NCBI GenBank assembly: GCA_964387325.1
Contig: CAYLYE010000001.1
Span: 85,453-144,094 of the forward strand
Direction of reading: 5' to 3'
Length of the DNA stretch: 58,642 bases
From: an uncultured Planctomycetaceae bacterium
GTDB lineage: Bacteria > Planctomycetota > Planctomycetia > Pirellulales > PNKZ01
A program made the position numbers and the translations under genes. Shown one piece after another: positions 1 through 58,642 of this stretch. Under the pieces are notes generated by a model that worked only from the letters and a program-made list of their open reading frames with translations, did no database searches and was not told where the DNA came from. How positions within the stretch are numbered: position 1 is the stretch's first letter; each line of letters begins with the position of its first letter.

Positions 1-759
1 ATCGACGAGTTGAATTTCGCCCAGCCGGAGCTCACTCTGCAATGGGTCGCTCACGCCGACGCTCCAACCTCGCCCTGCTCCGCGTGACGCATTGCAGCCT
101 CGTGCGAGCACGCTGCTGTTACCGCCGTGCCACATGAAGTTTTCCAGCCCTTCGCTCTGTAGCAACTCGGCGCAGCGATCGAGAGCATAACCCTTGCCGA
201 TGCTTCCCAGGTTCAGTTCCACTCCTGGCCGGCGAAAGCGGATCGTGTGCTGCGAGGCATCGAGTTCGATCGCCGAGGACCCGACGCAGTCGAGCGCTTG
301 CCGCAAGGCATCCGGATCGGGGACGGCGCCTTGGCGGCGATAAAATCCCCAGAGTTTCGTGAGGGGCCCGGCCGTAATATCGAACGCGCCGTGCGTGTCG
401 CGGTGCAGATCCAAACTCTGCTGCAACAAGGCGAACAGCCGCGGTTCGACGTCGATCGGCTCGTGGGCCGCGAGCTGATTGATGAGCGACAGCGCGCTGG
501 AATCGCGATAGACGGTCAACTGCGCTTCGAGTTGTTCGACGAGGTCGAGTGCGCGGAGCGCCGAGTCGGTCCCGTCAGGGTATTCGCCCGCGTTCAGGTA
601 GAGCGCGAAGCGGCAGGCCATGGCCGATCGCTCGAACTGCAACAGATAGTGGCCTTCGCCGGCGTTGGGTGACGGCGTCGGTTCGTGTTGCGCCGCGCGA
701 TCGCGGAGCGCCTTGAGCTGCAAAAATTCGCGGCGATCGGATTCGGGCGGTGTCGACAT
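1..759 (-). CDS. apbE: ApbE-family FAD:protein FMN transferase, N-terminal ~253 aa; the 3' end runs off the window
   Basis: Absent from the ORF track because it is open to the window edge. I translated the reverse strand by hand from the ATG at 759. It reads MSTPPESDRREFLQLKALRD (Tat-like RREFL), then GAFDITAGPLTKLWGF and NLGSIGKGYALD, which match conserved ApbE motifs. The stretches I translated by hand (1-240 and 661-759) contain no stop, and the frame is assumed open throughout. The + ORF 247..672 is its antisense shadow. Confidence 0.85.
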   Translation of the reverse strand, partial: MSTPPESDRREFLQLKALRDRAAQHEPTPSPNAGEGHYLLQFERSAMACRFALYLNAGEYPDGTDSALRALDLVEQLEAQLTVYRDSSALSLINQLAAHEPIDVEPRLFALLQQSLDLHRDTHGAFDITAGPLTKLWGFYRRQGAVPDPDALRQALDCVGSSAIELDASQHTIRFRRPGVELNLGSIGKGYALDRCAELLQSEGLENFMWHGGNSSVLARGCNASRGAGRGWSVGVSDPLQSELRLGEIQLVD

Positions 760-944
760 GCGACCATTATCGTCGCCGAGGGGTGCTCAGACAATCGCCT
801 CGATCACGCACCCCCGGCTCTTTTGCTGCGCAGACCTGAATAAAGTCGTCCGGCAGCGCACAACGAACGCGACGAGCAAGTCATGAGGCTCTGTGGTTCG
901 GCGATCTGTCGCTCGCCAGGTCTTTGGTATCGTTTCGCTTCAGG

Positions 945-2750
945 TCATTCGAGCGGCGGCCACTCGAGTGTCGGCGGTTGGGCATAACGGCGCATTTTGA
1001 TCGTGAGTCGGCCTCCCGCGCCTGGGCCGAGCGCCACGCGGATCGCGGCCCCCTCGACGCTTCGAGGCGGTTCTTGATTCACGCTCACGTGCTCGATCCG
1101 GTGTTCGCCATACGTGCCGGCCTGAACGACAAGCTGCCGTGGCTCGACTTGATTCACGTTCACGAGCGACACGATCACCTCGTCGGCCGTCATCCGCTCG
1201 ACGAGCGCCGCGACGTCACGACTCAAACCGCTGCGTCGCCGCTCAGGGTCAAAATACCGCAGCCGAGCATGGAGCGGCCCGCCCGATCGACCGGGCAGAA
1301 ATCCTCCGCACGCCAATTGCACGAGCGACTCGACCGAGCAGGGGTTGAACTTGGCCATGTCGTCGGCCAGCCGGGTGTCGGGCGTCGAGCGATCCTGACG
1401 CAGACCGTCGACGCGAGTCCGAATCCGCTGCAAGTCTCGTTGCAGCACGTGCTCGGGGTAGTGAGTGTCTTGGCCGGAGAGATATTTGAGCCACGGTTGC
1501 TCGGCGACCCGGGCGCGGTCGGCGTCGCGTTGCGACCAATACCAGATTTCGAAGGCCCCGTGCGGGTACGGTTGTGGATGGAAGTCGTACCAGCCCTGGT
1601 CGCCGTGCATGTAGGGGTACTGTTTGCGGCCGTCGATGACGCGCCCTTGTGTTTCGAGCGCGTCGAGCTGTCGTCGCCAGGCATCGACGTATTTCTGATC
1701 GCCGCTGAGCAGCAGGGCGTTGCCCAGTCCCATCACGGCAAGCCGCACGGTGTTGCGATGCGATTGCTTGAGCGTGACGGGATCGACGACGGTGAAGCCC
1801 CAGCCATAGACGCCGCCGTACCATTTACCGCCGACCGCGCTACCAATGCGGCCGTCGAGACCAATGTTCGAGGGGAAAATGTCGCCGTTGCTCGCCGCGC
1901 GCCCGAGCCAGGCATCGGCGTATTCGATGACCCAGCGGCGATATTTTTCGTCGTGCGTGAGTGCAAATGCGTTCAGCGGGAGTGTCGTGGCGAGCAAGTT
2001 CTGTGGATGATCGCCGATCACGTCGGTGTAATCCTTGAAGTGATCGAGCATTTCCTGATAGTTACGCTCGCCGTGCCCTGGCTTGAAACGATGCTCGATC
2101 TCGATCGGGTCTCCGGCCCAATCGACGGCCGTGGCCTTGCGCAACAATGGGCCGCGCGAGCCGTTGAACAAGCTGCGAATGATGCGGTGCTGCGGGTCAT
2201 AGTTGGCGGCCTGCGGGTCGCCAGGCAGATAAAAGCCCGCGAACCGCTCGACCCGTTGCCGGAACGTGAGCGCGCGTGGATCGATGAGCCCTTGCAGATT
2301 GAAGACCGTGAGCCCCTCGCCGTTGTGAACCCAGTCCATCATCACGGGGAACTCGCGGTAGTACATGCCATCGCGAGCGAAATCGACCTGCGTGGTGCGG
2401 GCGGCTGTGTACTGCCGGAGGTGTCCTTCCCAGGCGCGGTCAATCCACTGGGCGACGACCGCGTCGCCCCCGAGGGCGTAGAGCAGGGGCCAGTCGGTGA
2501 GATTCTCGATGGCGTCGTCCGGGCCGTCGTTGCCTCCCCAGCGCTCGACACATTCGAGATACCCTCGTTCGTCGAAGTATCGCTGCAGGTATTCGCCGCA
2601 GGCTCGCGTGTTGGTTTCGAGCAGCAAGCGTTCGAGCAGAGCCCATTGAGGCGGCGGCATGGGGCGGTCGAGCGTCACCGTGGGTCCGGCCACGACGGTC
2701 GCTGATAGCACGAGTAGCGTGGCCCAAGCGAGCAGGATCGCGCGCAGCAT
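945..2750 (-). CDS. Secreted hypothetical protein (601 aa) with an N-terminal signal peptide; function unknown, possibly a glycan-active alpha/alpha-toroid-like enzyme
   Basis: Long ORF with a realistic amino-acid composition. The N-terminus MLRAILLAWATLLVLSATVVAG is signal-peptide-like. The opposite-strand ORF 924..2705 has shadow-ORF composition. I recognise no motif with confidence. Confidence 0.7.
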   Translation of the reverse strand: MLRAILLAWATLLVLSATVVAGPTVTLDRPMPPPQWALLERLLLETNTRACGEYLQRYFDERGYLECVERWGGNDGPDDAIENLTDWPLLYALGGDAVVAQWIDRAWEGHLRQYTAARTTQVDFARDGMYYREFPVMMDWVHNGEGLTVFNLQGLIDPRALTFRQRVERFAGFYLPGDPQAANYDPQHRIIRSLFNGSRGPLLRKATAVDWAGDPIEIEHRFKPGHGERNYQEMLDHFKDYTDVIGDHPQNLLATTLPLNAFALTHDEKYRRWVIEYADAWLGRAASNGDIFPSNIGLDGRIGSAVGGKWYGGVYGWGFTVVDPVTLKQSHRNTVRLAVMGLGNALLLSGDQKYVDAWRRQLDALETQGRVIDGRKQYPYMHGDQGWYDFHPQPYPHGAFEIWYWSQRDADRARVAEQPWLKYLSGQDTHYPEHVLQRDLQRIRTRVDGLRQDRSTPDTRLADDMAKFNPCSVESLVQLACGGFLPGRSGGPLHARLRYFDPERRRSGLSRDVAALVERMTADEVIVSLVNVNQVEPRQLVVQAGTYGEHRIEHVSVNQEPPRSVEGAAIRVALGPGAGGRLTIKMRRYAQPPTLEWPPLE

Positions 2751-3179
2751 GATGTCGGTTCCCGGTTGATAGTCGTGTTGGGGCTCAAATTCGCGGGGGG
2801 GAGGTGCCGCCAGTGGTCGGTGGCTCTACGCGGACTCGCTCTCAGATCCGTGAAGGCCTCGGTTCTCGCGCGACGTGGTCAACGCCGCGTATATATAACA
2901 CTCAGCAGGGCTGAAATCGAGGATCGACGGGTCGTGCAAGGGCGACGCCTGCGGCGACCTATAAAATGCGGTGCGGTAAACGAGGATTGTGGGATATTTT
3001 TTCCTGTGGTAGACTATCGCTCTTTCGCTTTTGGCGACCCACACCTGTTCCCGACCGTCGGGAACCGCTTGAGCGAACGGACCTTCTTTTCACCACGCAC
3101 GTCGTGGCCGCGATGCAAATCATTTTCCGCGGCCCATTTGGCCTCTGTGCCTCGCGACGTCATTGGTTCAGGAACCCTC

Positions 3180-4964
<1,785 letters not shown>

Positions 4965-5000
4965 GCATTGCCCCGACGACACCAAGTGTGTTGCACTCAC

Positions 5001-5040
5001 GCCGCCCAGCGACCCGCGATGGTCCCTGGGCGGCGTTTTT
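5001..5040 (+). terminator. Rho-independent terminator candidate after rpsA
   Basis: The 9-bp stem gccgcccag (5001-5009) pairs with ctggcggc-type ctgggcggc (5026-5034) and is followed by gttttt. Confidence 0.6.
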
Positions 5041-5161
5041 CATGCGCCTCATCGAGCAACTCGCTCGATCAGTGTGATTCCCTGTAGACCGCGCTGCTCA
5101 AGCCTCCTTAAACTGAGGGCATCTTGGCGACAAAGCTGATATGTGTTCGGCCCGAGACACC

Positions 5162-5500
5162 ATGCCCATTCCCGATGCTGAACGTGCGACAGTAAACCGT
5201 GAGAAGGTTTGCGACTATCTGTTGAATCTTGACCATCCTGATGGTGGCTCAAAGGCAATTTGGTTTTGTGCCTTGGGCTACCATCAAGTCGAATGGGAGA
5301 CGCTTGCCCGGGATTTGCTAGAAATCGCCAAGACATGTAGGCAATTCAAGACAGAACACTCACCGCACGGTGTAAAATATATTGCAGAAGGGACAATTAC
5401 TCGACCCAATAAGCGACCTGTTCGCGTGTTAACCGTTTGGATCGTCGAGCAAGATAGTCCGCCGCGTTTGGTTGCCACCTATCCGGATGTTTCGCCATGA
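5162..5500 (+). CDS. DUF6883-like small protein, first gene of a two-gene module
   Basis: MPIPDAERATVNREKVCDYLLNLDHPDGGSKAIWFCALGY resembles, from memory, the DUF6883 N-terminal consensus (KLxxYLLNxxHPxGxxKAxxF). The region is AT-richer than its flanks. The start is chosen at ATG 5162. Confidence 0.7.
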   Translation: MPIPDAERATVNREKVCDYLLNLDHPDGGSKAIWFCALGYHQVEWETLARDLLEIAKTCRQFKTEHSPHGVKYIAEGTITRPNKRPVRVLTVWIVEQDSPPRLVATYPDVSP

Positions 5501-5721
5501 TTGCTGAACACTCACTCGTCGTACTCGATTGCGATCCTCACCACGACAAACTCAATCGAGGCGACGTTGGCACCGTCGTTCATGTGTACCAAGACGGCTT
5601 GGCGTATGAGGTCGAGTTTGTGGATGGTGGTGGAGCCACGGTTGCCCTGCTCACCGTGAAAGCTCAAGACGTGCGACGAATCATGCCTGGCGAATTACTC
5701 CACGCCCGACGGACCGCATAA
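5497..5721 (+). CDS. DUF4926-like small protein, second gene of the module
   Basis: LNRGDVGTVVHVYQDGLAYEVEFVDGGGATVALLTV matches the DUF4926 pattern (GdxGtIVxVYxxGxAYEVEF). Its ATG overlaps the upstream stop in an ATGA overlap at 5497-5500. Confidence 0.75.
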   Translation: MIAEHSLVVLDCDPHHDKLNRGDVGTVVHVYQDGLAYEVEFVDGGGATVALLTVKAQDVRRIMPGELLHARRTA

Positions 5722-5791
5722 TACGCTCTCAGTCTGTGATCACCGCGAGAGGTCACTTTCTCCGTTTTACGCCGACGACTAAACTGAGAGC

Positions 5792-6562
5792 ATGAACGCA
5801 CCTGATCTCGAATCGCTCGCGCGGCAATTACTTGGCGGAGAACTCTCGCTGCCCGAGTTTATCGGCCGCCTCAAGTCACCCAGCGTCGCCGACGTCGGCG
5901 AGGCGCAGGTCGATCTCGATCGCCGCAGTCGTTGCGGCTTTCCAGAGGTCGTCTACGGGGCGGGTAAATCACTCACCGCCCTCGAAAAAGTCTTTGCCGT
6001 TCTGCTCGCGCGCGGCGAGAACGTACTGGCCACTCGCATTAGCGCCGAGCAGGCTGCGGCCCTGGCCGAGAAATTTCCGCTCGGGCGATACAACCCCATC
6101 GGCCGCACGTATCGCATTTCGCTCAACGACTCGGCCACGAAACCGATCGGCCGCGTGGCCATTGTCACGGCGGGGACCAGCGATCGCCCCGTGGCCGAAG
6201 AGGCCCGCGAAACCGCCGAATGGCTCGGGCTCGAGGTCCGCATGCTCAATGATGTCGGAGTCGCCGGGCCACAACGTTTGCTCGCGCGGCTCGATGAGTT
6301 GGCCGGGGTTGATGCCGTCGTGGTCATCGCCGGCATGGAAGGGGCGCTGCCGAGTGTCGTCGCCGGCTATGTCGACTGCCCCGTGATCGGTGTTCCCACG
6401 AGCGTCGGCTACGGCGCGAGTTTTGGCGGTCTGTCGGCTTTGCTGAGTATGCTCAATAGCTGCGCGTCGAACGTCGCGGTCGTCAACATCGACGCCGGTT
6501 TCAAGGGCGCGTACTTGGCCGGGGTCATCGCCCGCGGCCGCCAACGAAAGCCGCTTCCATGA
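5792..6562 (+). CDS. larB: Nickel-pincer cofactor biosynthesis protein LarB (PurE/AIR-carboxylase-like)
   Basis: It has RCGFPEVVYGAGKS and a C-terminal PurE-like fold (VAIVTAGTSDRPVAEEA, VIAGMEGALPSVVAG, PVIGVPTSVGYG). Confidence 0.85.
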   Translation: MNAPDLESLARQLLGGELSLPEFIGRLKSPSVADVGEAQVDLDRRSRCGFPEVVYGAGKSLTALEKVFAVLLARGENVLATRISAEQAAALAEKFPLGRYNPIGRTYRISLNDSATKPIGRVAIVTAGTSDRPVAEEARETAEWLGLEVRMLNDVGVAGPQRLLARLDELAGVDAVVVIAGMEGALPSVVAGYVDCPVIGVPTSVGYGASFGGLSALLSMLNSCASNVAVVNIDAGFKGAYLAGVIARGRQRKPLP

Positions 6563-7413
6563 GCAACGCGCCGCTCCCGCGACGACCTGAGCGCAAGTCC
6601 GATAGTCATAAAGGGGACTATGGTCGGGTGCTGCTCATTGGCGGCTCGCAAGGCATGGCCGGGGCGATCGCATTGGCCGGCATAGCCTGCCTGCGCAGCG
6701 GCGCGGGACTGGTTCACCTCGCCGTCCCTCGCGCGATACAAACGACCGTCGCGCAATTCGAGCCCGCCTACATGACCCACGGTCTGAGCGACGACCTGCA
6801 CGGGCGTTTTTCGCAGCGCGCACTCGCTCGGTTGCGGCCGCTCGTCGAGTCAGCCGATGTCGTCGCGCTCGGGCCGGGTATCGGCCGCTCGGTCGACGTA
6901 CAGCGGCTCGTCGTCGAGTTGTATTCGAGCGTCTCTCGGCCACTGGTCGTCGATGCCGACGCGCTCTACGCCCTGGGCCGACACCGTGCGGCGTTGCTCG
7001 ATGCGCCTGCCGCGCGCATCTTCACTCCGCATCCCGGCGAGTTTCGCCGGCTCGTGTGGTGTGCTCCAGAAGCCTCGCGCGAACAACTCGAGGCGACCGC
7101 GATCGATTGGGCCGCACAGACCGGTACGGTGCTCGTGCTCAAAGGGCATCGCTCGCTCATCACCGACGGCGCACGTCATGAGCACAACACGACCGGCAAC
7201 TCGGGCTTGGCCAAGGGAGGCAGCGGCGACGTACTCACCGGCATCATTGCCGCGCTGTTGGCACAAGGGCTCGCGCCGTTCGAGGCCGCCCGGCTCGCGT
7301 GTCATGTTCACGGCCGCGCCGGCGATTGGGCTGCCGAGTCGCTCGGACAAATCGCCATGACGGCCGGCGACCTACCACGTTTTTTGTCCGCCGCTTTCAA
7401 CGAGCTGGCATGA
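6559..7413 (+). CDS. nnrD: ADP/ATP-dependent NAD(P)H-hydrate dehydratase (YjeF C-terminal domain family)
   Basis: It has HKGDYGRVLLIGGSQGMAGAIALAG and GNSGLAKGGSGDVLTGIIAALLAQG, the carbohydrate-kinase-like Nnr signature. There is a 4-nt overlap with larB. Confidence 0.85.
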   Translation: MSNAPLPRRPERKSDSHKGDYGRVLLIGGSQGMAGAIALAGIACLRSGAGLVHLAVPRAIQTTVAQFEPAYMTHGLSDDLHGRFSQRALARLRPLVESADVVALGPGIGRSVDVQRLVVELYSSVSRPLVVDADALYALGRHRAALLDAPAARIFTPHPGEFRRLVWCAPEASREQLEATAIDWAAQTGTVLVLKGHRSLITDGARHEHNTTGNSGLAKGGSGDVLTGIIAALLAQGLAPFEAARLACHVHGRAGDWAAESLGQIAMTAGDLPRFLSAAFNELA

Positions 7414-7494
7414 CAACCCCTTCGCTCGGCGGGAGAAAGTCTGCGCGAAGCTCACCGATGTTAATGAGCATTGCAGTCCGCCGTGGAAAAATAT

Positions 7495-8850
7495 CTACGG
7501 ACGATGGCGGGGCAGTTCGCTCTTGAAGTCGCCGAGGCTGTTCCAGTAGAGCCGTCGGTCGAGATCCACCTCCGACACCGCGACCGTGCCCCACTGCTTA
7601 GCCTGGGCGATCACGTCGCCGGTCTGATCGTACACGGCCGTGATCATCCAGTTGCGGTCCACGTCGGTGTACGTGCTACTGACGACGTAGACATGATTCT
7701 CGCACGCCCGGGCTGCTGCCAGCCGCGGATTGCAACCCCAGACGGGCCAGGCGATCACCTCGGCCCCACGATTGCTCAGCTCGCGTGCCGGCTCGGGAAA
7801 GAAGCCGTCGTAGCAGACCATCATGCCGACCTTTCCAAAGCGGGTCTCGAACACCGGATACTCGTGCCCCGGTGCACAGCCGCGCTCAATCTCGCCGCGC
7901 GGCAAGCAGACCTTGCGATACTTGCCCGCGATCTGACCATCGGGCCCGAGCAACACGGCGACGTTGTAAACCAAATGCTCGGCCCGTTCGAGTAACCCCA
8001 CACAAATATACGTGTTGTACTGCTTCGCCAGAGCGCCGAAGAAATCCGTCGATGGGCCGGGCATTGACTCGGCACAGTCAGCGTAGCTCAGGCCGGTGTT
8101 GGCGAAGGTGATCGTCTCGCCGAGCACGATCAAGTCGGCCTTTTGCCTCGCGGCTTCGGCGATGAGCGGCACGTGCTGCTCGCGATTCTCGGCCGGGGTT
8201 TTGCCGCGCGGCATGAAATGCACGGCCGCCAAGCGGACCTTGCGCCCCTCGGGGGACGCGATCGGCGTAAGTGACACGTCGCTCCAGTCGATCCGCCCGA
8301 GTGGAGCCCATTGGCCATGCAACTCGATGACCGCTTGGCGAGCGGCCAGAGGCGTGTGATAGACGTCTGACACCTCGGTCCAACCCTGGGCATCGGTCGC
8401 TTTGTCGGTCGGGTGTTCCGCCTCGGCGACGGGCTTCCAACCGATCAGATAACCGCTCACGGCCGGGTCGTCATGCTTGACCGGTTTGCCATCGGCGTCG
8501 CGCCACAAGATCCGCACGACCGCGCTGCGGCGCGGCACCGTAACGTTCGTCGTGTGACGGTAAGCGGTGAAGCGATAGTGTTTGCCCCCCTCGATCGGCA
8601 GCGTCTTGGTCCAAAAACCGTCGAGCCCTTCGCGCTGATCGTGTATGAGCGACCACTGCCCCTGTCGTGATCGACCCGAGTGCGGTTCATAACGGAACTG
8701 AGGTCGCAACTCGTCGCGCGGCGCCGCCGGCAGCCAGCCTTGCGCCTCGGTCGGGCTCGTTGAGCTGCCCGAGTCGATCGCCGCGACGAAGGGCCGGGCA
8801 AGCACGAAGGTCGCGATCAGAAACAGCGTAGCCAGGATAAGACGCTTCAT
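7495..8850 (-). CDS. Secreted carbon-nitrogen hydrolase (nitrilase superfamily) with an N-terminal beta-sandwich-like domain
   Basis: Signal peptide [18 protein letters not shown]. The C-terminal half has [18 protein letters not shown] and VIAWPVWG, which is the Glu-Lys-Cys nitrilase-superfamily layout. Confidence 0.85.
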
Positions 8851-8883
8851 CGGATCAACCTCCTGAAAACGACGAGCAGAGCT

Positions 8884-8984
8884 ATTGATCCTCAGATAAT
8901 GAACTTAACAGGCCGAGCAACGCGAGGACGGTATTTACGGACTCCCGCTGGTCGTCCTGTCAACTTCATTTCCTGAACCTCAAT
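8884..8984. repeat. Copy A of a ~100-nt repeat with internal hairpin potential
   Basis: It aligns by eye with 14313..14414 in the same orientation at roughly 85 percent identity with a few indels. The block cggactcccgctggtcgtcctgt is identical in both copies. The arms aatgaacttaacagg and cctgtcaacttcatt are inverted repeats, and aggacg/cgtcct forms an inner stem. Confidence 0.8.
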
Positions 8985-9045
8985 CACCGGCCATTTTACC
9001 TTGGCGAAGGACCAGAAGAAACCGTTGAGCTGCGTGGCGCAACGG

Positions 9046-9558
9046 TCATTTCTTCTCATCACCATGAGCATGCGGCGCGAGTGTGCCCACGAAGGCTTTG
9101 CCGTTGATTTCAAGGTTGATACGACCGGTCATGGTCTTGTCGTCGAGCGCCTCGCACAGCGCCTCGCTGACCAGCGTGAAGCAGGAGGACAGAGGGGCCG
9201 GATCTTTCGGGTCGGGCTTAGCACTCAAGCGAAATTGCTTTGGCTTGCCGGCAACAACCAAATTCACCACGAGCTCTTTGGCCTCGATTGGCACGGTCAG
9301 CTTGGCGGTCGAATCGAGGACATAGACGGTCATGGTGTGCGTCGCGTCGTCGTGTAGCAACTCGGCGTGATACTCTTCTTTGCCCAACTCGATCAGCTCG
9401 CCGTGATGCGGGCCTTCGCTCGGATGGTCATGCTCGGCATGCTGGGTGGCCGCCGTGGGCGCTGAGGTCGGAGTGGCTTTGTTGCCATCGCAACCCGTGA
9501 GGATCATGCAGGCGAACGAGACAGAAAACAAGACAATACCAAGAACGCAGCAACGCAT
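9046..9558 (-). CDS. His-rich lipoprotein, last gene of the RND operon; putative periplasmic metal-binding protein
   Basis: Lipobox LTGC after a hydrophobic leader. His-rich stretches occur near both ends (HAEHDHPSEGPHHG and PHAHGDEKK). It lies 54 nt downstream of the RND pump gene. Confidence 0.7.
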   Translation of the reverse strand: MRCCVLGIVLFSVSFACMILTGCDGNKATPTSAPTAATQHAEHDHPSEGPHHGELIELGKEEYHAELLHDDATHTMTVYVLDSTAKLTVPIEAKELVVNLVVAGKPKQFRLSAKPDPKDPAPLSSCFTLVSEALCEALDDKTMTGRINLEINGKAFVGTLAPHAHGDEKK

Positions 9559-9611
9559 GGATTAGCTCTTTCTTTCAAATGCAGATTTGGACATCAACCG
9601 AGGAGACGCGA

Positions 9612-12600
9612 TTAGGAATGGATATTCGTGGAATGTGAGTGCTCGTCCGATAATTCATCATGCTCCGAGGCGATCCGTTGCCGCTCAGCCTGATTACGGC
9701 CAAAGCACCAGAACAAGGCCGGATGCACGAAGAAGTCGAGCAATGTGGAACTGACGAGGCCGCCCAAGATGACGGTCGCCACCGGATACAAGATCTCTTT
9801 GCCGGGTTCACCCGCGGCGAGCACCAACGGGATCAGCGCGATACCAGCCGTGAGCGCGGTCATGAGCATCGGTGCGAGTCGCTCCTGGCCAGCTCGCTCG
9901 ACCATCGCGGGGGTGAATGCCTCGCCTTCGTGACGGACCAGATGCAGATAATGGGCGATGAGTAGAATGCCGTTGCGCGAGGCGATGCCCGACAACGAGA
10001 TAAAGCCCACCATGCTGGCAACGGTCAGCGATTGCTTGGTGAGCACCAGTGCCGCGACGGCGCCGATCGCGGCCATCGGCAGTGCCGCGAGCACTTGCAG
10101 CGCCAGGTTGACCGATCGAAAAAGCGTATACAAAGCCAGGAACATGCCGACGAGCGACACCAGACTCAGCAGGCCAATCAAGCGTGTCGCCTGACGCTGA
10201 CTCTCGAATTGGCCACCGTATTCGAGAAAATATCCGCTGGGGAGCGAGGCCTGGATGGGCTCGAGTTGCTTTTGGATATCGAGCACGACGCCATTCAAGT
10301 CGCGGCCGGCCGTGTTGCATTGAATGATGATCCGCCGCCGGACATTTTCGCGATTGATCGTGTTCGGTCCGCTCGCTTGAGTCAGCTCGGCCACGGTTTC
10401 GAGCGGGACACGACCGCCCGAAGCAAGGTTGATCGACAACCGCCGCAAGGTGTCTAAGTTGACGCGGTATGGATCGTCGAGCTTGACGACCAGATCGAAT
10501 TTGCGTTCGCCTTGTACGATCTCGGACACGGTGCGACCGTTCATGGCCGTGGTGATGAATTCGTTCACCTCGTCGGCCGTGAGTCCATACTCCATCAGCT
10601 TGTGTCGTTTTAGTTGGATTTGTAGTTGAGGGATTTCGACCTGCTGCTCGACCATCAGGTCTTTGACGCCGCGGACAGCGGCGATGGCCGCTTTCATTTT
10701 CTCGGCCGTTCGCCGGAGCACGTCGAGATCGTCGCCGAAGAGCTTGATACCGACTTGCGCCTTGACGCCTGAGAGCATATGCGAGATGAGATGTTGCAAC
10801 GGCTGCTCGGCCGCGATGACCACGCCCGGCACTTGGGTCAATTCTTCGCGCAGCTGTTCCAGCAACTGTTCGCGCGTTTGGCCCGAGTGGGGATCGAAGC
10901 TGATGATGATTTCCGAGGTGTTCACCCCCTCGGCGTGCTCGTCGAGTTCGGCGCGACCCGTGCGACGACCGAAGTTGAGTACCCCTTTCACCGCCTTGAT
11001 CCGCTGGTCGACCAGCGCGGCAATCTGATTAGAGGTTTCGAGCGAAGTGCCCGGCGGCAACAGGGCATTGATCTGCACGCTCCCTTCGTTGAACGGCGGC
11101 AGGAAGTCGCGGCCCAGTTGTGTAACCATCAGCACACTTGCCAGCACGGCAATAGCCACGGCCCCGAGGATCGGCGCGGGGTGGCGAACACTGATCCGGA
11201 TCGCATAGCCCGCGAGTTGCTTGAGTCTCCGCAACAGCCAGCCATCTTCGTCGTGTTGCATGAACTTCGCGCGCGGTAGCAGCCAGTACGACAGCACGGG
11301 GGTCACCGTGAGCGACACGACCAACGAAGCCAGGATCGAGACGATGTACGCGATGCCCAGCGGGGTGAACAGTTTGCCTTCGATTCCTTCCAAGGCAAAG
11401 AGCGGCACGAATACCAAGACCACGAGGATCGTGCTGAAGACGATCGAGTTGCGGACCTCGCAACTGGCTTCGTAAACGACTCGCAACGGCGATTTTGGCA
11501 CACTCCGATGCCGATTCTCGCGCAGCCGCCTAAAGATGTTCTCGACGTCGACAATCGCATCGTCGACCAATTCACCAATGGCGATAGCCAAGCCGCCGAG
11601 TGTCATCGTGTTGATCGACATGCCCAGCCATTTGAACACCAACGCGGTTACGACGATCGACAAGGGGATGGCCGTGAGGGTGATGAACGTCGTGCGAAAG
11701 TTGAGCAAGAACAGGAATAGCACGATCACGACCAAAACACCTCCGTCGCGTAGCGCTTCGATGACGTTTTTGATGCTCAGATCGATGAACGTTTTTTGCT
11801 GATAGATTTGTGAATTGATACGCAGGTCGGCAGGGAGCGCGGGGCGCAACTCGTCGAGGGCGCGCGTAATGTCGTCGGTTAGGCGCCGTGTGTCGGCGCC
11901 GGGTTGTTTCGAGATCACCATCATCACGGCGCTCAGGCCATTGATCGCGGCATCGCCGCGTTTGACTTGCGCCGCTTCGACCACGCGCGCCACTTGACCG
12001 AGCACGACCGGTCGCTCGCCACTGGCTTTGACCACGACGCTGTGTAAGTCGGCGAGCGATTGGATTCGCCCCAATGATCGCACCAGCAGTTCGTTGCCCC
12101 CTTGGTTGAGATATCCGCCCGTGGCATTCGAGTTGCTGGCCTGTACGGCGGCTTCGACATCGGCCAAGGTGACGCCGTAGTTCAACAGCAGATGAGGGTC
12201 GACGAGCACCTGAAACTGTTTGCGGCCGCCCCCCATGGTCACCACCTGTGCCACGCCGGGGATGGTCAGCAACCGCTGCCGCACGACCCAATCGGCGAGG
12301 GTGCGCACATCGAGCGGCGACGTTGCACCGTTCTCGCTGTAGATCCCGATGTGAACCACTTGCCCCATGATCGATGAGATGGGTGCCAACTGCGGCCGTA
12401 CCCCTTGCGGCATACGATCGAGCGCGAGGGCAATTTTCTCGGCCACGATTTGCCGATCGATGTAGATATCGGTACCCCAGGCGAATTCGACATAGATGAC
12501 CGATAGCCCCACCCCCGACGAGCTGCGAACCGTTTGCACTCCGGTGGCACCGTTGAGCACGGACTCCAGCGGAAACGTAATCAGCGTCTCGACTTCTTCC

Positions 12601-12788
12601 GGAGCCAGGCCAGGGGCTTCGGTCAAGATCGTGACCCGGGGCCGATTCAAATCCGGAAACACGTCGATGGGCAACCCATACAACACATAGCTGCCGTAGA
12701 CGAGCGCCACGAGCGCCGCCACGAGCGTGAGCAGTCGATAACGAAGGGCCAACTTGATAACGGCGTTGAGCATGAAGACTCGTGGCAA
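9612..12788 (-). CDS. CusA/CzcA-family heavy-metal efflux RND transporter (1058 aa)
   Basis: Typical HME-RND length and sequence, for example [41 protein letters not shown] and [20 protein letters not shown]. Confidence 0.95.
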   Translation of the reverse strand: [1058 protein letters not shown]

Positions 12789-12837
12789 AATGAGCGATGA
12801 GGCTTGGATCCGGTGTCGGAATCGGTCGTCGTGTGCG

Positions 12838-14259
12838 CTAGTGGTTATGGCCTGCGTGCGGATCGACTCCGCCGCCGGCTTTGTTTTTCAAGGCCAACTG
12901 CAATTGCTGTGCGGCTGACAGTGCGATGCGTTCGCCGGGAAAGATCGAGCCATCGTTGGCGATGACCACCGACTGGGGATCACGGTACTCGACACGCACG
13001 GCTTGTCGATCGAAGCGTGCGCCGTTGGCGCGAAATACATAGTTCTCGACGCCCTCTTGAGCCACGGCGTCGGTGGGTAACACGATGCGCTCGGTCCAGC
13101 GTTCGACCGGCACGCGCAGCTGCATCCGCTGACCCGGTTTGTACCGCCACTCGACGAATCGCTGGCTCCCTGTGTCGCGCGTATCGCGCACGGTCTGATT
13201 CGGCAAGATGACGTAAAAATGCAATGCGCGTGAACTCAGGTCGACGCGATTGGCTACGTACGCCATATGCAGGTCGCCGATCTGGTTCGCCGCCGAGACC
13301 TTGCCTTCAAGGATCGCCGTGACCATCGTATCGTCGGCGACGGCTTGCGTAATATGCGGCGCGTCTTGCTCGAAGGCCTCGCCTTCGATGAGCAACTCAC
13401 GATGGTCGGTCAACACGGCCAGCGTGTCTCCGACAGTTACGTGTTGACCATGCTCGACCTTGAGCTCCTGGACTTGCAGGATGACTTCATCCGTGGACAC
13501 CGGCGTCGGGTTGGCTTTGCTCGGCGCGCGGACGGTGATGGTGCTCAGCAGCGTCCGCGTTTTCAGGATACTTTCGACCTGGGGCTCGGTTAGCCCATGC
13601 AGCAATAACGCTTGCCGTTGGGCGCGGTGTACGGCCTCTTGCTTCTGTTGCTCGTATTTGCGTTCCAGAACGGTCTTCATAGCAATAACCCCTTCGGAGA
13701 TGCTTTCGAGCCGGGCAATTTCGCGTCGCACCACGTCCAGTTCCTCAGTCGTGCGCAGCAAGTCGGCTTGGGCTTGCACCAACTCTTCGTGCGTGAGCCG
13801 AACCTCGAACAACGCCTGATCGGGCGAGACCGCTTCCCCTTCGGTGGGATGTATCTTGGTCACGTAACCGGTCATCGGCGCGATGATGTCGATTTTCGAG
13901 CGACCGCGCCGTTCGACAACAATACCCGGCACGCTGATCGTGCGATCAAACGCTGAGAGCGCCACGGGCCCTTCACGCAACCCAATACTGTCGCGTGCTT
14001 GATTGCTTAACTCCAGCGAGTGCTCCTCGGCGTGGCTGGCATGCGCATGGTCGTGACCGACGTGAGCTGGAGATGATGCTGCCGTGGGAGTGACGTGGCC
14101 GCTGGCGCTCTTGCCAAGTGCCAGCAGCAGTTGCTCACGCACTGCGGGCAGCGACCAGCCACACGCGGCAATCAGTACGATTCCAACGACCCAGCCGAAA
14201 GGTCCTCGCGAAGGACGACGGACGGTCGATGGCGGTGTGAGTGGAGTTACGCTAGACAT
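12838..14259 (-). CDS. Efflux RND periplasmic adaptor (membrane fusion protein) with His-rich N- and C-terminal tails
   Basis: It has HlyD/MFP-like coiled-coil and beta-barrel regions, HVGHDHAHASHAEEH near the N-terminus and DPHAGHNH at the C-terminus. The start is set at ATG 14259; the ORF-track start at 14292 is a TTG. Confidence 0.9.
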   Translation of the reverse strand: MSSVTPLTPPSTVRRPSRGPFGWVVGIVLIAACGWSLPAVREQLLLALGKSASGHVTPTAASSPAHVGHDHAHASHAEEHSLELSNQARDSIGLREGPVALSAFDRTISVPGIVVERRGRSKIDIIAPMTGYVTKIHPTEGEAVSPDQALFEVRLTHEELVQAQADLLRTTEELDVVRREIARLESISEGVIAMKTVLERKYEQQKQEAVHRAQRQALLLHGLTEPQVESILKTRTLLSTITVRAPSKANPTPVSTDEVILQVQELKVEHGQHVTVGDTLAVLTDHRELLIEGEAFEQDAPHITQAVADDTMVTAILEGKVSAANQIGDLHMAYVANRVDLSSRALHFYVILPNQTVRDTRDTGSQRFVEWRYKPGQRMQLRVPVERWTERIVLPTDAVAQEGVENYVFRANGARFDRQAVRVEYRDPQSVVIANDGSIFPGERIALSAAQQLQLALKNKAGGGVDPHAGHNH

Positions 14260-14312
14260 GATCGCACCTGCATGAACAAAGGCTGAAAACAACGTCTTCT
14301 CGGCGCGGAATT

Positions 14313-14414
14313 ATTGATCCTCAGCTAAATGGCTTAACTAGGCCAAGCAACGCGAGGCTGGTATTTCCGGACTCCCGCTGGTCGTCCTGTTAAGTTCATG
14401 ATCTGAGCCTCAAT
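14313..14414. repeat. Copy B of the ~100-nt repeat
   Basis: See copy A. It lies between the His/Cys-rich gene and the MFP gene, so copies A and B bracket exactly the MFP, RND pump and lipoprotein genes. Confidence 0.8.
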
Positions 14415-14482
14415 ACCCAATGAGGGATCGCGACCGAGAGATCAAACGAGCACACACGGCCGAGAATGCCGCGCGCAGAGCG

Positions 14483-14941
14483 TCAGATTAAGAAACGCTC
14501 GAAGATGGAATGCGGGCGCAGGCCCGAGTAAACAAACGGATCGGGCGCAAACTGAAAGGCGGCCGAGGTACCTAACAACAGTGCTAAGTGGTCGCAGATG
14601 ACATGCGAGCTGAGAACGCTCACAATGGGCAGCGTCACCTTCGCACTGCGAGTTGCCACGCACCGGCACCCATCGCAGTCGTGCTCGTGTTGAGAGAGCA
14701 AGACGCTCGGTTCAGACTCGCTCGGTTCGTGGGCGTCTTCGTCCGCGTGAGCGGTGTGATGATCGTGGCCCGAGCAAATTGGATCGGCACACGCCTGGGT
14801 GGTCTGGTGATGCACGTGCATGCAGCACCCCACGGTGAAATGGATCACCATGGTCACGGTGGCAATGATCGCGATGAATGCACGCACAGCTCGTTGGCTC
14901 CCTTGATCGCCATTCTGCGCAGCGCGCCTGGGCCGAGTCAA
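14483..14941 (-). CDS. Small His/Cys-rich membrane-anchored protein upstream of the efflux genes; start uncertain
   Basis: One hydrophobic helix (AFIAIIATVTMVIHFTVG) is followed by CCMHVHH, CSGHDHHTAHADEDAH and HEHDCDGCRC. The annotated start is a TTG, and the first in-frame ATG (14851) would cut the helix. Confidence 0.55.
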   Translation of the reverse strand: MTRPRRAAQNGDQGSQRAVRAFIAIIATVTMVIHFTVGCCMHVHHQTTQACADPICSGHDHHTAHADEDAHEPSESEPSVLLSQHEHDCDGCRCVATRSAKVTLPIVSVLSSHVICDHLALLLGTSAAFQFAPDPFVYSGLRPHSIFERFLI

Positions 14942-14987
14942 CCGTGATTCGCTTCGTGAGTCTCCGCTGTGTAACGATCGTGGTCGG

Positions 14988-16628
14988 CTATTTCTTCTCG
15001 TTCTGTTGCAATTGCTTCCCCAGTATCGCGGGGACGAAATTGTTCAGATCGGTCCAAAAGGTCCCTTGGCCGGCATAGACCAAGTTGAGTTTGATGTCGC
15101 TGGGCAAGGCGTTGGCGAAGACCCAAAGGTTGTAGGCTTCGCCGGATCCGAAGGCCTCGACGGCCAGTTTGAACTTTTGGGCCTGAGCCTCTTGCAGCAG
15201 CCGATGAGCTTGCGACTTAGCCTGCCCTAGCATGATTTGGGCATTCTTCTCTTGCTCGGCTGTTTGACGATCGACCGTAGCCGAGATCTTGATCGTCTCG
15301 GCACGAGTTTCCTCGGCGGTCTTTTGTCCCTCGGCAATGGTGCCGGCGACCTTCTTCTCGGTTTCGACCTTGATCCGACCCGCTTCCAATTCCACCTTGC
15401 GTTCAGCCTCGCGTAAGTTGGCTTCGAGCTTGGCGGTCTCTTGCTCGGCCTCGCGGGTCAACTGCAACTCGATGGCAATGTTCTTGTTCTGGATCGGGAC
15501 GCGTACATCGGTCGGAATATAAATGTGTCGCACCAGACCATAGAGCAGCGTGACGTGGTTCTTATCCATCACACTCTGGAACAGCTTGGAGACGTCGTCC
15601 TGAAACTGTTGCCGCGACTCGCCGACGAGCAACTCGACGGCGCCGTTGGCCGAGCCCTTTTCGCGACAGATGCTCTCGATCTGTGGCACGATCAGCCGCT
15701 CTTCAACGGCCATGATCGTGCCATAGATTTCGACCAAATGCGGAGCCTGCTCAGGCAGAATGCCCCAGATGGCCGTAAAGTCCATGTGGATCGGAAACCC
15801 GTCGTTGCTAGGAAAATTGATCCCTTCCGAGCTATCGGCGACCGAGGGTTCACCGGCATCATCGAAGATGACATTGCCCTTGGCATCGACCTTCTTTTTG
15901 ACCGAGCGGCTGGTCTCGCGATAGCCGATCTCGACGATGTCGACTTGTCGTTCGAACGGATTGAGCGGGTAAATGCCCGGCTGCAAAATATCTTTCTGTA
16001 CGCCCGGCACCGCACCGGTCTTGGGGTCGTCCGTAAGATTGGTGACCACGCCGCAATAACCGGTGGGAATACTGACCCAGCCGGAGTACTTGGGCTGTCC
16101 CAGTGATTGGTCGATTTTCGTGTCGATGATTTTGAAGTCATACGCATACGGGTTGACTCGGTAGCGGCCGGGTCCAAAGACCTTGCGAAGATTTCCGCGC
16201 TGGGTCGTGTGGTCGAGATCTCCATCGATGACAACGTTCGTGCCTTGCGATAGTTCTTCGCCCACCTTGCTCGTGGCGATACCGACCTGGCAGAGGATCG
16301 ACTGCGGATCAATCCGTTTGGCCGGCAACGGTTCGACGAGGTTGTCTTTGACCGGCTCTCGAATCCACCAGACCGGGCAGTAAAAATGTCGGCCGGGCCC
16401 CACCATCCGTTCGAGCACGCCGATCTCGCCATCCTCGTAGCGGGCCAGTCGATTGGCTGGCGGACGCTTGGATGAGCCGAACAACAATGGACCCTTGTAG
16501 GTCAAACGCAGGCTCTCGCCGGCGGGGACCCACACGCGATTAACGGTCCAGTGGAACACCGTGCCCGCGACGATGAGAAGTAGACCGAACCACATCAGGT
16601 GAGCAAGTCGCATGGTTTTCGCTTTCAT
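14988..16628 (-). CDS. SPFH/band-7 (flotillin-like) membrane protein, paralog 2 of a tandem pair
   Basis: N-terminal TM helix, an SPFH core, and a long Glu/Ala/Lys-rich coiled coil (EAEQETAKLEANLREAERKVELEAGRIKVETEKK). Its start overlaps the upstream stop in an ATGA overlap. Confidence 0.85.
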   Translation of the reverse strand: MKAKTMRLAHLMWFGLLLIVAGTVFHWTVNRVWVPAGESLRLTYKGPLLFGSSKRPPANRLARYEDGEIGVLERMVGPGRHFYCPVWWIREPVKDNLVEPLPAKRIDPQSILCQVGIATSKVGEELSQGTNVVIDGDLDHTTQRGNLRKVFGPGRYRVNPYAYDFKIIDTKIDQSLGQPKYSGWVSIPTGYCGVVTNLTDDPKTGAVPGVQKDILQPGIYPLNPFERQVDIVEIGYRETSRSVKKKVDAKGNVIFDDAGEPSVADSSEGINFPSNDGFPIHMDFTAIWGILPEQAPHLVEIYGTIMAVEERLIVPQIESICREKGSANGAVELLVGESRQQFQDDVSKLFQSVMDKNHVTLLYGLVRHIYIPTDVRVPIQNKNIAIELQLTREAEQETAKLEANLREAERKVELEAGRIKVETEKKVAGTIAEGQKTAEETRAETIKISATVDRQTAEQEKNAQIMLGQAKSQAHRLLQEAQAQKFKLAVEAFGSGEAYNLWVFANALPSDIKLNLVYAGQGTFWTDLNNFVPAILGKQLQQNEKK

Positions 16629-18178
16629 GGCTGGTTACCTCGGGTGGTCTTGGGCGTCGGAGCAGCGGCATCGGTCGGCTGAGCAAACGCGCGGAAGATA
16701 TCCATGATCGGACTATCAGCCGTGTTGGCCATGATCGACTTGTAGGCAGGCGCCATTTTCTGATAGAGCACATAGCGGGCGAACTTGAGCCCGTCCCCGC
16801 TAAAGGCCGCGACCGACTGCTTCCAGCCGGCCGCCTCGGCTTCATTGTTGAACTCGACGACCTTCGCGGCCGCTTCGCCCCGCAACTCGATTGCGGCCGA
16901 TTCGTCCTTGGCGGCTTCAAGCTTCAACTTCGCAACAGCGAGTTCCTGATTCGCCAAGGTCACGGCCACCTGCTGCTTCTGCAAAGCTTCGGTGGTCAGC
17001 TTGACCACCTGCTGCTCGGCTTGCACCAGCGACTGCTTTTGCTTGACGAGTTCGTTCTGAATCGCCAGTTCTTGTTCCGACTCTTGCTGCTTGGTCTGTT
17101 GGATGTACTGTTGTTGTTTTTGCTTGGCGATCTCGCGAGAACGTAGCGGTTCGGCGATCTTCTCCGGAGGTCGGATGCGTGTGATCTGCGCGTCCACGAT
17201 CTCGATGCCGAGTGTTTCGCAGGCCCGCACCATGTCGGCCCTGAACTTCTCGGCAAACACGGTTCGGGTCGTCCCCTGGATCAGCTCGCGACCCAAGTTG
17301 TTCGAGCCTTGCAGTCGTGAGAACGAACGGGCATTGGGCAGAATGATCTTGTTGCGAATCTCTTCGTCGATGGTGTCGGGCAGTCCATCGTTCTTGAACT
17401 CGTTGTAGAGTACAAACACTTCAGATGCCTTTTCGGGGATCACGCGAAACTCGACAATGCCATCGAGGCTGACCCAAAAGCCGTCCTTGGTCGGAAAGCC
17501 CAAGTCGCGATCCTCGGAGAGATCGATCCGCTGTCGGCGGCAGTCAACCAGATTCACGCGCGTGACGAACGGGTTCAGGTAATAGGTGCCCGGATCGAGG
17601 GTCTTGTCCTGCACGCCTCGTTCCCCCTCGTCGACCGTCGTGCGATTGGCGTTCTTGGACATCGGGCCAACCAGATTCGTGACCACTCCTTTGTAACCGG
17701 CCGGTATCGTGACCGGATCGTACAGATCGATTCGCTCGGCGTAGGGATTGATCGCATAGCGGCCCGGTCGCAAGGGGTCGCGCAAGATGCCCTTTTGCGT
17801 CGTTTGTGACGCGAGGAACTCGCCATACGGCAGATCATCTCCATAGAGCCGGGTCATCACCCCGATCTTGCCCGGCGGCACCTCGAACTGCGGCACAATT
17901 TCCCATTCCCAGTGGTAGGGGTTGTAAAAGTACCGACCCTCGCGGAGCACGTCGAGTTGCACTCCTTTATGTTCCGGCGAAGGAGCAATTTCGTCCGAGT
18001 TCTCCAGATCGAGCCCCGTCTTATGAACCAGCACCGCCACAAAAGCGGCCGGTACCTGAATGCGGCTCATCTCATAGCTCAGCCAGAGCATCATCAGCAG
18101 CAGCGGCACGCCGGCGAGCACAACCCACTTGAAGCGGTTGAAATGCTCGCCGCCACGACCTATTTCGATGACCGACAT
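16625..18178 (-). CDS. SPFH/band-7 (flotillin-like) membrane protein, paralog 1
   Basis: Same architecture as its neighbour. The start is set at ATG 18178 (MSVIEIGRGG), which is preceded by aaggaagg. The ORF-track start at 18268 would overlap the upstream regulator gene. Confidence 0.85.
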   Translation of the reverse strand: MSVIEIGRGGEHFNRFKWVVLAGVPLLLMMLWLSYEMSRIQVPAAFVAVLVHKTGLDLENSDEIAPSPEHKGVQLDVLREGRYFYNPYHWEWEIVPQFEVPPGKIGVMTRLYGDDLPYGEFLASQTTQKGILRDPLRPGRYAINPYAERIDLYDPVTIPAGYKGVVTNLVGPMSKNANRTTVDEGERGVQDKTLDPGTYYLNPFVTRVNLVDCRRQRIDLSEDRDLGFPTKDGFWVSLDGIVEFRVIPEKASEVFVLYNEFKNDGLPDTIDEEIRNKIILPNARSFSRLQGSNNLGRELIQGTTRTVFAEKFRADMVRACETLGIEIVDAQITRIRPPEKIAEPLRSREIAKQKQQQYIQQTKQQESEQELAIQNELVKQKQSLVQAEQQVVKLTTEALQKQQVAVTLANQELAVAKLKLEAAKDESAAIELRGEAAAKVVEFNNEAEAAGWKQSVAAFSGDGLKFARYVLYQKMAPAYKSIMANTADSPIMDIFRAFAQPTDAAAPTPKTTRGNQP

Positions 18179-18236
18179 GACGACCTTCCTTGAGTGTGAG
18201 GAACGTTGAGGTGCGGTTTCAGATGAGCCAACAGGC

Positions 18237-19658
18237 TTAGCGCGCGGCGACTCGCGGCGGCTCTTCAACCCCCAGCCGCTTCATCTTCTTATACAGCGTC
18301 GTACGATTGATGCCCAGCGCATCGGCCGTCGCTTGTCGATTCCAGTCGTGCTCTTCAAGCATTTGAATGAGAATCTGACGCTCGGGGCCTTCCAAGGCGC
18401 TCTTGAGCGCCTTGCCCTGCGGCATCTCGACACTCACCGGCACCGTGTTAAGCACGCTCGGCGGCAAATCGTCGAGCCGCACGACGTCCCCCTTGCCCAA
18501 CAGCACGGCCCGCTCGATAACGTTTTGCAACTCGCGTACATTACCCGGCCAGCGATAGCGCTGCAAAGCATTGAGCGCCTCCTCGCTGAACCCGTTGACC
18601 TTTTTACCCGAGTCGGCCACAACCCGCGCGAGAAAATGTTCAGCCAACAACGGGATGTCGGAGAACCGCTCGCGCAACGGCGGCAGCTCGATATTGATCA
18701 CGTTCACGCGGTAGAACAAGTCTTGGCGGAACTTGCCCGCCGCAACGAGCGTCTCGAGATGCTCGTTCGTGGCGAGCACGACGCGCGTATCGACGTGGAA
18801 CGTCTTGGATCCGCCCACCTGTTCAAACTCGAACTCTTGCAGCACGCGCAACAACTTGACTTGCAAGCCGGGCGTGGCCGTGCCGATCTCGTCCAAAAAC
18901 AGCGTGCCAGTGTCGGCTTGCTTGAACTTGCCCATCTTGTCGACCGTGGCGCCTGTAAATGCTCCGGCCACATGGCCAAACAGTTCGCTCTCTAAAAGCG
19001 TCTCGGGCAACGCGCCGCAAGCCACCTCGACAAACGGCTGGTCGCGCCGACCGCTGCGACGATGAATGGCGCGGGCGAGCAATGACTTGCCCGTGCCGCT
19101 CTCGCCCGTAATGAGAATCGTGGCGCGGGTGTCAGCCACGCTCTCGATCATGTCATACACCTTGCGCATGCGCTGGTCATGGCCAACGATGTTCTCCAGA
19201 CCAAATCGCAAGTCGAGCTGCTGCTTGAGTTGTTTGTTCTCTTCGATGACGTGCCGCGTGTTGAGCGCCCGCTCGATGGCCATCTCAAGCTCTTCATCAA
19301 TGAGCGGCTTGGTGAGCATGTCAAACGCGCCGGCCCGGAGGGCATCGATCGCCGTGTCGACCGTGCCGTAGCCGGTGATCAGAATCACGGTCGTGTCGGG
19401 ATGCTGCTTGCGGCAGTCTTCGAGCACGTCGAAGCCATCGTCTTCGCCCAGTCGAATGTCGCACATGACCAGATCGAAGGTGCGGCGCTTGAAGGCCGCG
19501 TTAGCCGTGGCGCGATTGACGGCCGTTTCGACCTCGTAACCCTGGCCACGCAACCAGTCCCCCATCGACTCGAGCAGATGACGATCGTCATCAACAAGCA
19601 ATAACGAAGCACGCTTGGGTTGGACTTTGGTCTTCACGGCAAACCTCACGCAGGGCAA
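18237..19658 (-). CDS. Sigma-54-dependent response regulator (REC, AAA+ and Fis-type HTH domains; NtrC family)
   Basis: REC domain with LLLVDDD and MCDIRLG; Walker A GESGTGKS; an intact GAFTGA loop; C-terminal [23 protein letters not shown]. Confidence 0.95.
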
Positions 19659-20075
19659 TGAGTTAGGTCAATTTTATGGGTCGAAGCCTCCCGATTCATG
19701 CATCCGTGCCAAGTGTCCGGGTTGTAAAACAGGGCACCTGGGGAGAATTAATCCGTCGCCAATCATCTACGTCACAGGTTGCCAGACGTCAACGAATGAG
19801 CGATTTCGCCTCACTTAAACCTCGCTCATTGAGCCCGACGCCAGCTATTCCCCCCTCAACAGACAGGCAAAAACGGTATAAACTCTACGAGCGGTTTAAG
19901 GTCCGCCGCGATTGACGGTCGCACGTGGCGGTTCACCCCCATATTAGGACCGTGGCAATCCCAGCCCATTCGGGCTACCTTGAAGGCAATTCTCAGCTAG
20001 AGTTGTGGAATCATCGAAGGTTGATGGTTCGATCCTGACGGCGTCGGCACTTTTCATTTGGGAGACGATGTAACA

Positions 20076-20708
20076 ATGGCTATTCGATTGGTGATTGCCG
20101 ACGATCATGAACTCGTTCGTTCCGGGGTGGTAAGTCTGCTCGAAGGAGCCGACGTTGAAGTCGTCGCCCAGGCGGCGAGCGGTCCCGAAGCAGTCGAGCA
20201 GTGCCAAAAACATAAGCCCGATGTTCTGCTCCTTGATATTCGCATGAAGGACACCGACGGCTTGACGGCGCTCGAGGAAGTTCGCAAGACGGTCCCTGAG
20301 GTCAAGGTGCTCATCCTGTCGACCTACGATAATCCGACCTACATGGCTCGGGCTCACGCCCTGGGAGCCAGCGAATACGTGCTCAAGGGATCGAGCCGCG
20401 AACAGTTGCTCGGCGCGCTCGCGGCGGTGGTGGCGGGCGAAGCCCCCTCGAAGTTCGGCGAACTGCAAAAAGTCGCCGGCACCATGTCGGTACGCCAAAA
20501 GCAAGTCGACGACGAAGTCCAATTAACCCATCGCGAGACTCAAGTCCTACGGCACCTCGCCCTGGGCTTAAGCAATAAAGAGATCGCGCAATCGCTGTCG
20601 ATCAGTGTCGAGACCGTCAAGGAACACGTCCAACACCTGCTCCGCAAGATGGACGTAGCCGACCGCACTCAGGCCGCCGTTTGGGCCGTGCGAAAAGGAC
20701 TCGTGTAG
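20076..20708 (+). CDS. NarL/FixJ-type response regulator (REC plus LuxR HTH)
   Basis: It has MAIRLVIADDHELVRSG, LLLDIRMKDTDG, and the LuxR HTH LTHRETQVLRHLALGLSNKEIAQSLSISVETVKEHV. The start is ATG 20076, with gggaga upstream. Confidence 0.9.
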   Translation: MAIRLVIADDHELVRSGVVSLLEGADVEVVAQAASGPEAVEQCQKHKPDVLLLDIRMKDTDGLTALEEVRKTVPEVKVLILSTYDNPTYMARAHALGASEYVLKGSSREQLLGALAAVVAGEAPSKFGELQKVAGTMSVRQKQVDDEVQLTHRETQVLRHLALGLSNKEIAQSLSISVETVKEHVQHLLRKMDVADRTQAAVWAVRKGLV

Positions 20709-20816
20709 AAACCGGCTAATTGCGAAGTGACCATTGCTCAATCATAAAACGGCTCGCGCGTCAGCGCTCGGCCTTTGATCGCTTAGCACGCTTCACTTCT
20801 TCCATCACACGGCTCG

Positions 20817-23627
20817 TCAGTCGACAAACATCAACTCATTGCTCATCAGCAAGGCATGCACGAATTGCTCCCAGGCGGGCTGCTGAGCGGGGCCTAAAAA
20901 CTCCCGGGCCAGTCGCTGCTCGTCGGCGGTCGCAGAGCGGCTGAATACTTGACGATAAATCCAAGTGACCCGGTCGGCGAGTTCCGTCGTTTGAGGATTA
21001 CGACTCAAGACCGAGATACGCCGCGCGGTCGAAATCACCAGCGGGTGATTCATCAGGAACAAGGCTTGCGGCGTGACGGTCGTCACGTCGCGCTGCGGGT
21101 TCGAGCTGTCAGGGTTCGGAAAGTCGAACGTCCGCAACGTGGTCGGCATCGTGTAGCGATCAAGATAGCCGTACAGCGCGCGACGATTCGAGCCCTCGCT
21201 GAAGGTGTTTTTGACCGTAGGACCACCGACCGTCGTGTTGAGTTGCCCGGACACAGCCAGCAGCGCGTCGTGGAACGGCTCCCACTCGAGTCGGCGGCGA
21301 TTCATGTGGCTCCACAGGCGGTTGTCCGGATCCACGCGATTGTCGCGCGGCAGCTCTGAACTTTGCGCATAGGTGGCCGACAGCACGAGCTCGCGATGCA
21401 GTTGCTTGAGCGACCAACCGCCGTCGATGAACCGTCGCGCCAAATGATCGAGCAACTCGGGATGCGTTGGCGGCTCGCTACGCACGCCGAAGTCGCTCGG
21501 TGTCCGTACAATGCCCGTGCCAAAGTGGTGCATCCAGAGCCGATTCACGAGCACGCGCGGCGTGAGTGGGTTGCGCGGGTCGGCGATCTTGCGCGCCAAT
21601 TCGAGCCGGCCTGATCCCACGCCGAACGGTTGGCGCGTCGAACCGTCGAGCAACTCGAGGAACTGGCGCGGCACGCGATCGCCACGCTGACCCGGGTTGC
21701 CTCGGATGAACACCTGAGGGTCGTTCGGCTTCGGCAGATCGACGAGCACCATCGCGCGCGGTGGCGCGTCGGGACCAGCGGCTCGATGATCCTCGATGGC
21801 CTTGAGCAACTCGCGCCACTTGCCTTGCGTCGCGCGATCGGGCAACAAATCGAGATCGCCATACGCGCTACGCGGGAAATGCGATACCGAGTCCGGCGCG
21901 TAGAGCACCGCACGCAACGCCTCCTCGGCCGCATCGGGCAACCGCTGTGCGTCCGGTCGCGCACGTAAGAATTCCTGCCAACGATCGTCGATCTCGACGA
22001 ACAACTTGCCGTAGGCGACGGCTGCTTCCCCCAGCGACTTGATGGGCGGATTCTGCAACACGCTCAGCACGCGCGTGTTGACCGGCTTGGCCGCATCGAG
22101 CTTCGATAACTCGGCGAGTACCTGCGGAGCTTTCGCGGCAAACTCTTCGCTTGGCAAATCGACCAATGCATGCCAAGGGACAAAGACCGGACTGCGAGTC
22201 TGTCGGGCCCGCTGCAAATAGTTCTGCCAACGACCGATCATCGCCGGGTTGAGGTCGGCCGTGTCGGCGAGCAGCATGAAGTCATCTTGCCGGGGTCGGC
22301 CGCGCCGTTGCTCGACAGCCAACAAGTAGTCGCCAGCTCGGCGGCGCGAGCCGCTCACGAGCGCGGCATACTTCTCATCGAGAAACGCTTGCAGAGCCGT
22401 GACCCGTTTTTGCAGCTCCTCGTCGTACTTGCGGTAGCCATCGGTCTGCGGCGGGGAGTCGATCAGCGGCGGTACCAAAGGCTCGATGCAACTGGCGAAC
22501 ACCCCATAGAGCGAATAGTAATCGCGCGTCGGGATCGGGTCGTACTTGTGATCGTGGCAGCGGGCGCAACCCACCGACAGGCCCATCAGCCCGCGCGTGA
22601 CAACATCGATTCGATCGTCAATGATGTCATGCATGTTATCGATGAAGCGAGGGCCAACGGTCAGAAAACCCAACGCTGCCAGCGCGCGATCGTTGCGCCG
22701 CTGCGGCAGCAAATCGGCCGCGAGCTGCTCGATAATAAACTGATCGTAGGGCAAATCGTCGTTCAAGGCCGAGACGACATAGTCGCGATAGGTAAACGCC
22801 CAGGGGTACTCGCTCTTGCCGAAGATCGCGTAGCCTTTGGTGTCGGCATAGCGGGCCACGTCGAGCCAGTGACGAGCCCAACGCTCGCCGTACTGTGGTG
22901 ACGCGAGCAGGCGGTCGACAACGGAAGAAAGAGCGGACGAGGCTTTGTTGGCGTCCCGCGTTTGTTGCTCGGCGGCGAACGCGGCGACGAACGTCTCGAC
23001 GTCCTCGACCTTGGGTGGTAGCCCGATCAGATCAAAATACACGCGCCGCAACAGCGTGCGCGGGTCGGCTGCCACGGCGGGGCGCAACCCCTGCTGTTCA
23101 AGCTTGGCCAGAATGAAATAGTCGAGTGACGTGCGTGGCCAAGCGGTGTCTTGCACCTTGGGGATCGTGCGTGTGCCGATCGGCTGAAATGCCCAGTGCG
23201 CGGTCGAGGCCGCGCCGCTCGCCTTCGTCACCGAAGCGGTGCCATCGCGTGGGTCGGCAGCCCCTTCGCGCACCCAACGCTCGAAGTCGGCAATCAACTG
23301 CGGGGAAAGTTTCTTGTCGGGGGGCATCTCCAGGCCGTCGTGCTTGAGCGCCTGGATCAACAGGCTCGCCGTGGGATCGCCCGGCACGACCGCCGGCCCA
23401 CTGTCGCCACCGCGTCGCAACAAGGCTCGCGTGTCGAGTCGCAGGCCCCCTTTCACTCCCTTGCCCTCGCCCGAGTGGCAGCGGTAGCAATGCTCGACCA
23501 GCACGGGTCGAATGCGTTGTTCGAAGAAGTCGAGCTGAGCCGAGGTCGCTGAGTCGGCTGCACGTAGCGTCGTGTTAACACATAGCACGACCACGATCAG
23601 CAACAGTGAGCGAAGCAAGACGGACAT
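20817..23627 (-). CDS. PSCyt (planctomycete cytochrome c) / DUF1549 / DUF1553 protein
   Basis: Signal peptide, then CYRCHSGEGKGVKGGLRLD (haem-binding CxxCH), a DUF1549-like LLRRVYFDLIGLPP, and a DUF1553-like CARCHDHKYDPIPTRDYY. The start is set at ATG 23627. Confidence 0.9.
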   Translation of the reverse strand: MSVLLRSLLLIVVVLCVNTTLRAADSATSAQLDFFEQRIRPVLVEHCYRCHSGEGKGVKGGLRLDTRALLRRGGDSGPAVVPGDPTASLLIQALKHDGLEMPPDKKLSPQLIADFERWVREGAADPRDGTASVTKASGAASTAHWAFQPIGTRTIPKVQDTAWPRTSLDYFILAKLEQQGLRPAVAADPRTLLRRVYFDLIGLPPKVEDVETFVAAFAAEQQTRDANKASSALSSVVDRLLASPQYGERWARHWLDVARYADTKGYAIFGKSEYPWAFTYRDYVVSALNDDLPYDQFIIEQLAADLLPQRRNDRALAALGFLTVGPRFIDNMHDIIDDRIDVVTRGLMGLSVGCARCHDHKYDPIPTRDYYSLYGVFASCIEPLVPPLIDSPPQTDGYRKYDEELQKRVTALQAFLDEKYAALVSGSRRRAGDYLLAVEQRRGRPRQDDFMLLADTADLNPAMIGRWQNYLQRARQTRSPVFVPWHALVDLPSEEFAAKAPQVLAELSKLDAAKPVNTRVLSVLQNPPIKSLGEAAVAYGKLFVEIDDRWQEFLRARPDAQRLPDAAEEALRAVLYAPDSVSHFPRSAYGDLDLLPDRATQGKWRELLKAIEDHRAAGPDAPPRAMVLVDLPKPNDPQVFIRGNPGQRGDRVPRQFLELLDGSTRQPFGVGSGRLELARKIADPRNPLTPRVLVNRLWMHHFGTGIVRTPSDFGVRSEPPTHPELLDHLARRFIDGGWSLKQLHRELVLSATYAQSSELPRDNRVDPDNRLWSHMNRRRLEWEPFHDALLAVSGQLNTTVGGPTVKNTFSEGSNRRALYGYLDRYTMPTTLRTFDFPNPDSSNPQRDVTTVTPQALFLMNHPLVISTARRISVLSRNPQTTELADRVTWIYRQVFSRSATADEQRLAREFLGPAQQPAWEQFVHALLMSNELMFVD

Positions 23628-23756
23628 GGTTAATCGACAATGACTCGGCCAGGGTGGAAGACACGACGCGCTAAGTAATGAGTATAACTCGACGCGTCTT
23701 CGAAGCCCAATGCCCTGAATCAGAGGCAATTTCTGGCCGGCTTGGTAACCACTTCG

Positions 23757-24143
23757 CTAGGCTTTGGCCTCGTCGTCGAACAAAAAGTGGCCGCCGCTGA
23801 TGTACCAGCCTTCGGTCAGCGCTCGGCACCAGATGATCTCGGTCGCGATGCGGCAGGTGTTGCCCGTCGGCGAGGCGAACGTCAACTCGATCGTGCCGGG
23901 CTCGAGTTTCGCATTGTGCAACAAACCAATGCCCGAGGCAGATATCTCGCGGGCAAAAACAACGAGCGATTCGTTGCTCACGCCGTCGACAGTGAGCGAC
24001 ACGCTTTGGAAGAACGGATGGCGTGGCTCGGCGCGGCGTTCGGCGCCTGAGTTATGCACAACGTCCATCAGCAGCGATGCGATCGCCTGGCGATCACTAT
24101 GCGGAAGTGTGGTTGCTGTCCCTGTGATCTTGGAATGATTCAT
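23757..24143 (-). CDS. PilZ-domain protein, a candidate c-di-GMP receptor
   Basis: ERRAEPRH matches the RxxxR motif and EISASGIG matches the D/NxSxxG motif, with the spacing expected of PilZ domains. Confidence 0.75.
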   Translation of the reverse strand: MNHSKITGTATTLPHSDRQAIASLLMDVVHNSGAERRAEPRHPFFQSVSLTVDGVSNESLVVFAREISASGIGLLHNAKLEPGTIELTFASPTGNTCRIATEIIWCRALTEGWYISGGHFLFDDEAKA

Positions 24144-24433
24144 GACCCACCCTTGTTACGATAAAGATGACTCGCAGCAGCATAATGCTTCCGCACTCAA
24201 CAAACCGTAGCTTTATCCCCGAGCGTGTGATTGGCAAAATGTGGTAGACAACATTTTGCGCTCACGAGTCGTTCGAGCGAGGCGAATCGACGAGCGATAG
24301 CAAGGGTTATTCACCCCAGAGGCATTCAAATGCCACAAGATCAGGGGGCAGGTTCGAGGCGTGTCAGACCACTTGATGCGCTGATTGCGCTGCACCCACG
24401 AGCGGCCAGAAATCGCATGGGGTTTGTAGAGAT

Positions 24434-24468
24434 ATTCTCGCGGCGCGACAAGCTCGCGCCGCGAGAAT
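24434..24468 (-). terminator. Perfect 15-bp stem hairpin just downstream of fliA; no clear U-tract
   Basis: attctcgcggcgcga (24434-24448), loop caagc, then tcgcgccgcgagaat (24454-24468). It begins 26 nt after the fliA stop. Confidence 0.5.
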
Positions 24469-24493
24469 CAAAATCAGAATGTCGACTGCACGA

Positions 24494-25291
24494 CTAGGTG
24501 CCAAACTCGGTGCGGCGTCGATCGAGTTGTTGCTGCAATCGCTGCACGATGGCGCTGTGCATCTGGCTCACACGGCTCTCGGAGAGGTCGAGCGTCGCGC
24601 CGATCTCTTTCATCGTCATCTCCTCATAGTAATAGAGGATGATGATCAGCCGTTCGTTGCGATTGAGCCCCTTGGTGACGAGCCGCATCAGATCGGTTTT
24701 CTGAATGCGTCGCGTAGGGTCTTCACCCTTCTTGTCTTCCAGGATGTCGATTTCGCGAACGTCCTTGTAGCTGTCGGTCTCGTACCATTTTTTGTTCAGG
24801 CTGATGAGCCCGACCGCGTTGGCTTCGAGAACCATCTTTTCCAGCTCTTCGACGTTGATCTGCATGTGCTCGGCGAGTTCAACGTCGGTGGGCTGTCGGC
24901 CCAACTTGGCGTCGAGCGTTTTGACCGCTTCGTTAAGCTTGTTGGCCTTGCTGCGCACGAGGCGCGGCACCCAGTCCATCGTGCGGAGCTCGTCGAGCAT
25001 CGCACCACGGATGCGGGGGACACAGTAGGTTTCGAACTTGACGCCGCGCGTCATGTCGAAGGCATCAATGGCGTCCATGAGGCCGAACACGCCGGCCGAG
25101 ATGAGGTCATCGAGATCGACGCCGTCGGGCAGTCGAGCCCAAATGCGTTCGCCGTTATACTTGACCAGCGGCAAGTAGTTTTCGACCAGTCGGTTGCGTA
25201 ATTCCTGATTGTTGAGATCAGCTTTGAACGCTTCCCAAACCTGGCCGATATCTTCCGCGTTGAGGACCGAAGTTGCCATGCACTCCTCCAT
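24494..25291 (-). CDS. fliA: Flagellar sigma factor FliA/WhiG (sigma-28)
   Basis: Sigma-70 regions 2, 3 and 4 are recognisable (LISAGVFGLMDAIDAFD, ERLIIILYYYEEMTMKEIGATLDLSESRVSQMH), and it sits next to flhF and flhG. ATG 25279 is an alternative start. Confidence 0.9.
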   Translation of the reverse strand: MEECMATSVLNAEDIGQVWEAFKADLNNQELRNRLVENYLPLVKYNGERIWARLPDGVDLDDLISAGVFGLMDAIDAFDMTRGVKFETYCVPRIRGAMLDELRTMDWVPRLVRSKANKLNEAVKTLDAKLGRQPTDVELAEHMQINVEELEKMVLEANAVGLISLNKKWYETDSYKDVREIDILEDKKGEDPTRRIQKTDLMRLVTKGLNRNERLIIILYYYEEMTMKEIGATLDLSESRVSQMHSAIVQRLQQQLDRRRTEFGT

Positions 25292-25347
25292 GACTGCAAG
25301 CTATGAGCACTCTGAACTGAGCGGCCGATCACGACGTCCCGTCGCGA

Positions 25348-25608
25348 TCAGCCGGCGGCTGACTGTTTTTCCACGCTGTTCTTGGCCTGCGAGCTCTGGT
25401 CGATCTTCTCGGTGAGTTGCGTGCGAACCGCCTCATCGACGATTTGCGCTGCAACGACACCGACGACATAGCCGCAAGCCGCGAACACGAGCAACACGTA
25501 CCAGGCCTTCAGCAGCACCTCTTGGAGGCCGCCGCCGTTGACCCAACCGAACACCAGTGCCGTGGACCAAGCCACGAGCGCCAAAGTGACCGAATACGTT
25601 CGCTCCAC
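25348..25608 (-). CDS. Small two-TM membrane protein, hypothetical
   Basis: It has two hydrophobic segments and sits between flhG and fliA on the same strand. No motif recognised. Confidence 0.45.
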   Translation of the reverse strand: MERTYSVTLALVAWSTALVFGWVNGGGLQEVLLKAWYVLLVFAACGYVVGVVAAQIVDEAVRTQLTEKIDQSSQAKNSVEKQSAAG

Positions 25609-25754
25609 GTTAACCGTCCCTTGCCGACCGCCACCGGTAAACTCGACTTAGCCGTTAAGGTTTAACGACGCATCGCGCACCGAGCGGTAGGTCCGTGTAT
25701 CGACCAAGGGAGCAGGTTAGGTTTAGTATTTCTCCGATTTATCGAGAGGGTTAT

Positions 25755-26585
25755 TTACGAGGTTTGACTCATGGCCGTCACGCACTCCGTGGCACGCTCA
25801 CGACAGCACGAGTGTAATTGACCCACAAGTCCTGAGAACGCGTCTGCCGTCCGTGCCGACCGCCGCTGGGCTATCGACGCGAGGCCTTCGTCGATCGGCA
25901 CATTCGCGGCCGACTCGAGTGACACGGCAAGGAACCGTTGGGCGGTCTGGGCGAGTCGTGCGACCGCCTCGATGCCCCGCACGCGGCTGTCGAGCCGATT
26001 CAGGATCAGTGACAGCGGGGGCGCAATCTGCTGGCGATGCCAGCTTTTGAGCAAGCCGTAGGCGTCGAGCAACGCTACATCGTCGGCGGTCGTGACAAGC
26101 ATCGCGCGGTCAGCGATCGTCGCCAGCCGTTGCGCCAAACGGGTGTAACCACGCCCCAGGTCGAGTAAGACGATATCGACACGATCTAAGCGGCGAAGTT
26201 GATCGATCAAATGTTGGCAAGCCGATTCGCTCGGCTCGAGATGCGTCCGCCGGGGCCGTTCGCCACAGGCGATCAACACCCCCTCGGGGCCCTCGACGAG
26301 CACCTGCTTTAATTCGCGCCGCTGCACGAGGACGTCTCCCAAGTGCTGTTCGTCGTTCACGCCAGCGATCATCGCCAGGTCGGGACCGTCGAGCACCGTG
26401 TCCACGACCGCACAGCGTTGTCCGCCGCGCGTTAGCTCCAGCGCCAATTGCAGCGCGAGCGTCGTTGTGCCCACGCCCCCTTTGGCGCCTGCGAGCGCGA
26501 TCAATACCGGTCCGACTTCAGGCGCGGGGCTGTCGTGCAGCCCACGCTGTATCCAGGAGCGAAGTTCGTGTGCTTGATCGTGCAT
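25755..26585 (-). CDS. flhG: MinD/ParA-family protein FlhG (FleN/YlxH-like) with a non-canonical P-loop
   Basis: VLIALAGAKGGVGTTTLALQLA follows flhF, as in other flagellar loci. The start is set at ATG 26585, because the ORF-track start would overlap flhF. Confidence 0.8.
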   Translation of the reverse strand: MHDQAHELRSWIQRGLHDSPAPEVGPVLIALAGAKGGVGTTTLALQLALELTRGGQRCAVVDTVLDGPDLAMIAGVNDEQHLGDVLVQRRELKQVLVEGPEGVLIACGERPRRTHLEPSESACQHLIDQLRRLDRVDIVLLDLGRGYTRLAQRLATIADRAMLVTTADDVALLDAYGLLKSWHRQQIAPPLSLILNRLDSRVRGIEAVARLAQTAQRFLAVSLESAANVPIDEGLASIAQRRSARTADAFSGLVGQLHSCCRERATECVTAMSQTS

Positions 26586-26661
26586 GAGTGGATGACTGGG
26601 AGACGAAGCGGAACTCTTTAGCCCTCGGCGATAGGTCCGTAGGACCGTACGCCGGGGGTCG

Positions 26662-27849
26662 TTACAAAGTTTGCGGTCGAACGACGTGTTGCGCCAACTC
26701 ACTAGCGCGCGCCACGGCGATGTCGTCGGGCACGTTCTGACCGTTGGTTACATAACTGAGCGGCAACTGGCACTCCCGCAGCAGCGGCAACAAGTTGCCC
26801 AAGTTCGTGGTTTCGTCGAGCTTGCTCAGGATCAAGGCTGTGGTCCCGACGTCGGCAAAACTCTCGGCGGTGCGCATGAGCGTGCGGGTGCCCGTGACGG
26901 CGCTGAGTACCAGATGCACATCCTGCACGCCGGCCTCGGTCAAAAAGCTTTTCAACTCTTGAATCTGCACTTCGTCTTTCAGGCTGCGGCCGGCCGTGTC
27001 GAGCAACACCAAGTCGAGGTTGGCCAAGTCAGCCGTCGCCTGGCGAATTTCACGCGGCGTGGTGACGACCCGCATCGGCAAATCGATGATGTCGGCATAG
27101 GTCCTGAGCTGCTCGACGGCCGCGATACGATAGGTGTCGACCGTGATGAGTCCGACCCGCTTCTTCTCGCGGAGCCGATAATGGGCGGCGAGCTTGGCGA
27201 TCGTGGTCGTCTTGCCAACCCCGGTCGGACCCACGAGCGCCACCAAACGGCACTGGCCGGGAGTCAATTTCAACGGACCACTGCAATGAATCTCGTTCTC
27301 GATGAGCGTCGTGAGACGTGAACGCAACGTCCGCTCATCGGTCAGCTCATGATCGGGGACCAACGTCCGCACACGCTCGACCAACTCGCGGGCCAGCGCT
27401 TCGTCGAGTTCGGCGTCGATCAAGTCGGTGTACAGTCGGAAGAGCCGATCGGGGAGCGTCGTGCTCGCTGAGTTGTTCGTGCGGCGACACAGTTCTTCGA
27501 CAACGTTTTGCAGGTGTTGCAATTGACCGCGTAGCTCGTCTCGAAAGGCTTGCTTATCGGACGTCGGCTCGCTGGGCAATTTCATCTCAGCGACCGGAAC
27601 CGGTATGTGTGCCACCGCGGCCGGCGCGGGAGGGGGCGGCGACAAGGCCTCGCGCGAGGGCCAACGACTCGGCACGTTGACTTCGTTCGAGGCGACCACC
27701 TCGAACTTGCGCATCCCGGGAATCCAGCGAAACAGCCCGCTGTTGTTGATCTCGCGCGTGTGCAGCACGGCGGCCGACGGTCCCAGCTCGCGGCGGACCA
27801 TCACCAAGGCCTCTTGCAGCGTCGTGGCTCGAAAGGTGCGAATGTCCAT
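26662..27849 (-). CDS. flhF: Flagellar biosynthesis SRP-type GTPase FlhF
   Basis: It has the G1 motif GPTGVGKTTTIAKLAA, LLDTAGR, and SKLDET. Confidence 0.9.
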   Translation of the reverse strand: MDIRTFRATTLQEALVMVRRELGPSAAVLHTREINNSGLFRWIPGMRKFEVVASNEVNVPSRWPSREALSPPPPAPAAVAHIPVPVAEMKLPSEPTSDKQAFRDELRGQLQHLQNVVEELCRRTNNSASTTLPDRLFRLYTDLIDAELDEALARELVERVRTLVPDHELTDERTLRSRLTTLIENEIHCSGPLKLTPGQCRLVALVGPTGVGKTTTIAKLAAHYRLREKKRVGLITVDTYRIAAVEQLRTYADIIDLPMRVVTTPREIRQATADLANLDLVLLDTAGRSLKDEVQIQELKSFLTEAGVQDVHLVLSAVTGTRTLMRTAESFADVGTTALILSKLDETTNLGNLLPLLRECQLPLSYVTNGQNVPDDIAVARASELAQHVVRPQTL

Positions 27850-27954
27850 AGGAGAAAATGATGAATGCGGAATGATAAATGATAAATGTACGAGTCAGCT
27901 AATCGCGATTTCTCAACTCCAGTCTCTCGTCTCCGGTCTCCCGTCTGTTCTTCC

Positions 27955-30048
27955 TCACTTCGCGTCGCTCACCATACTGACCGCCTCGATCTGCGTGTCG
28001 CGCGTGATCTCGTTAAAGCTCAGCACCACCAATTGCGGCAGATGCGATTGGGTCAGCCGTTTGAGTAACGGTCGCGTCTGCGGACTCACGAGCACGATGG
28101 GCGGGTGATTGCCGCGCTTGAGCTTCTCCAACTCGGCGGCGATCAAGCGGCACGTGACGTCGATCGCCTGCGGCGACATGCGAACCACAATGCCCCGCTC
28201 GGTCAATTCAGCCCCGGCGCGGATGCGATCCTCGATGGCCGGGTCGAGCGTGATGACTCGCAACGTGCCGTTGCTGTCGCGATACCGGCCACAAATGGTG
28301 CGCCCCAACCGATGTCGAACGAACTCGCCCAGCAGCACGGGATCTTTGGTCCGCGCGGCGTAATCGCCGAGCGTCTCCAGGATCGGCGCAAGCTGCCGGA
28401 TCGGCACCTGCTCGTTGAGCAACAGCTGTAAGACCTGCTGCAACTCGGCCAGCTTCATCACGCCTGGCACCAGCTCATCGACCACCGCCGGCGAGGTCTT
28501 CTTCAACTCGTCGAGCAAATGCTTCGTGGCGTCGCGGGTCAGGATTTCATCGGCATGTTTACGCACGACCGCCGAGAGATGCGTGGCGATGACCGCCGAG
28601 GGCTCGACCACGGTGTAGCCGAGCATCTCGGCCCGCTCGCGCTGGGCGGGCTCGATCCAAGTCGCCGGGCGATCGAACGCCGGTTCCCGCACGTCGATCC
28701 CCGTCACCTTGCCCGTCGTTACGCCCGAGTCCATCGCGAGCTGCATTTGTGGATAGATCGTTCCTTGTGCCACGGCGACGCCGGCTATCTTGACGCGATA
28801 GGTGTTCTGTTCCAGGCGCATGTTGTCACGCAACCGGACCTTGGGCAGAATAATGCCCACGTCGCTGGCGACCATCTGCCGCACGCCATGCACCCGTTCG
28901 AGCAAATCACCGCCGCGGCGCGGGTCGGCCAGCTTGACGAGCGACACGCTCAACTCGACCTCCATCGGATCGACTTGCAGCAGGTCCTCGATCCGTTCGT
29001 CGGGCTTTTTCTGCTGCGCCTCGGCGCTCGCCTTGGCTACTTTCGTGCGGCTGTCTTTTTCCTGTCGGTTCAGCGTCAGCGCCAGCGCCACGCAACTGCC
29101 GCCAATCGTCAGCAGCGGAATCGTGGGCAGCGACGTGAACACGAGCAGTCCCAGGAAACCGCCGGTCACCATGAGCGCTTGCGGCCGACTGAGCAATTGA
29201 CCGATAAACTCTTGCGGCAAATTGGTGTCGGTCGAGCTGCGCGTGGTCAGCAAGCCCGCCGCGAGCGAGATGAGAAACGCGGGGACCTGACTCACCAGAC
29301 CGTCGCCGATCGTGAGCTTGGTATAGACCTCGGCGGCGCGGGCCAAGGGCATGCCGCCCTGAATGACGCCGATGAACAAGCCGCCGACGATATTCACCAC
29401 GGTGATAATAATGCCCGCAATGGCATCGCCACGGACGAATTTGCTGGCACCGTCCATCGAGCCGAAGAAGTCCGCTTGCTGGGTGATTTCCAGTCGGCGA
29501 CGCTGCGCCTCTTTCTCGTCGATCACGCCGGCATTGAGATCGGCGTCGATCGCCATCTGTCGGCCGGGCATACCGTCCAAGGCAAAGCGGGCAGCCACTT
29601 CGCTGATGCGGGTCGCACCCTTGGTGATGACCACAAACTGAATGACCACGATGATGATGAAGATAATCAGCCCGACCACCATGCGATCGCCGGCGACAAA
29701 TTCGCCGAAGCTCCGCACCACCTCGCCGGCAGCCGACAGCCCCTGACGATCCGCCTTGGTCAGAATCAAACGTGTGGTCGCCACGTTGAGCACCAAACGA
29801 CCCAAGGTCGTGGCCAGCAGCAACGACGGAAAGACATTGAACTCGAGCGGGTTCTTCACATTGATCGTGGTCAGCAACATCAACACCGCCACGGTGATGT
29901 TGAGCGCCAACAGCACGTCCAACACCGGCGCAGGGACCGGCACCATGATCACCAGCACGCTGGTGATAAAGCCGATCGGCAAAATGAGGTCGGTGCCGCG
30001 CCCTAGCGCGAGTCGCGCTGCGGATGCTGGCAACGCTCCCGAGGCCAT
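27955..30048 (-). CDS. flhA: Flagellar export apparatus protein FlhA
   Basis: Typical FlhA N-terminal TM domain (FVAGDRMVVGLIIFIIIVVIQFVVITKGATRISEVAARFALDGMPGRQMAIDADL) and cytoplasmic domain. The start is set at ATG 30048. Confidence 0.95.
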   Translation of the reverse strand: MASGALPASAARLALGRGTDLILPIGFITSVLVIMVPVPAPVLDVLLALNITVAVLMLLTTINVKNPLEFNVFPSLLLATTLGRLVLNVATTRLILTKADRQGLSAAGEVVRSFGEFVAGDRMVVGLIIFIIIVVIQFVVITKGATRISEVAARFALDGMPGRQMAIDADLNAGVIDEKEAQRRRLEITQQADFFGSMDGASKFVRGDAIAGIIITVVNIVGGLFIGVIQGGMPLARAAEVYTKLTIGDGLVSQVPAFLISLAAGLLTTRSSTDTNLPQEFIGQLLSRPQALMVTGGFLGLLVFTSLPTIPLLTIGGSCVALALTLNRQEKDSRTKVAKASAEAQQKKPDERIEDLLQVDPMEVELSVSLVKLADPRRGGDLLERVHGVRQMVASDVGIILPKVRLRDNMRLEQNTYRVKIAGVAVAQGTIYPQMQLAMDSGVTTGKVTGIDVREPAFDRPATWIEPAQRERAEMLGYTVVEPSAVIATHLSAVVRKHADEILTRDATKHLLDELKKTSPAVVDELVPGVMKLAELQQVLQLLLNEQVPIRQLAPILETLGDYAARTKDPVLLGEFVRHRLGRTICGRYRDSNGTLRVITLDPAIEDRIRAGAELTERGIVVRMSPQAIDVTCRLIAAELEKLKRGNHPPIVLVSPQTRPLLKRLTQSHLPQLVVLSFNEITRDTQIEAVSMVSDAK

Positions 30049-30379
30049 GGTGACTCCGGTGGCTTGCTGATGTTGGGTTGGGAAAAGTGAAGAGGGGGGA
30101 ACGGTACTCAAACCCACCCGAAGAGTCCAGGGCGGTTTGCCCGCGCCACCTCGCTAGCAAACCGACGGACATCATCGCATTTGCTAGCATCTCGAGCGCC
30201 TGATAGCGTCGCAACGGGGTGATTGCAGCTCCTCGTGAGACCGCGCGAGCCCGGCGTCCGGTCGATCGCGCTGCTCGATGCTCTGGCTTGGCCATTTTCC
30301 CACGTTTGGGGGCAATGTCTTGATAATGGACCGCCGCGCAAGAACAATAGGCCTGTCGTCGCTGCTACACGTTCCGAGC

Positions 30380-31786
30380 ATGCCCATGTCCCACCTCCCC
30401 TACACCCGCCGTGAATTGCTCGCCCGCGGAGGTATGGGCTTTGGCCTGCTCGCCCTGGCCGAGGTCTTAAAACAAGACGGCGCGCTCGTGCAAGCGGCGA
30501 CCGTCGAGCTGCCGCTCGCTCCCAAGCGACCGCATTTTGCTCCTCGGGCCAAGCAGGTCGTCCACCTCTTTATGAACGGCGGCGCGTCGCAGGTCGACAC
30601 GTTCGACCCGAAGCCGGCGCTCGACAAATACCACGGCAAGCCGCTCCCCTCGCCCAACCTAAGGACCGAGCGTAAGACCGGCGCGGCGATGCGTAGCCCG
30701 TTCAGCTTTCGCAAGTATGGGCAGAGCGGCATCGAGGTGAGTGAGCTGTTCGCCCACACGGCCCGGCACGTCGACGACATGTGTTTCATTCGCTCGATGC
30801 AGGCCGACGTGCCGAACCACGAACCGTCGCTGATGCTGATGAACTGCGGCGACGCGCGGCTGCCGCGCCCCAGCATGGGCTCGTGGATCACCTATGGCCT
30901 AGGGAGCGAGAACCAGAACCTGCCCGGCTTCATGGTCATGTGCCCGAACGGGGTGCCCATCGTCGGCACTCAGAATTGGCGCAGCGCGTTTTTGCCCGGC
31001 GCGTATCAAGGGACCGCCCTCGACACCAAGCACACGGAGCTTCCCAAGCTGCTTGAGAATATTCAGAGCCCGATCAACTCGACCGAGCAGCGACGGCAGT
31101 TGGATTTGCTCGCGTCGCTCAACGCGCGACACGCCGCGGCGCGGCAACACGATCCGCTGTTGGAAGCCCGACTGCAAACCTTCGAGCTGGCCTACCGCAT
31201 GCAAGGCGAGGCGGCCGAGGCGTTCGACCTCAATCGCGAGCCGACTTACATTCGCGAAGCGTATGGCTCGGGCGTGCATGGGAGGCAACTGCTCATCACG
31301 CGGCGGCTGCTCGAACGCGGCGTGCGATTCATCCAGCTCTGGAGCGGTGGCGGGCAGCCGTGGGACAATCACGACAACCTCGAAAAGAATCATCGCAAGC
31401 TGGCCGCCGAATGGGATCTGCCGCTCGCCGCGTTCCTGACGGACCTCAAGCAGCGCGGGCTGCTCGAAACCACGCTGGTCATGTGGGGCGGCGAGTTCGG
31501 CCGCACGCCGGTCGCCGAACTGCCGGCCCTCAACGGTCGCGACCACAACCATTACGGTTTTACGATGTGGCTCTGCGGCGGAGGCGCTCGCGGCGGTTAC
31601 GTGCATGGCGCGACCGACGAGTTTGGCTTCCAGGCTGTTGAGAACAAGGTCCACGTCCACGATCTGCACGCGACGATCTTGCACCTGCTCGGTTTCGATC
31701 ACGAGCGGCTCACCTATCGCTACGCCGGCCGCGACTTCCGCTTGACCGACGTACACGGGCACGTCGTACACGAGCTGATCGCGTAG
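30380..31786 (+). CDS. DUF1501 (sulfatase-like) protein with a Tat-type signal
   Basis: TRRELLARGGMGFGLLAL is followed by DUF1501 hallmarks (LFMNGGASQVDTFDPKP, GRDHN). The start is set at ATG 30380. Confidence 0.9.
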   Translation: MPMSHLPYTRRELLARGGMGFGLLALAEVLKQDGALVQAATVELPLAPKRPHFAPRAKQVVHLFMNGGASQVDTFDPKPALDKYHGKPLPSPNLRTERKTGAAMRSPFSFRKYGQSGIEVSELFAHTARHVDDMCFIRSMQADVPNHEPSLMLMNCGDARLPRPSMGSWITYGLGSENQNLPGFMVMCPNGVPIVGTQNWRSAFLPGAYQGTALDTKHTELPKLLENIQSPINSTEQRRQLDLLASLNARHAAARQHDPLLEARLQTFELAYRMQGEAAEAFDLNREPTYIREAYGSGVHGRQLLITRRLLERGVRFIQLWSGGGQPWDNHDNLEKNHRKLAAEWDLPLAAFLTDLKQRGLLETTLVMWGGEFGRTPVAELPALNGRDHNHYGFTMWLCGGGARGGYVHGATDEFGFQAVENKVHVHDLHATILHLLGFDHERLTYRYAGRDFRLTDVHGHVVHELIA

Positions 31787-31841
31787 GTGCGGCGTTTCAT
31801 AGCAGCGCTAGGTCGCATGACCGCGTTGCAGATAGACCGCC

Positions 31842-31880
31842 ATTGACCCTCAGATCATCGGCTTAATAGGCCGAGCGAAC
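31842..31880. repeat. Partial or diverged copy C of the ~100-nt repeat (left arm only)
   Basis: attgaccctcagatcatcggcttaataggccgagcgaac aligns with the first ~40 nt of copies A and B. Similarity after that point is weak. Confidence 0.5.
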
Positions 31881-31935
31881 CCACACACCGCTGACGCCAC
31901 TTTGCCCGCCTGACATTGTGCGCTAACAGAGCGGC

Positions 31936-32501
31936 ATGAATGAGTTCATTGCACTACGAGCACGAGCGCGTGACAAACGGGACAAGGCCATCGCCCAGGC
32001 TCGCGAAGAGTACGAAGCGGCATTGGTTCAGATCGCCACGTTAGAGCAGGACTTGCTTGGCAAGCTGCCGAGCAAGCACAAGCCGATGAGCGCTTGCATC
32101 GAGTCGGTTATCCCCAACGACCGACCGTTTACCACGCTCGACGTGCTGACCAGCTTGGAAGCGTTAGACCCGCGCCGAGTATGGCGCAAGCGGTCGATTG
32201 ATAACCACTTCTCACGGCTCCGCGACAAGGGCTTAATCCGCCGCATCAAACGGGCCACGAGCTAGCCGCCTACGTCCTGGCCGACGTGAAGGCCAAGGTT
32301 GTGCCGCTCGACGATATGACGCTAGAGCAGGCCATTCACAGGGTATTAACCCGCCCCATGACGGTTACTGAGGTTGCTGTGGCGGTTATCGAGGCTGGGT
32401 ATCAGTCCACCATGAGCCGGAACAACCTACGGAACCACGTAGGCCGTCTGCTGGCCAAGGGAGATTTCAAGCGGGAGGGCGGGAAGTGGGTGGAAGTGTA
32501 G
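31936..32501 (+). pseudogene. Tandem winged-helix-like protein gene that appears split by a 1-nt frameshift near 32253 (ORFs 31936..32265 and 32286..32501)
   Basis: The frame of ORF 2 is open upstream of its GTG back to about 32223 and reads ...GHELAAYVLADVKAKVV. Joining the frames at about 32253 gives ...GLIRRIKR/GHELAAYVLAD..., a typical wHTH wing. The two halves have the same architecture. Confidence 0.5.
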
Positions 32502-32824
32502 GGGGGTATTTCCGGCTAACTGTACAGCGAAAAAGCTGCCAAATTGGCGTGTCGTAAATGCCTACCCAAATAAGTAAAAACGATCGTTTTTGGCCTGTTT
32601 TTCTGGTTGATCTTAGGGCTATGCACTGGCTATACTAGCCACTTCGGGTGATTCCGAACAACCGACACCGGATGCGTGTCGTAGAATTTATCAAGAAGGC
32701 GGCCGAGAGCTGCCGATGCCAGGGATGGCGTGTGGTGTGTGAAATTCACACCTCGCTGGCATGGCTGTTACCGGTATGAGCCGCTACTTGATTTAGTATG
32801 CGGCTTATTTTTTTGCGCGGAGCT

Positions 32825-33283
32825 ATGACCTTGAAACCAGTTTTGCAAGCACTCTTGCTCGCGGAACGAATTTATGAGGACAAGCATACAGGCAAAAAAG
32901 TAATTACGGGAATTTTCAACTGCATTACGTTCACTGAGCATCGGATATCGGCTGATGTGCTTTCATTGCAGCCGCAAGAAGCCTTAGCCGAGATCGTCAC
33001 AGGTCAGCATCCTGGTTCTCCCTATGTCTACATCAATCTAACCGAGGTGCATGGCAAGACACCCCTTACATTGAGCTATGTTGATTTGTCCAACGGTAAG
33101 GAGATTATGGCATGCGAGATTGAAGCGCAGTCGGAGAGTCCACTTGATAATGTTGAAATAACGGTAGGCATGCCAATGCCACCTATCTTGCACGCCGGAA
33201 GTTACGCATTGGAATTGTTTTTCAAAGAGGAAATGATTGGTTCGTTACGAATAAGGGCCGTCGAAAAGCCGCGAGGCGAGTAG
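32825..33283 (+). CDS. Hypothetical protein (152 aa) in the AT-rich island
   Basis: Clean ORF with a normal composition. The start is set at ATG 32825 (MTLKPVLQALLLAERIYEDK). No motif recognised with confidence. Confidence 0.55.
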   Translation: MTLKPVLQALLLAERIYEDKHTGKKVITGIFNCITFTEHRISADVLSLQPQEALAEIVTGQHPGSPYVYINLTEVHGKTPLTLSYVDLSNGKEIMACEIEAQSESPLDNVEITVGMPMPPILHAGSYALELFFKEEMIGSLRIRAVEKPRGE

Positions 33284-33309
33284 TTTATTTAGATTTCAGG
33301 ATCACCGCT

Positions 33310-33636
33310 ATGAGTACCGTAGATATCACCCCTAACACTCGATCGTTAGCAGCACAAGAATTCTCGGTTCCCTGGGCGAAAAAAGAAAACACATATCGCG
33401 TCCGTGTTGCAATCTGTCCAGATGCGGATGATGGCGGATTCTACTCCTATGGCATCTCAATTCCGGGCATTGCAGGCCAGGGCGAAACCGAGGAGGAGGC
33501 ATTGGGTAATATTCGCGACGCGGCAAGGGAAGCAATTGCCGCGTATATAGTCGAGGGAATGCAAGTTCCTTACGTTACTAATCAAGAGTCTTTGCCGCGT
33601 GGATGTGTGGAGCGATGGATTACTGTAAATGCCTAG
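33310..33636 (+). CDS. hicB: HicB-family antitoxin (UPF0150 fold)
   Basis: YRVRVAICPDADDGGFYSYGISIPGIAGQGETEEEALGNIRDAAREAI is the HicB N-terminal pattern. It overlaps hicA by 8 nt. Confidence 0.8.
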   Translation: MSTVDITPNTRSLAAQEFSVPWAKKENTYRVRVAICPDADDGGFYSYGISIPGIAGQGETEEEALGNIRDAAREAIAAYIVEGMQVPYVTNQESLPRGCVERWITVNA

Positions 33637-33862
33637 CCTTCCATCCCTTCCTGGGCCTGACGTGGTAAAGGCTTTTGAGAGGGCGGGCTTCAAGCAAGTG
33701 CGCACCTCTTCGAGTCACCACATCCTTAAAAAGGATGGGCATGCCTATTTGCTTTCCGTGCCAGTGCATGGCCACAAGCCCGTAAAAAGCGGTACATTGC
33801 GATCCCTAATCAGGGACGCTGGAATGACGGTAGATGAGTTTGTGGAATATTCCCTGAAGTGA
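33629..33862 (+). CDS. hicA: HicA-family mRNA interferase toxin
   Basis: VVKAFERAGFKQVRTSSSHHILKKDGHAYLLSVPVHGHKPVKSGTLRSLIRDAGMTVDEF matches the HicA (YcfA) consensus, including the catalytic His context. Confidence 0.85.
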   Translation: MPSLPSLPGPDVVKAFERAGFKQVRTSSSHHILKKDGHAYLLSVPVHGHKPVKSGTLRSLIRDAGMTVDEFVEYSLK

Positions 33863-34047
33863 ACTTTTATTGCCTTGCCGTGTCATGGAATATCATGGGT
33901 ACGACAAGACAATTTTTGTTGGCGATTTATGTCGCTTCCGCTCTCCCTAATTGGAGAGCGGCCCGCGTCTTGGTGGCGCAGCAGATTTATAGCCTGCCGT
34001 CGGGGGTCCGTGCGCTCACGGATGGGATCGCAACCCCTTCTCTCCGC

Positions 34048-34251
34048 TTACTTCCGAGCGGACTTCACTAGGCGACGTATCGCCTCTGTAACCGCCTGGG
34101 AGCGGTTCCAGTCGTTTCGGCCTGCTAGGTCATCTAGCTTGGCCACCAACGATTCAGGAACCGCCGCGACCACAGGGACGGTTTTACCCTCTGGATTAGC
34201 CGGTTTACGGCCTGCGCCTCTGCGTGCACCGCCGTGCTGCTTCTCTTCCAT
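34048..34251 (-). CDS. Ribbon-helix-helix (CopG/Arc-like) protein with no adjacent toxin gene
   Basis: A basic N-terminal tail (GGARRGAGRKP) is followed by VVAAVPESLVAKLDDLAGRNDWNRSQAVTEAIRRLV, which fits a beta-strand, helix, helix RHH layout. Confidence 0.7.
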   Translation of the reverse strand: MEEKQHGGARRGAGRKPANPEGKTVPVVAAVPESLVAKLDDLAGRNDWNRSQAVTEAIRRLVKSARK

Positions 34252-34259
34252 GGAATCAC

Positions 34260-34283
34260 CTTGAATAAATATACTTAATCAAG
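34260..34283. promoter_or_regulatory. Imperfect 24-nt palindrome immediately upstream of the RHH gene; candidate operator
   Basis: In cttgaataaatatacttaatcaag, 10 of 12 positions pair as a palindrome. It starts 9 nt upstream of the RHH start codon. Confidence 0.45.
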
Positions 34284-34401
34284 TTGCGCCTGCAAGCTCA
34301 AAAGAAAAACCCCGCCGGGGACTGCAATCCTCGCCGGGGCGAATCACAACTAGGCTTTCGCCCAATCGCGACCAGATACTCCGATCGTAGCGAGAGCCGC
34401 A

Positions 34402-35476
34402 ATGATAAGCGACTCTGCCATGATTGCCATCCGATGCACCCATGAGAAGCTGACCAAGCACGGAAAAGACCGCAAGGGCAACCAGCGTTGGAAGTGCGCC
34501 CGCTGTGGTCAGACCGTCACCCGCGAAATGGAACGCCCCCTTGGCAACCTGCGGATTGACCAAGAGAAGGCCATCACGGTCTTGAAGCTGCTCTTAGAGG
34601 GCATGAACATCCGTGCTTGCGAGCGGATTACCAATGTCCACCGCGACACGATTTGCGACTTGGTTCTTCACGTCGGTCACAACTGCGAGAAGTTCCTAGA
34701 GGCGACGGTTCACGGTGTCGAGGCTCGGTACATCGAGCTTGACGAGATTTGGAGTTTTGTCGGCTGCAAGAACAAGACCGCCGAGGCTCGCGGCTATGGT
34801 CCCGAAAAGGGCGACTCGTGGACGTGGCTTGCTATCGACGCTGAATCGAAGATGATCCTGTCGCATGTCGCTGGCAAGCGGGACGAGCACACCTGCCAAT
34901 CGTTCCTGGCCCGCTTGGACGCTGCCACGACGGGGCGTTGCCAAGTCACGAGCGATGGCCTTGGCCTGTACACATACAACGTGCCGTTCGCCTTGGGCTC
35001 GGGGGTGGACTTCGCCCAGTTGGTCAAAAAATACTCGACCACCCAAGCCGAAACCCGCTATAGCCCAGCCTCGATAATAGGCATCGACAAGACGCCCCGC
35101 TTTGGCAACCCCGACATGGACCACGTCAGCACGTCGTACAGCGATCGATTCAACCTCTCGCTACGGATGCACGTTCGCCGGTTCACTCGGTTGACCAACG
35201 CTCATAGCAAGAGCATCGAGCACCAGCGCTGCGTTGGTGGCCGAACTGCCCGAGTTGGGCCGGCACAACCGCCATGCCGTCGGCCTAATCGATGGCATGG
35301 CTCGAATCGCGCTGGTGACTGCAAACGTGACTCGAACATATCGGGAGACTAACGTCTCCCGCTCGTTGTGTTTCTTGGGGCGCTGCGCCAGGCGATCCCC
35401 CCGGCGTACGCGACGTACCGTCGCTATCGACCGGGGGCTAAATGAGGACGATCCGGCCGTCTTCCTTCTGTGTTGA
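34402..35476 (+). mobile_element. IS1-family insertion sequence remnant; ends not defined
   Basis: It contains the transposase gene above. I could not find convincing terminal inverted repeats or target duplications by eye, so the coordinates cover only the ORF-bearing segment. Confidence 0.5.
34420..35352 (+). CDS. IS1-family transposase (single-ORF type); the C-terminal end looks degenerate
   Basis: N-terminal Cys/His finger (RCTHEK...KCARCG), HTH region, DEIWSFVGCKNK, TSDGLGLY, and SDRFNLSLRMHVRRFTRLTNAHSK. Together these match the IS1 DDE-region layout (DEMWSF, TDxxxxY, ERxNLxLRxxxxRLxRKTxxFSK). Confidence 0.8.
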   Translation: MIAIRCTHEKLTKHGKDRKGNQRWKCARCGQTVTREMERPLGNLRIDQEKAITVLKLLLEGMNIRACERITNVHRDTICDLVLHVGHNCEKFLEATVHGVEARYIELDEIWSFVGCKNKTAEARGYGPEKGDSWTWLAIDAESKMILSHVAGKRDEHTCQSFLARLDAATTGRCQVTSDGLGLYTYNVPFALGSGVDFAQLVKKYSTTQAETRYSPASIIGIDKTPRFGNPDMDHVSTSYSDRFNLSLRMHVRRFTRLTNAHSKSIEHQRCVGGRTARVGPAQPPCRRPNRWHGSNRAGDCKRDSNISGD

Positions 35477-35633
35477 TCGGTGTTCATCCGTGGTTCACAT
35501 TCCCCCCGCCCACGACCGGCCGTAAAACGACGGCGCATTGACCCGGCTCGTGGCGACAAATACAGTGAACAGTGGCTCGATTGCCATTCCAGCGAGGGTT
35601 TCCCCTCCGTCGCGTTTCTCAGTCAGGAAGTGC

Positions 35634-36404
35634 ATGCTCGCTCATCGTGTGATCCCCTGCTTGGATGTCGATCGCGGTCGGGTCGTCAAAGGGACAAAAT
35701 TTTTGCAGCTGCGCGATGCGGGGGACCCGGTCGAGGTGGCGGCGCGCTACGAGGCCGAGGGGGCCGACGAGCTCGTCTTTCTCGACATCACGGCCACGCA
35801 CGAGGCCCGCTCGATCATGCTCGATGTCGTGCGGCGCGTCTCGGACACGGTCTTTATGCCCTTCACCGTGGGCGGTGGCATCCGCACACTCGACGACGCG
35901 GCGGCGCTCATCTCGGCCGGGGCCGAGAAGGTCAGCATCAACTCGGCGGCGGTCCGCACGCCGCAGCTCGTCACGCAGGTCGCACGTAAGTTCGGCCGCT
36001 GCGCCACGGTCGTGAATATCGACCCGAAACGGGTCCAAAAAGATGGCCGCGAGTTTTGGGAGGTCCATATCAGCGGGGGCCGAGTGGGGACGGGCCTCGA
36101 AGCGGTCGAGTGGGCCCGCGAGGTCGAGCGGCTGGGGGCGGGCGAAATCGTCCTCACCTGCATGGATGCCGATGGCACCAAGAACGGGTACGATTTGGAA
36201 ATCACGGCAGCCGTTTCCGCGGCGGTCTCGATTCCGGTCGTGGCCAGTGGCGGGGCGGGGAAACCCGAGCACTTGGCCGACGCGATCCTGCTGGGCAAGG
36301 CCGACGCGGCGCTGGCCGCGAGCATTTTTCACTTTGGCGAGTACACGATTCGCGAGACAAAACAGCTCATGGCCGCGCGCGGAGTGAGCGTCCGCGGTTT
36401 ATAA
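35634..36404 (+). CDS. hisF: Imidazole glycerol phosphate synthase cyclase subunit HisF
   Basis: It has [43 protein letters not shown] and ASIFHFGE. The start is ATG 35634. Confidence 0.95.
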
Positions 36405-36459
36405 TGTTTTTCTGCCCGCAACCGATGGCCCTTGTGACCCTGCACTGAGACATCCGATC

Positions 36460-37608
36460 ATGGCGACCGTACCGAACACCGACATCGAACGCTTTATCGT
36501 CAAGCGCGAAGAGACCGAGGTCGACAAGCTCTTTCGCGCGCTCGTCAAGCTCGAAGGGAGCGACTTGCACCTCAAGGTCGGTCGCCCGCCGATCGTTCGA
36601 GTCAAAGGGACGTTGCGGCCGATCAATCGACCGCCGATCGAAGACGAAGAGATGGCCCGGCTCTTGTTGCCGCTGATGAATGAATCGAAGCGCAAGACGT
36701 TCGACGAGACCGGCGGCGCCGACTTCGCGCACACGGTCGATGTCGAAGGGGTTTTGTGGCGATTTCGCGTGAATTTGTTCCAGCAGCTTGGGCACCTCGG
36801 CATGGTGGCTCGCCGCGTGAATCAGTGGATCCCCGACTTTGCCGGCCTCAACCTGCCGCCCATCATGGAAGAACTTTGCAAGTTCAGCCAAGGGATGGTG
36901 CTGCTGGCCGGTGTGACCGGGTCGGGCAAGAGCACGACGATTGCCTCGATGCTCAACTACATCAACAAGAATTACCGCAAGCATATTCTCACGCTTGAAG
37001 ACCCGATCGAATTCGTCTTTACCGAGGACAAGTGCCTGATCAACCAGCGCGAGATCGGTTTCGACGTCAAAGACTTCGGCATCGGCATGAAGCACGCGGT
37101 GCGTGAAGATCCGGATGTGATGCTGGTGGGCGAAATGCGTGACGAGGAAACGTTTCTGACCGCCATTCATGCCGCCGAGACGGGGCACTTGGTGTTCGGC
37201 ACGATCCACGCGAGCAACTCCCCCTCGACGATCGGTCGCATCCTCGACTTGTTCCCACAGAACATGCACGGCGCGCTGCGTAGCGCCATCGCCATGAACA
37301 TGAAGGCCATTGTGGCGCAAAAGCTGCTCCCTTCGATCAAAGAAGGCGTGGGCCGCGTGCCGACGGTCGAGATCATGACTTTTAACGCCACGGTTCGCAA
37401 ATTGCTCTTGGAAGGCAAAGACGAAAAGCTCGGCGACGTGATTCGCATGTGCGACAAAGAAGGCATGCAAGATTTCACGATGAGCCTCAAGAGCCTGATC
37501 GACAAAGAGCTGATCGACCGCGAGACGGCCTTCGAGGTCGCTCCCAACATCGAGGCGCTCAAGATGGCGCTCAAAGGCATCGAAGTACGACAACCGGGAA
37601 TTCTGTAA
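36460..37608 (+). CDS. pilT: Type IV pilus retraction ATPase PilT
   Basis: It has GSDLHLKVGRPPIVRVKG, Walker A GVTGSGKSTT, LTLEDPIEFV, Walker B DPDVMLVGEMRD, and the His box TGHLVFGTIHA. Confidence 0.95.
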   Translation: MATVPNTDIERFIVKREETEVDKLFRALVKLEGSDLHLKVGRPPIVRVKGTLRPINRPPIEDEEMARLLLPLMNESKRKTFDETGGADFAHTVDVEGVLWRFRVNLFQQLGHLGMVARRVNQWIPDFAGLNLPPIMEELCKFSQGMVLLAGVTGSGKSTTIASMLNYINKNYRKHILTLEDPIEFVFTEDKCLINQREIGFDVKDFGIGMKHAVREDPDVMLVGEMRDEETFLTAIHAAETGHLVFGTIHASNSPSTIGRILDLFPQNMHGALRSAIAMNMKAIVAQKLLPSIKEGVGRVPTVEIMTFNATVRKLLLEGKDEKLGDVIRMCDKEGMQDFTMSLKSLIDKELIDRETAFEVAPNIEALKMALKGIEVRQPGIL

Positions 37609-39386
37609 TGCTGCCACGCGAGTTGATCGTCGCTGCTGTTTTGGTCCTCGCTCTGCTGTTTCCCGACTGGGTCGCGGCTCAGGAACCGGCCAACTGGCCG
37701 CTGGACAAAGTGATCTATCCGGCCACGCGCGGCGCGGGGGGCTATCTCGCGCTCTACAAAATCGGCTTCGTGTGGTTCGTGTTCGCGGCGTTCGTCTATT
37801 TGGCCGATTGGGTCAACTTCGACGTGCAGCAACTCAAACTGGGCACGAGCAAGTGGAACGGCATCGTCGTCGGCACGTTCCTGCTCGGCTGGCTGCTGCT
37901 GAGCCTAATCCCGTGGTTCTGGGCGGCGTTCCCGCTCTACTTGGCGTGCAGTTTAGGGCCCACGGTCGCGTACACTTTCAAACGGAACAAGTCGGTGACC
38001 GACGATGAGAAGGTGCTGACCCGCAATCACGTGCTGCAATGGGCCGCGCCGGTGTTGAAGCGCGTCGGGGTCAAGGTGCCCGAGCGGGACGCGGGGGGCG
38101 GGGGTGCGAATCTGCCGATCGAAATTTTCGTCAAGGGGGGCGCCAACGAAGGCGAAAACAAAGCCAACAGCATGCGCCTCGCAACGATCAAAGGCTATCA
38201 CGCCGCCCAACAGCTGCTGATCGATATTCGCACCCGCCGCGCTGCCGCCGTCGTGCTCGACTACTCGCAGGCGAGTGTCGCCGTGCAGTTCCAGATCGAC
38301 GGCGTGTTGAACAATGCACCAGCCAAAACGCGCGAGGGGGCCGACCCCATGCTCGAAGTGCTCAAGTCGGCGGCCTCCTTGAACCCCAAGGAACGTGTGC
38401 AGCGACAGCATGGCTGGTTCGAGATCAAGCACGAGAAGGGCAAGTACACCTGCAAAATCACCAGCCAAGGCATCCCCACCGGCGAGCGCGTGCTGGTGCA
38501 GGTCGACGACGGCTTCGCACAACAGGCCAAGCTCGACAACATCGGTCTGCGGCCCAAACAGCAAGAAGACCTCAAGAAAGCCCTGATGGAAAAAGAGGGG
38601 CTCGTGCTCGTCGCGGCCCCCAGCGGCAAAGGCCTTTCGTCGCTGTTCGTCGCCGCAGCCACCGGAGTCGACCGCTTTATGCGCAGCGCCGTGGGCGTTG
38701 AAAACGCCAAGGCCAACGAGATCCATGTCGAGAATGTCCCCGTCACGACCTACGACGCCGAAGCCGGACAGACGCCGATGACCGTCCTACCCGGCCTCGC
38801 ACGCCAGTATCCAGACGTGTATGTCGTCTACGATTTTGTGAACGGCGAAACGCTGACCATGCTGTGCAAGGAAGTGACTGATGAGAAACGGTTGGTCATT
38901 GGCACGATTCAGGCCAAAGAGGCTGCCGAGGCGATCGTTCGCGCGTTGATGCTCAAGGTGCCCACGAAGAACTTGGCGATGGCCTTGTCGGCCTGCGTGA
39001 GCGGTCGACTGGTGCGCAAGTTATGCGACAGCTGCAAGCAGGCCTACACACCAAATCCTGAGCTGTTGAAGAAGCTGCGTGTACCGCCGGAGAAGGTGAC
39101 GGCGTTCTATCAGCCACCGCCGCCCAAGGCCCCAGTGCAAGGCGAAAAGCCGACCCCGCCCTGCTCAAATTGCGGAGGGGTTGGTTACTTGGGCCGAACC
39201 GGCATCTTCGAGCTTGTGATCGTCAACAACGACGTGCGTCAGGCGATTGCGAACAAGCCGTCGGTGGAGACCATTCGTCAAGCGGCACAAAAGGCGGGCA
39301 TGGCTACGATGCAAGAAGAAGCGATCGCGCTGGTCGTTCGCGGCGTGACGTCGCTCGAAGAGATCATGCGTGCCCTCAAGGAATAA
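37608..39386 (+). CDS. Membrane-anchored GspE/PilB-like protein with degenerate ATPase motifs and an intact tetra-Cys motif
   Basis: The start ATG overlaps the pilT stop (TAATG). The N-terminal ~160 aa contain several hydrophobic helices. The C-terminal part is colinear with GspE but carries replaced catalytic motifs. CDSCK...CSNCGGVGYLGRTGIFELV is retained. Confidence 0.8.
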   Translation: MLPRELIVAAVLVLALLFPDWVAAQEPANWPLDKVIYPATRGAGGYLALYKIGFVWFVFAAFVYLADWVNFDVQQLKLGTSKWNGIVVGTFLLGWLLLSLIPWFWAAFPLYLACSLGPTVAYTFKRNKSVTDDEKVLTRNHVLQWAAPVLKRVGVKVPERDAGGGGANLPIEIFVKGGANEGENKANSMRLATIKGYHAAQQLLIDIRTRRAAAVVLDYSQASVAVQFQIDGVLNNAPAKTREGADPMLEVLKSAASLNPKERVQRQHGWFEIKHEKGKYTCKITSQGIPTGERVLVQVDDGFAQQAKLDNIGLRPKQQEDLKKALMEKEGLVLVAAPSGKGLSSLFVAAATGVDRFMRSAVGVENAKANEIHVENVPVTTYDAEAGQTPMTVLPGLARQYPDVYVVYDFVNGETLTMLCKEVTDEKRLVIGTIQAKEAAEAIVRALMLKVPTKNLAMALSACVSGRLVRKLCDSCKQAYTPNPELLKKLRVPPEKVTAFYQPPPPKAPVQGEKPTPPCSNCGGVGYLGRTGIFELVIVNNDVRQAIANKPSVETIRQAAQKAGMATMQEEAIALVVRGVTSLEEIMRALKE

Positions 39387-39392
39387 GACCTC

Positions 39393-40001
39393 ATGAGTTT
39401 CGTATTATCGTTGCTGTTGTTGATCGTTCCGCTGGCCCTGGCCGTTCGTCATTTCAATCAAGGCCTCTGGGGCGGCGTCATCCAACTCGTCAACATTACC
39501 ACCGCCGCGCTCATCGCCACCAGTAATTTTGAACCCTTGGCCCATGCCATGCAGGGCGCCTGGGACGGTCTCTACTATTGGGCCGACTTCCTCGCCGCTT
39601 GGCTCATCTTCGGTGTCAGCTTGTTTGTCATGACGCTGGCGATGAGCAAACTCTCGGGCTTCCGGCTCAAGTTTCCCAAGCAGGTCGACCAGATCGGCGG
39701 CGCACTGTTGCAGGCCTGGGCCGGTTGGGCGCTGGTCTGTTTTCTCACCATGACCTTGCACATGGCGCCCCTCGCTAAGAACTTTTTCTTCGGCGGCTTT
39801 AAGCCCGAGCAGCCGCTCGTGTTTGGTTTCGCTCCCGACCGCCTGTGGCTCGGTTACGCACAAAAACTCTCGCTCGGCACCTTTTCAGCCGGTAACGTAT
39901 TCGACCCGCAAGGCGATTTTATGATCCGCTATGCGAGCAAACGGCTCCAATACGAGCGGGCTGACGGGATGTTTAACTCGCCGCCACCCATGCAAAAGTA
40001 A
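39393..40001 (+). CDS. Polytopic membrane protein, possibly CvpA family
   Basis: It has four hydrophobic segments and the size and N-terminus (MSFVLSLLLLIVPLALAVRHFNQG) resemble CvpA-like proteins. It starts 7 nt after the upstream stop. Confidence 0.5.
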   Translation: MSFVLSLLLLIVPLALAVRHFNQGLWGGVIQLVNITTAALIATSNFEPLAHAMQGAWDGLYYWADFLAAWLIFGVSLFVMTLAMSKLSGFRLKFPKQVDQIGGALLQAWAGWALVCFLTMTLHMAPLAKNFFFGGFKPEQPLVFGFAPDRLWLGYAQKLSLGTFSAGNVFDPQGDFMIRYASKRLQYERADGMFNSPPPMQK

Positions 40002-40044
40002 CCTTTCGATCCCCTTCAATTATTTTTCTTGCACGTAGGGTGTT

Positions 40045-40833
40045 ATGCAGCCGGCTCGATTATTGTTGGAAAAAGTCCGTCGCGGCGAACCCACTCCCGG
40101 CGCGTTGCTCACCGATCATCTGTGGCCCGACTTGATCGAGATTTGCCAGCGGAGCGGGCTCGACTACGCCATTATCGATCTCGAACACGGCCCCCACGCG
40201 CACGATGTCGTGGCCGAGGCGTGCGCCACCGGTCGTCGACTGAACTTCCCGGTGCTCATCCGTCCGCGCAGCAACGGCTACCACGATCTGCGACTGGCGA
40301 TCGACCTTGGTTGCTGCGGGTTCCTGCTCGCCAGTGTCGAATCGGCTGCCGAGATGGACGTGGTCCGCGAGGCCGTCCACCTGCCGCCGCGCGGCAAGCG
40401 TCGCCCCGGCGGGTTGAGCAACCGTTGGGTCAGCGGGTTTCATTACCAGGACTGGCGCAGCGAAGTCGAGGACGACTTCCTCGTGCTGCCGCAGATCGAA
40501 ACGAAAGTCGGCCTCGCCAATCTCGCCGCGATCGCCACGCATGAGATGACGACCGTGCTGGCCGTCGGGCCGTATGACCTGTCGGCCGAGTTGGGCGTGT
40601 GCGGCGAGATGACCGCGCCGGTGCTGCGCGAGGCGCTCTTGAAAATCCTCGCCGCGGCCAAGTCAGCCGGCAAGAGCGGCTGGATGATCGGCTCCGATCC
40701 AGCGGGGCTCGTGCGCGACGGCTGGAACTTTGTCTGCATCGGCGAGCCGACCTGGATCATGGCCGGTGCGATGAAACAGACCGTCGAGCAATTGCGCGGC
40801 GGCAACAGCGGCGCGAAGTCGTACACCGCGTAG
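40045..40833 (+). CDS. HpcH/HpaI aldolase / citrate-lyase beta family protein
   Basis: It has LDYAIIDLEHGPH, VLIRPRSN, LPQIETKVGLANL, and the fold length expected of the family. Confidence 0.85.
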   Translation: MQPARLLLEKVRRGEPTPGALLTDHLWPDLIEICQRSGLDYAIIDLEHGPHAHDVVAEACATGRRLNFPVLIRPRSNGYHDLRLAIDLGCCGFLLASVESAAEMDVVREAVHLPPRGKRRPGGLSNRWVSGFHYQDWRSEVEDDFLVLPQIETKVGLANLAAIATHEMTTVLAVGPYDLSAELGVCGEMTAPVLREALLKILAAAKSAGKSGWMIGSDPAGLVRDGWNFVCIGEPTWIMAGAMKQTVEQLRGGNSGAKSYTA

Positions 40834-40915
40834 CGACGGTCTTGATTTTCAAACGGGGATCAGCCGGCTTCTCCCGGGGCTTAAATGAATTCAATACCCC
40901 ATCGGGAACGCGGCG

Positions 40916-42829
40916 CTAGATCGGCTCGCCATTCCAGCGGACGTAGCCTTCCATCGCAAAGTACTCGGGCAGCCCCAGGGCGTTGTACTGATCGGCCGTG
41001 TTGCGATTGCGATCCTCGGCTCGCTGCCAAAACTCACGCTTGTCGCTGCCGGGAAACAAGGCGGCGTCCTTTTGCGACTCGTGCCGGAATATGGCCTGAC
41101 GCTTGATCGCCAAGTCGCGCGGCGACAACGGAACCGCAATCTCAATCTCGTCCAGCGGCCACTCCTGCCACGCCCCACGATACAGCAGCACCTCGGGCAA
41201 CGTCTGGCCCGCGTCACGCATCTGGTACATGGCCTGAAAGATCGCCTCGGCACACACACGATGCGTGCCATGCGGATCGCTCAGGTCGCCGGCCACGTAC
41301 ACCTGATCGAACTGCAAACGCTCGAGCAGGCTGCGAATGATCTGCACGTCGGCGCTACCCACCGGGTTCTTGGCGATCGTACCGGTACGATAGAACGGCA
41401 AGTCGAGAAAGTGCAGGTGCTCTTCGCGGCAACCGCAGACGATCGCGCCGGCCTTGGCCTCGGCCCAGCGAATGAGCGCCTTGATCTTGAGCACCGCGTC
41501 ACTGTCGGGCTCGCCCGGCTGCTTGAGCGCCAGCGACTTGTGAACTTGCTCCTCGACCTTGCGCGACGAGTCTTGATCGATACCAAACAGCCGGTTGTAC
41601 TCGGTGACCAGATCGGCGATCAGGACCGCGTCGTGATCGAACACCGCGATGTTGCCGCTCGTCATGTAGGCGACATGCACGTCGTGGCCATCCTCGACCA
41701 GCCGGATCAGCGCGCCCCCCATGCTAATCACATCGTCGTCCGGGTGAGGGCTGAAACAAATCACCCGTTTGCGCTGCTCCTTGCCGGCCGGATGGTAGTT
41801 GATCGTCGAGTTCATCCAGCGGAACACATCGTGAGCCACTTTATGGGCCGGTCCGTGCTCGCGTAGCAGGGTGTGTAAACTATGGTCACGGAAGTCTTGG
41901 TCGGCCAACTTGAGCAGCGCCTTGCCCGTCTGTTGCGAGAGCCACAGCACAGCACGCTTAATGAGCCGCTCGTTCCACTCGACATGACTGTTGAGCCACG
42001 GAGTGGCGATGCCGGTGAGCTGGGTGGCCGAGGCCGAATCGACGAGCACGGTCACATCGCCATGCTCGCGCAGGCAGGTGGCTGGCACCTGCTCGGTCAC
42101 CGGCCCCTCGCACAGTTGACGAATGATCGGTGCCTTGTGCTCGCCCAACGCCAGCAACAGGATTTTACGAGCCTGTAAGATGGTGCCTAGGCCGAGCGTC
42201 AGTCCTTGCGCCGGGACGTTGTCTTCGCTGAAGAAATCGCTCGCTGCGTCGCGTCGTGTGATCGGATCGAGTGTCACGAGCCGCATCCGGCTGTCGCGCG
42301 GCGAGAAAGGTTCGTTGAAGCCAATGTGCCCGTTGCGGCCGATACCCAACACCTGCACGTCGATCCCGCCGTTGCGCTGAATCAGTTGCTCGTAGCCGCG
42401 GCAATACGCCTCGACCTCGCTGGCCTTCACCGTGCTGTCGGGGATATGGATGTTCGTGCCTTTGACGTTCACGTGATTGAAGAAGTTGTCGAACATCCAG
42501 CGCCGCAGGCTTTGCAACTGCTCGGGACGAATGCCGAAATATTCATCCAAGTTGAACGTGATACAGCCGCTGAAATCGAGACGCTCGTCGCGATGCATGC
42601 GGACCAGTTCGCGATACACGCCCAGCGGCGTCGAGCCGGTCGGCAGGCCGAGCACGGCCATTTGGCCCAGGTTGTTGCGGTCGCGAATAATGTCGGCCAC
42701 GATTTGCGCCACGGCGCGGGCCAAGTCGCGATTCGAGTCAAACACGCGGATCGGCAGACGCGAGCCGCTCACCGATCGAGGAGCATTTTGCACAACAGAC
42801 ATGAGCGAAGCCTGAGCTCCGGGCGACAA
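40916..42829 (-). CDS. nagB: Long-form glucosamine-6-phosphate deaminase (NagB domain fused to a LmbE/PIG-L-like domain)
   Basis: The N-terminal part has LGLPTGSTPLGVYRELV, TFNLDEY and GIGRNGHIGFNEP. The C-terminal part has FSPHPDDDVISMGG, the PIG-L motif. ATG 42802 is an alternative start. Confidence 0.9.
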   Translation of the reverse strand: MSPGAQASLMSVVQNAPRSVSGSRLPIRVFDSNRDLARAVAQIVADIIRDRNNLGQMAVLGLPTGSTPLGVYRELVRMHRDERLDFSGCITFNLDEYFGIRPEQLQSLRRWMFDNFFNHVNVKGTNIHIPDSTVKASEVEAYCRGYEQLIQRNGGIDVQVLGIGRNGHIGFNEPFSPRDSRMRLVTLDPITRRDAASDFFSEDNVPAQGLTLGLGTILQARKILLLALGEHKAPIIRQLCEGPVTEQVPATCLREHGDVTVLVDSASATQLTGIATPWLNSHVEWNERLIKRAVLWLSQQTGKALLKLADQDFRDHSLHTLLREHGPAHKVAHDVFRWMNSTINYHPAGKEQRKRVICFSPHPDDDVISMGGALIRLVEDGHDVHVAYMTSGNIAVFDHDAVLIADLVTEYNRLFGIDQDSSRKVEEQVHKSLALKQPGEPDSDAVLKIKALIRWAEAKAGAIVCGCREEHLHFLDLPFYRTGTIAKNPVGSADVQIIRSLLERLQFDQVYVAGDLSDPHGTHRVCAEAIFQAMYQMRDAGQTLPEVLLYRGAWQEWPLDEIEIAVPLSPRDLAIKRQAIFRHESQKDAALFPGSDKREFWQRAEDRNRNTADQYNALGLPEYFAMEGYVRWNGEPI

Positions 42830-43023
42830 ACAGCAGGAAAGCAGCAGACCCTCAATTATGCCATGCCGACCCCGCCGCGACCATTGCCCCCGGCGGTCGT
42901 AATTGTCCTAGAAACTTTACTCGCCCGGTCCGGCAACGTAGGATAGGAGGACTTTGCCTCCCCCCGTGGGCTCGTGGTTCCCGCCGCCTGTAAGACCTTT
43001 CCCCTCAAGGACCTGCTGCCGTG

Positions 43024-44265
43024 ATGCGCACTGTTGCTCGATTGCTCTGCTCGTTGGTCGTGTTGTCATTCGTCGTTGAGGTCTCGGCCCAAACCTGGTC
43101 CCGTTACCGTGGACCCAACGGCACGGGGGTCGTCTCGGCGCCGAACATCCCGAGCAAGTGGACCGAAGCCGACTACAACTGGAAAACCAAACTCCCCGGC
43201 CAAGGGCACTCGTCGCCGGTCCTGTGGGGCGACAAGATCTTCTTGCTCAGTGCCGATGACGACCCCGCCGTGCGTTATGTGCTGTGCGTATCGGCCAAGG
43301 ACGGCAAGATCCTCTGGCAACGGCAGTACCCTGCCAAGCTGCACAAGAAGCACCTGCTCAACACGTTTGCTTCGAGCACTCCGGCAGTCGACGCCGAGCG
43401 TATTTACGTGAGCTGGTCGACCCCCGAAGAGTACACGTTCCTCGCGCTCACGCATGATGGCCGCGACGCGTGGCGCTTGAACCTCGGTCCTTACATCAGC
43501 CAGCATAGCTGCGGCACCTCGCCCATGCTCTATGGCGACATGGTCATTCTGTGCAACGAGCAGGATGGCGAAATGAAGGGTGAGAACGACGGCGCTGGCG
43601 TGAGTTTCTTGCTCGCCGTGTCGGCCAAGGACGGCAGCCAACGCTGGCGCATCGATCGCAAGAGCGCCGTGGTCACGTACTCGACTGCGTGCGTTTATCC
43701 GTACAAAGGACAAGACGTGCTGCTGTTCAACAGCCAGGGGCACGGCATCAGCGCCGTCGAACCCAAGAGCGGCAAAGTGCTCTGGGAAACCGAGGTGTTG
43801 AACAAGCGGAGCGTGAGCTCACCCGTGTTTTATAAAGACCTCGTGTTTGCCACCTGCGGCTCGGGAGGCGGCGGCAACTACGTGGTCGCCGTGCGCGTGG
43901 GTGACAAGCCCGAGATCGCTTACAAGATCGAGGACTCGGCCCCGTATGTGCCAACGCTGCTCGTGAAAGATGATCTGCTGTTCATGTGGAGCGAGAAGGG
44001 AATTGTGAGCTGCGCCAAGGCGGCGACGGGCGAAGTGCTCTGGAAGGAGCGGCTCGGCGGCAAGTTCTGGGGCTCGCCGATCTGCATCGACGACCGGCTC
44101 TACTGCACGGCCGAGGATGGCGAGGTGATCGTCATCGCCGCCAAGGACAAGTACGAATTGCTCGCCAAGAATCCGCTCGGCGAGGCCAGCAGCTCGACCC
44201 CCGCGGTGGCCGATGGCCGCCTGTACTTGCGGAGCGTCTCGCACTTGATCTCGCTCGGAAAGTAA
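43024..44265 (+). CDS. Secreted PQQ-like beta-propeller repeat protein
   Basis: It has a signal peptide and repeated W-x-propeller blades (GHSSPVLWGDKIFLLS, GKILWQ, GKVLWE, GEVLWK, DGRLYLRS). Confidence 0.8.
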   Translation: MRTVARLLCSLVVLSFVVEVSAQTWSRYRGPNGTGVVSAPNIPSKWTEADYNWKTKLPGQGHSSPVLWGDKIFLLSADDDPAVRYVLCVSAKDGKILWQRQYPAKLHKKHLLNTFASSTPAVDAERIYVSWSTPEEYTFLALTHDGRDAWRLNLGPYISQHSCGTSPMLYGDMVILCNEQDGEMKGENDGAGVSFLLAVSAKDGSQRWRIDRKSAVVTYSTACVYPYKGQDVLLFNSQGHGISAVEPKSGKVLWETEVLNKRSVSSPVFYKDLVFATCGSGGGGNYVVAVRVGDKPEIAYKIEDSAPYVPTLLVKDDLLFMWSEKGIVSCAKAATGEVLWKERLGGKFWGSPICIDDRLYCTAEDGEVIVIAAKDKYELLAKNPLGEASSSTPAVADGRLYLRSVSHLISLGK

Positions 44266-44564
44266 GCGGACGAGGGTCCGTTGGTCGAGCAGGAACACTC
44301 TCAAAGCGATCGAAATCCGGACGGCTGCGGCTGTTGGGCGGAATGATCGGCGACGGTCTGAAAAAAACTTCCGGCGAAGCCAAATTTTCTTGGTGGAATA
44401 TTTCCCCCGTCGCGCGTTAAAGACCTTATGAACCACGCGGGACGCCTCGAAAAATCCTTCGAGGCCGCTCGCCGATTCACTCGTCTTTCATCTCGTCTTC
44501 ACGTCTCTGCCTGACGTTTCCTCAACGCTCAGGTCTCGTCTCATTGTGTCGGAGGTCTCCCATC

Positions 44565-45278
44565 ATGTCCGCAGACAATGCATCACCCCGCTACCCACGT
44601 CGCGATCCGTTCACTCGCCATTCGCTGCACCGCAGCCTGTGGCTCGAAAGTCTCGAAGACCGGCTCTTGCTCTACGGCGTGACTGACCAGCAGCAGGGCC
44701 AACCTCAAGGGGCTGCGATGATCGGCTCGGCCGTCGCGGGCCAGACACAAGGTGGTCAACAACAGGGTGGCCAGCAACAACAAGGTGCCCAACAGGGAAT
44801 ACCGGGCGGAGCCCAAGGAGGCGCTCAGGGGGGACAAAAATTGCCCGCCGGAGCAGGCGGTCAGCAAGGAGCCCAGATGCCGGGAGGTCAACAAACGGGC
44901 GCGCAACAAAAACCCGCCGCACCGCAGGGAGCCCAACAGCAAGGCACTGGCCCCCAAGCGGGTGCTCAGGCCGGTCAACAACCGACCGGTCCATCGAAAC
45001 CGACTGGAGCACAAGTCGGCGGTCAACAGCAAGGCGCACCGAAAGGCGGACAACCGCAGGCAGGCGCCACGCAAGCAGGTGCCCAACAAGGGGGCGCACA
45101 ACGAAAACCGACCGCTCCTCAAGCAGGCCAACAACCAGCCACTCAGCAGACGGGCGGACAGCAGCAAAGCAACGTCAGCCCGCAAGCCTTCGACGCCATC
45201 TATAATCAACTCGGCGGGAGCAATACGACCAATAACGGTACCGGCACGAAGCTAACCTACACCGGAACCGCTCGCTAA
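44565..45278 (+). CDS. Gln/Gly/Ala-rich low-complexity protein with an N-terminal LESLEDRLLL motif
   Basis: GGAGG lies 9 nt upstream of ATG 44565. About 170 aa consist of degenerate GGQQQGAQ-type repeats. A strong terminator follows the gene. Confidence 0.6.
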   Translation: MSADNASPRYPRRDPFTRHSLHRSLWLESLEDRLLLYGVTDQQQGQPQGAAMIGSAVAGQTQGGQQQGGQQQQGAQQGIPGGAQGGAQGGQKLPAGAGGQQGAQMPGGQQTGAQQKPAAPQGAQQQGTGPQAGAQAGQQPTGPSKPTGAQVGGQQQGAPKGGQPQAGATQAGAQQGGAQRKPTAPQAGQQPATQQTGGQQQSNVSPQAFDAIYNQLGGSNTTNNGTGTKLTYTGTAR

Positions 45279-45308
45279 TTCAGGCAACGGAGTGATTGGG
45301 AGACGGAC

Positions 45309-45363
45309 GGGAAGAAGGGAACGGTGAGCCTCGCGGCAGCCTCCCTTCTTCCCGGTTTTTTTT
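45309..45363 (+). terminator. Rho-independent terminator after the Q/G-rich gene
   Basis: The 12-bp stem gggaagaaggga (45309-45320) pairs with tcccttcttccc (45342-45353) and is followed by a run of eight T. Confidence 0.75.
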
Positions 45364-45517
45364 GCGCGGAGGAGCAATCCTGCTGCGGTGACGCGCGGGC
45401 GAAATGCTCGCCCAGGCGATGCAGCCAAGCCGGTGGTGCTTTACAACCGCGGCTGGGCAGAGTGTAATCCCCTCTCGCCAACCTTTGCGCCAATCACCGC
45501 CTCGCAGGACTCACGCC

Positions 45518-46969
45518 ATGGCCGACGCACCCCAATACGATCCGTATGCCATGACTGCGGATCTGGTCCGTGACCCGCCCGTGAGCTTGTGGGCAGCACT
45601 CAAAAAGATCGGGCCGGGCATTATCCTCGCCGGCAGCATTGTCGGCTCGGGCGAGTTGATTGTCACCACATCGCTCGGGGCCGAGGTGGGTTACGGCTTC
45701 CTGTGGCTCATCTTGTTTAGTTGCTTTATCAAGGTGTTCGTGCAAATCGAGCTAGGGCGCAACGCCATCTCGTCGGGGCTCCCCACGCTGACTGCGCTCA
45801 ACGAACTGCCGGGTCCCAAGCTCGGCGCGCATTGGTTGGTCTGGTGGTGGTTCGTGATGCTGCTGTGCAGCGTCTCGCAATTGGGCGGCATGACCGGCGC
45901 GGTTGGGCAATCGCTCAACATCGGGTTCCCTGGCGTGAGCGAGTCGATTCGCACGCAACTCGAGTCGGTCGCGCCGCAATGGGCGCTCTCGGTCAGCGAG
46001 CGGCCCGAGTTGCCCTGGGCGTTTCTGACCTGCCTCGTGGCGATTGCGTTGCTCCGTAGCGGCGGCTATCGCCGAGTCGAGCTGCTCACGACGCTGCTCG
46101 TGGCCGGCGTGACGTTTATCACGCTGGTCTGTGTGCTGGCCCTGCCGGCGACCGGTTTCGCCCCCAATGTCGACGATATGATCAAAGGCTTGTTGCCGAT
46201 CATCCCCGCCGTCGGGGTCGCCAAGGCGCTGGGAGCCTTTGGCATTACCGGCGTCGGGGCCAGCGAACTCTATTCCTATCCGTACTGGTGTATCGAGAAA
46301 GGATACGCGCGCTACACCGGGCCGCGCGACAACAGCGACGCTTGGGTCCGCCGCGCCAAAGGCTGGATGCGCGTGCTATACCTCGACGCCTGGGTGAGCA
46401 TGCTCGTCTTCACGGTCGCGACGGTCGCGTTCTACATCATGGGCGCAAGTGTGCTGCATCCTCAGGGGCTCGACCCCAAAGGCTCGCAGATGATTCGCGT
46501 GCTGTCCGAGATGTACATCGGCCCATTCGGCAAGTGGACGCAGGTCGTATTCATCATCGGCGCCGGCCTGACACTGTTCAAAACACTGTACGTGTCGGCC
46601 GCCTCGCATAGCCGGCTGGTGACCGATTTCTTTCGCCTCAACGGATTTGTCGACGTACCTGACGTAACTTCGCGCAACCGTTGGGTCAGCCGACTGCAGG
46701 TCTTTTTTCCCATCTTCGCTTTGGTCCTGTTCCTGTGTTTTAAGGACCCACGGACGATGGTGATCTTCGGCGGCATGGCTCAAGCCGCGACACTCCCTGT
46801 CATCTCCGGAGCGACGCTCTATCTACGCTATCGTCGGACCGATCCACGACTCGCGCCGTCCTTATTCAACGATTTGATGTTGTGGGTCGCGTTTGTCTCG
46901 ATCACCGCCGTCTCCGGTTACGGCGTGTTCACCGGCATCCGCGACCTCGTCACGACGCTGATGTCATAA
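45518..46969 (+). CDS. mntH: NRAMP-family divalent metal (Mn/Fe) transporter
   Basis: It has GPGIILAGSIVGSGELIVTTSLGAEVGYGFLWLILFSCFIKVFVQIELGR and a polytopic profile throughout. The start is ATG 45518. Confidence 0.85.
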   Translation: MADAPQYDPYAMTADLVRDPPVSLWAALKKIGPGIILAGSIVGSGELIVTTSLGAEVGYGFLWLILFSCFIKVFVQIELGRNAISSGLPTLTALNELPGPKLGAHWLVWWWFVMLLCSVSQLGGMTGAVGQSLNIGFPGVSESIRTQLESVAPQWALSVSERPELPWAFLTCLVAIALLRSGGYRRVELLTTLLVAGVTFITLVCVLALPATGFAPNVDDMIKGLLPIIPAVGVAKALGAFGITGVGASELYSYPYWCIEKGYARYTGPRDNSDAWVRRAKGWMRVLYLDAWVSMLVFTVATVAFYIMGASVLHPQGLDPKGSQMIRVLSEMYIGPFGKWTQVVFIIGAGLTLFKTLYVSAASHSRLVTDFFRLNGFVDVPDVTSRNRWVSRLQVFFPIFALVLFLCFKDPRTMVIFGGMAQAATLPVISGATLYLRYRRTDPRLAPSLFNDLMLWVAFVSITAVSGYGVFTGIRDLVTTLMS

Positions 46970-47080
46970 ACTCGCGGCGACTGACATGAATTCGCGCCGC
47001 TTGCTTGACAGTCGCGGCCCCAGCGATTACGCAGGAGATATCTCCTGTGTGATTGGCAACCGTGGTAAAGGAAATTCGTC

Positions 47081-48046
47081 TTGGATCGCTGGCGTTGGTG
47101 GGTCATGCTGCTCGGGCCTTGGCCGATTCTAGCGGTCTCGCTGGGGTTGTCGCGCTGGGCGCGGAGCGAACCCTCACCGCCGCCGAGTTTGAACGTCGTG
47201 CGCCGTCTCGTGATCGACGATCCACTCGTGCAAACCGCCTCCTTCGAAGCCGACATCCATGAGCAACTCGCGCTGGCTTGTCGCGGTCGGGCCGACGAGT
47301 TGCGCGAGCAGTTGGGTCCCGCGGCCGCGGTGATCGTTCGCGCGCCGTTTGTCTTGGCCGGCGATCAAACGGCCGACGCGCTCGATGACTGGCATCGGCA
47401 GACGATCGCTCCCGCCGCGCGGGCCCTGCGCAACAGTTATTTCGATACCGCGCCGCATGAGCCGATCAGCGTGTTGCTCTTCGACAACTCGACCAGCTAC
47501 GAGCATCACGCACGACAACTCTTTGGCGATGCCGACGTCAGTATCTACGGCTACTACCGTCCCCATCTGCGCACGATGATCTTGAACGCGGCCACGGGAG
47601 GCGGCACGGTCCTGCATGAGCTGACTCACGCCCTGGCGGCGTTCGACTTTCCGCAAATGCCCGACTGGTTTAATGAAGGCCTCGCCTCGCTGCACGAACA
47701 ATCGCACATCCGCTCCGACGAGTCGGGGGTCGACGGTCTCGTGAACTGGCGGTTGAGCGGTTTGCAGAGTGCGATCGTCGCTGGCCAAGCTCCGTCGCTC
47801 GTCGCGCTGCTGGAGAACAAAAAGTTCCGCGGCGAACAGGTCGGCATGAACTACGCCCAGGCGCGGTATCTGTGTCTGTTTTTGCAACAGCACGGCCGGC
47901 TCGAAGCGTTCTACCGACGGTTTCGCGCCACGCATCGCGACGACCCGCAGGGTCATGCCGCGCTGCTAGCACAGTTTCCTGAACAAAATTTTTTGCAACT
48001 CGACGCCCAATTTCAGAATTGGGTCGCCCAGTTGCCTCGTCCTTAG
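47081..48046 (+). CDS. Putative secreted zinc metallopeptidase-like protein (HExxH; DUF1570-like)
   Basis: VLHELTHALAAFDFPQMPDWFNEGLASLHE contains HExxH plus a downstream Glu. The N-terminus is hydrophobic. ATG 47105 is an alternative start. Confidence 0.65.
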   Translation: MDRWRWWVMLLGPWPILAVSLGLSRWARSEPSPPPSLNVVRRLVIDDPLVQTASFEADIHEQLALACRGRADELREQLGPAAAVIVRAPFVLAGDQTADALDDWHRQTIAPAARALRNSYFDTAPHEPISVLLFDNSTSYEHHARQLFGDADVSIYGYYRPHLRTMILNAATGGGTVLHELTHALAAFDFPQMPDWFNEGLASLHEQSHIRSDESGVDGLVNWRLSGLQSAIVAGQAPSLVALLENKKFRGEQVGMNYAQARYLCLFLQQHGRLEAFYRRFRATHRDDPQGHAALLAQFPEQNFLQLDAQFQNWVAQLPRP

Positions 48047-48085
48047 TGGTTGTTCCATTCCCCCGCTCTGCTATAAATTCACACT

Positions 48086-48865
48086 ATGAATCCCAATCTA
48101 ATTAAGCTGTTCGATTTGACAGGTCGCGTCGCTCTGGTCACCGGAGGGAGCAAAGGGCTGGGCCTCGCCATGGCTCGCGTCTACGCTGAAGCAGGCGCCG
48201 ACGTGTTCATCACCAGCCGGCACGAGGACGAGTTGAAGGCGGCCGTCGCGCAGATCAAGGACGGCAATAGCGGCCGGGTCGAGTATGCTGTCATCGACAT
48301 GACCGATCGCGCCGCGGTCGACAAGCTCGGCAAGTCGGTCGAGGCGAAGCTGGGACGCATCGACATCCTGGTCAACAACGCCGGCTCGAATTTGCCGCAA
48401 CAAATCGACCAGATCAAGGACGCCGATTGGGATCGCCTCGTCGAACTGAACCTGAGTAGCTGTATGGCTTTGGCTCGCGCCGTCACGCCGGGCATGCGCC
48501 AGCGCAAGTGGGGCCGGATCATTCACATCTCGTCGATCATGGGGCTGGCGAGCAAAGAGGGTCGCAATGCCTACTCGGCCACCAAAGCCGCGCTCGTGGG
48601 CATGGCCAAGGCCACCGCGCAAGACGTCGGCGCCGACGGTATCACGGTCAACTGCATTGCCCCAGGACCCTTCCTGACCGACCTGCCGGGCAAGATGCTC
48701 AGCGATGCTGAGAAGAAGGTGTTCGCCGATCGCACGGCACTTGGCCGCTGGGGCCAACCACGCGAGTTGGCTGGGACAGCGTTGCTGCTAGGCAGCGATG
48801 CTGGCAGCTACATCACCGGCACGGTGTTGGTGGTCGACGGCGGCACGCTGTGCAAGACGTTCTGA
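48086..48865 (+). CDS. SDR-family oxidoreductase
   Basis: It has TGGSKGLG (the TGxxxGxG motif), NNAG, and the catalytic YSATK. Confidence 0.9.
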   Translation: MNPNLIKLFDLTGRVALVTGGSKGLGLAMARVYAEAGADVFITSRHEDELKAAVAQIKDGNSGRVEYAVIDMTDRAAVDKLGKSVEAKLGRIDILVNNAGSNLPQQIDQIKDADWDRLVELNLSSCMALARAVTPGMRQRKWGRIIHISSIMGLASKEGRNAYSATKAALVGMAKATAQDVGADGITVNCIAPGPFLTDLPGKMLSDAEKKVFADRTALGRWGQPRELAGTALLLGSDAGSYITGTVLVVDGGTLCKTF

Positions 48866-49086
48866 GATCGTCACTTAGCACAGCGCGTTCAGGGCCTCAA
48901 GCTGCCTTGACCCTCGCGGCGCGCGATACCTATAATCCCGCCCGCTCTTCAGACCCCCAACGGTTTTGCTAACTCCTTTTGCACCTTTGCGCTGGAGCTG
49001 TTCGTGTATCGCGCGCAACTTGTGTTGCTCGTGACTCGCGAGATGGCTTCGGACAGGACGTTGCTCGTTTGCTAACGCGATCGGTC

Positions 49087-52000
49087 ATGGATGATCGAGG
49101 CGAGACGCACCGCGCGCCCCATCGGCGCCGCGCCGTGGGGTTGTGTGCGCTGCTCGCATGGTTCGTCAGCGCGCTCTCGTCGATCGCACAGGCTCAAGTC
49201 GATCTGCCGCGCGGCGATCCCACCGAGCGATTCACTTTCACCGCCCAACGTGCGAGCAAATGGGCTGACGGCACCTACGACGTCTGGTTGTTGCAAGGCG
49301 ATGTTACGCTGCAACAAGGGACCGCGATCGCGCGCAGTCAGGAAGGCGTGTTGTGGATTCGGCGTGGAACCGATCCCAACGAGCAGCTCAACATGGTGAT
49401 TGCGTACCTCGAAGGGAACGTGAACATCAACTATCAACGAGCCGGCTATCCGTATCAACTCACCGATCGCACGTGGCTTGGCGAGTTCTTTTCAGCACAG
49501 CCGATCGAGGCCCGTGCTCCGCCGCCGGGTCCCGAGCCGCCCGTAAAGCCGCCCGTGTTTGCCAACGCGCTCGCGCGGCGCGACCCGATCTCGCCGCAGG
49601 CCGTAGTCCGCACACAGTTTGATCTCCCCACGCCTTCGACCGCGCCGGCCGTACCGGCTCCGACCGTCGTGCCGGCTCCGGTCGGAGCGCCGGTCGTGGG
49701 CGGGGCGCGTCGCATTCGCGCCTTTCCTCGCAGCAGCGTGCCGCTCCAGGTGCGCTTTGAGCCCAACCCCAACGACCCGACCGGCCAGGAACAAATTGTC
49801 ACGGTCCCGACCGGAATCAACCTGATCGTCGATGGTCTGCCGCAGGTCGGTCAGATCGACGTATCGACCGATCGCATGGTGATCTGGACCCAAGGCGTGG
49901 GACTCAATGCCGGAGGCGAGACGACGCAAGACCCCAGCACGCCGCTCGAACTCTACATGGAAGGGAACATTGTCTTCCGCCAAGGAGACCGCGTCGTGCA
50001 TGCCGATCGCATGTACTACGACGTTCGCCGACAGGCGGGTGTGATCCTGGGAGTCGATCTGCTCACGCCACTGCCCGGCTTCCAGGGTATGACGCGCATG
50101 CGCGCCGAGTTGGTGCGGCAACTCGATCAAGACCGGTTCCTGGCCCAGTCGGCATTCATTACGACCAGCCGACTCGGTGCTCCGCGCTATCGTTTGCAGG
50201 CCGAGAACGTCATGTTCCAGGACGTGCAACAGGACGATTTCAACTTCATCAATCAGCCACCGTCGGTCGATCCCTCGCAACCTCAACCGCAACCCCAACT
50301 CAAGCATCAGCAACTCGTCACGTCTCAGAATAATTTTGTCTACCTGGGCAACATTCCGGTCGGCTACTGGCCGGTCTTCTCGGCTGATTTGAACGACCCG
50401 TCGTATTTCTTGCGGGGCATTCGCTTCAAAAACGATCAGGTTCTCGGCACGCAGGTGTACACCGATTGGGATTTGTTCCAACTGCTGGGCATTCGCAACA
50501 AGCCGCAAGGGGTCGATCTGACCGGCAGCTTGGATTACCTCAGCCTGCGCGGGTTCGCCGCCGGGGCCACGCTCGACTATCGCCGCGAAGAACTGTTCGG
50601 CCAACGGGGCGCCCCGACCGGCTTCGCCGACTTCTGGGGACTCAAAGAGAACGGCCTCGATCGACTGGGCAGTGACCGCTACAACCTCGCTAGCGAGGCC
50701 ACCTATCGCTACCGCGGTCAAGGTCGCCACCGACAAACGATCTTCGACGGCTGGGAACTCACCGCCGAGTACGGCGCCATCAGCGATCGTAACTTCCTCG
50801 AACAGTACTTCCGCCGCGAATGGGACCAAGACAAAGATCAGACCACCGGACTGCAACTCAAAAAGATTTGGGACAACCAGTCGCTGGGCATCGCAGCCGA
50901 CGTTCGACTCAACAAGTTCTTCACGCAAACCGAGCGCCTGCCACAAGCCGATCATTATCTGCTCGGCCAATCGCTGCTCTTCGACGCAATCACCTACAAC
51001 GAGCACACGTCGATCGGCTATGACCGGCTCCGCGTGGGCAGCATCCCACTCGATCCGTATCAGGCGTCGATCACGCAGCTGCGCCCCTGGGAGGTCACGG
51101 CTCAAGGCTCGGTCTTGACGACGCGGCACGAACTCGATCTGCCGTTCGCCGCCGGCCCCTTCAAATTTGTCCCCTTCGTGCTCGGCGAATACGGACACTG
51201 GGGACAAGACGTGAACAATCAATCGCTCGACCGACTTTACGGCCAAGCCGGTGTTCGCGCCAGCCTGCCGTTCTGGACCATGAATCCGTATGCCGAGAGC
51301 GAACTGTTCAACGTGCATGGCATCGCACATAAGGTGATGCTCGATGCCGAGTACTCGTATGCGACTACGAACCGTAGCCTGACCTTGCTGCCGTTGTACA
51401 ACCCGCTCGACGACGATGCGCAAGAAGCATTCCGCCGCCGATTTGTGTTCAACACCTTCGGTGGCACGATGCCGAATCAATTCGACGAACGGTCTTACGC
51501 CCTGCGCAGCGGCTTGCAAAATTGGGTCAGCTCACCCACGCCAGAAATTGCCGACAATCTCAGCACCTTCCGCTTAGGCGCACGTCAGCGATGGCAAACC
51601 AAACGCGGCCCGGCCGAAAATCGCCGCATCGTCGATTGGATCACCTTCGACACGAACGTGACCTTGTTCACCGATCCCGATCGTGACAACTTTGGTCAGG
51701 TAGCCGGGTTGGCCAACTACGACTTCCGCTGGCATGTTGGCGACCGACTCACCCTGCTCAGTAATGGAATGTACGACTTCTTCGACCAAGGATTGCACTA
51801 TACGAGTGTCGGCGTAAATCTTACCCGGCCCCCGCGCGTCGGAGCATACCTGGGCTTCTCGACGATCAATGGCCCCGTGCAGTTCAACTCGCTGCTCGCG
51901 CAGATGTCGTATCGCCTGAGTCCCAAATGGATCGCCGCGGCCTTGGCGCTCGTCGACGTCAACAAGCAAGGGATCATCGGCAATCAACTGTCGCTGACCC

Positions 52001-52164
52001 GCGTGGGCGAATCGTTCATGACCAATTTCGCATTCAGCTACGACCGCTACCGACAGAATGTATCGCTGAACTTCACACTCGAGCCGAGGTTCTTGACCCG
52101 CACGCGATTTGGAAACGTCGGGGGCGTCCCGCTACCACCGGCCGGACTGTACGGGCTGGAATAA
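49087..52164 (+). CDS. lptD: LptD-like LPS-assembly outer membrane protein (OstA-like N-terminus plus a large beta-barrel)
   Basis: Signal peptide (GLCALLAWFVSALSSIAQA), OstA-like stretches (VWLLQGDVTLQQG, YMEGNIVFRQGDRVVHADRMYYD), ITTSRLGAPRYRLQAENV, and a long region with alternating aromatic residues ending in an aromatic-rich tail. Confidence 0.7.
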   Translation: MDDRGETHRAPHRRRAVGLCALLAWFVSALSSIAQAQVDLPRGDPTERFTFTAQRASKWADGTYDVWLLQGDVTLQQGTAIARSQEGVLWIRRGTDPNEQLNMVIAYLEGNVNINYQRAGYPYQLTDRTWLGEFFSAQPIEARAPPPGPEPPVKPPVFANALARRDPISPQAVVRTQFDLPTPSTAPAVPAPTVVPAPVGAPVVGGARRIRAFPRSSVPLQVRFEPNPNDPTGQEQIVTVPTGINLIVDGLPQVGQIDVSTDRMVIWTQGVGLNAGGETTQDPSTPLELYMEGNIVFRQGDRVVHADRMYYDVRRQAGVILGVDLLTPLPGFQGMTRMRAELVRQLDQDRFLAQSAFITTSRLGAPRYRLQAENVMFQDVQQDDFNFINQPPSVDPSQPQPQPQLKHQQLVTSQNNFVYLGNIPVGYWPVFSADLNDPSYFLRGIRFKNDQVLGTQVYTDWDLFQLLGIRNKPQGVDLTGSLDYLSLRGFAAGATLDYRREELFGQRGAPTGFADFWGLKENGLDRLGSDRYNLASEATYRYRGQGRHRQTIFDGWELTAEYGAISDRNFLEQYFRREWDQDKDQTTGLQLKKIWDNQSLGIAADVRLNKFFTQTERLPQADHYLLGQSLLFDAITYNEHTSIGYDRLRVGSIPLDPYQASITQLRPWEVTAQGSVLTTRHELDLPFAAGPFKFVPFVLGEYGHWGQDVNNQSLDRLYGQAGVRASLPFWTMNPYAESELFNVHGIAHKVMLDAEYSYATTNRSLTLLPLYNPLDDDAQEAFRRRFVFNTFGGTMPNQFDERSYALRSGLQNWVSSPTPEIADNLSTFRLGARQRWQTKRGPAENRRIVDWITFDTNVTLFTDPDRDNFGQVAGLANYDFRWHVGDRLTLLSNGMYDFFDQGLHYTSVGVNLTRPPRVGAYLGFSTINGPVQFNSLLAQMSYRLSPKWIAAALALVDVNKQGIIGNQLSLTRVGESFMTNFAFSYDRYRQNVSLNFTLEPRFLTRTRFGNVGGVPLPPAGLYGLE

Positions 52165-52261
52165 TCGATTCAATCGGACCGTTATTCGTCAGCTATAATT
52201 CCTTCGCCGTAACTCTTGGCGACTCCATCTCTCTCCGGGGCCGCGATGGTTTTGGCACACG

Positions 52262-52320
52262 GATGCGGAGTCCACGGGGTAACTCTCTCTCCTACCCTTT
52301 GGCTCCGCATCTCTTTTTTT
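52262..52320 (+). terminator. Terminator candidate after the lptD-like gene
   Basis: gatgcggag (52262-52270) pairs with ctccgcatc (52303-52311) and is followed by tcttttttt. The loop is long at ~32 nt, which weakens the call. Confidence 0.5.
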
Positions 52321-52721
52321 GCGCGCAATTCTTGGCCGTGCAAATTTTTTTGCGAACCTTGCTGTCTCGGTTCGCACCCCCCGAGCATCAGTGGTTTTCT
52401 GGTTGAATCCCCACGAAAGGGTGAATTCGAGCACTTAAAATCACACATTAAGATTACCCATTTTATCAATACAACCCACACCACCAAGCGTGGATTGTGG
52501 TCGGCAGATACATCGAGCAAGACAGATAAAACAAGATGGACTGAGATGTTTGACTAGCCTGGGATGAATGAATAAGATTCGCGAGTTCTCGTAATGGGTC
52601 GCATGCGTTATCTGGATCGTTTTCGGAAGCAGGGATGACTAGCGAGAATTATTCACCTCGGGTGTAAACCTCTCTGTTGTAGAGAGGCCATTTTTTAGGT
52701 CTTCATTTCTGGAGAGAGAAA

Positions 52722-53075
52722 ATGAAGAAGTTGATTGCTCGTTTGTGGGCCGAGAACGATGGCGCCATCGTGTCGGCCGAGATCATGCTTGTCACCAGCA
52801 TCCTGGTGTTGGGCGTGATCGTGGGTCTCAAGAGCCTGCGTGACTCGGTCGTGACCGAGTTGGCCGACGTGGCTCAAGCACTGGCCAATGTGGACCAGTC
52901 GAGTTTCTACAGTGGCACGGCCGGCCACCATGCCAGCACGGGCGGTCTGCTCTTTAGCGACCTGCCTGACTTTTGCGACACCAATCCTGGATTGGCCGGC
53001 GTGCAAGAGTCGAAGTGCGTCACGATTTGCAGCTCGCTGCTGCATCCCAATGGAGTCGGCGCCGACGGCCTATAA
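52722..53075 (+). CDS. Flp/TadE-like N-terminus protein with a conserved GHHA/Cys C-terminal module, paralog 1
   Basis: It reads MKKLIARLWAENDGAIVSAEIMLVTSILVLGVIVGL (compare Flp G-ATAIEY-hydrophobic), then YSGTAGHHASTGGLLFSDLPDFCD and KCVTIC. GGAGAG lies upstream of the ATG. Confidence 0.7.
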   Translation: MKKLIARLWAENDGAIVSAEIMLVTSILVLGVIVGLKSLRDSVVTELADVAQALANVDQSSFYSGTAGHHASTGGLLFSDLPDFCDTNPGLAGVQESKCVTICSSLLHPNGVGADGL

Positions 53076-53134
53076 GCCAGCGCAGTCCTTGGGCTCGTTT
53101 CTACTTTGATCTCTTTCACACAGGATAATTCATC

Positions 53135-53482
53135 ATGATGTTGCAACGTTTTTGGAATGAAGAAGATGGCGCGATCGTTTCGGCCGAGATTATGCTCGTT
53201 ATGAGCATTCTCGTGCTCGGCGTGATCGTCGGGTTGAAGAGCGTCCGTGACTCGGTCGTCACCGAGTTGGCTGACGTGGCCCAAGCTTTGGCCAACGTCG
53301 ACCAATCGGTGTTCTACAGCGCCACGTCCGGCCACCATGCCTTTACCGGTGGCTTGTTCTTCAACGATCTGCCCGACTTCTGCGATACGAGTGATCCCAT
53401 CGCCGAAGGTCAGCAATCGAAGTGCGTGGTCATTTGTGCTTCGGCGATCCATCCCAATGGCGCCGGCGCCGACGGTTTCTAA
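53135..53482 (+). CDS. Flp/TadE-like N-terminus protein with the GHHA/Cys module, paralog 2
   Basis: It is a tandem duplicate of 52722..53075. The proteins are highly similar, while many DNA differences fall at third codon positions. Confidence 0.7.
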   Translation: MMLQRFWNEEDGAIVSAEIMLVMSILVLGVIVGLKSVRDSVVTELADVAQALANVDQSVFYSATSGHHAFTGGLFFNDLPDFCDTSDPIAEGQQSKCVVICASAIHPNGAGADGF

Positions 53483-53521
53483 GTCGATTTCGTTCGTGTA
53501 ACGCGAACGATTGTCTTAAAC

Positions 53522-53555
53522 GCGAAGCCACGAGGCTGCAACCTCGTGGCTTCGC
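53522..53555. terminator. Strong hairpin between convergent genes, a candidate bidirectional terminator
   Basis: The 14-bp stem gcgaagccacgagg (53522-53535) pairs with cctcgtggcttcgc (53542-53555) across the loop ctgcaa. Confidence 0.65.
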
Positions 53556-53727
53556 GGCTTTCTATCGCCGCGGCTTTTCAACCAAGGCCTCGCCGCGGAT
53601 CACCCACACGACCGACGATGCGCTCGGCCAACCCTAGAAGGAGAGAGAGTTTCCAGGATCGACCTCACGATTCATCACGTCATGCAACGGCAACCCGCGG
53701 CGAATGGGCCAGGCTGACTCCTCGCGG

Positions 53728-54915
53728 CTACTTGACGATCAATTGCACCTCGGGCAACGCCTGCTGCAGCCGATGCAGCCCCACTTCGGTCACTCGCGTC
53801 CCTTGCAACTCAAACAACGCGAGTTGCTTCAGGCTGCGAGCGGGTACCAACCCCGCGTCGCTCACGCTGCACTCGATGATGTGCAACTCACGCAGCGCCG
53901 GCAGATTCAACAAGTGTACGAACACACCGTCGGTCACAGAGGTCTGAATCAGATACAGCGTTTGTAAGTGCTTCAGATCGGCCAGTGCGGCGATCCCATC
54001 ATCCGTGATCTGCAAACCACTGATGCACAGGGCCCGTGTGTTCTTGAGCGCGGCGATCCGTTTCAACTCGTCGTTCGTACCGTTGATCACCTTGATCAGG
54101 TTGCCATCGTTGGGCAGTGGTAACGTCGTCGCAGCGACACGCTGCGCGCCTGGTTGACCGACCGCGCCATGATGCGGGTGCATCGCGTGCGGAGCATGAT
54201 GGCCTCCGATCGCTCCATAGCCGACACCGTACTGCGCACCGGGAGGCGGGAAGCTAATGATCGAGCCCTCCGGTTGACCGTAGCCCAGGCGAGCGTGCCC
54301 GTGGCCGTAACCGTAGGCCGGAGCGGGACCGCACGTGCGGCAACCAAGCTGACCACAAATCGGCGCGGCGACGGTGACCCCCTTCGAGTAGGCGTAACCT
54401 TGCTGGGGCACCACGTGCAATCGCGGCTGAGGCACAACAGGCGCCGGAGCCGGCTGAGGTGCCGTGGCAACCGCTCGCGGCGGAGCGGCTAGGGGCGGTG
54501 CGATCGCGGCCGGTGCCGGATTCGCTGGGGCGGGGGGCACGGGATTCGCCGCTGCCGGATTCGCTGCCCCGACGTTGGGCGGCGGTGGCAGTGTGTAGCC
54601 AAACACATCAGCACAGGTCACGATCCGCTCACGCGGCGCGGCTGCCAGACGTTGATCGACGCAATCTTTCTGATCGATGTAGATGCTCCCAGCGGTGAAG
54701 GCATGATGACCCGCCACACCCGAGAAGCAAAACGATTGATCGATCGAACCGAGCGCCTCGGCCAGATCAGCCAGCTCCGTGTTCACCGCATCGCGCAGGC
54801 CCGTGAGCCCAACCGCACTGCCGAGCACGAGCGCCGAGCCGACCATCACGATCTCGCTCGAGAGCACAAAGCCCTCCTCCTCAAACCACAGTTTTTTCCA
54901 CATGCGACTGTTCAT
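53728..54915 (-). CDS. Flp/TadE-like N-terminus plus GHHA module, fused to a Pro-rich/His-Gly-Tyr-rich linker and C-terminal leucine-rich repeats (paralog 3)
   Basis: It reads MNSRMWKKLWFEEEGFVLSSEIVMVGSALVLGSAVGL, then FSGVAGHHAFTAGSIY, a PAPANPAPA-type linker, GGHHAPHAMHPHHG, and LRRs (LKHLQTLYLIQTSVTDGVFVHLLNLPALRELHIIECSVSD). The start is ATG 54915 or 54903. Confidence 0.75.
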   Translation of the reverse strand: MNSRMWKKLWFEEEGFVLSSEIVMVGSALVLGSAVGLTGLRDAVNTELADLAEALGSIDQSFCFSGVAGHHAFTAGSIYIDQKDCVDQRLAAAPRERIVTCADVFGYTLPPPPNVGAANPAAANPVPPAPANPAPAAIAPPLAAPPRAVATAPQPAPAPVVPQPRLHVVPQQGYAYSKGVTVAAPICGQLGCRTCGPAPAYGYGHGHARLGYGQPEGSIISFPPPGAQYGVGYGAIGGHHAPHAMHPHHGAVGQPGAQRVAATTLPLPNDGNLIKVINGTNDELKRIAALKNTRALCISGLQITDDGIAALADLKHLQTLYLIQTSVTDGVFVHLLNLPALRELHIIECSVSDAGLVPARSLKQLALFELQGTRVTEVGLHRLQQALPEVQLIVK

Positions 54916-55061
54916 ATCTCTCGCACCTTTCCGTTTCACTTGTTTCAGCCTGACTTGCCTTGCCCACGTCAATCACTTTCGCGGTGACGGTCGTTATGCA
55001 ATACACAAACCGTGGTGATGCGAAGGTGAGGCTATGGTGAAGCGCCTCGAAAAATAATTGG

Positions 55062-55925
55062 TCAAATCGGTCGTTGGAACTCGCCACTCTCCAGCCAGCG
55101 CGGCTGCACAACCGTCCAGAAGTCGACGGCCACATGCTGCTCGATGTACTCATAAGGAAGCCATCCGTAGCCCTGCTCGCCCCATGCGTTGCCCCATGCG
55201 GTGCGAACGAGCAATGCCCCCTTGGTCGAACGGATGCGACGCGTGTCGTCGTAACCGGCCAACACGATCGGCTGCCCACCGAGCATCGTGTCGAACTGGG
55301 TCGGCCAAGGAATGTCGGCCTCGCCAGTGATCGAGTCGGGGACCGCAAAACCCCCGACAATGGCCCAGCCAGCGGCTAAAAAACCACGCACACACTTGAG
55401 CGTGTCGCTGCCGTCTTGCCCGGGAGCATCGAGTCGCACGTAGGCCAGCTCGGACCACTCACGCGCGTATCCATATAACAAGGGATCGCGACGCTCGGCC
55501 GCTTGCGTCCACAGTCTTTGTGGCGGAGCACCATAACGAACGAGTGCTTTAAGCACTTGGCGAATTTGCTCGGCCGATGCAGAACTCCCTCCGAGACGGG
55601 CAGCCACGTCCTGCAAAAAGTCGGCCGATAAGTCGAGCAACCGCCCCGACGCGCGACGCTCGAAGTATTGCACCAACGCGACACAACTCGCGGCCGTGGC
55701 GGTCGCCGCCGAACGGCTCTCGCCAATCGGTGCAAAATACTCGCGCAGGTCACAGCGGTTCGGCAACGCGCCCCGGGCGCGACGTCCCAAGCTGCTCCAC
55801 CAGAGCCGCGCACGTTCGGCGTCGTAAAGCCAATCACGTGGATCGGGACAGTCGCGGATCCACGCCGGCGCAGCAAGGGTGATGGGAAGCATCATGAAAG
55901 GGGAGGCTCGACGTGCCTTCTGCAT
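55062..55925 (-). CDS. Papain-like (C1 family) peptidase homolog, apparently lacking the catalytic His and Asn
   Basis: The C-terminal part GGQPIVLAGYDD...LLVRTAWGNAWGEQGYGWLPYEY is colinear with the C1 motifs GGHAVxxVGYDD and NSWGxxWGxxGY. CDLREYF...AASCVAL corresponds to the active-site Cys region. Confidence 0.7.
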   Translation of the reverse strand: MQKARRASPFMMLPITLAAPAWIRDCPDPRDWLYDAERARLWWSSLGRRARGALPNRCDLREYFAPIGESRSAATATAASCVALVQYFERRASGRLLDLSADFLQDVAARLGGSSASAEQIRQVLKALVRYGAPPQRLWTQAAERRDPLLYGYAREWSELAYVRLDAPGQDGSDTLKCVRGFLAAGWAIVGGFAVPDSITGEADIPWPTQFDTMLGGQPIVLAGYDDTRRIRSTKGALLVRTAWGNAWGEQGYGWLPYEYIEQHVAVDFWTVVQPRWLESGEFQRPI

Positions 55926-56102
55926 CCAGGGTACCGCGTTACCTCAACACGGTGTGACAGAAGTCTGGCGTCGACGGCCGCGCATGCCTACCGAAGCTCT
56001 AGCGACGCTCCGGTGGAGATCTGGCGAAGCACATTCCCCATGCGTGGGAGAATTTTTTCCCGAAATTTTTCTCGCCGCTGATAAACGAGCCAGGCAAGTG
56101 CG

Positions 56103-57518
56103 CTAAATCAGCGACTCGATGACCCGGCCATGACTCACGGCGATCGGGCGGCGCTGGCGATCGTAGACCAGCGTTTCGGGCGAGATGCCCAACAAGTGCA
56201 TGATCGTCGCCGCGATGTCTTGCGGCTCGTGCCGACCTTCCTTCGGATAGCCGGCCAGTTCGTCGCTGTGGCCGATCACCCGGCCCCCTTGAATGCCGCC
56301 GCCCGCCAGAGCCACGCTGAACACGTGCCCCCAGTGGTCGCGTCCGCCACGGGCGTTGATCTTCGGCGTGCGGCCGAACTCACCCATCCACACAACCAGC
56401 GTCTCGTCGAGCAGCCCGCGTTGTTCGAGGTCCTCGAGCAACGCCGAGTACGCCGCATCCATCGGCGGCATCAAGCTCGTCTTCAGCAGTTGTTCGTTCC
56501 GGCCGTGCGTGTCCCAGGCAGGCGAGTCGGCCGTATCGGTCTCGGCCCGCGTCCAGTTGACTTGCACGAGCGAGACCCCCGACTCGATCATCCGTCGCGC
56601 CAACAACACACTCTGCCCGAAGCGGTGTCGACCGTAACGATCGCGTACCGCGGCGGGCTCTTCTTCGAGCCGAAACGCGCGGCCGCCGTGACGCGAGTGG
56701 ATCAGATCAAACGCCTGCTGCTCGATATGGTTCCACCCCGCGAGCGCGTCACGCTGCTCGATGGCTCCGAAATGACCGTTGATCTGCTCCAGCAATTTTC
56801 GCCGCGCGTCGAACACCAGCGGCGGCAGCTCGCTGGGCAAACTCACGCCCGGTACCGCAAAGTCCGGCTTATTCGGATCGCAGGTCAACAGCCACGGATC
56901 GGCCGCCGGACCCAAAAAGCCACCGTCCTGCCCGGGCCAGACGATCCGCCCCGTGTTCCAGATCTCCTCGGGCAACCGGACCGCGCTGGGCAGCGCCCCA
57001 CGCGACTTGAGCAGGTGCTGCACGACCGCCGCGAGCGACGGTGCGTCGTTCGGAGCGCCCGGCTTGGCGTTCTCGGTGTTCAGCGGCACATGCGGCCGAC
57101 CGGTCAGCATCCAGTACCCGCTCGACGAGTGGGCGTTGTCTTTAGTCGATACGGCCCTCAACACCCCGATGCGATCGGTGAGCTGCGCCGTCCGGGGCAT
57201 CAGTTCGCCCACCAGCAAGCCCGGGGTGCGTGACGCGATGGGCTTTAAGTTCCCGCGGACCTCGACCGGGGCGTCGGGCTTGGGGTCCCAGGTCTCGTGT
57301 TGCGGCGGGCCACCGAGCATGAACAGCACGATGCACGCCTTGGCCTTGCCGAACGACCGCGGGTGCAGGCTCGGCGCCGCTTGGGTCTGTCGGGCCGCGA
57401 GCACATCGGCGAGCGAGAGTCCGGACGCCAGCGAGCCGATCCGCAGCCACTCGCGTCGGCTCAGTCCATCGCACAGCCGCAACGGTCGATCGTAGAGCGA
57501 GAGCATGGGCAGGAGCAC
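56103..57518 (-). CDS. DUF1501 (sulfatase-like) protein with a Tat-type signal
   Basis: SRREWLRIGSLASGLSLA is followed by FMLGGPPQHETWDPKP and GRDHW. It is a paralog of 30380..31786. The annotated start is a GTG, and ATG 57506 is an alternative. Confidence 0.9.
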   Translation of the reverse strand: MLLPMLSLYDRPLRLCDGLSRREWLRIGSLASGLSLADVLAARQTQAAPSLHPRSFGKAKACIVLFMLGGPPQHETWDPKPDAPVEVRGNLKPIASRTPGLLVGELMPRTAQLTDRIGVLRAVSTKDNAHSSSGYWMLTGRPHVPLNTENAKPGAPNDAPSLAAVVQHLLKSRGALPSAVRLPEEIWNTGRIVWPGQDGGFLGPAADPWLLTCDPNKPDFAVPGVSLPSELPPLVFDARRKLLEQINGHFGAIEQRDALAGWNHIEQQAFDLIHSRHGGRAFRLEEEPAAVRDRYGRHRFGQSVLLARRMIESGVSLVQVNWTRAETDTADSPAWDTHGRNEQLLKTSLMPPMDAAYSALLEDLEQRGLLDETLVVWMGEFGRTPKINARGGRDHWGHVFSVALAGGGIQGGRVIGHSDELAGYPKEGRHEPQDIAATIMHLLGISPETLVYDRQRRPIAVSHGRVIESLI

Positions 57519-57953
57519 CAGGAGAGGGCGAGCGAGCTTCGGAAGGCCGAGTCACAGCATACCTAAAGATCGACCTACGAATCAACAAAACTCACTCGGT
57601 CGGCCCTGCTCTCCCAAATGCGTCAACATCAAGCCCTCTGTTTTTCGACATAACCTATTGCATTTATTTAACTTACGTACCATTTCGCCGCCCGAACCAA
57701 AGCAGCATTTGCGCATGCTGATGCATTGCATTTTGTTTCGCAACTCTTGTCATGATAGTGGGTTATGACAATCGATCGAAGTTCCGAATGGTGAGTACGT
57801 GCTGTGTTTTGATGCAACAGCTCGCATCGTTCGATGCCGGGGGGTGGAAAGGTGTGACAGGCCCAGTTGTTGACGATTCGCGTTCAGCGGCAGGAGAATA
57901 CATGTGGCATGATCGACCGCCTCGATTATCTATGCTGCCCCTGTCTCCTTCCC

Positions 57954-57988
57954 TTGGAAGGTATTTAGACCTGTCCCGTTTAGTTGCC
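57954..57988. repeat. 35-nt direct repeat, copy 1
   Basis: ttggaaggtatttagacctgtcccgtttagttgcc matches 58140..58174 at 31 of 35 positions in the same orientation. Confidence 0.7.
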
Positions 57989-58139
57989 CCGATCGAGGGC
58001 CAACCCAACCGTAACAAGCCGTCGCGGCCGCGCCAGACCTGGGATGGGTCTGGCGGGCCGCCGGTCTAACAACCCCACTCTTATCGATCCCCGAAATCTG
58101 TCCTGCCATCGGGGTCGCCCTCGACGGAACCCCAGTGAG

Positions 58140-58174
58140 TTGGACGATATTTAGACCTGTCCCGGTGAGTTGCC
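58140..58174. repeat. 35-nt direct repeat, copy 2
   Basis: ttggacgatatttagacctgtcccggtgagttgcc lies 186 nt (start to start) after copy 1. Confidence 0.7.
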
Positions 58175-58180
58175 TCTACA

Positions 58181-58205
58181 AAATGCCCCGCCGGTGAAGG
58201 CGGGG
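58181..58205 (-). terminator. Terminator candidate for the minus-strand gene at the window end
   Basis: ccccgcc (58186-58192) pairs with ggcgggg (58199-58205). On the minus strand the hairpin is followed by cattttg. It lies ~90 nt downstream of the stop at 58294. Confidence 0.45.
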
Positions 58206-58293
58206 TTGATCTAGCTCACTTGCTTTGCGGCAATCAAGTACAGCTACAGATTATGAGTCGCATGAACATTGCCATGACATGTAATAAATACGC

Positions 58294-58642
58294 TTACTTC
58301 TTAACAAATGTTATATAATCATTTGTTTGCGATGTAACGCGATATACTGCTGTTGATACAGTTACTCGTTCATACTTAATGTATTTATTAAATGTAGTGC
58401 TATTCCTGCTTGTGATTACACCCCAGTAGTCTCGCAACTGCCTAATCGCCATATCAATGCTGTTGTTTAACGCTTTCTCGTTGCGTGCAATTGTATTTAT
58501 TTCAGGAACAGTGATGACAATCCCGCCTGGAGTTTGATACTGCACGAGGTAGCCGGTGTAATATACCGTTTTTTCGGGTGTACCAGGACTGGGCTTGGGA
58601 GGGGCTGGCGTCGGTGTCGGGCGGGGCGATTGCTTTGGCGGC
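58294..58642 (-). CDS. C-terminal end of a larger protein: a Pro-rich linker followed by an AT-rich ~90-aa terminal domain; the 5' end is outside the window
   Basis: The frame of ORF 58294..58545 stays open upstream to the window edge. By hand it reads PPKQSPRPTPTPAPPKPSPGTPEKTVYYTGYLVQYQTPGG. The listed start is an internal GTG. Confidence 0.6.
   Translation of the reverse strand, partial: PPKQSPRPTPTPAPPKPSPGTPEKTVYYTGYLVQYQTPGGIVITVPEINTIARNEKALNNSIDMAIRQLRDYWGVITSRNSTTFNKYIKYERVTVSTAVYRVTSQTNDYITFVKK

Follow-up and report, generated by a model that had tools for sequence, protein, structure and literature searches.

Three paralogous genes in a stretch of planctomycete DNA (58,642 nucleotides from an uncultured Planctomycetaceae bacterium, hereafter the window) encode proteins with a short leader ending in an acidic stretch and a glycine, a hydrophobic helix that carries a glutamate, and a C-terminal module rich in conserved residues. 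The question they raise is whether such proteins are pilin precursors, membrane anchors, or precursors of secreted peptides. A surface filament, one of the ideas put forward in a first-pass annotation of this DNA, is the reading that we favor: the three genes, called A, B, and C here, probably encode the precursors of extended type IVc (Tad/Flp-type) pilins, which form a family in Planctomycetota.

Three paralogs in one locus

Open reading frames, alignment, and a family HMM all agree that three genes of one architecture are present where the first-pass annotation had placed them. Genes A (52722..53075, forward strand; 117 aa, family HMM E = 1e-56) and B (53135..53482, forward strand; 115 aa, E = 3e-59) are prepilin-like, and gene C (53728..54915, reverse strand; 395 aa, E = 3e-31) is modular and pilin-like. 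The open reading frame of C extends to a TTG at 54972, yet homologs begin at MNSR, and the protein is read here from MNSRMW. A search of the window with the family HMM for a fourth copy returned A, B, and C alone. The leaders are as first described: residues 1–14 in A (52722–52763), ending in ENDG and leaving a predicted mature part of residues 15–117; residues 1–12 in B (53135–53170), ending in EEDG; and 15 residues in C, with the junction EEEG↓F. In all three proteins the leader precedes a hydrophobic helix with Glu at G+6, and the three also have in common a LRDSVVTELADVAQALANVDQS helix and an S-[GA]-x-[AS]-G-H-H-A-x-T-[GA]-G block. The D-x-C-D element attributed to all of them holds for A and B (DFCD) but not for C, which reads D-C-V-D, so that its cysteine is displaced by one position relative to A and B. 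The layout of A comprises a helix at residues 12–55 and a head at ~56–117 that contains the GHHA motif, D80/D83/D86, and C85/C99/C103.

At the protein level A and B are 77% identical, and A and the N terminus of C are 48% identical. The divergence at third codon positions with the protein kept, noted from the start, is borne out by a nucleotide identity of 73.6% between A and B, with dS of 1.11, dN of 0.19, and dN/dS of 0.17. This ratio is far from the value near 1 that had been named as an argument against function, and it shows that purifying selection acts on both genes.

A conserved promoter/leader region of A, defined by a promoter/hairpin scan and by a spacer alignment, spans 52545..52721 on the forward strand; the orthologous spacer of locus L004 is near-identical from ~52545 to the ATG and unalignable farther upstream. 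This region contains a sigma-70-like TTGACT-17-TAAGAT at 52550–52578, a hairpin, CCTCTCTGTTGTAGAGAGG, with a T-run at 52669–52696, and the Shine-Dalgarno sequence GGAGAGAG. The 5' leader of A folds no better than shuffled sequences (z = −1.3), and the sole Rfam match in 52000–55200 was a sub-threshold one to SAM_alpha. After B, at 53521..53556 on the forward strand, lies an intrinsic-terminator-like hairpin (15-bp stem with 11 G-C pairs, then GCTTTCTATC) that closes the A-B unit and lies between the convergent genes. The pilA genes are known to depend on sigma-54, and sigma-54-type promoters precede many family members; at up to three mismatches, none was found in the 300 nt before A, B, or C. 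The locus is indeed richer in A+T than its surroundings, and this is mostly due to the 557-bp upstream spacer (G+C of 0.47) and to genes A and B (0.53–0.57), compared with ~0.60–0.67 in the flanks.

Family conservation and tad synteny of homologs

For A, 356 close homologs were found, and the family as a whole amounts to 2678 clusters at 50% identity, whose named sources are Planctomycetota without exception. No description of this family was found in the literature searched; some members carry the JGI label "Flp pilus assembly pilin Flp." Neither Pfam nor NCBIfam has a model for it, and neither A, B, or C nor any of 65 homologs scored above cutoff in these libraries. The Flp/Fap pilin model PF04964 had no match at E ≤ 1 in these sequences, whereas a genuine planctomycete Flp used as a control passes it (35.6 bits versus a cutoff of 32.2). 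Flp1_like (PF16982) weakly matches 7 of the 65 homologs (best E = 0.034), and the TadE model PF07811 matches neither A, B, or C nor any of the 65. The family thus departs from the Flp/Fap pilins in HMM score, in the Glu+5/Tyr-Phe+6 rule, and, as predicted, in the headless subunit of ~45–60 aa typical of that group; it departs from the TadE/TadF pseudopilins in that their HMM is not matched.

What the family does conserve is its N terminus. Of 104 diverse members, 103 retain Gly−1 and Glu+6 when Glu is taken by aligned column; a simple regular expression (E followed by a hydrophobic residue) places Glu at +6 in 84 of the 104. As in pilins, position +1 is occupied by F, A, or V; an I or L stands at +7, and half of the family has a G↓F cleavage-type junction. 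Conservation is extreme over the first 60 residues and highest in the hydrophobic helix, above the C-terminal region. Tandem arrays of 2–7 copies occur, and tandem copies are typical of flp genes. Most copies are orphans, unlinked to pilus genes. Their neighbors (DUF1501, PSCyt, PQQ propellers, and response regulators) were considered as partners and rejected, as they belong to abundant families in lineage-specific synteny; we judge them not to be functionally linked.

As the first-pass annotation had stated, the window itself holds no tad genes, none being found by phmmer with seven Tad proteins. Two unrelated T2SSE-family ATPases are encoded at 36460–39386. Among 62 genomic loci, however, 8 have a family member in the flp position of a complete tad operon, in three gene orders and in different lineages, with a prepilin peptidase (A24), TadE, RcpC, TadG, CpaF, and TadB/C as neighbors. 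The pilin gene is either divergent from A24-TadE-RcpC-TadG-CpaF-TadB-TadC, or first in pilin-pilin2-RcpC-CpaF-TadB-TadC, or first in pilin-A24-TadE-RcpC-TadG-CpaF-TadB-TadC. A canonical Flp gene is absent within 10 kb in seven of the eight loci, and no secretin gene was seen in them. Proteins of 573 and 408 aa encoded downstream of tad-linked pilins had no informative match in Pfam, NCBIfam, or the PDB. The position of these homologs beside a prepilin peptidase supports the original assignment of the N terminus as a class III signal of the Flp/TadE type.

The glutamate that had been described as one position off is a real, family-wide feature, and it is common to the TadE of the linked operons. 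In the six operons that include TadE, its signal reads RRLG↓A[VI]LS[ML]EL without exception, and the pilin signal G↓A-[IV]-[VI]-S-A-E-[IL] matches the pattern G↓A-x-x-S-x-E, with Glu at +6 in both. This TadE passes PF07811 (26.1 bits versus a cutoff of 22.9). In contrast, Glu is at +5 both in canonical planctomycete Flp (SEDG↓PTAVEY) and in the TadE encoded beside it. An hhalign comparison of the family with canonical Flp pairs Gly with Gly and Glu with Glu across a one-residue gap, at E = 0.006 and a probability of only 6%. Canonical PF04964 Flp genes occur in the same genomes, for example in MAG-44 (L072) and 5N533 (L022, 17801–18010), and the latter gene lies 7.5 kb from a tad operon. The homologs could have turned out to be ordinary Flp pilins of tad loci, an outcome that the first-pass annotation had set against its own proposal. 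Some do reside in such loci, but they are not ordinary Flp, because they fail PF04964, carry Glu at +6, and have a mature length of ~100 aa.

The head domain and the LRR-bearing paralog

AlphaFold, given a diverse alignment, predicts A to be a continuous 44-residue helix (residues 12–55) with a small head, at a mean pLDDT of 83.8 and of ~95 for head residues 61–80. This model supersedes an earlier one from a shallow alignment (65 sequences of 60–80% identity), in which the head had a pLDDT below 50. The C-terminal module remains without a named domain, as first reported: in addition to the empty Pfam and NCBIfam scans, no PDB sequence was matched at E ≤ 10 in a profile search, and the best Foldseek match of the good model to the PDB had a meaningless E of 3.7. 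Across the family the median head length is 60 aa and the predicted mature protein is ~100 aa. As modeled, these proteins combine the hallmarks of the type IV pilin superfamily, namely a short leader, Gly at −1, ~20 hydrophobic residues that include a conserved acidic one, and a long helix followed by a head, although the Glu register is shifted by one.

The general core of the head reads QSY...D-x-x-D-x-C-D...C, and the most common number of head cysteines is two, C85 and C99. The GHHA motif, said to be strictly conserved, is so among close relatives; in the diverse set of 104 sequences, the first His is present in 67 and the second in 21, the latter being often replaced by A, S, or G, tad-linked members included. 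GHHA is specific to a subfamily and is not part of the conserved core of the module. A metal-binding HH pair was rejected as a defining feature on the same grounds, and a metal-binding HH/Cys head is accordingly only putative; the C85/C99 pair fits better with a disulfide of the pilin type.

Gene C carries additional domains. Its pilin module, residues 1 to ~113 (54915 to ~54577), aligns with A and B. A Pro/Ala linker comes next, then an H/G/Y-rich segment, and an LRR domain makes up the C terminus at ~283–395 (54069–53731). These segments, all described at the outset, are present, but the Pfam LRR matches in C itself fall below cutoff; they are above cutoff in homologs of the same architecture (P0234, P0243, P0259, and P0269) and, among precomputed matches, in P0124–P0127. 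The architecture of C is also found in P0122–P0127, additional pilin-LRR fusions were seen among the 50%-identity representatives, and the fusion recurs across many lineages. C belongs to a recurrent pilin-LRR fusion subfamily and has the architecture of a modular pilin, with an N-terminal pilin module joined to an independent domain.

Upstream of C lies a gene for a papain-fold, xylellain-like protein of 287 aa (55062..55925, reverse strand), homologous to the xylellain-type protease of PDB entry 3OIS over ~220 residues (E = 9.5e-17). Its catalytic residues are nevertheless all replaced (Cys by Ala, His by Gln, and Asn by Thr), so the product is a pseudoenzyme, and the possibility of an active C1 papain-like cysteine peptidase was rejected. 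The triad is also missing from five orthologs, and in all six loci that have a papain-like ortholog, it lies upstream of the long (C-type) form and lacks the triad throughout. Such a dead gene always precedes the long form, and C and this partner gene probably share one operon.

A candidate pilus, its alternatives, and known systems

If A, B, and C are prepilins, the N-terminal hydrophobic helix would insert each protein into the inner membrane, and a TadV/CpaA-type A24 aspartic peptidase would cut the 12–15-residue leader after the invariant Gly, so that the mature protein would begin with Ala or Phe and carry the conserved Glu at position +6. A CpaF/TadB/TadC motor would then extract and polymerize the ~100-residue mature subunit, with the conserved N-terminal helices packed in the core of the filament and the ~60-residue, Cys-containing head on its surface. 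A and B, as dispersed tandem paralogs, may provide alternative subunits or extra ones, from genes that lie apart from those of the machinery. C would be a modular pilin in which a flexible Pro-rich linker connects the pilin module to an LRR binding domain and, if incorporated, would most plausibly act as a low-abundance or tip subunit displaying the LRR on the fiber. Several observations run against the extended-pilin reading, namely the window free of tad genes, the orphan copies that make up most of the family, the lack of a PF04964 or PF07811 match, the low hhalign probability, the coexisting canonical Flp, the break with both the Glu5/Tyr6 and the headless rule of canonical Tad pilins, and the fact that no secretin was seen. 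The coexisting Flp could be the true major pilin in those genomes.

That last thought leads to an alternative that we consider unlikely, in which the family consists of Tad minor pilins or pseudopilins (TadE/TadF-like, for priming or at the tip), or of subunits of a short periplasmic pseudopilus, with the canonical 60-aa Flp as the major subunit. The canonical Flp genes in the same genomes, one of them so close to a tad operon, would be explained in this way, as would the Glu+6 dialect common to the pseudopilin TadE and the tad operons seen without a secretin; an extra domain and a larger size are typical of minor pilins (PMC12075869). However, canonical Flp and its TadE have Glu at +5, a register other than that of the family-linked TadE, which argues for two separate systems. 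Moreover, the family gene comes first, in the flp position, in co-directional operons without canonical Flp nearby, and the extreme conservation of the N-terminal 60 residues and the arrays of up to seven copies resemble a major pilin.

It is more improbable still that these proteins are bitopic in the inner membrane (signal anchor, N-in/C-out), undergo neither cleavage nor polymerization, and hold the head, or the LRR of C, in the periplasm, for instance as a Tad accessory protein or regulator. Such a role would suit the fact that most copies are unlinked to any pilus genes, the Glu away from canonical +5, and the partner of C, which is a dead papain-like protein and not a pilus component. 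A simple anchor, on the other hand, would not need a hydrophobic helix conserved to this degree, nor would it account for the invariant acidic-x-Gly leader and Glu in 103 of 104 members or for a motif in common with TadE in genes that adjoin a prepilin peptidase. The secreted-peptide system suggested at first found no support. Small, multicopy, Cys-containing proteins with a leader ending in Gly do recall bacteriocin- or RiPP-like precursors, whose export signal would be the acidic-Gly leader and whose mature product would be the Cys/His region, but no recurrent maturation or export genes adjoin family members, the hydrophobic helix and not the C-terminal "core" is most conserved, and the family is syntenic with tad genes. 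We regard this possibility as very remote.

The extended-pilin reading would widen the structural range of type IVc pili by a headed, Glu-shifted family found in tad operons with a matching TadE, and it points to two parallel signal dialects (Glu+5 and Glu+6) within one genome. The family is large, unannotated, and phylum-wide, and a Pfam/NCBIfam model would convert thousands of "hypothetical proteins" to annotated pilins. In planctomycetes, pili-like fibers that extend from crateriform structures bind polysaccharide (PMC5394234), and the players behind them are "still unknown" (PMC12673574). The family supplies candidate genes for these fibers, some of them carried by cultured planctomycetes, Planctopirus hydrillae JC280 and Planctomicrobium among them. 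Tentatively, one could go further and imagine a second class of Tad pilus, distinct in structure, with a headed Glu+6 subunit and its own coadapted TadE, peptidase, and motor, that forms the fibers of the crateriform structures, arrays providing alternative heads and LRR fusions providing tip adhesins; this extension is possible but doubtful.

Among known systems, the Flp/Fap type IVc pilins (Caulobacter PilA and Aggregatibacter Flp1; PF04964) are similar in the acidic leader ending in Gly, the Glu-bearing hydrophobic helix, the flp position in tad operons beside a small A24 peptidase, and the tandem paralogs. Canonical Tad pilins have been described as uniquely minimal, being ~45-residue helices held together by a Glu5/Tyr6 network and having no globular head, their prepilins following a Glu19/Tyr20 rule with a 14-residue leader (PMC11067988). 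The family differs in having Glu at +6 rather than +5, Ile/Leu in place of the conserved Tyr, and a mature protein of ~100 aa, twice as long, with a predicted head instead of a bare 45-aa helix; it also fails PF04964, and the same genomes encode canonical Flp separately. With type IVa/IVb pilins and T2SS pseudopilins, the family has in common the "lollipop" plan of a long N-terminal helix and a head, the G↓F junction in half of its members, and two conserved cysteines with an acidic D-x-x-D-x-x-D loop in the head; the sigma-54-type promoters upstream of many members recall the sigma-54-dependent pilA genes. It is linked, however, to CpaF, TadB/C, RcpC, and TadE/G and not to PilB/PilC or Gsp proteins, lacks an N-methylation-type motif (FTLIE), and has a much smaller head with no detectable structural relative. 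Modular pilins are also known, such as S. sanguinis PilB (PMC8179133), as are the Tad tip proteins TadG/KilN (PMC12075869). Although the cargo of C is an LRR, its pilin module is extended Flp-like rather than TadG (PF13400), and its gene has a dead papain-like gene as partner instead of lying in a tad/tip cluster, C has the same plan of a pilin module, a linker, and a binding-type domain, an architecture that has been proposed to functionalize filaments.

Genes A, B, and C and their protein family

An ORF check returned the three paralogous genes of the first-pass annotation with correct coordinates: A (52722–53075, plus strand, 117 aa), B (53135–53482, plus strand, 115 aa), and C (53728–54915, minus strand, 395 aa). 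The proteins encoded by A and B are 77% identical, and A shares 48% identity with approximately the first 113 residues of C. All three have the shared architecture that had been described: a leader with an acidic stretch and then a Gly at its end, a hydrophobic helix whose Glu lies six residues past this Gly (+6), a helix of pattern RD-x-V-x-TELAD-x-A-x-AL, and a GHHA block with acidic residues and Cys. Because most synonymous sites differ between A and B (dS 1.11) and few non-synonymous changes are seen (dN 0.19; dN/dS 0.17), both genes are selectively maintained, in agreement with the purifying selection previously proposed. Both have good Shine-Dalgarno (SD) sequences, and a hairpin scan placed a strong terminator-like hairpin 3′ of B (53521–53556). 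Directly upstream of the locus is a 1061-aa ORF (48979–52164, plus strand) with no significant Pfam/NCBIfam match, the sole hit being a faint one to LptD_N (E = 0.07).

The lower G+C content noted for the locus is real and is found mainly in the 557-bp spacer 5′ of A. About 180 promoter-proximal nucleotides of this region (52545–52721) are near-identical to the closest relative, locus L004, and the distal spacer is unalignable. Conservation starts abruptly ~5 nt before a sigma-70-like TTGACT-17-TAAGAT (52550–52578) and runs via a hairpin (52669–52687) as far as the SD. The CCTCTCT arm of the hairpin and the SD GGAGAGAG downstream of it are complementary, and thus the SD might be occluded or attenuation might occur; the leader fold of A is not statistically unusual. 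Elsewhere in the family, a sigma-54-type −24/−12 element ([TC]GGCAC-N5-xTGC[TA]) is found −100 to −140 from the start codon in 18/98 members (background rate, 3.5% per 300 nt), including 5/8 tad-linked members, with fixed-distance examples at loci L012, L014, L022, L036, L044, L011, and L064. This element is absent 5′ of A, B, and C.

Scans of Pfam and NCBIfam gave no match at cutoff for A, B, C, or the homologs scanned; the first-pass annotation had likewise not recognized the C-terminal module as a named domain. The family is large: A has 356 close homologs of ~110–125 aa each, and a profile search returned 2678 clusters at 50% identity, 1397 of them with E ≤ 1e-10. Every named source belongs to Planctomycetota, the cultured Planctopirus hydrillae JC280 among them. 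Genomes carry many copies, some dispersed at positions kept between genomes and others in tandem arrays of 2–7. In a diverse alignment of 104 sequences (31–45% identity), Gly14, Glu20, Gly31, Gly35, Arg40, Glu46, Asp49, Gln59, Asp80, and Asp83 are near-invariant, Cys85 is conserved in 86 sequences, and Cys99 in 80; two is the most frequent number of head cysteines. His69 is conserved in only 67/104 and the second His of GHHA in 21/104. The GHHA block, present in A, B, and C, is therefore a subfamily trait and not family-wide; the general signature is QSY...G-S-x-F-x-D-x-x-D-F-C-D...C-V. As typical orphan paralogs, the window copies A, B, and C offer little more in themselves, and the interest rests with the family.

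Genomic context in tad operons

The window contains no tad genes, as had been noted. Two adjacent genes for T2SSE-family (PilT/PilB-like) ATPases weakly similar to CpaF are found ~15 kb upstream of the A–C locus (36460–37608 and 37449–39386, plus strand), and the flagellar export genes FlhF (SRP54-type GTPase) and FlhA (FHIPEP) and an IS1-family transposase-like ORF are at 26662–30117 (minus strand) and 34402–35352 (plus strand).

The decisive evidence for a pilin comes from other genomes. A family member is found at a complete tad operon in 8/62 loci from GTDB genomes, in three gene orders. In five Pirellulales/Planctomycetaceae MAGs, Peptidase_A24, TadE, RcpC/CpaB, TadG (PF13400), CpaF (T2SSE), TadB, and TadC lie on one strand, and the pilin gene lies on the divergent strand, followed by genes for conserved 573-aa and 408-aa proteins. 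Loci L039 and L044 have a co-directional order of pilin, second divergent pilin, RcpC, CpaF, TadB, and TadC. The Thermoguttaceae locus L049 has pilin, A24, TadE, RcpC, TadG, CpaF, TadB, and TadC, also co-directional, which is the classical flp-tadV order. No canonical Flp (the ordinary short Tad pilin, PF04964) lies within 10 kb in 7/8 tad-linked loci. Domain calls within the same distance of the tad operons, at L066 (1–20336) and at the remaining tad-linked loci, gave no protein with a secretin domain (RcpA/CpaC); RcpC is present at these loci.

The 573-aa protein, which is multi-pass membrane, and the 408-aa protein are conserved directly 3′ of the tad-linked pilin (L066 10617–12338 and 12407–13633; also L012, L014, L022, L036, L045, and L050). 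Pfam, NCBIfam, and PDB searches gave no informative match for either, and both are candidates for pilus accessory or modification proteins. The second pilin-like gene directly 3′ of the family pilin at L039 (3796–4170) and L044 (10494–10862) has Asp-Tyr in place of the Glu (G|AIAGADY, G|FIGSTDY) and a different head.

The TadE pseudopilins of the family-linked operons all read RRLG|A[VI]LS[ML]EL: an Ala follows the Gly, position +4 is Ser, and position +6 is Glu. This pattern is identical to that of the family pilins (G|A[IV][VI]SAE[IL]). Ordinary planctomycete Flp pilins (PF04964, 57–61 aa) read SEDG|PTAVEY and can occur in one genome with family members, as in MAG-44 and 5N533. Their genes (Flp or Flp-TadE sites at L022 17801–18010; L072 10001–10186 and 10469–10654; L073 10001–16057) are orphans or adjoin TadE/TadE/TadG genes with Glu at +5; the TadE genes beside a canonical Flp in Planctomicrobium piriforme have this Glu. 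The pilin and TadE of one operon thus share a one-residue Glu shift, unlike the canonical set of the same genome. Such a shift is expected of a separate, co-adapted filament system. Operon context and this shared Glu support and sharpen the Flp/TadE-like reading of the first-pass annotation.

Protein C and its pseudoprotease-like neighbor

Protein C has a complete pilin module, including G|F and Glu at +6, followed in turn by a Pro/Ala linker, a segment rich in His, Gly, and Tyr, and a leucine-rich repeat (LRR) domain at the C-terminus. Its architecture recurs in homologs P0122–P0127, and among the other representatives of 50%-identity clusters, at least five long ones (≥330 aa) likewise end in an LRR, that of P0214 being below the Pfam cutoff. 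In 5/6 loci, the long form and a short family member close by are convergent; at L026 the nearest short copy is on the opposite strand at a distance of ~5.6 kb. In 6/6 loci, a 287–305-aa gene lies directly 5′ of the long form on the same strand. The window copy (55062–55925, minus strand) encodes a papain-fold, xylellain-like protein (3OIS, E = 9.5e-17), with orthologs at L004 6297–7127, L028 8766–9638, L031 12596–13513, L043 7002–7913, and L026 17148–18044. The catalytic Cys, His, and Asn are all replaced in it and in every ortholog, and the protein is 43–80% conserved across MAGs. The pilin-LRR gene thus seems to have a conserved pseudoprotease as its partner.

Comparison with Flp and type IV pilins

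An AlphaFold model built from the diverse alignment (mean pLDDT 83.8) has a single helix, residues 12–55, and a small head that includes short strands (pLDDT ~95 at residues 61–80). A Foldseek search of the head against the PDB found no relative. The predicted head probably contains a Cys85–Cys99 disulfide, like the pilin "D-region," and the Asp80/Asp83/Asp86 loop may be a cation site. Overall, the predicted helix-plus-head has the plan of type IV pilins, unlike the head-less Tad pilin. In Caulobacter, the mature Tad pilin is a bare 45-residue helix, and Glu +5 and Tyr +6 form the core hydrogen-bond network of the pilus (PMC11067988).

Alignment of the family with canonical Flp by hhalign pairs Gly with Gly and Glu with Glu across a single gap (E = 0.006, probability 6%), weakly suggesting kinship. 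By HMM, Glu5/Tyr6, and size, family members do not behave as canonical Flp, and the family is therefore kept apart from PF04964. It may provide a major fiber subunit, or a minor pilin or pseudopilin alongside canonical Flp. The evidence supports placing A and B, as dispersed paralogs, in a family of extended Tad-type pilins that have a head and Glu at +6, and it supports C as an LRR-bearing modular pilin. Our reading of C follows the modular-pilin concept of PMC8179133 and the Tad "tips" described in PMC12075869.
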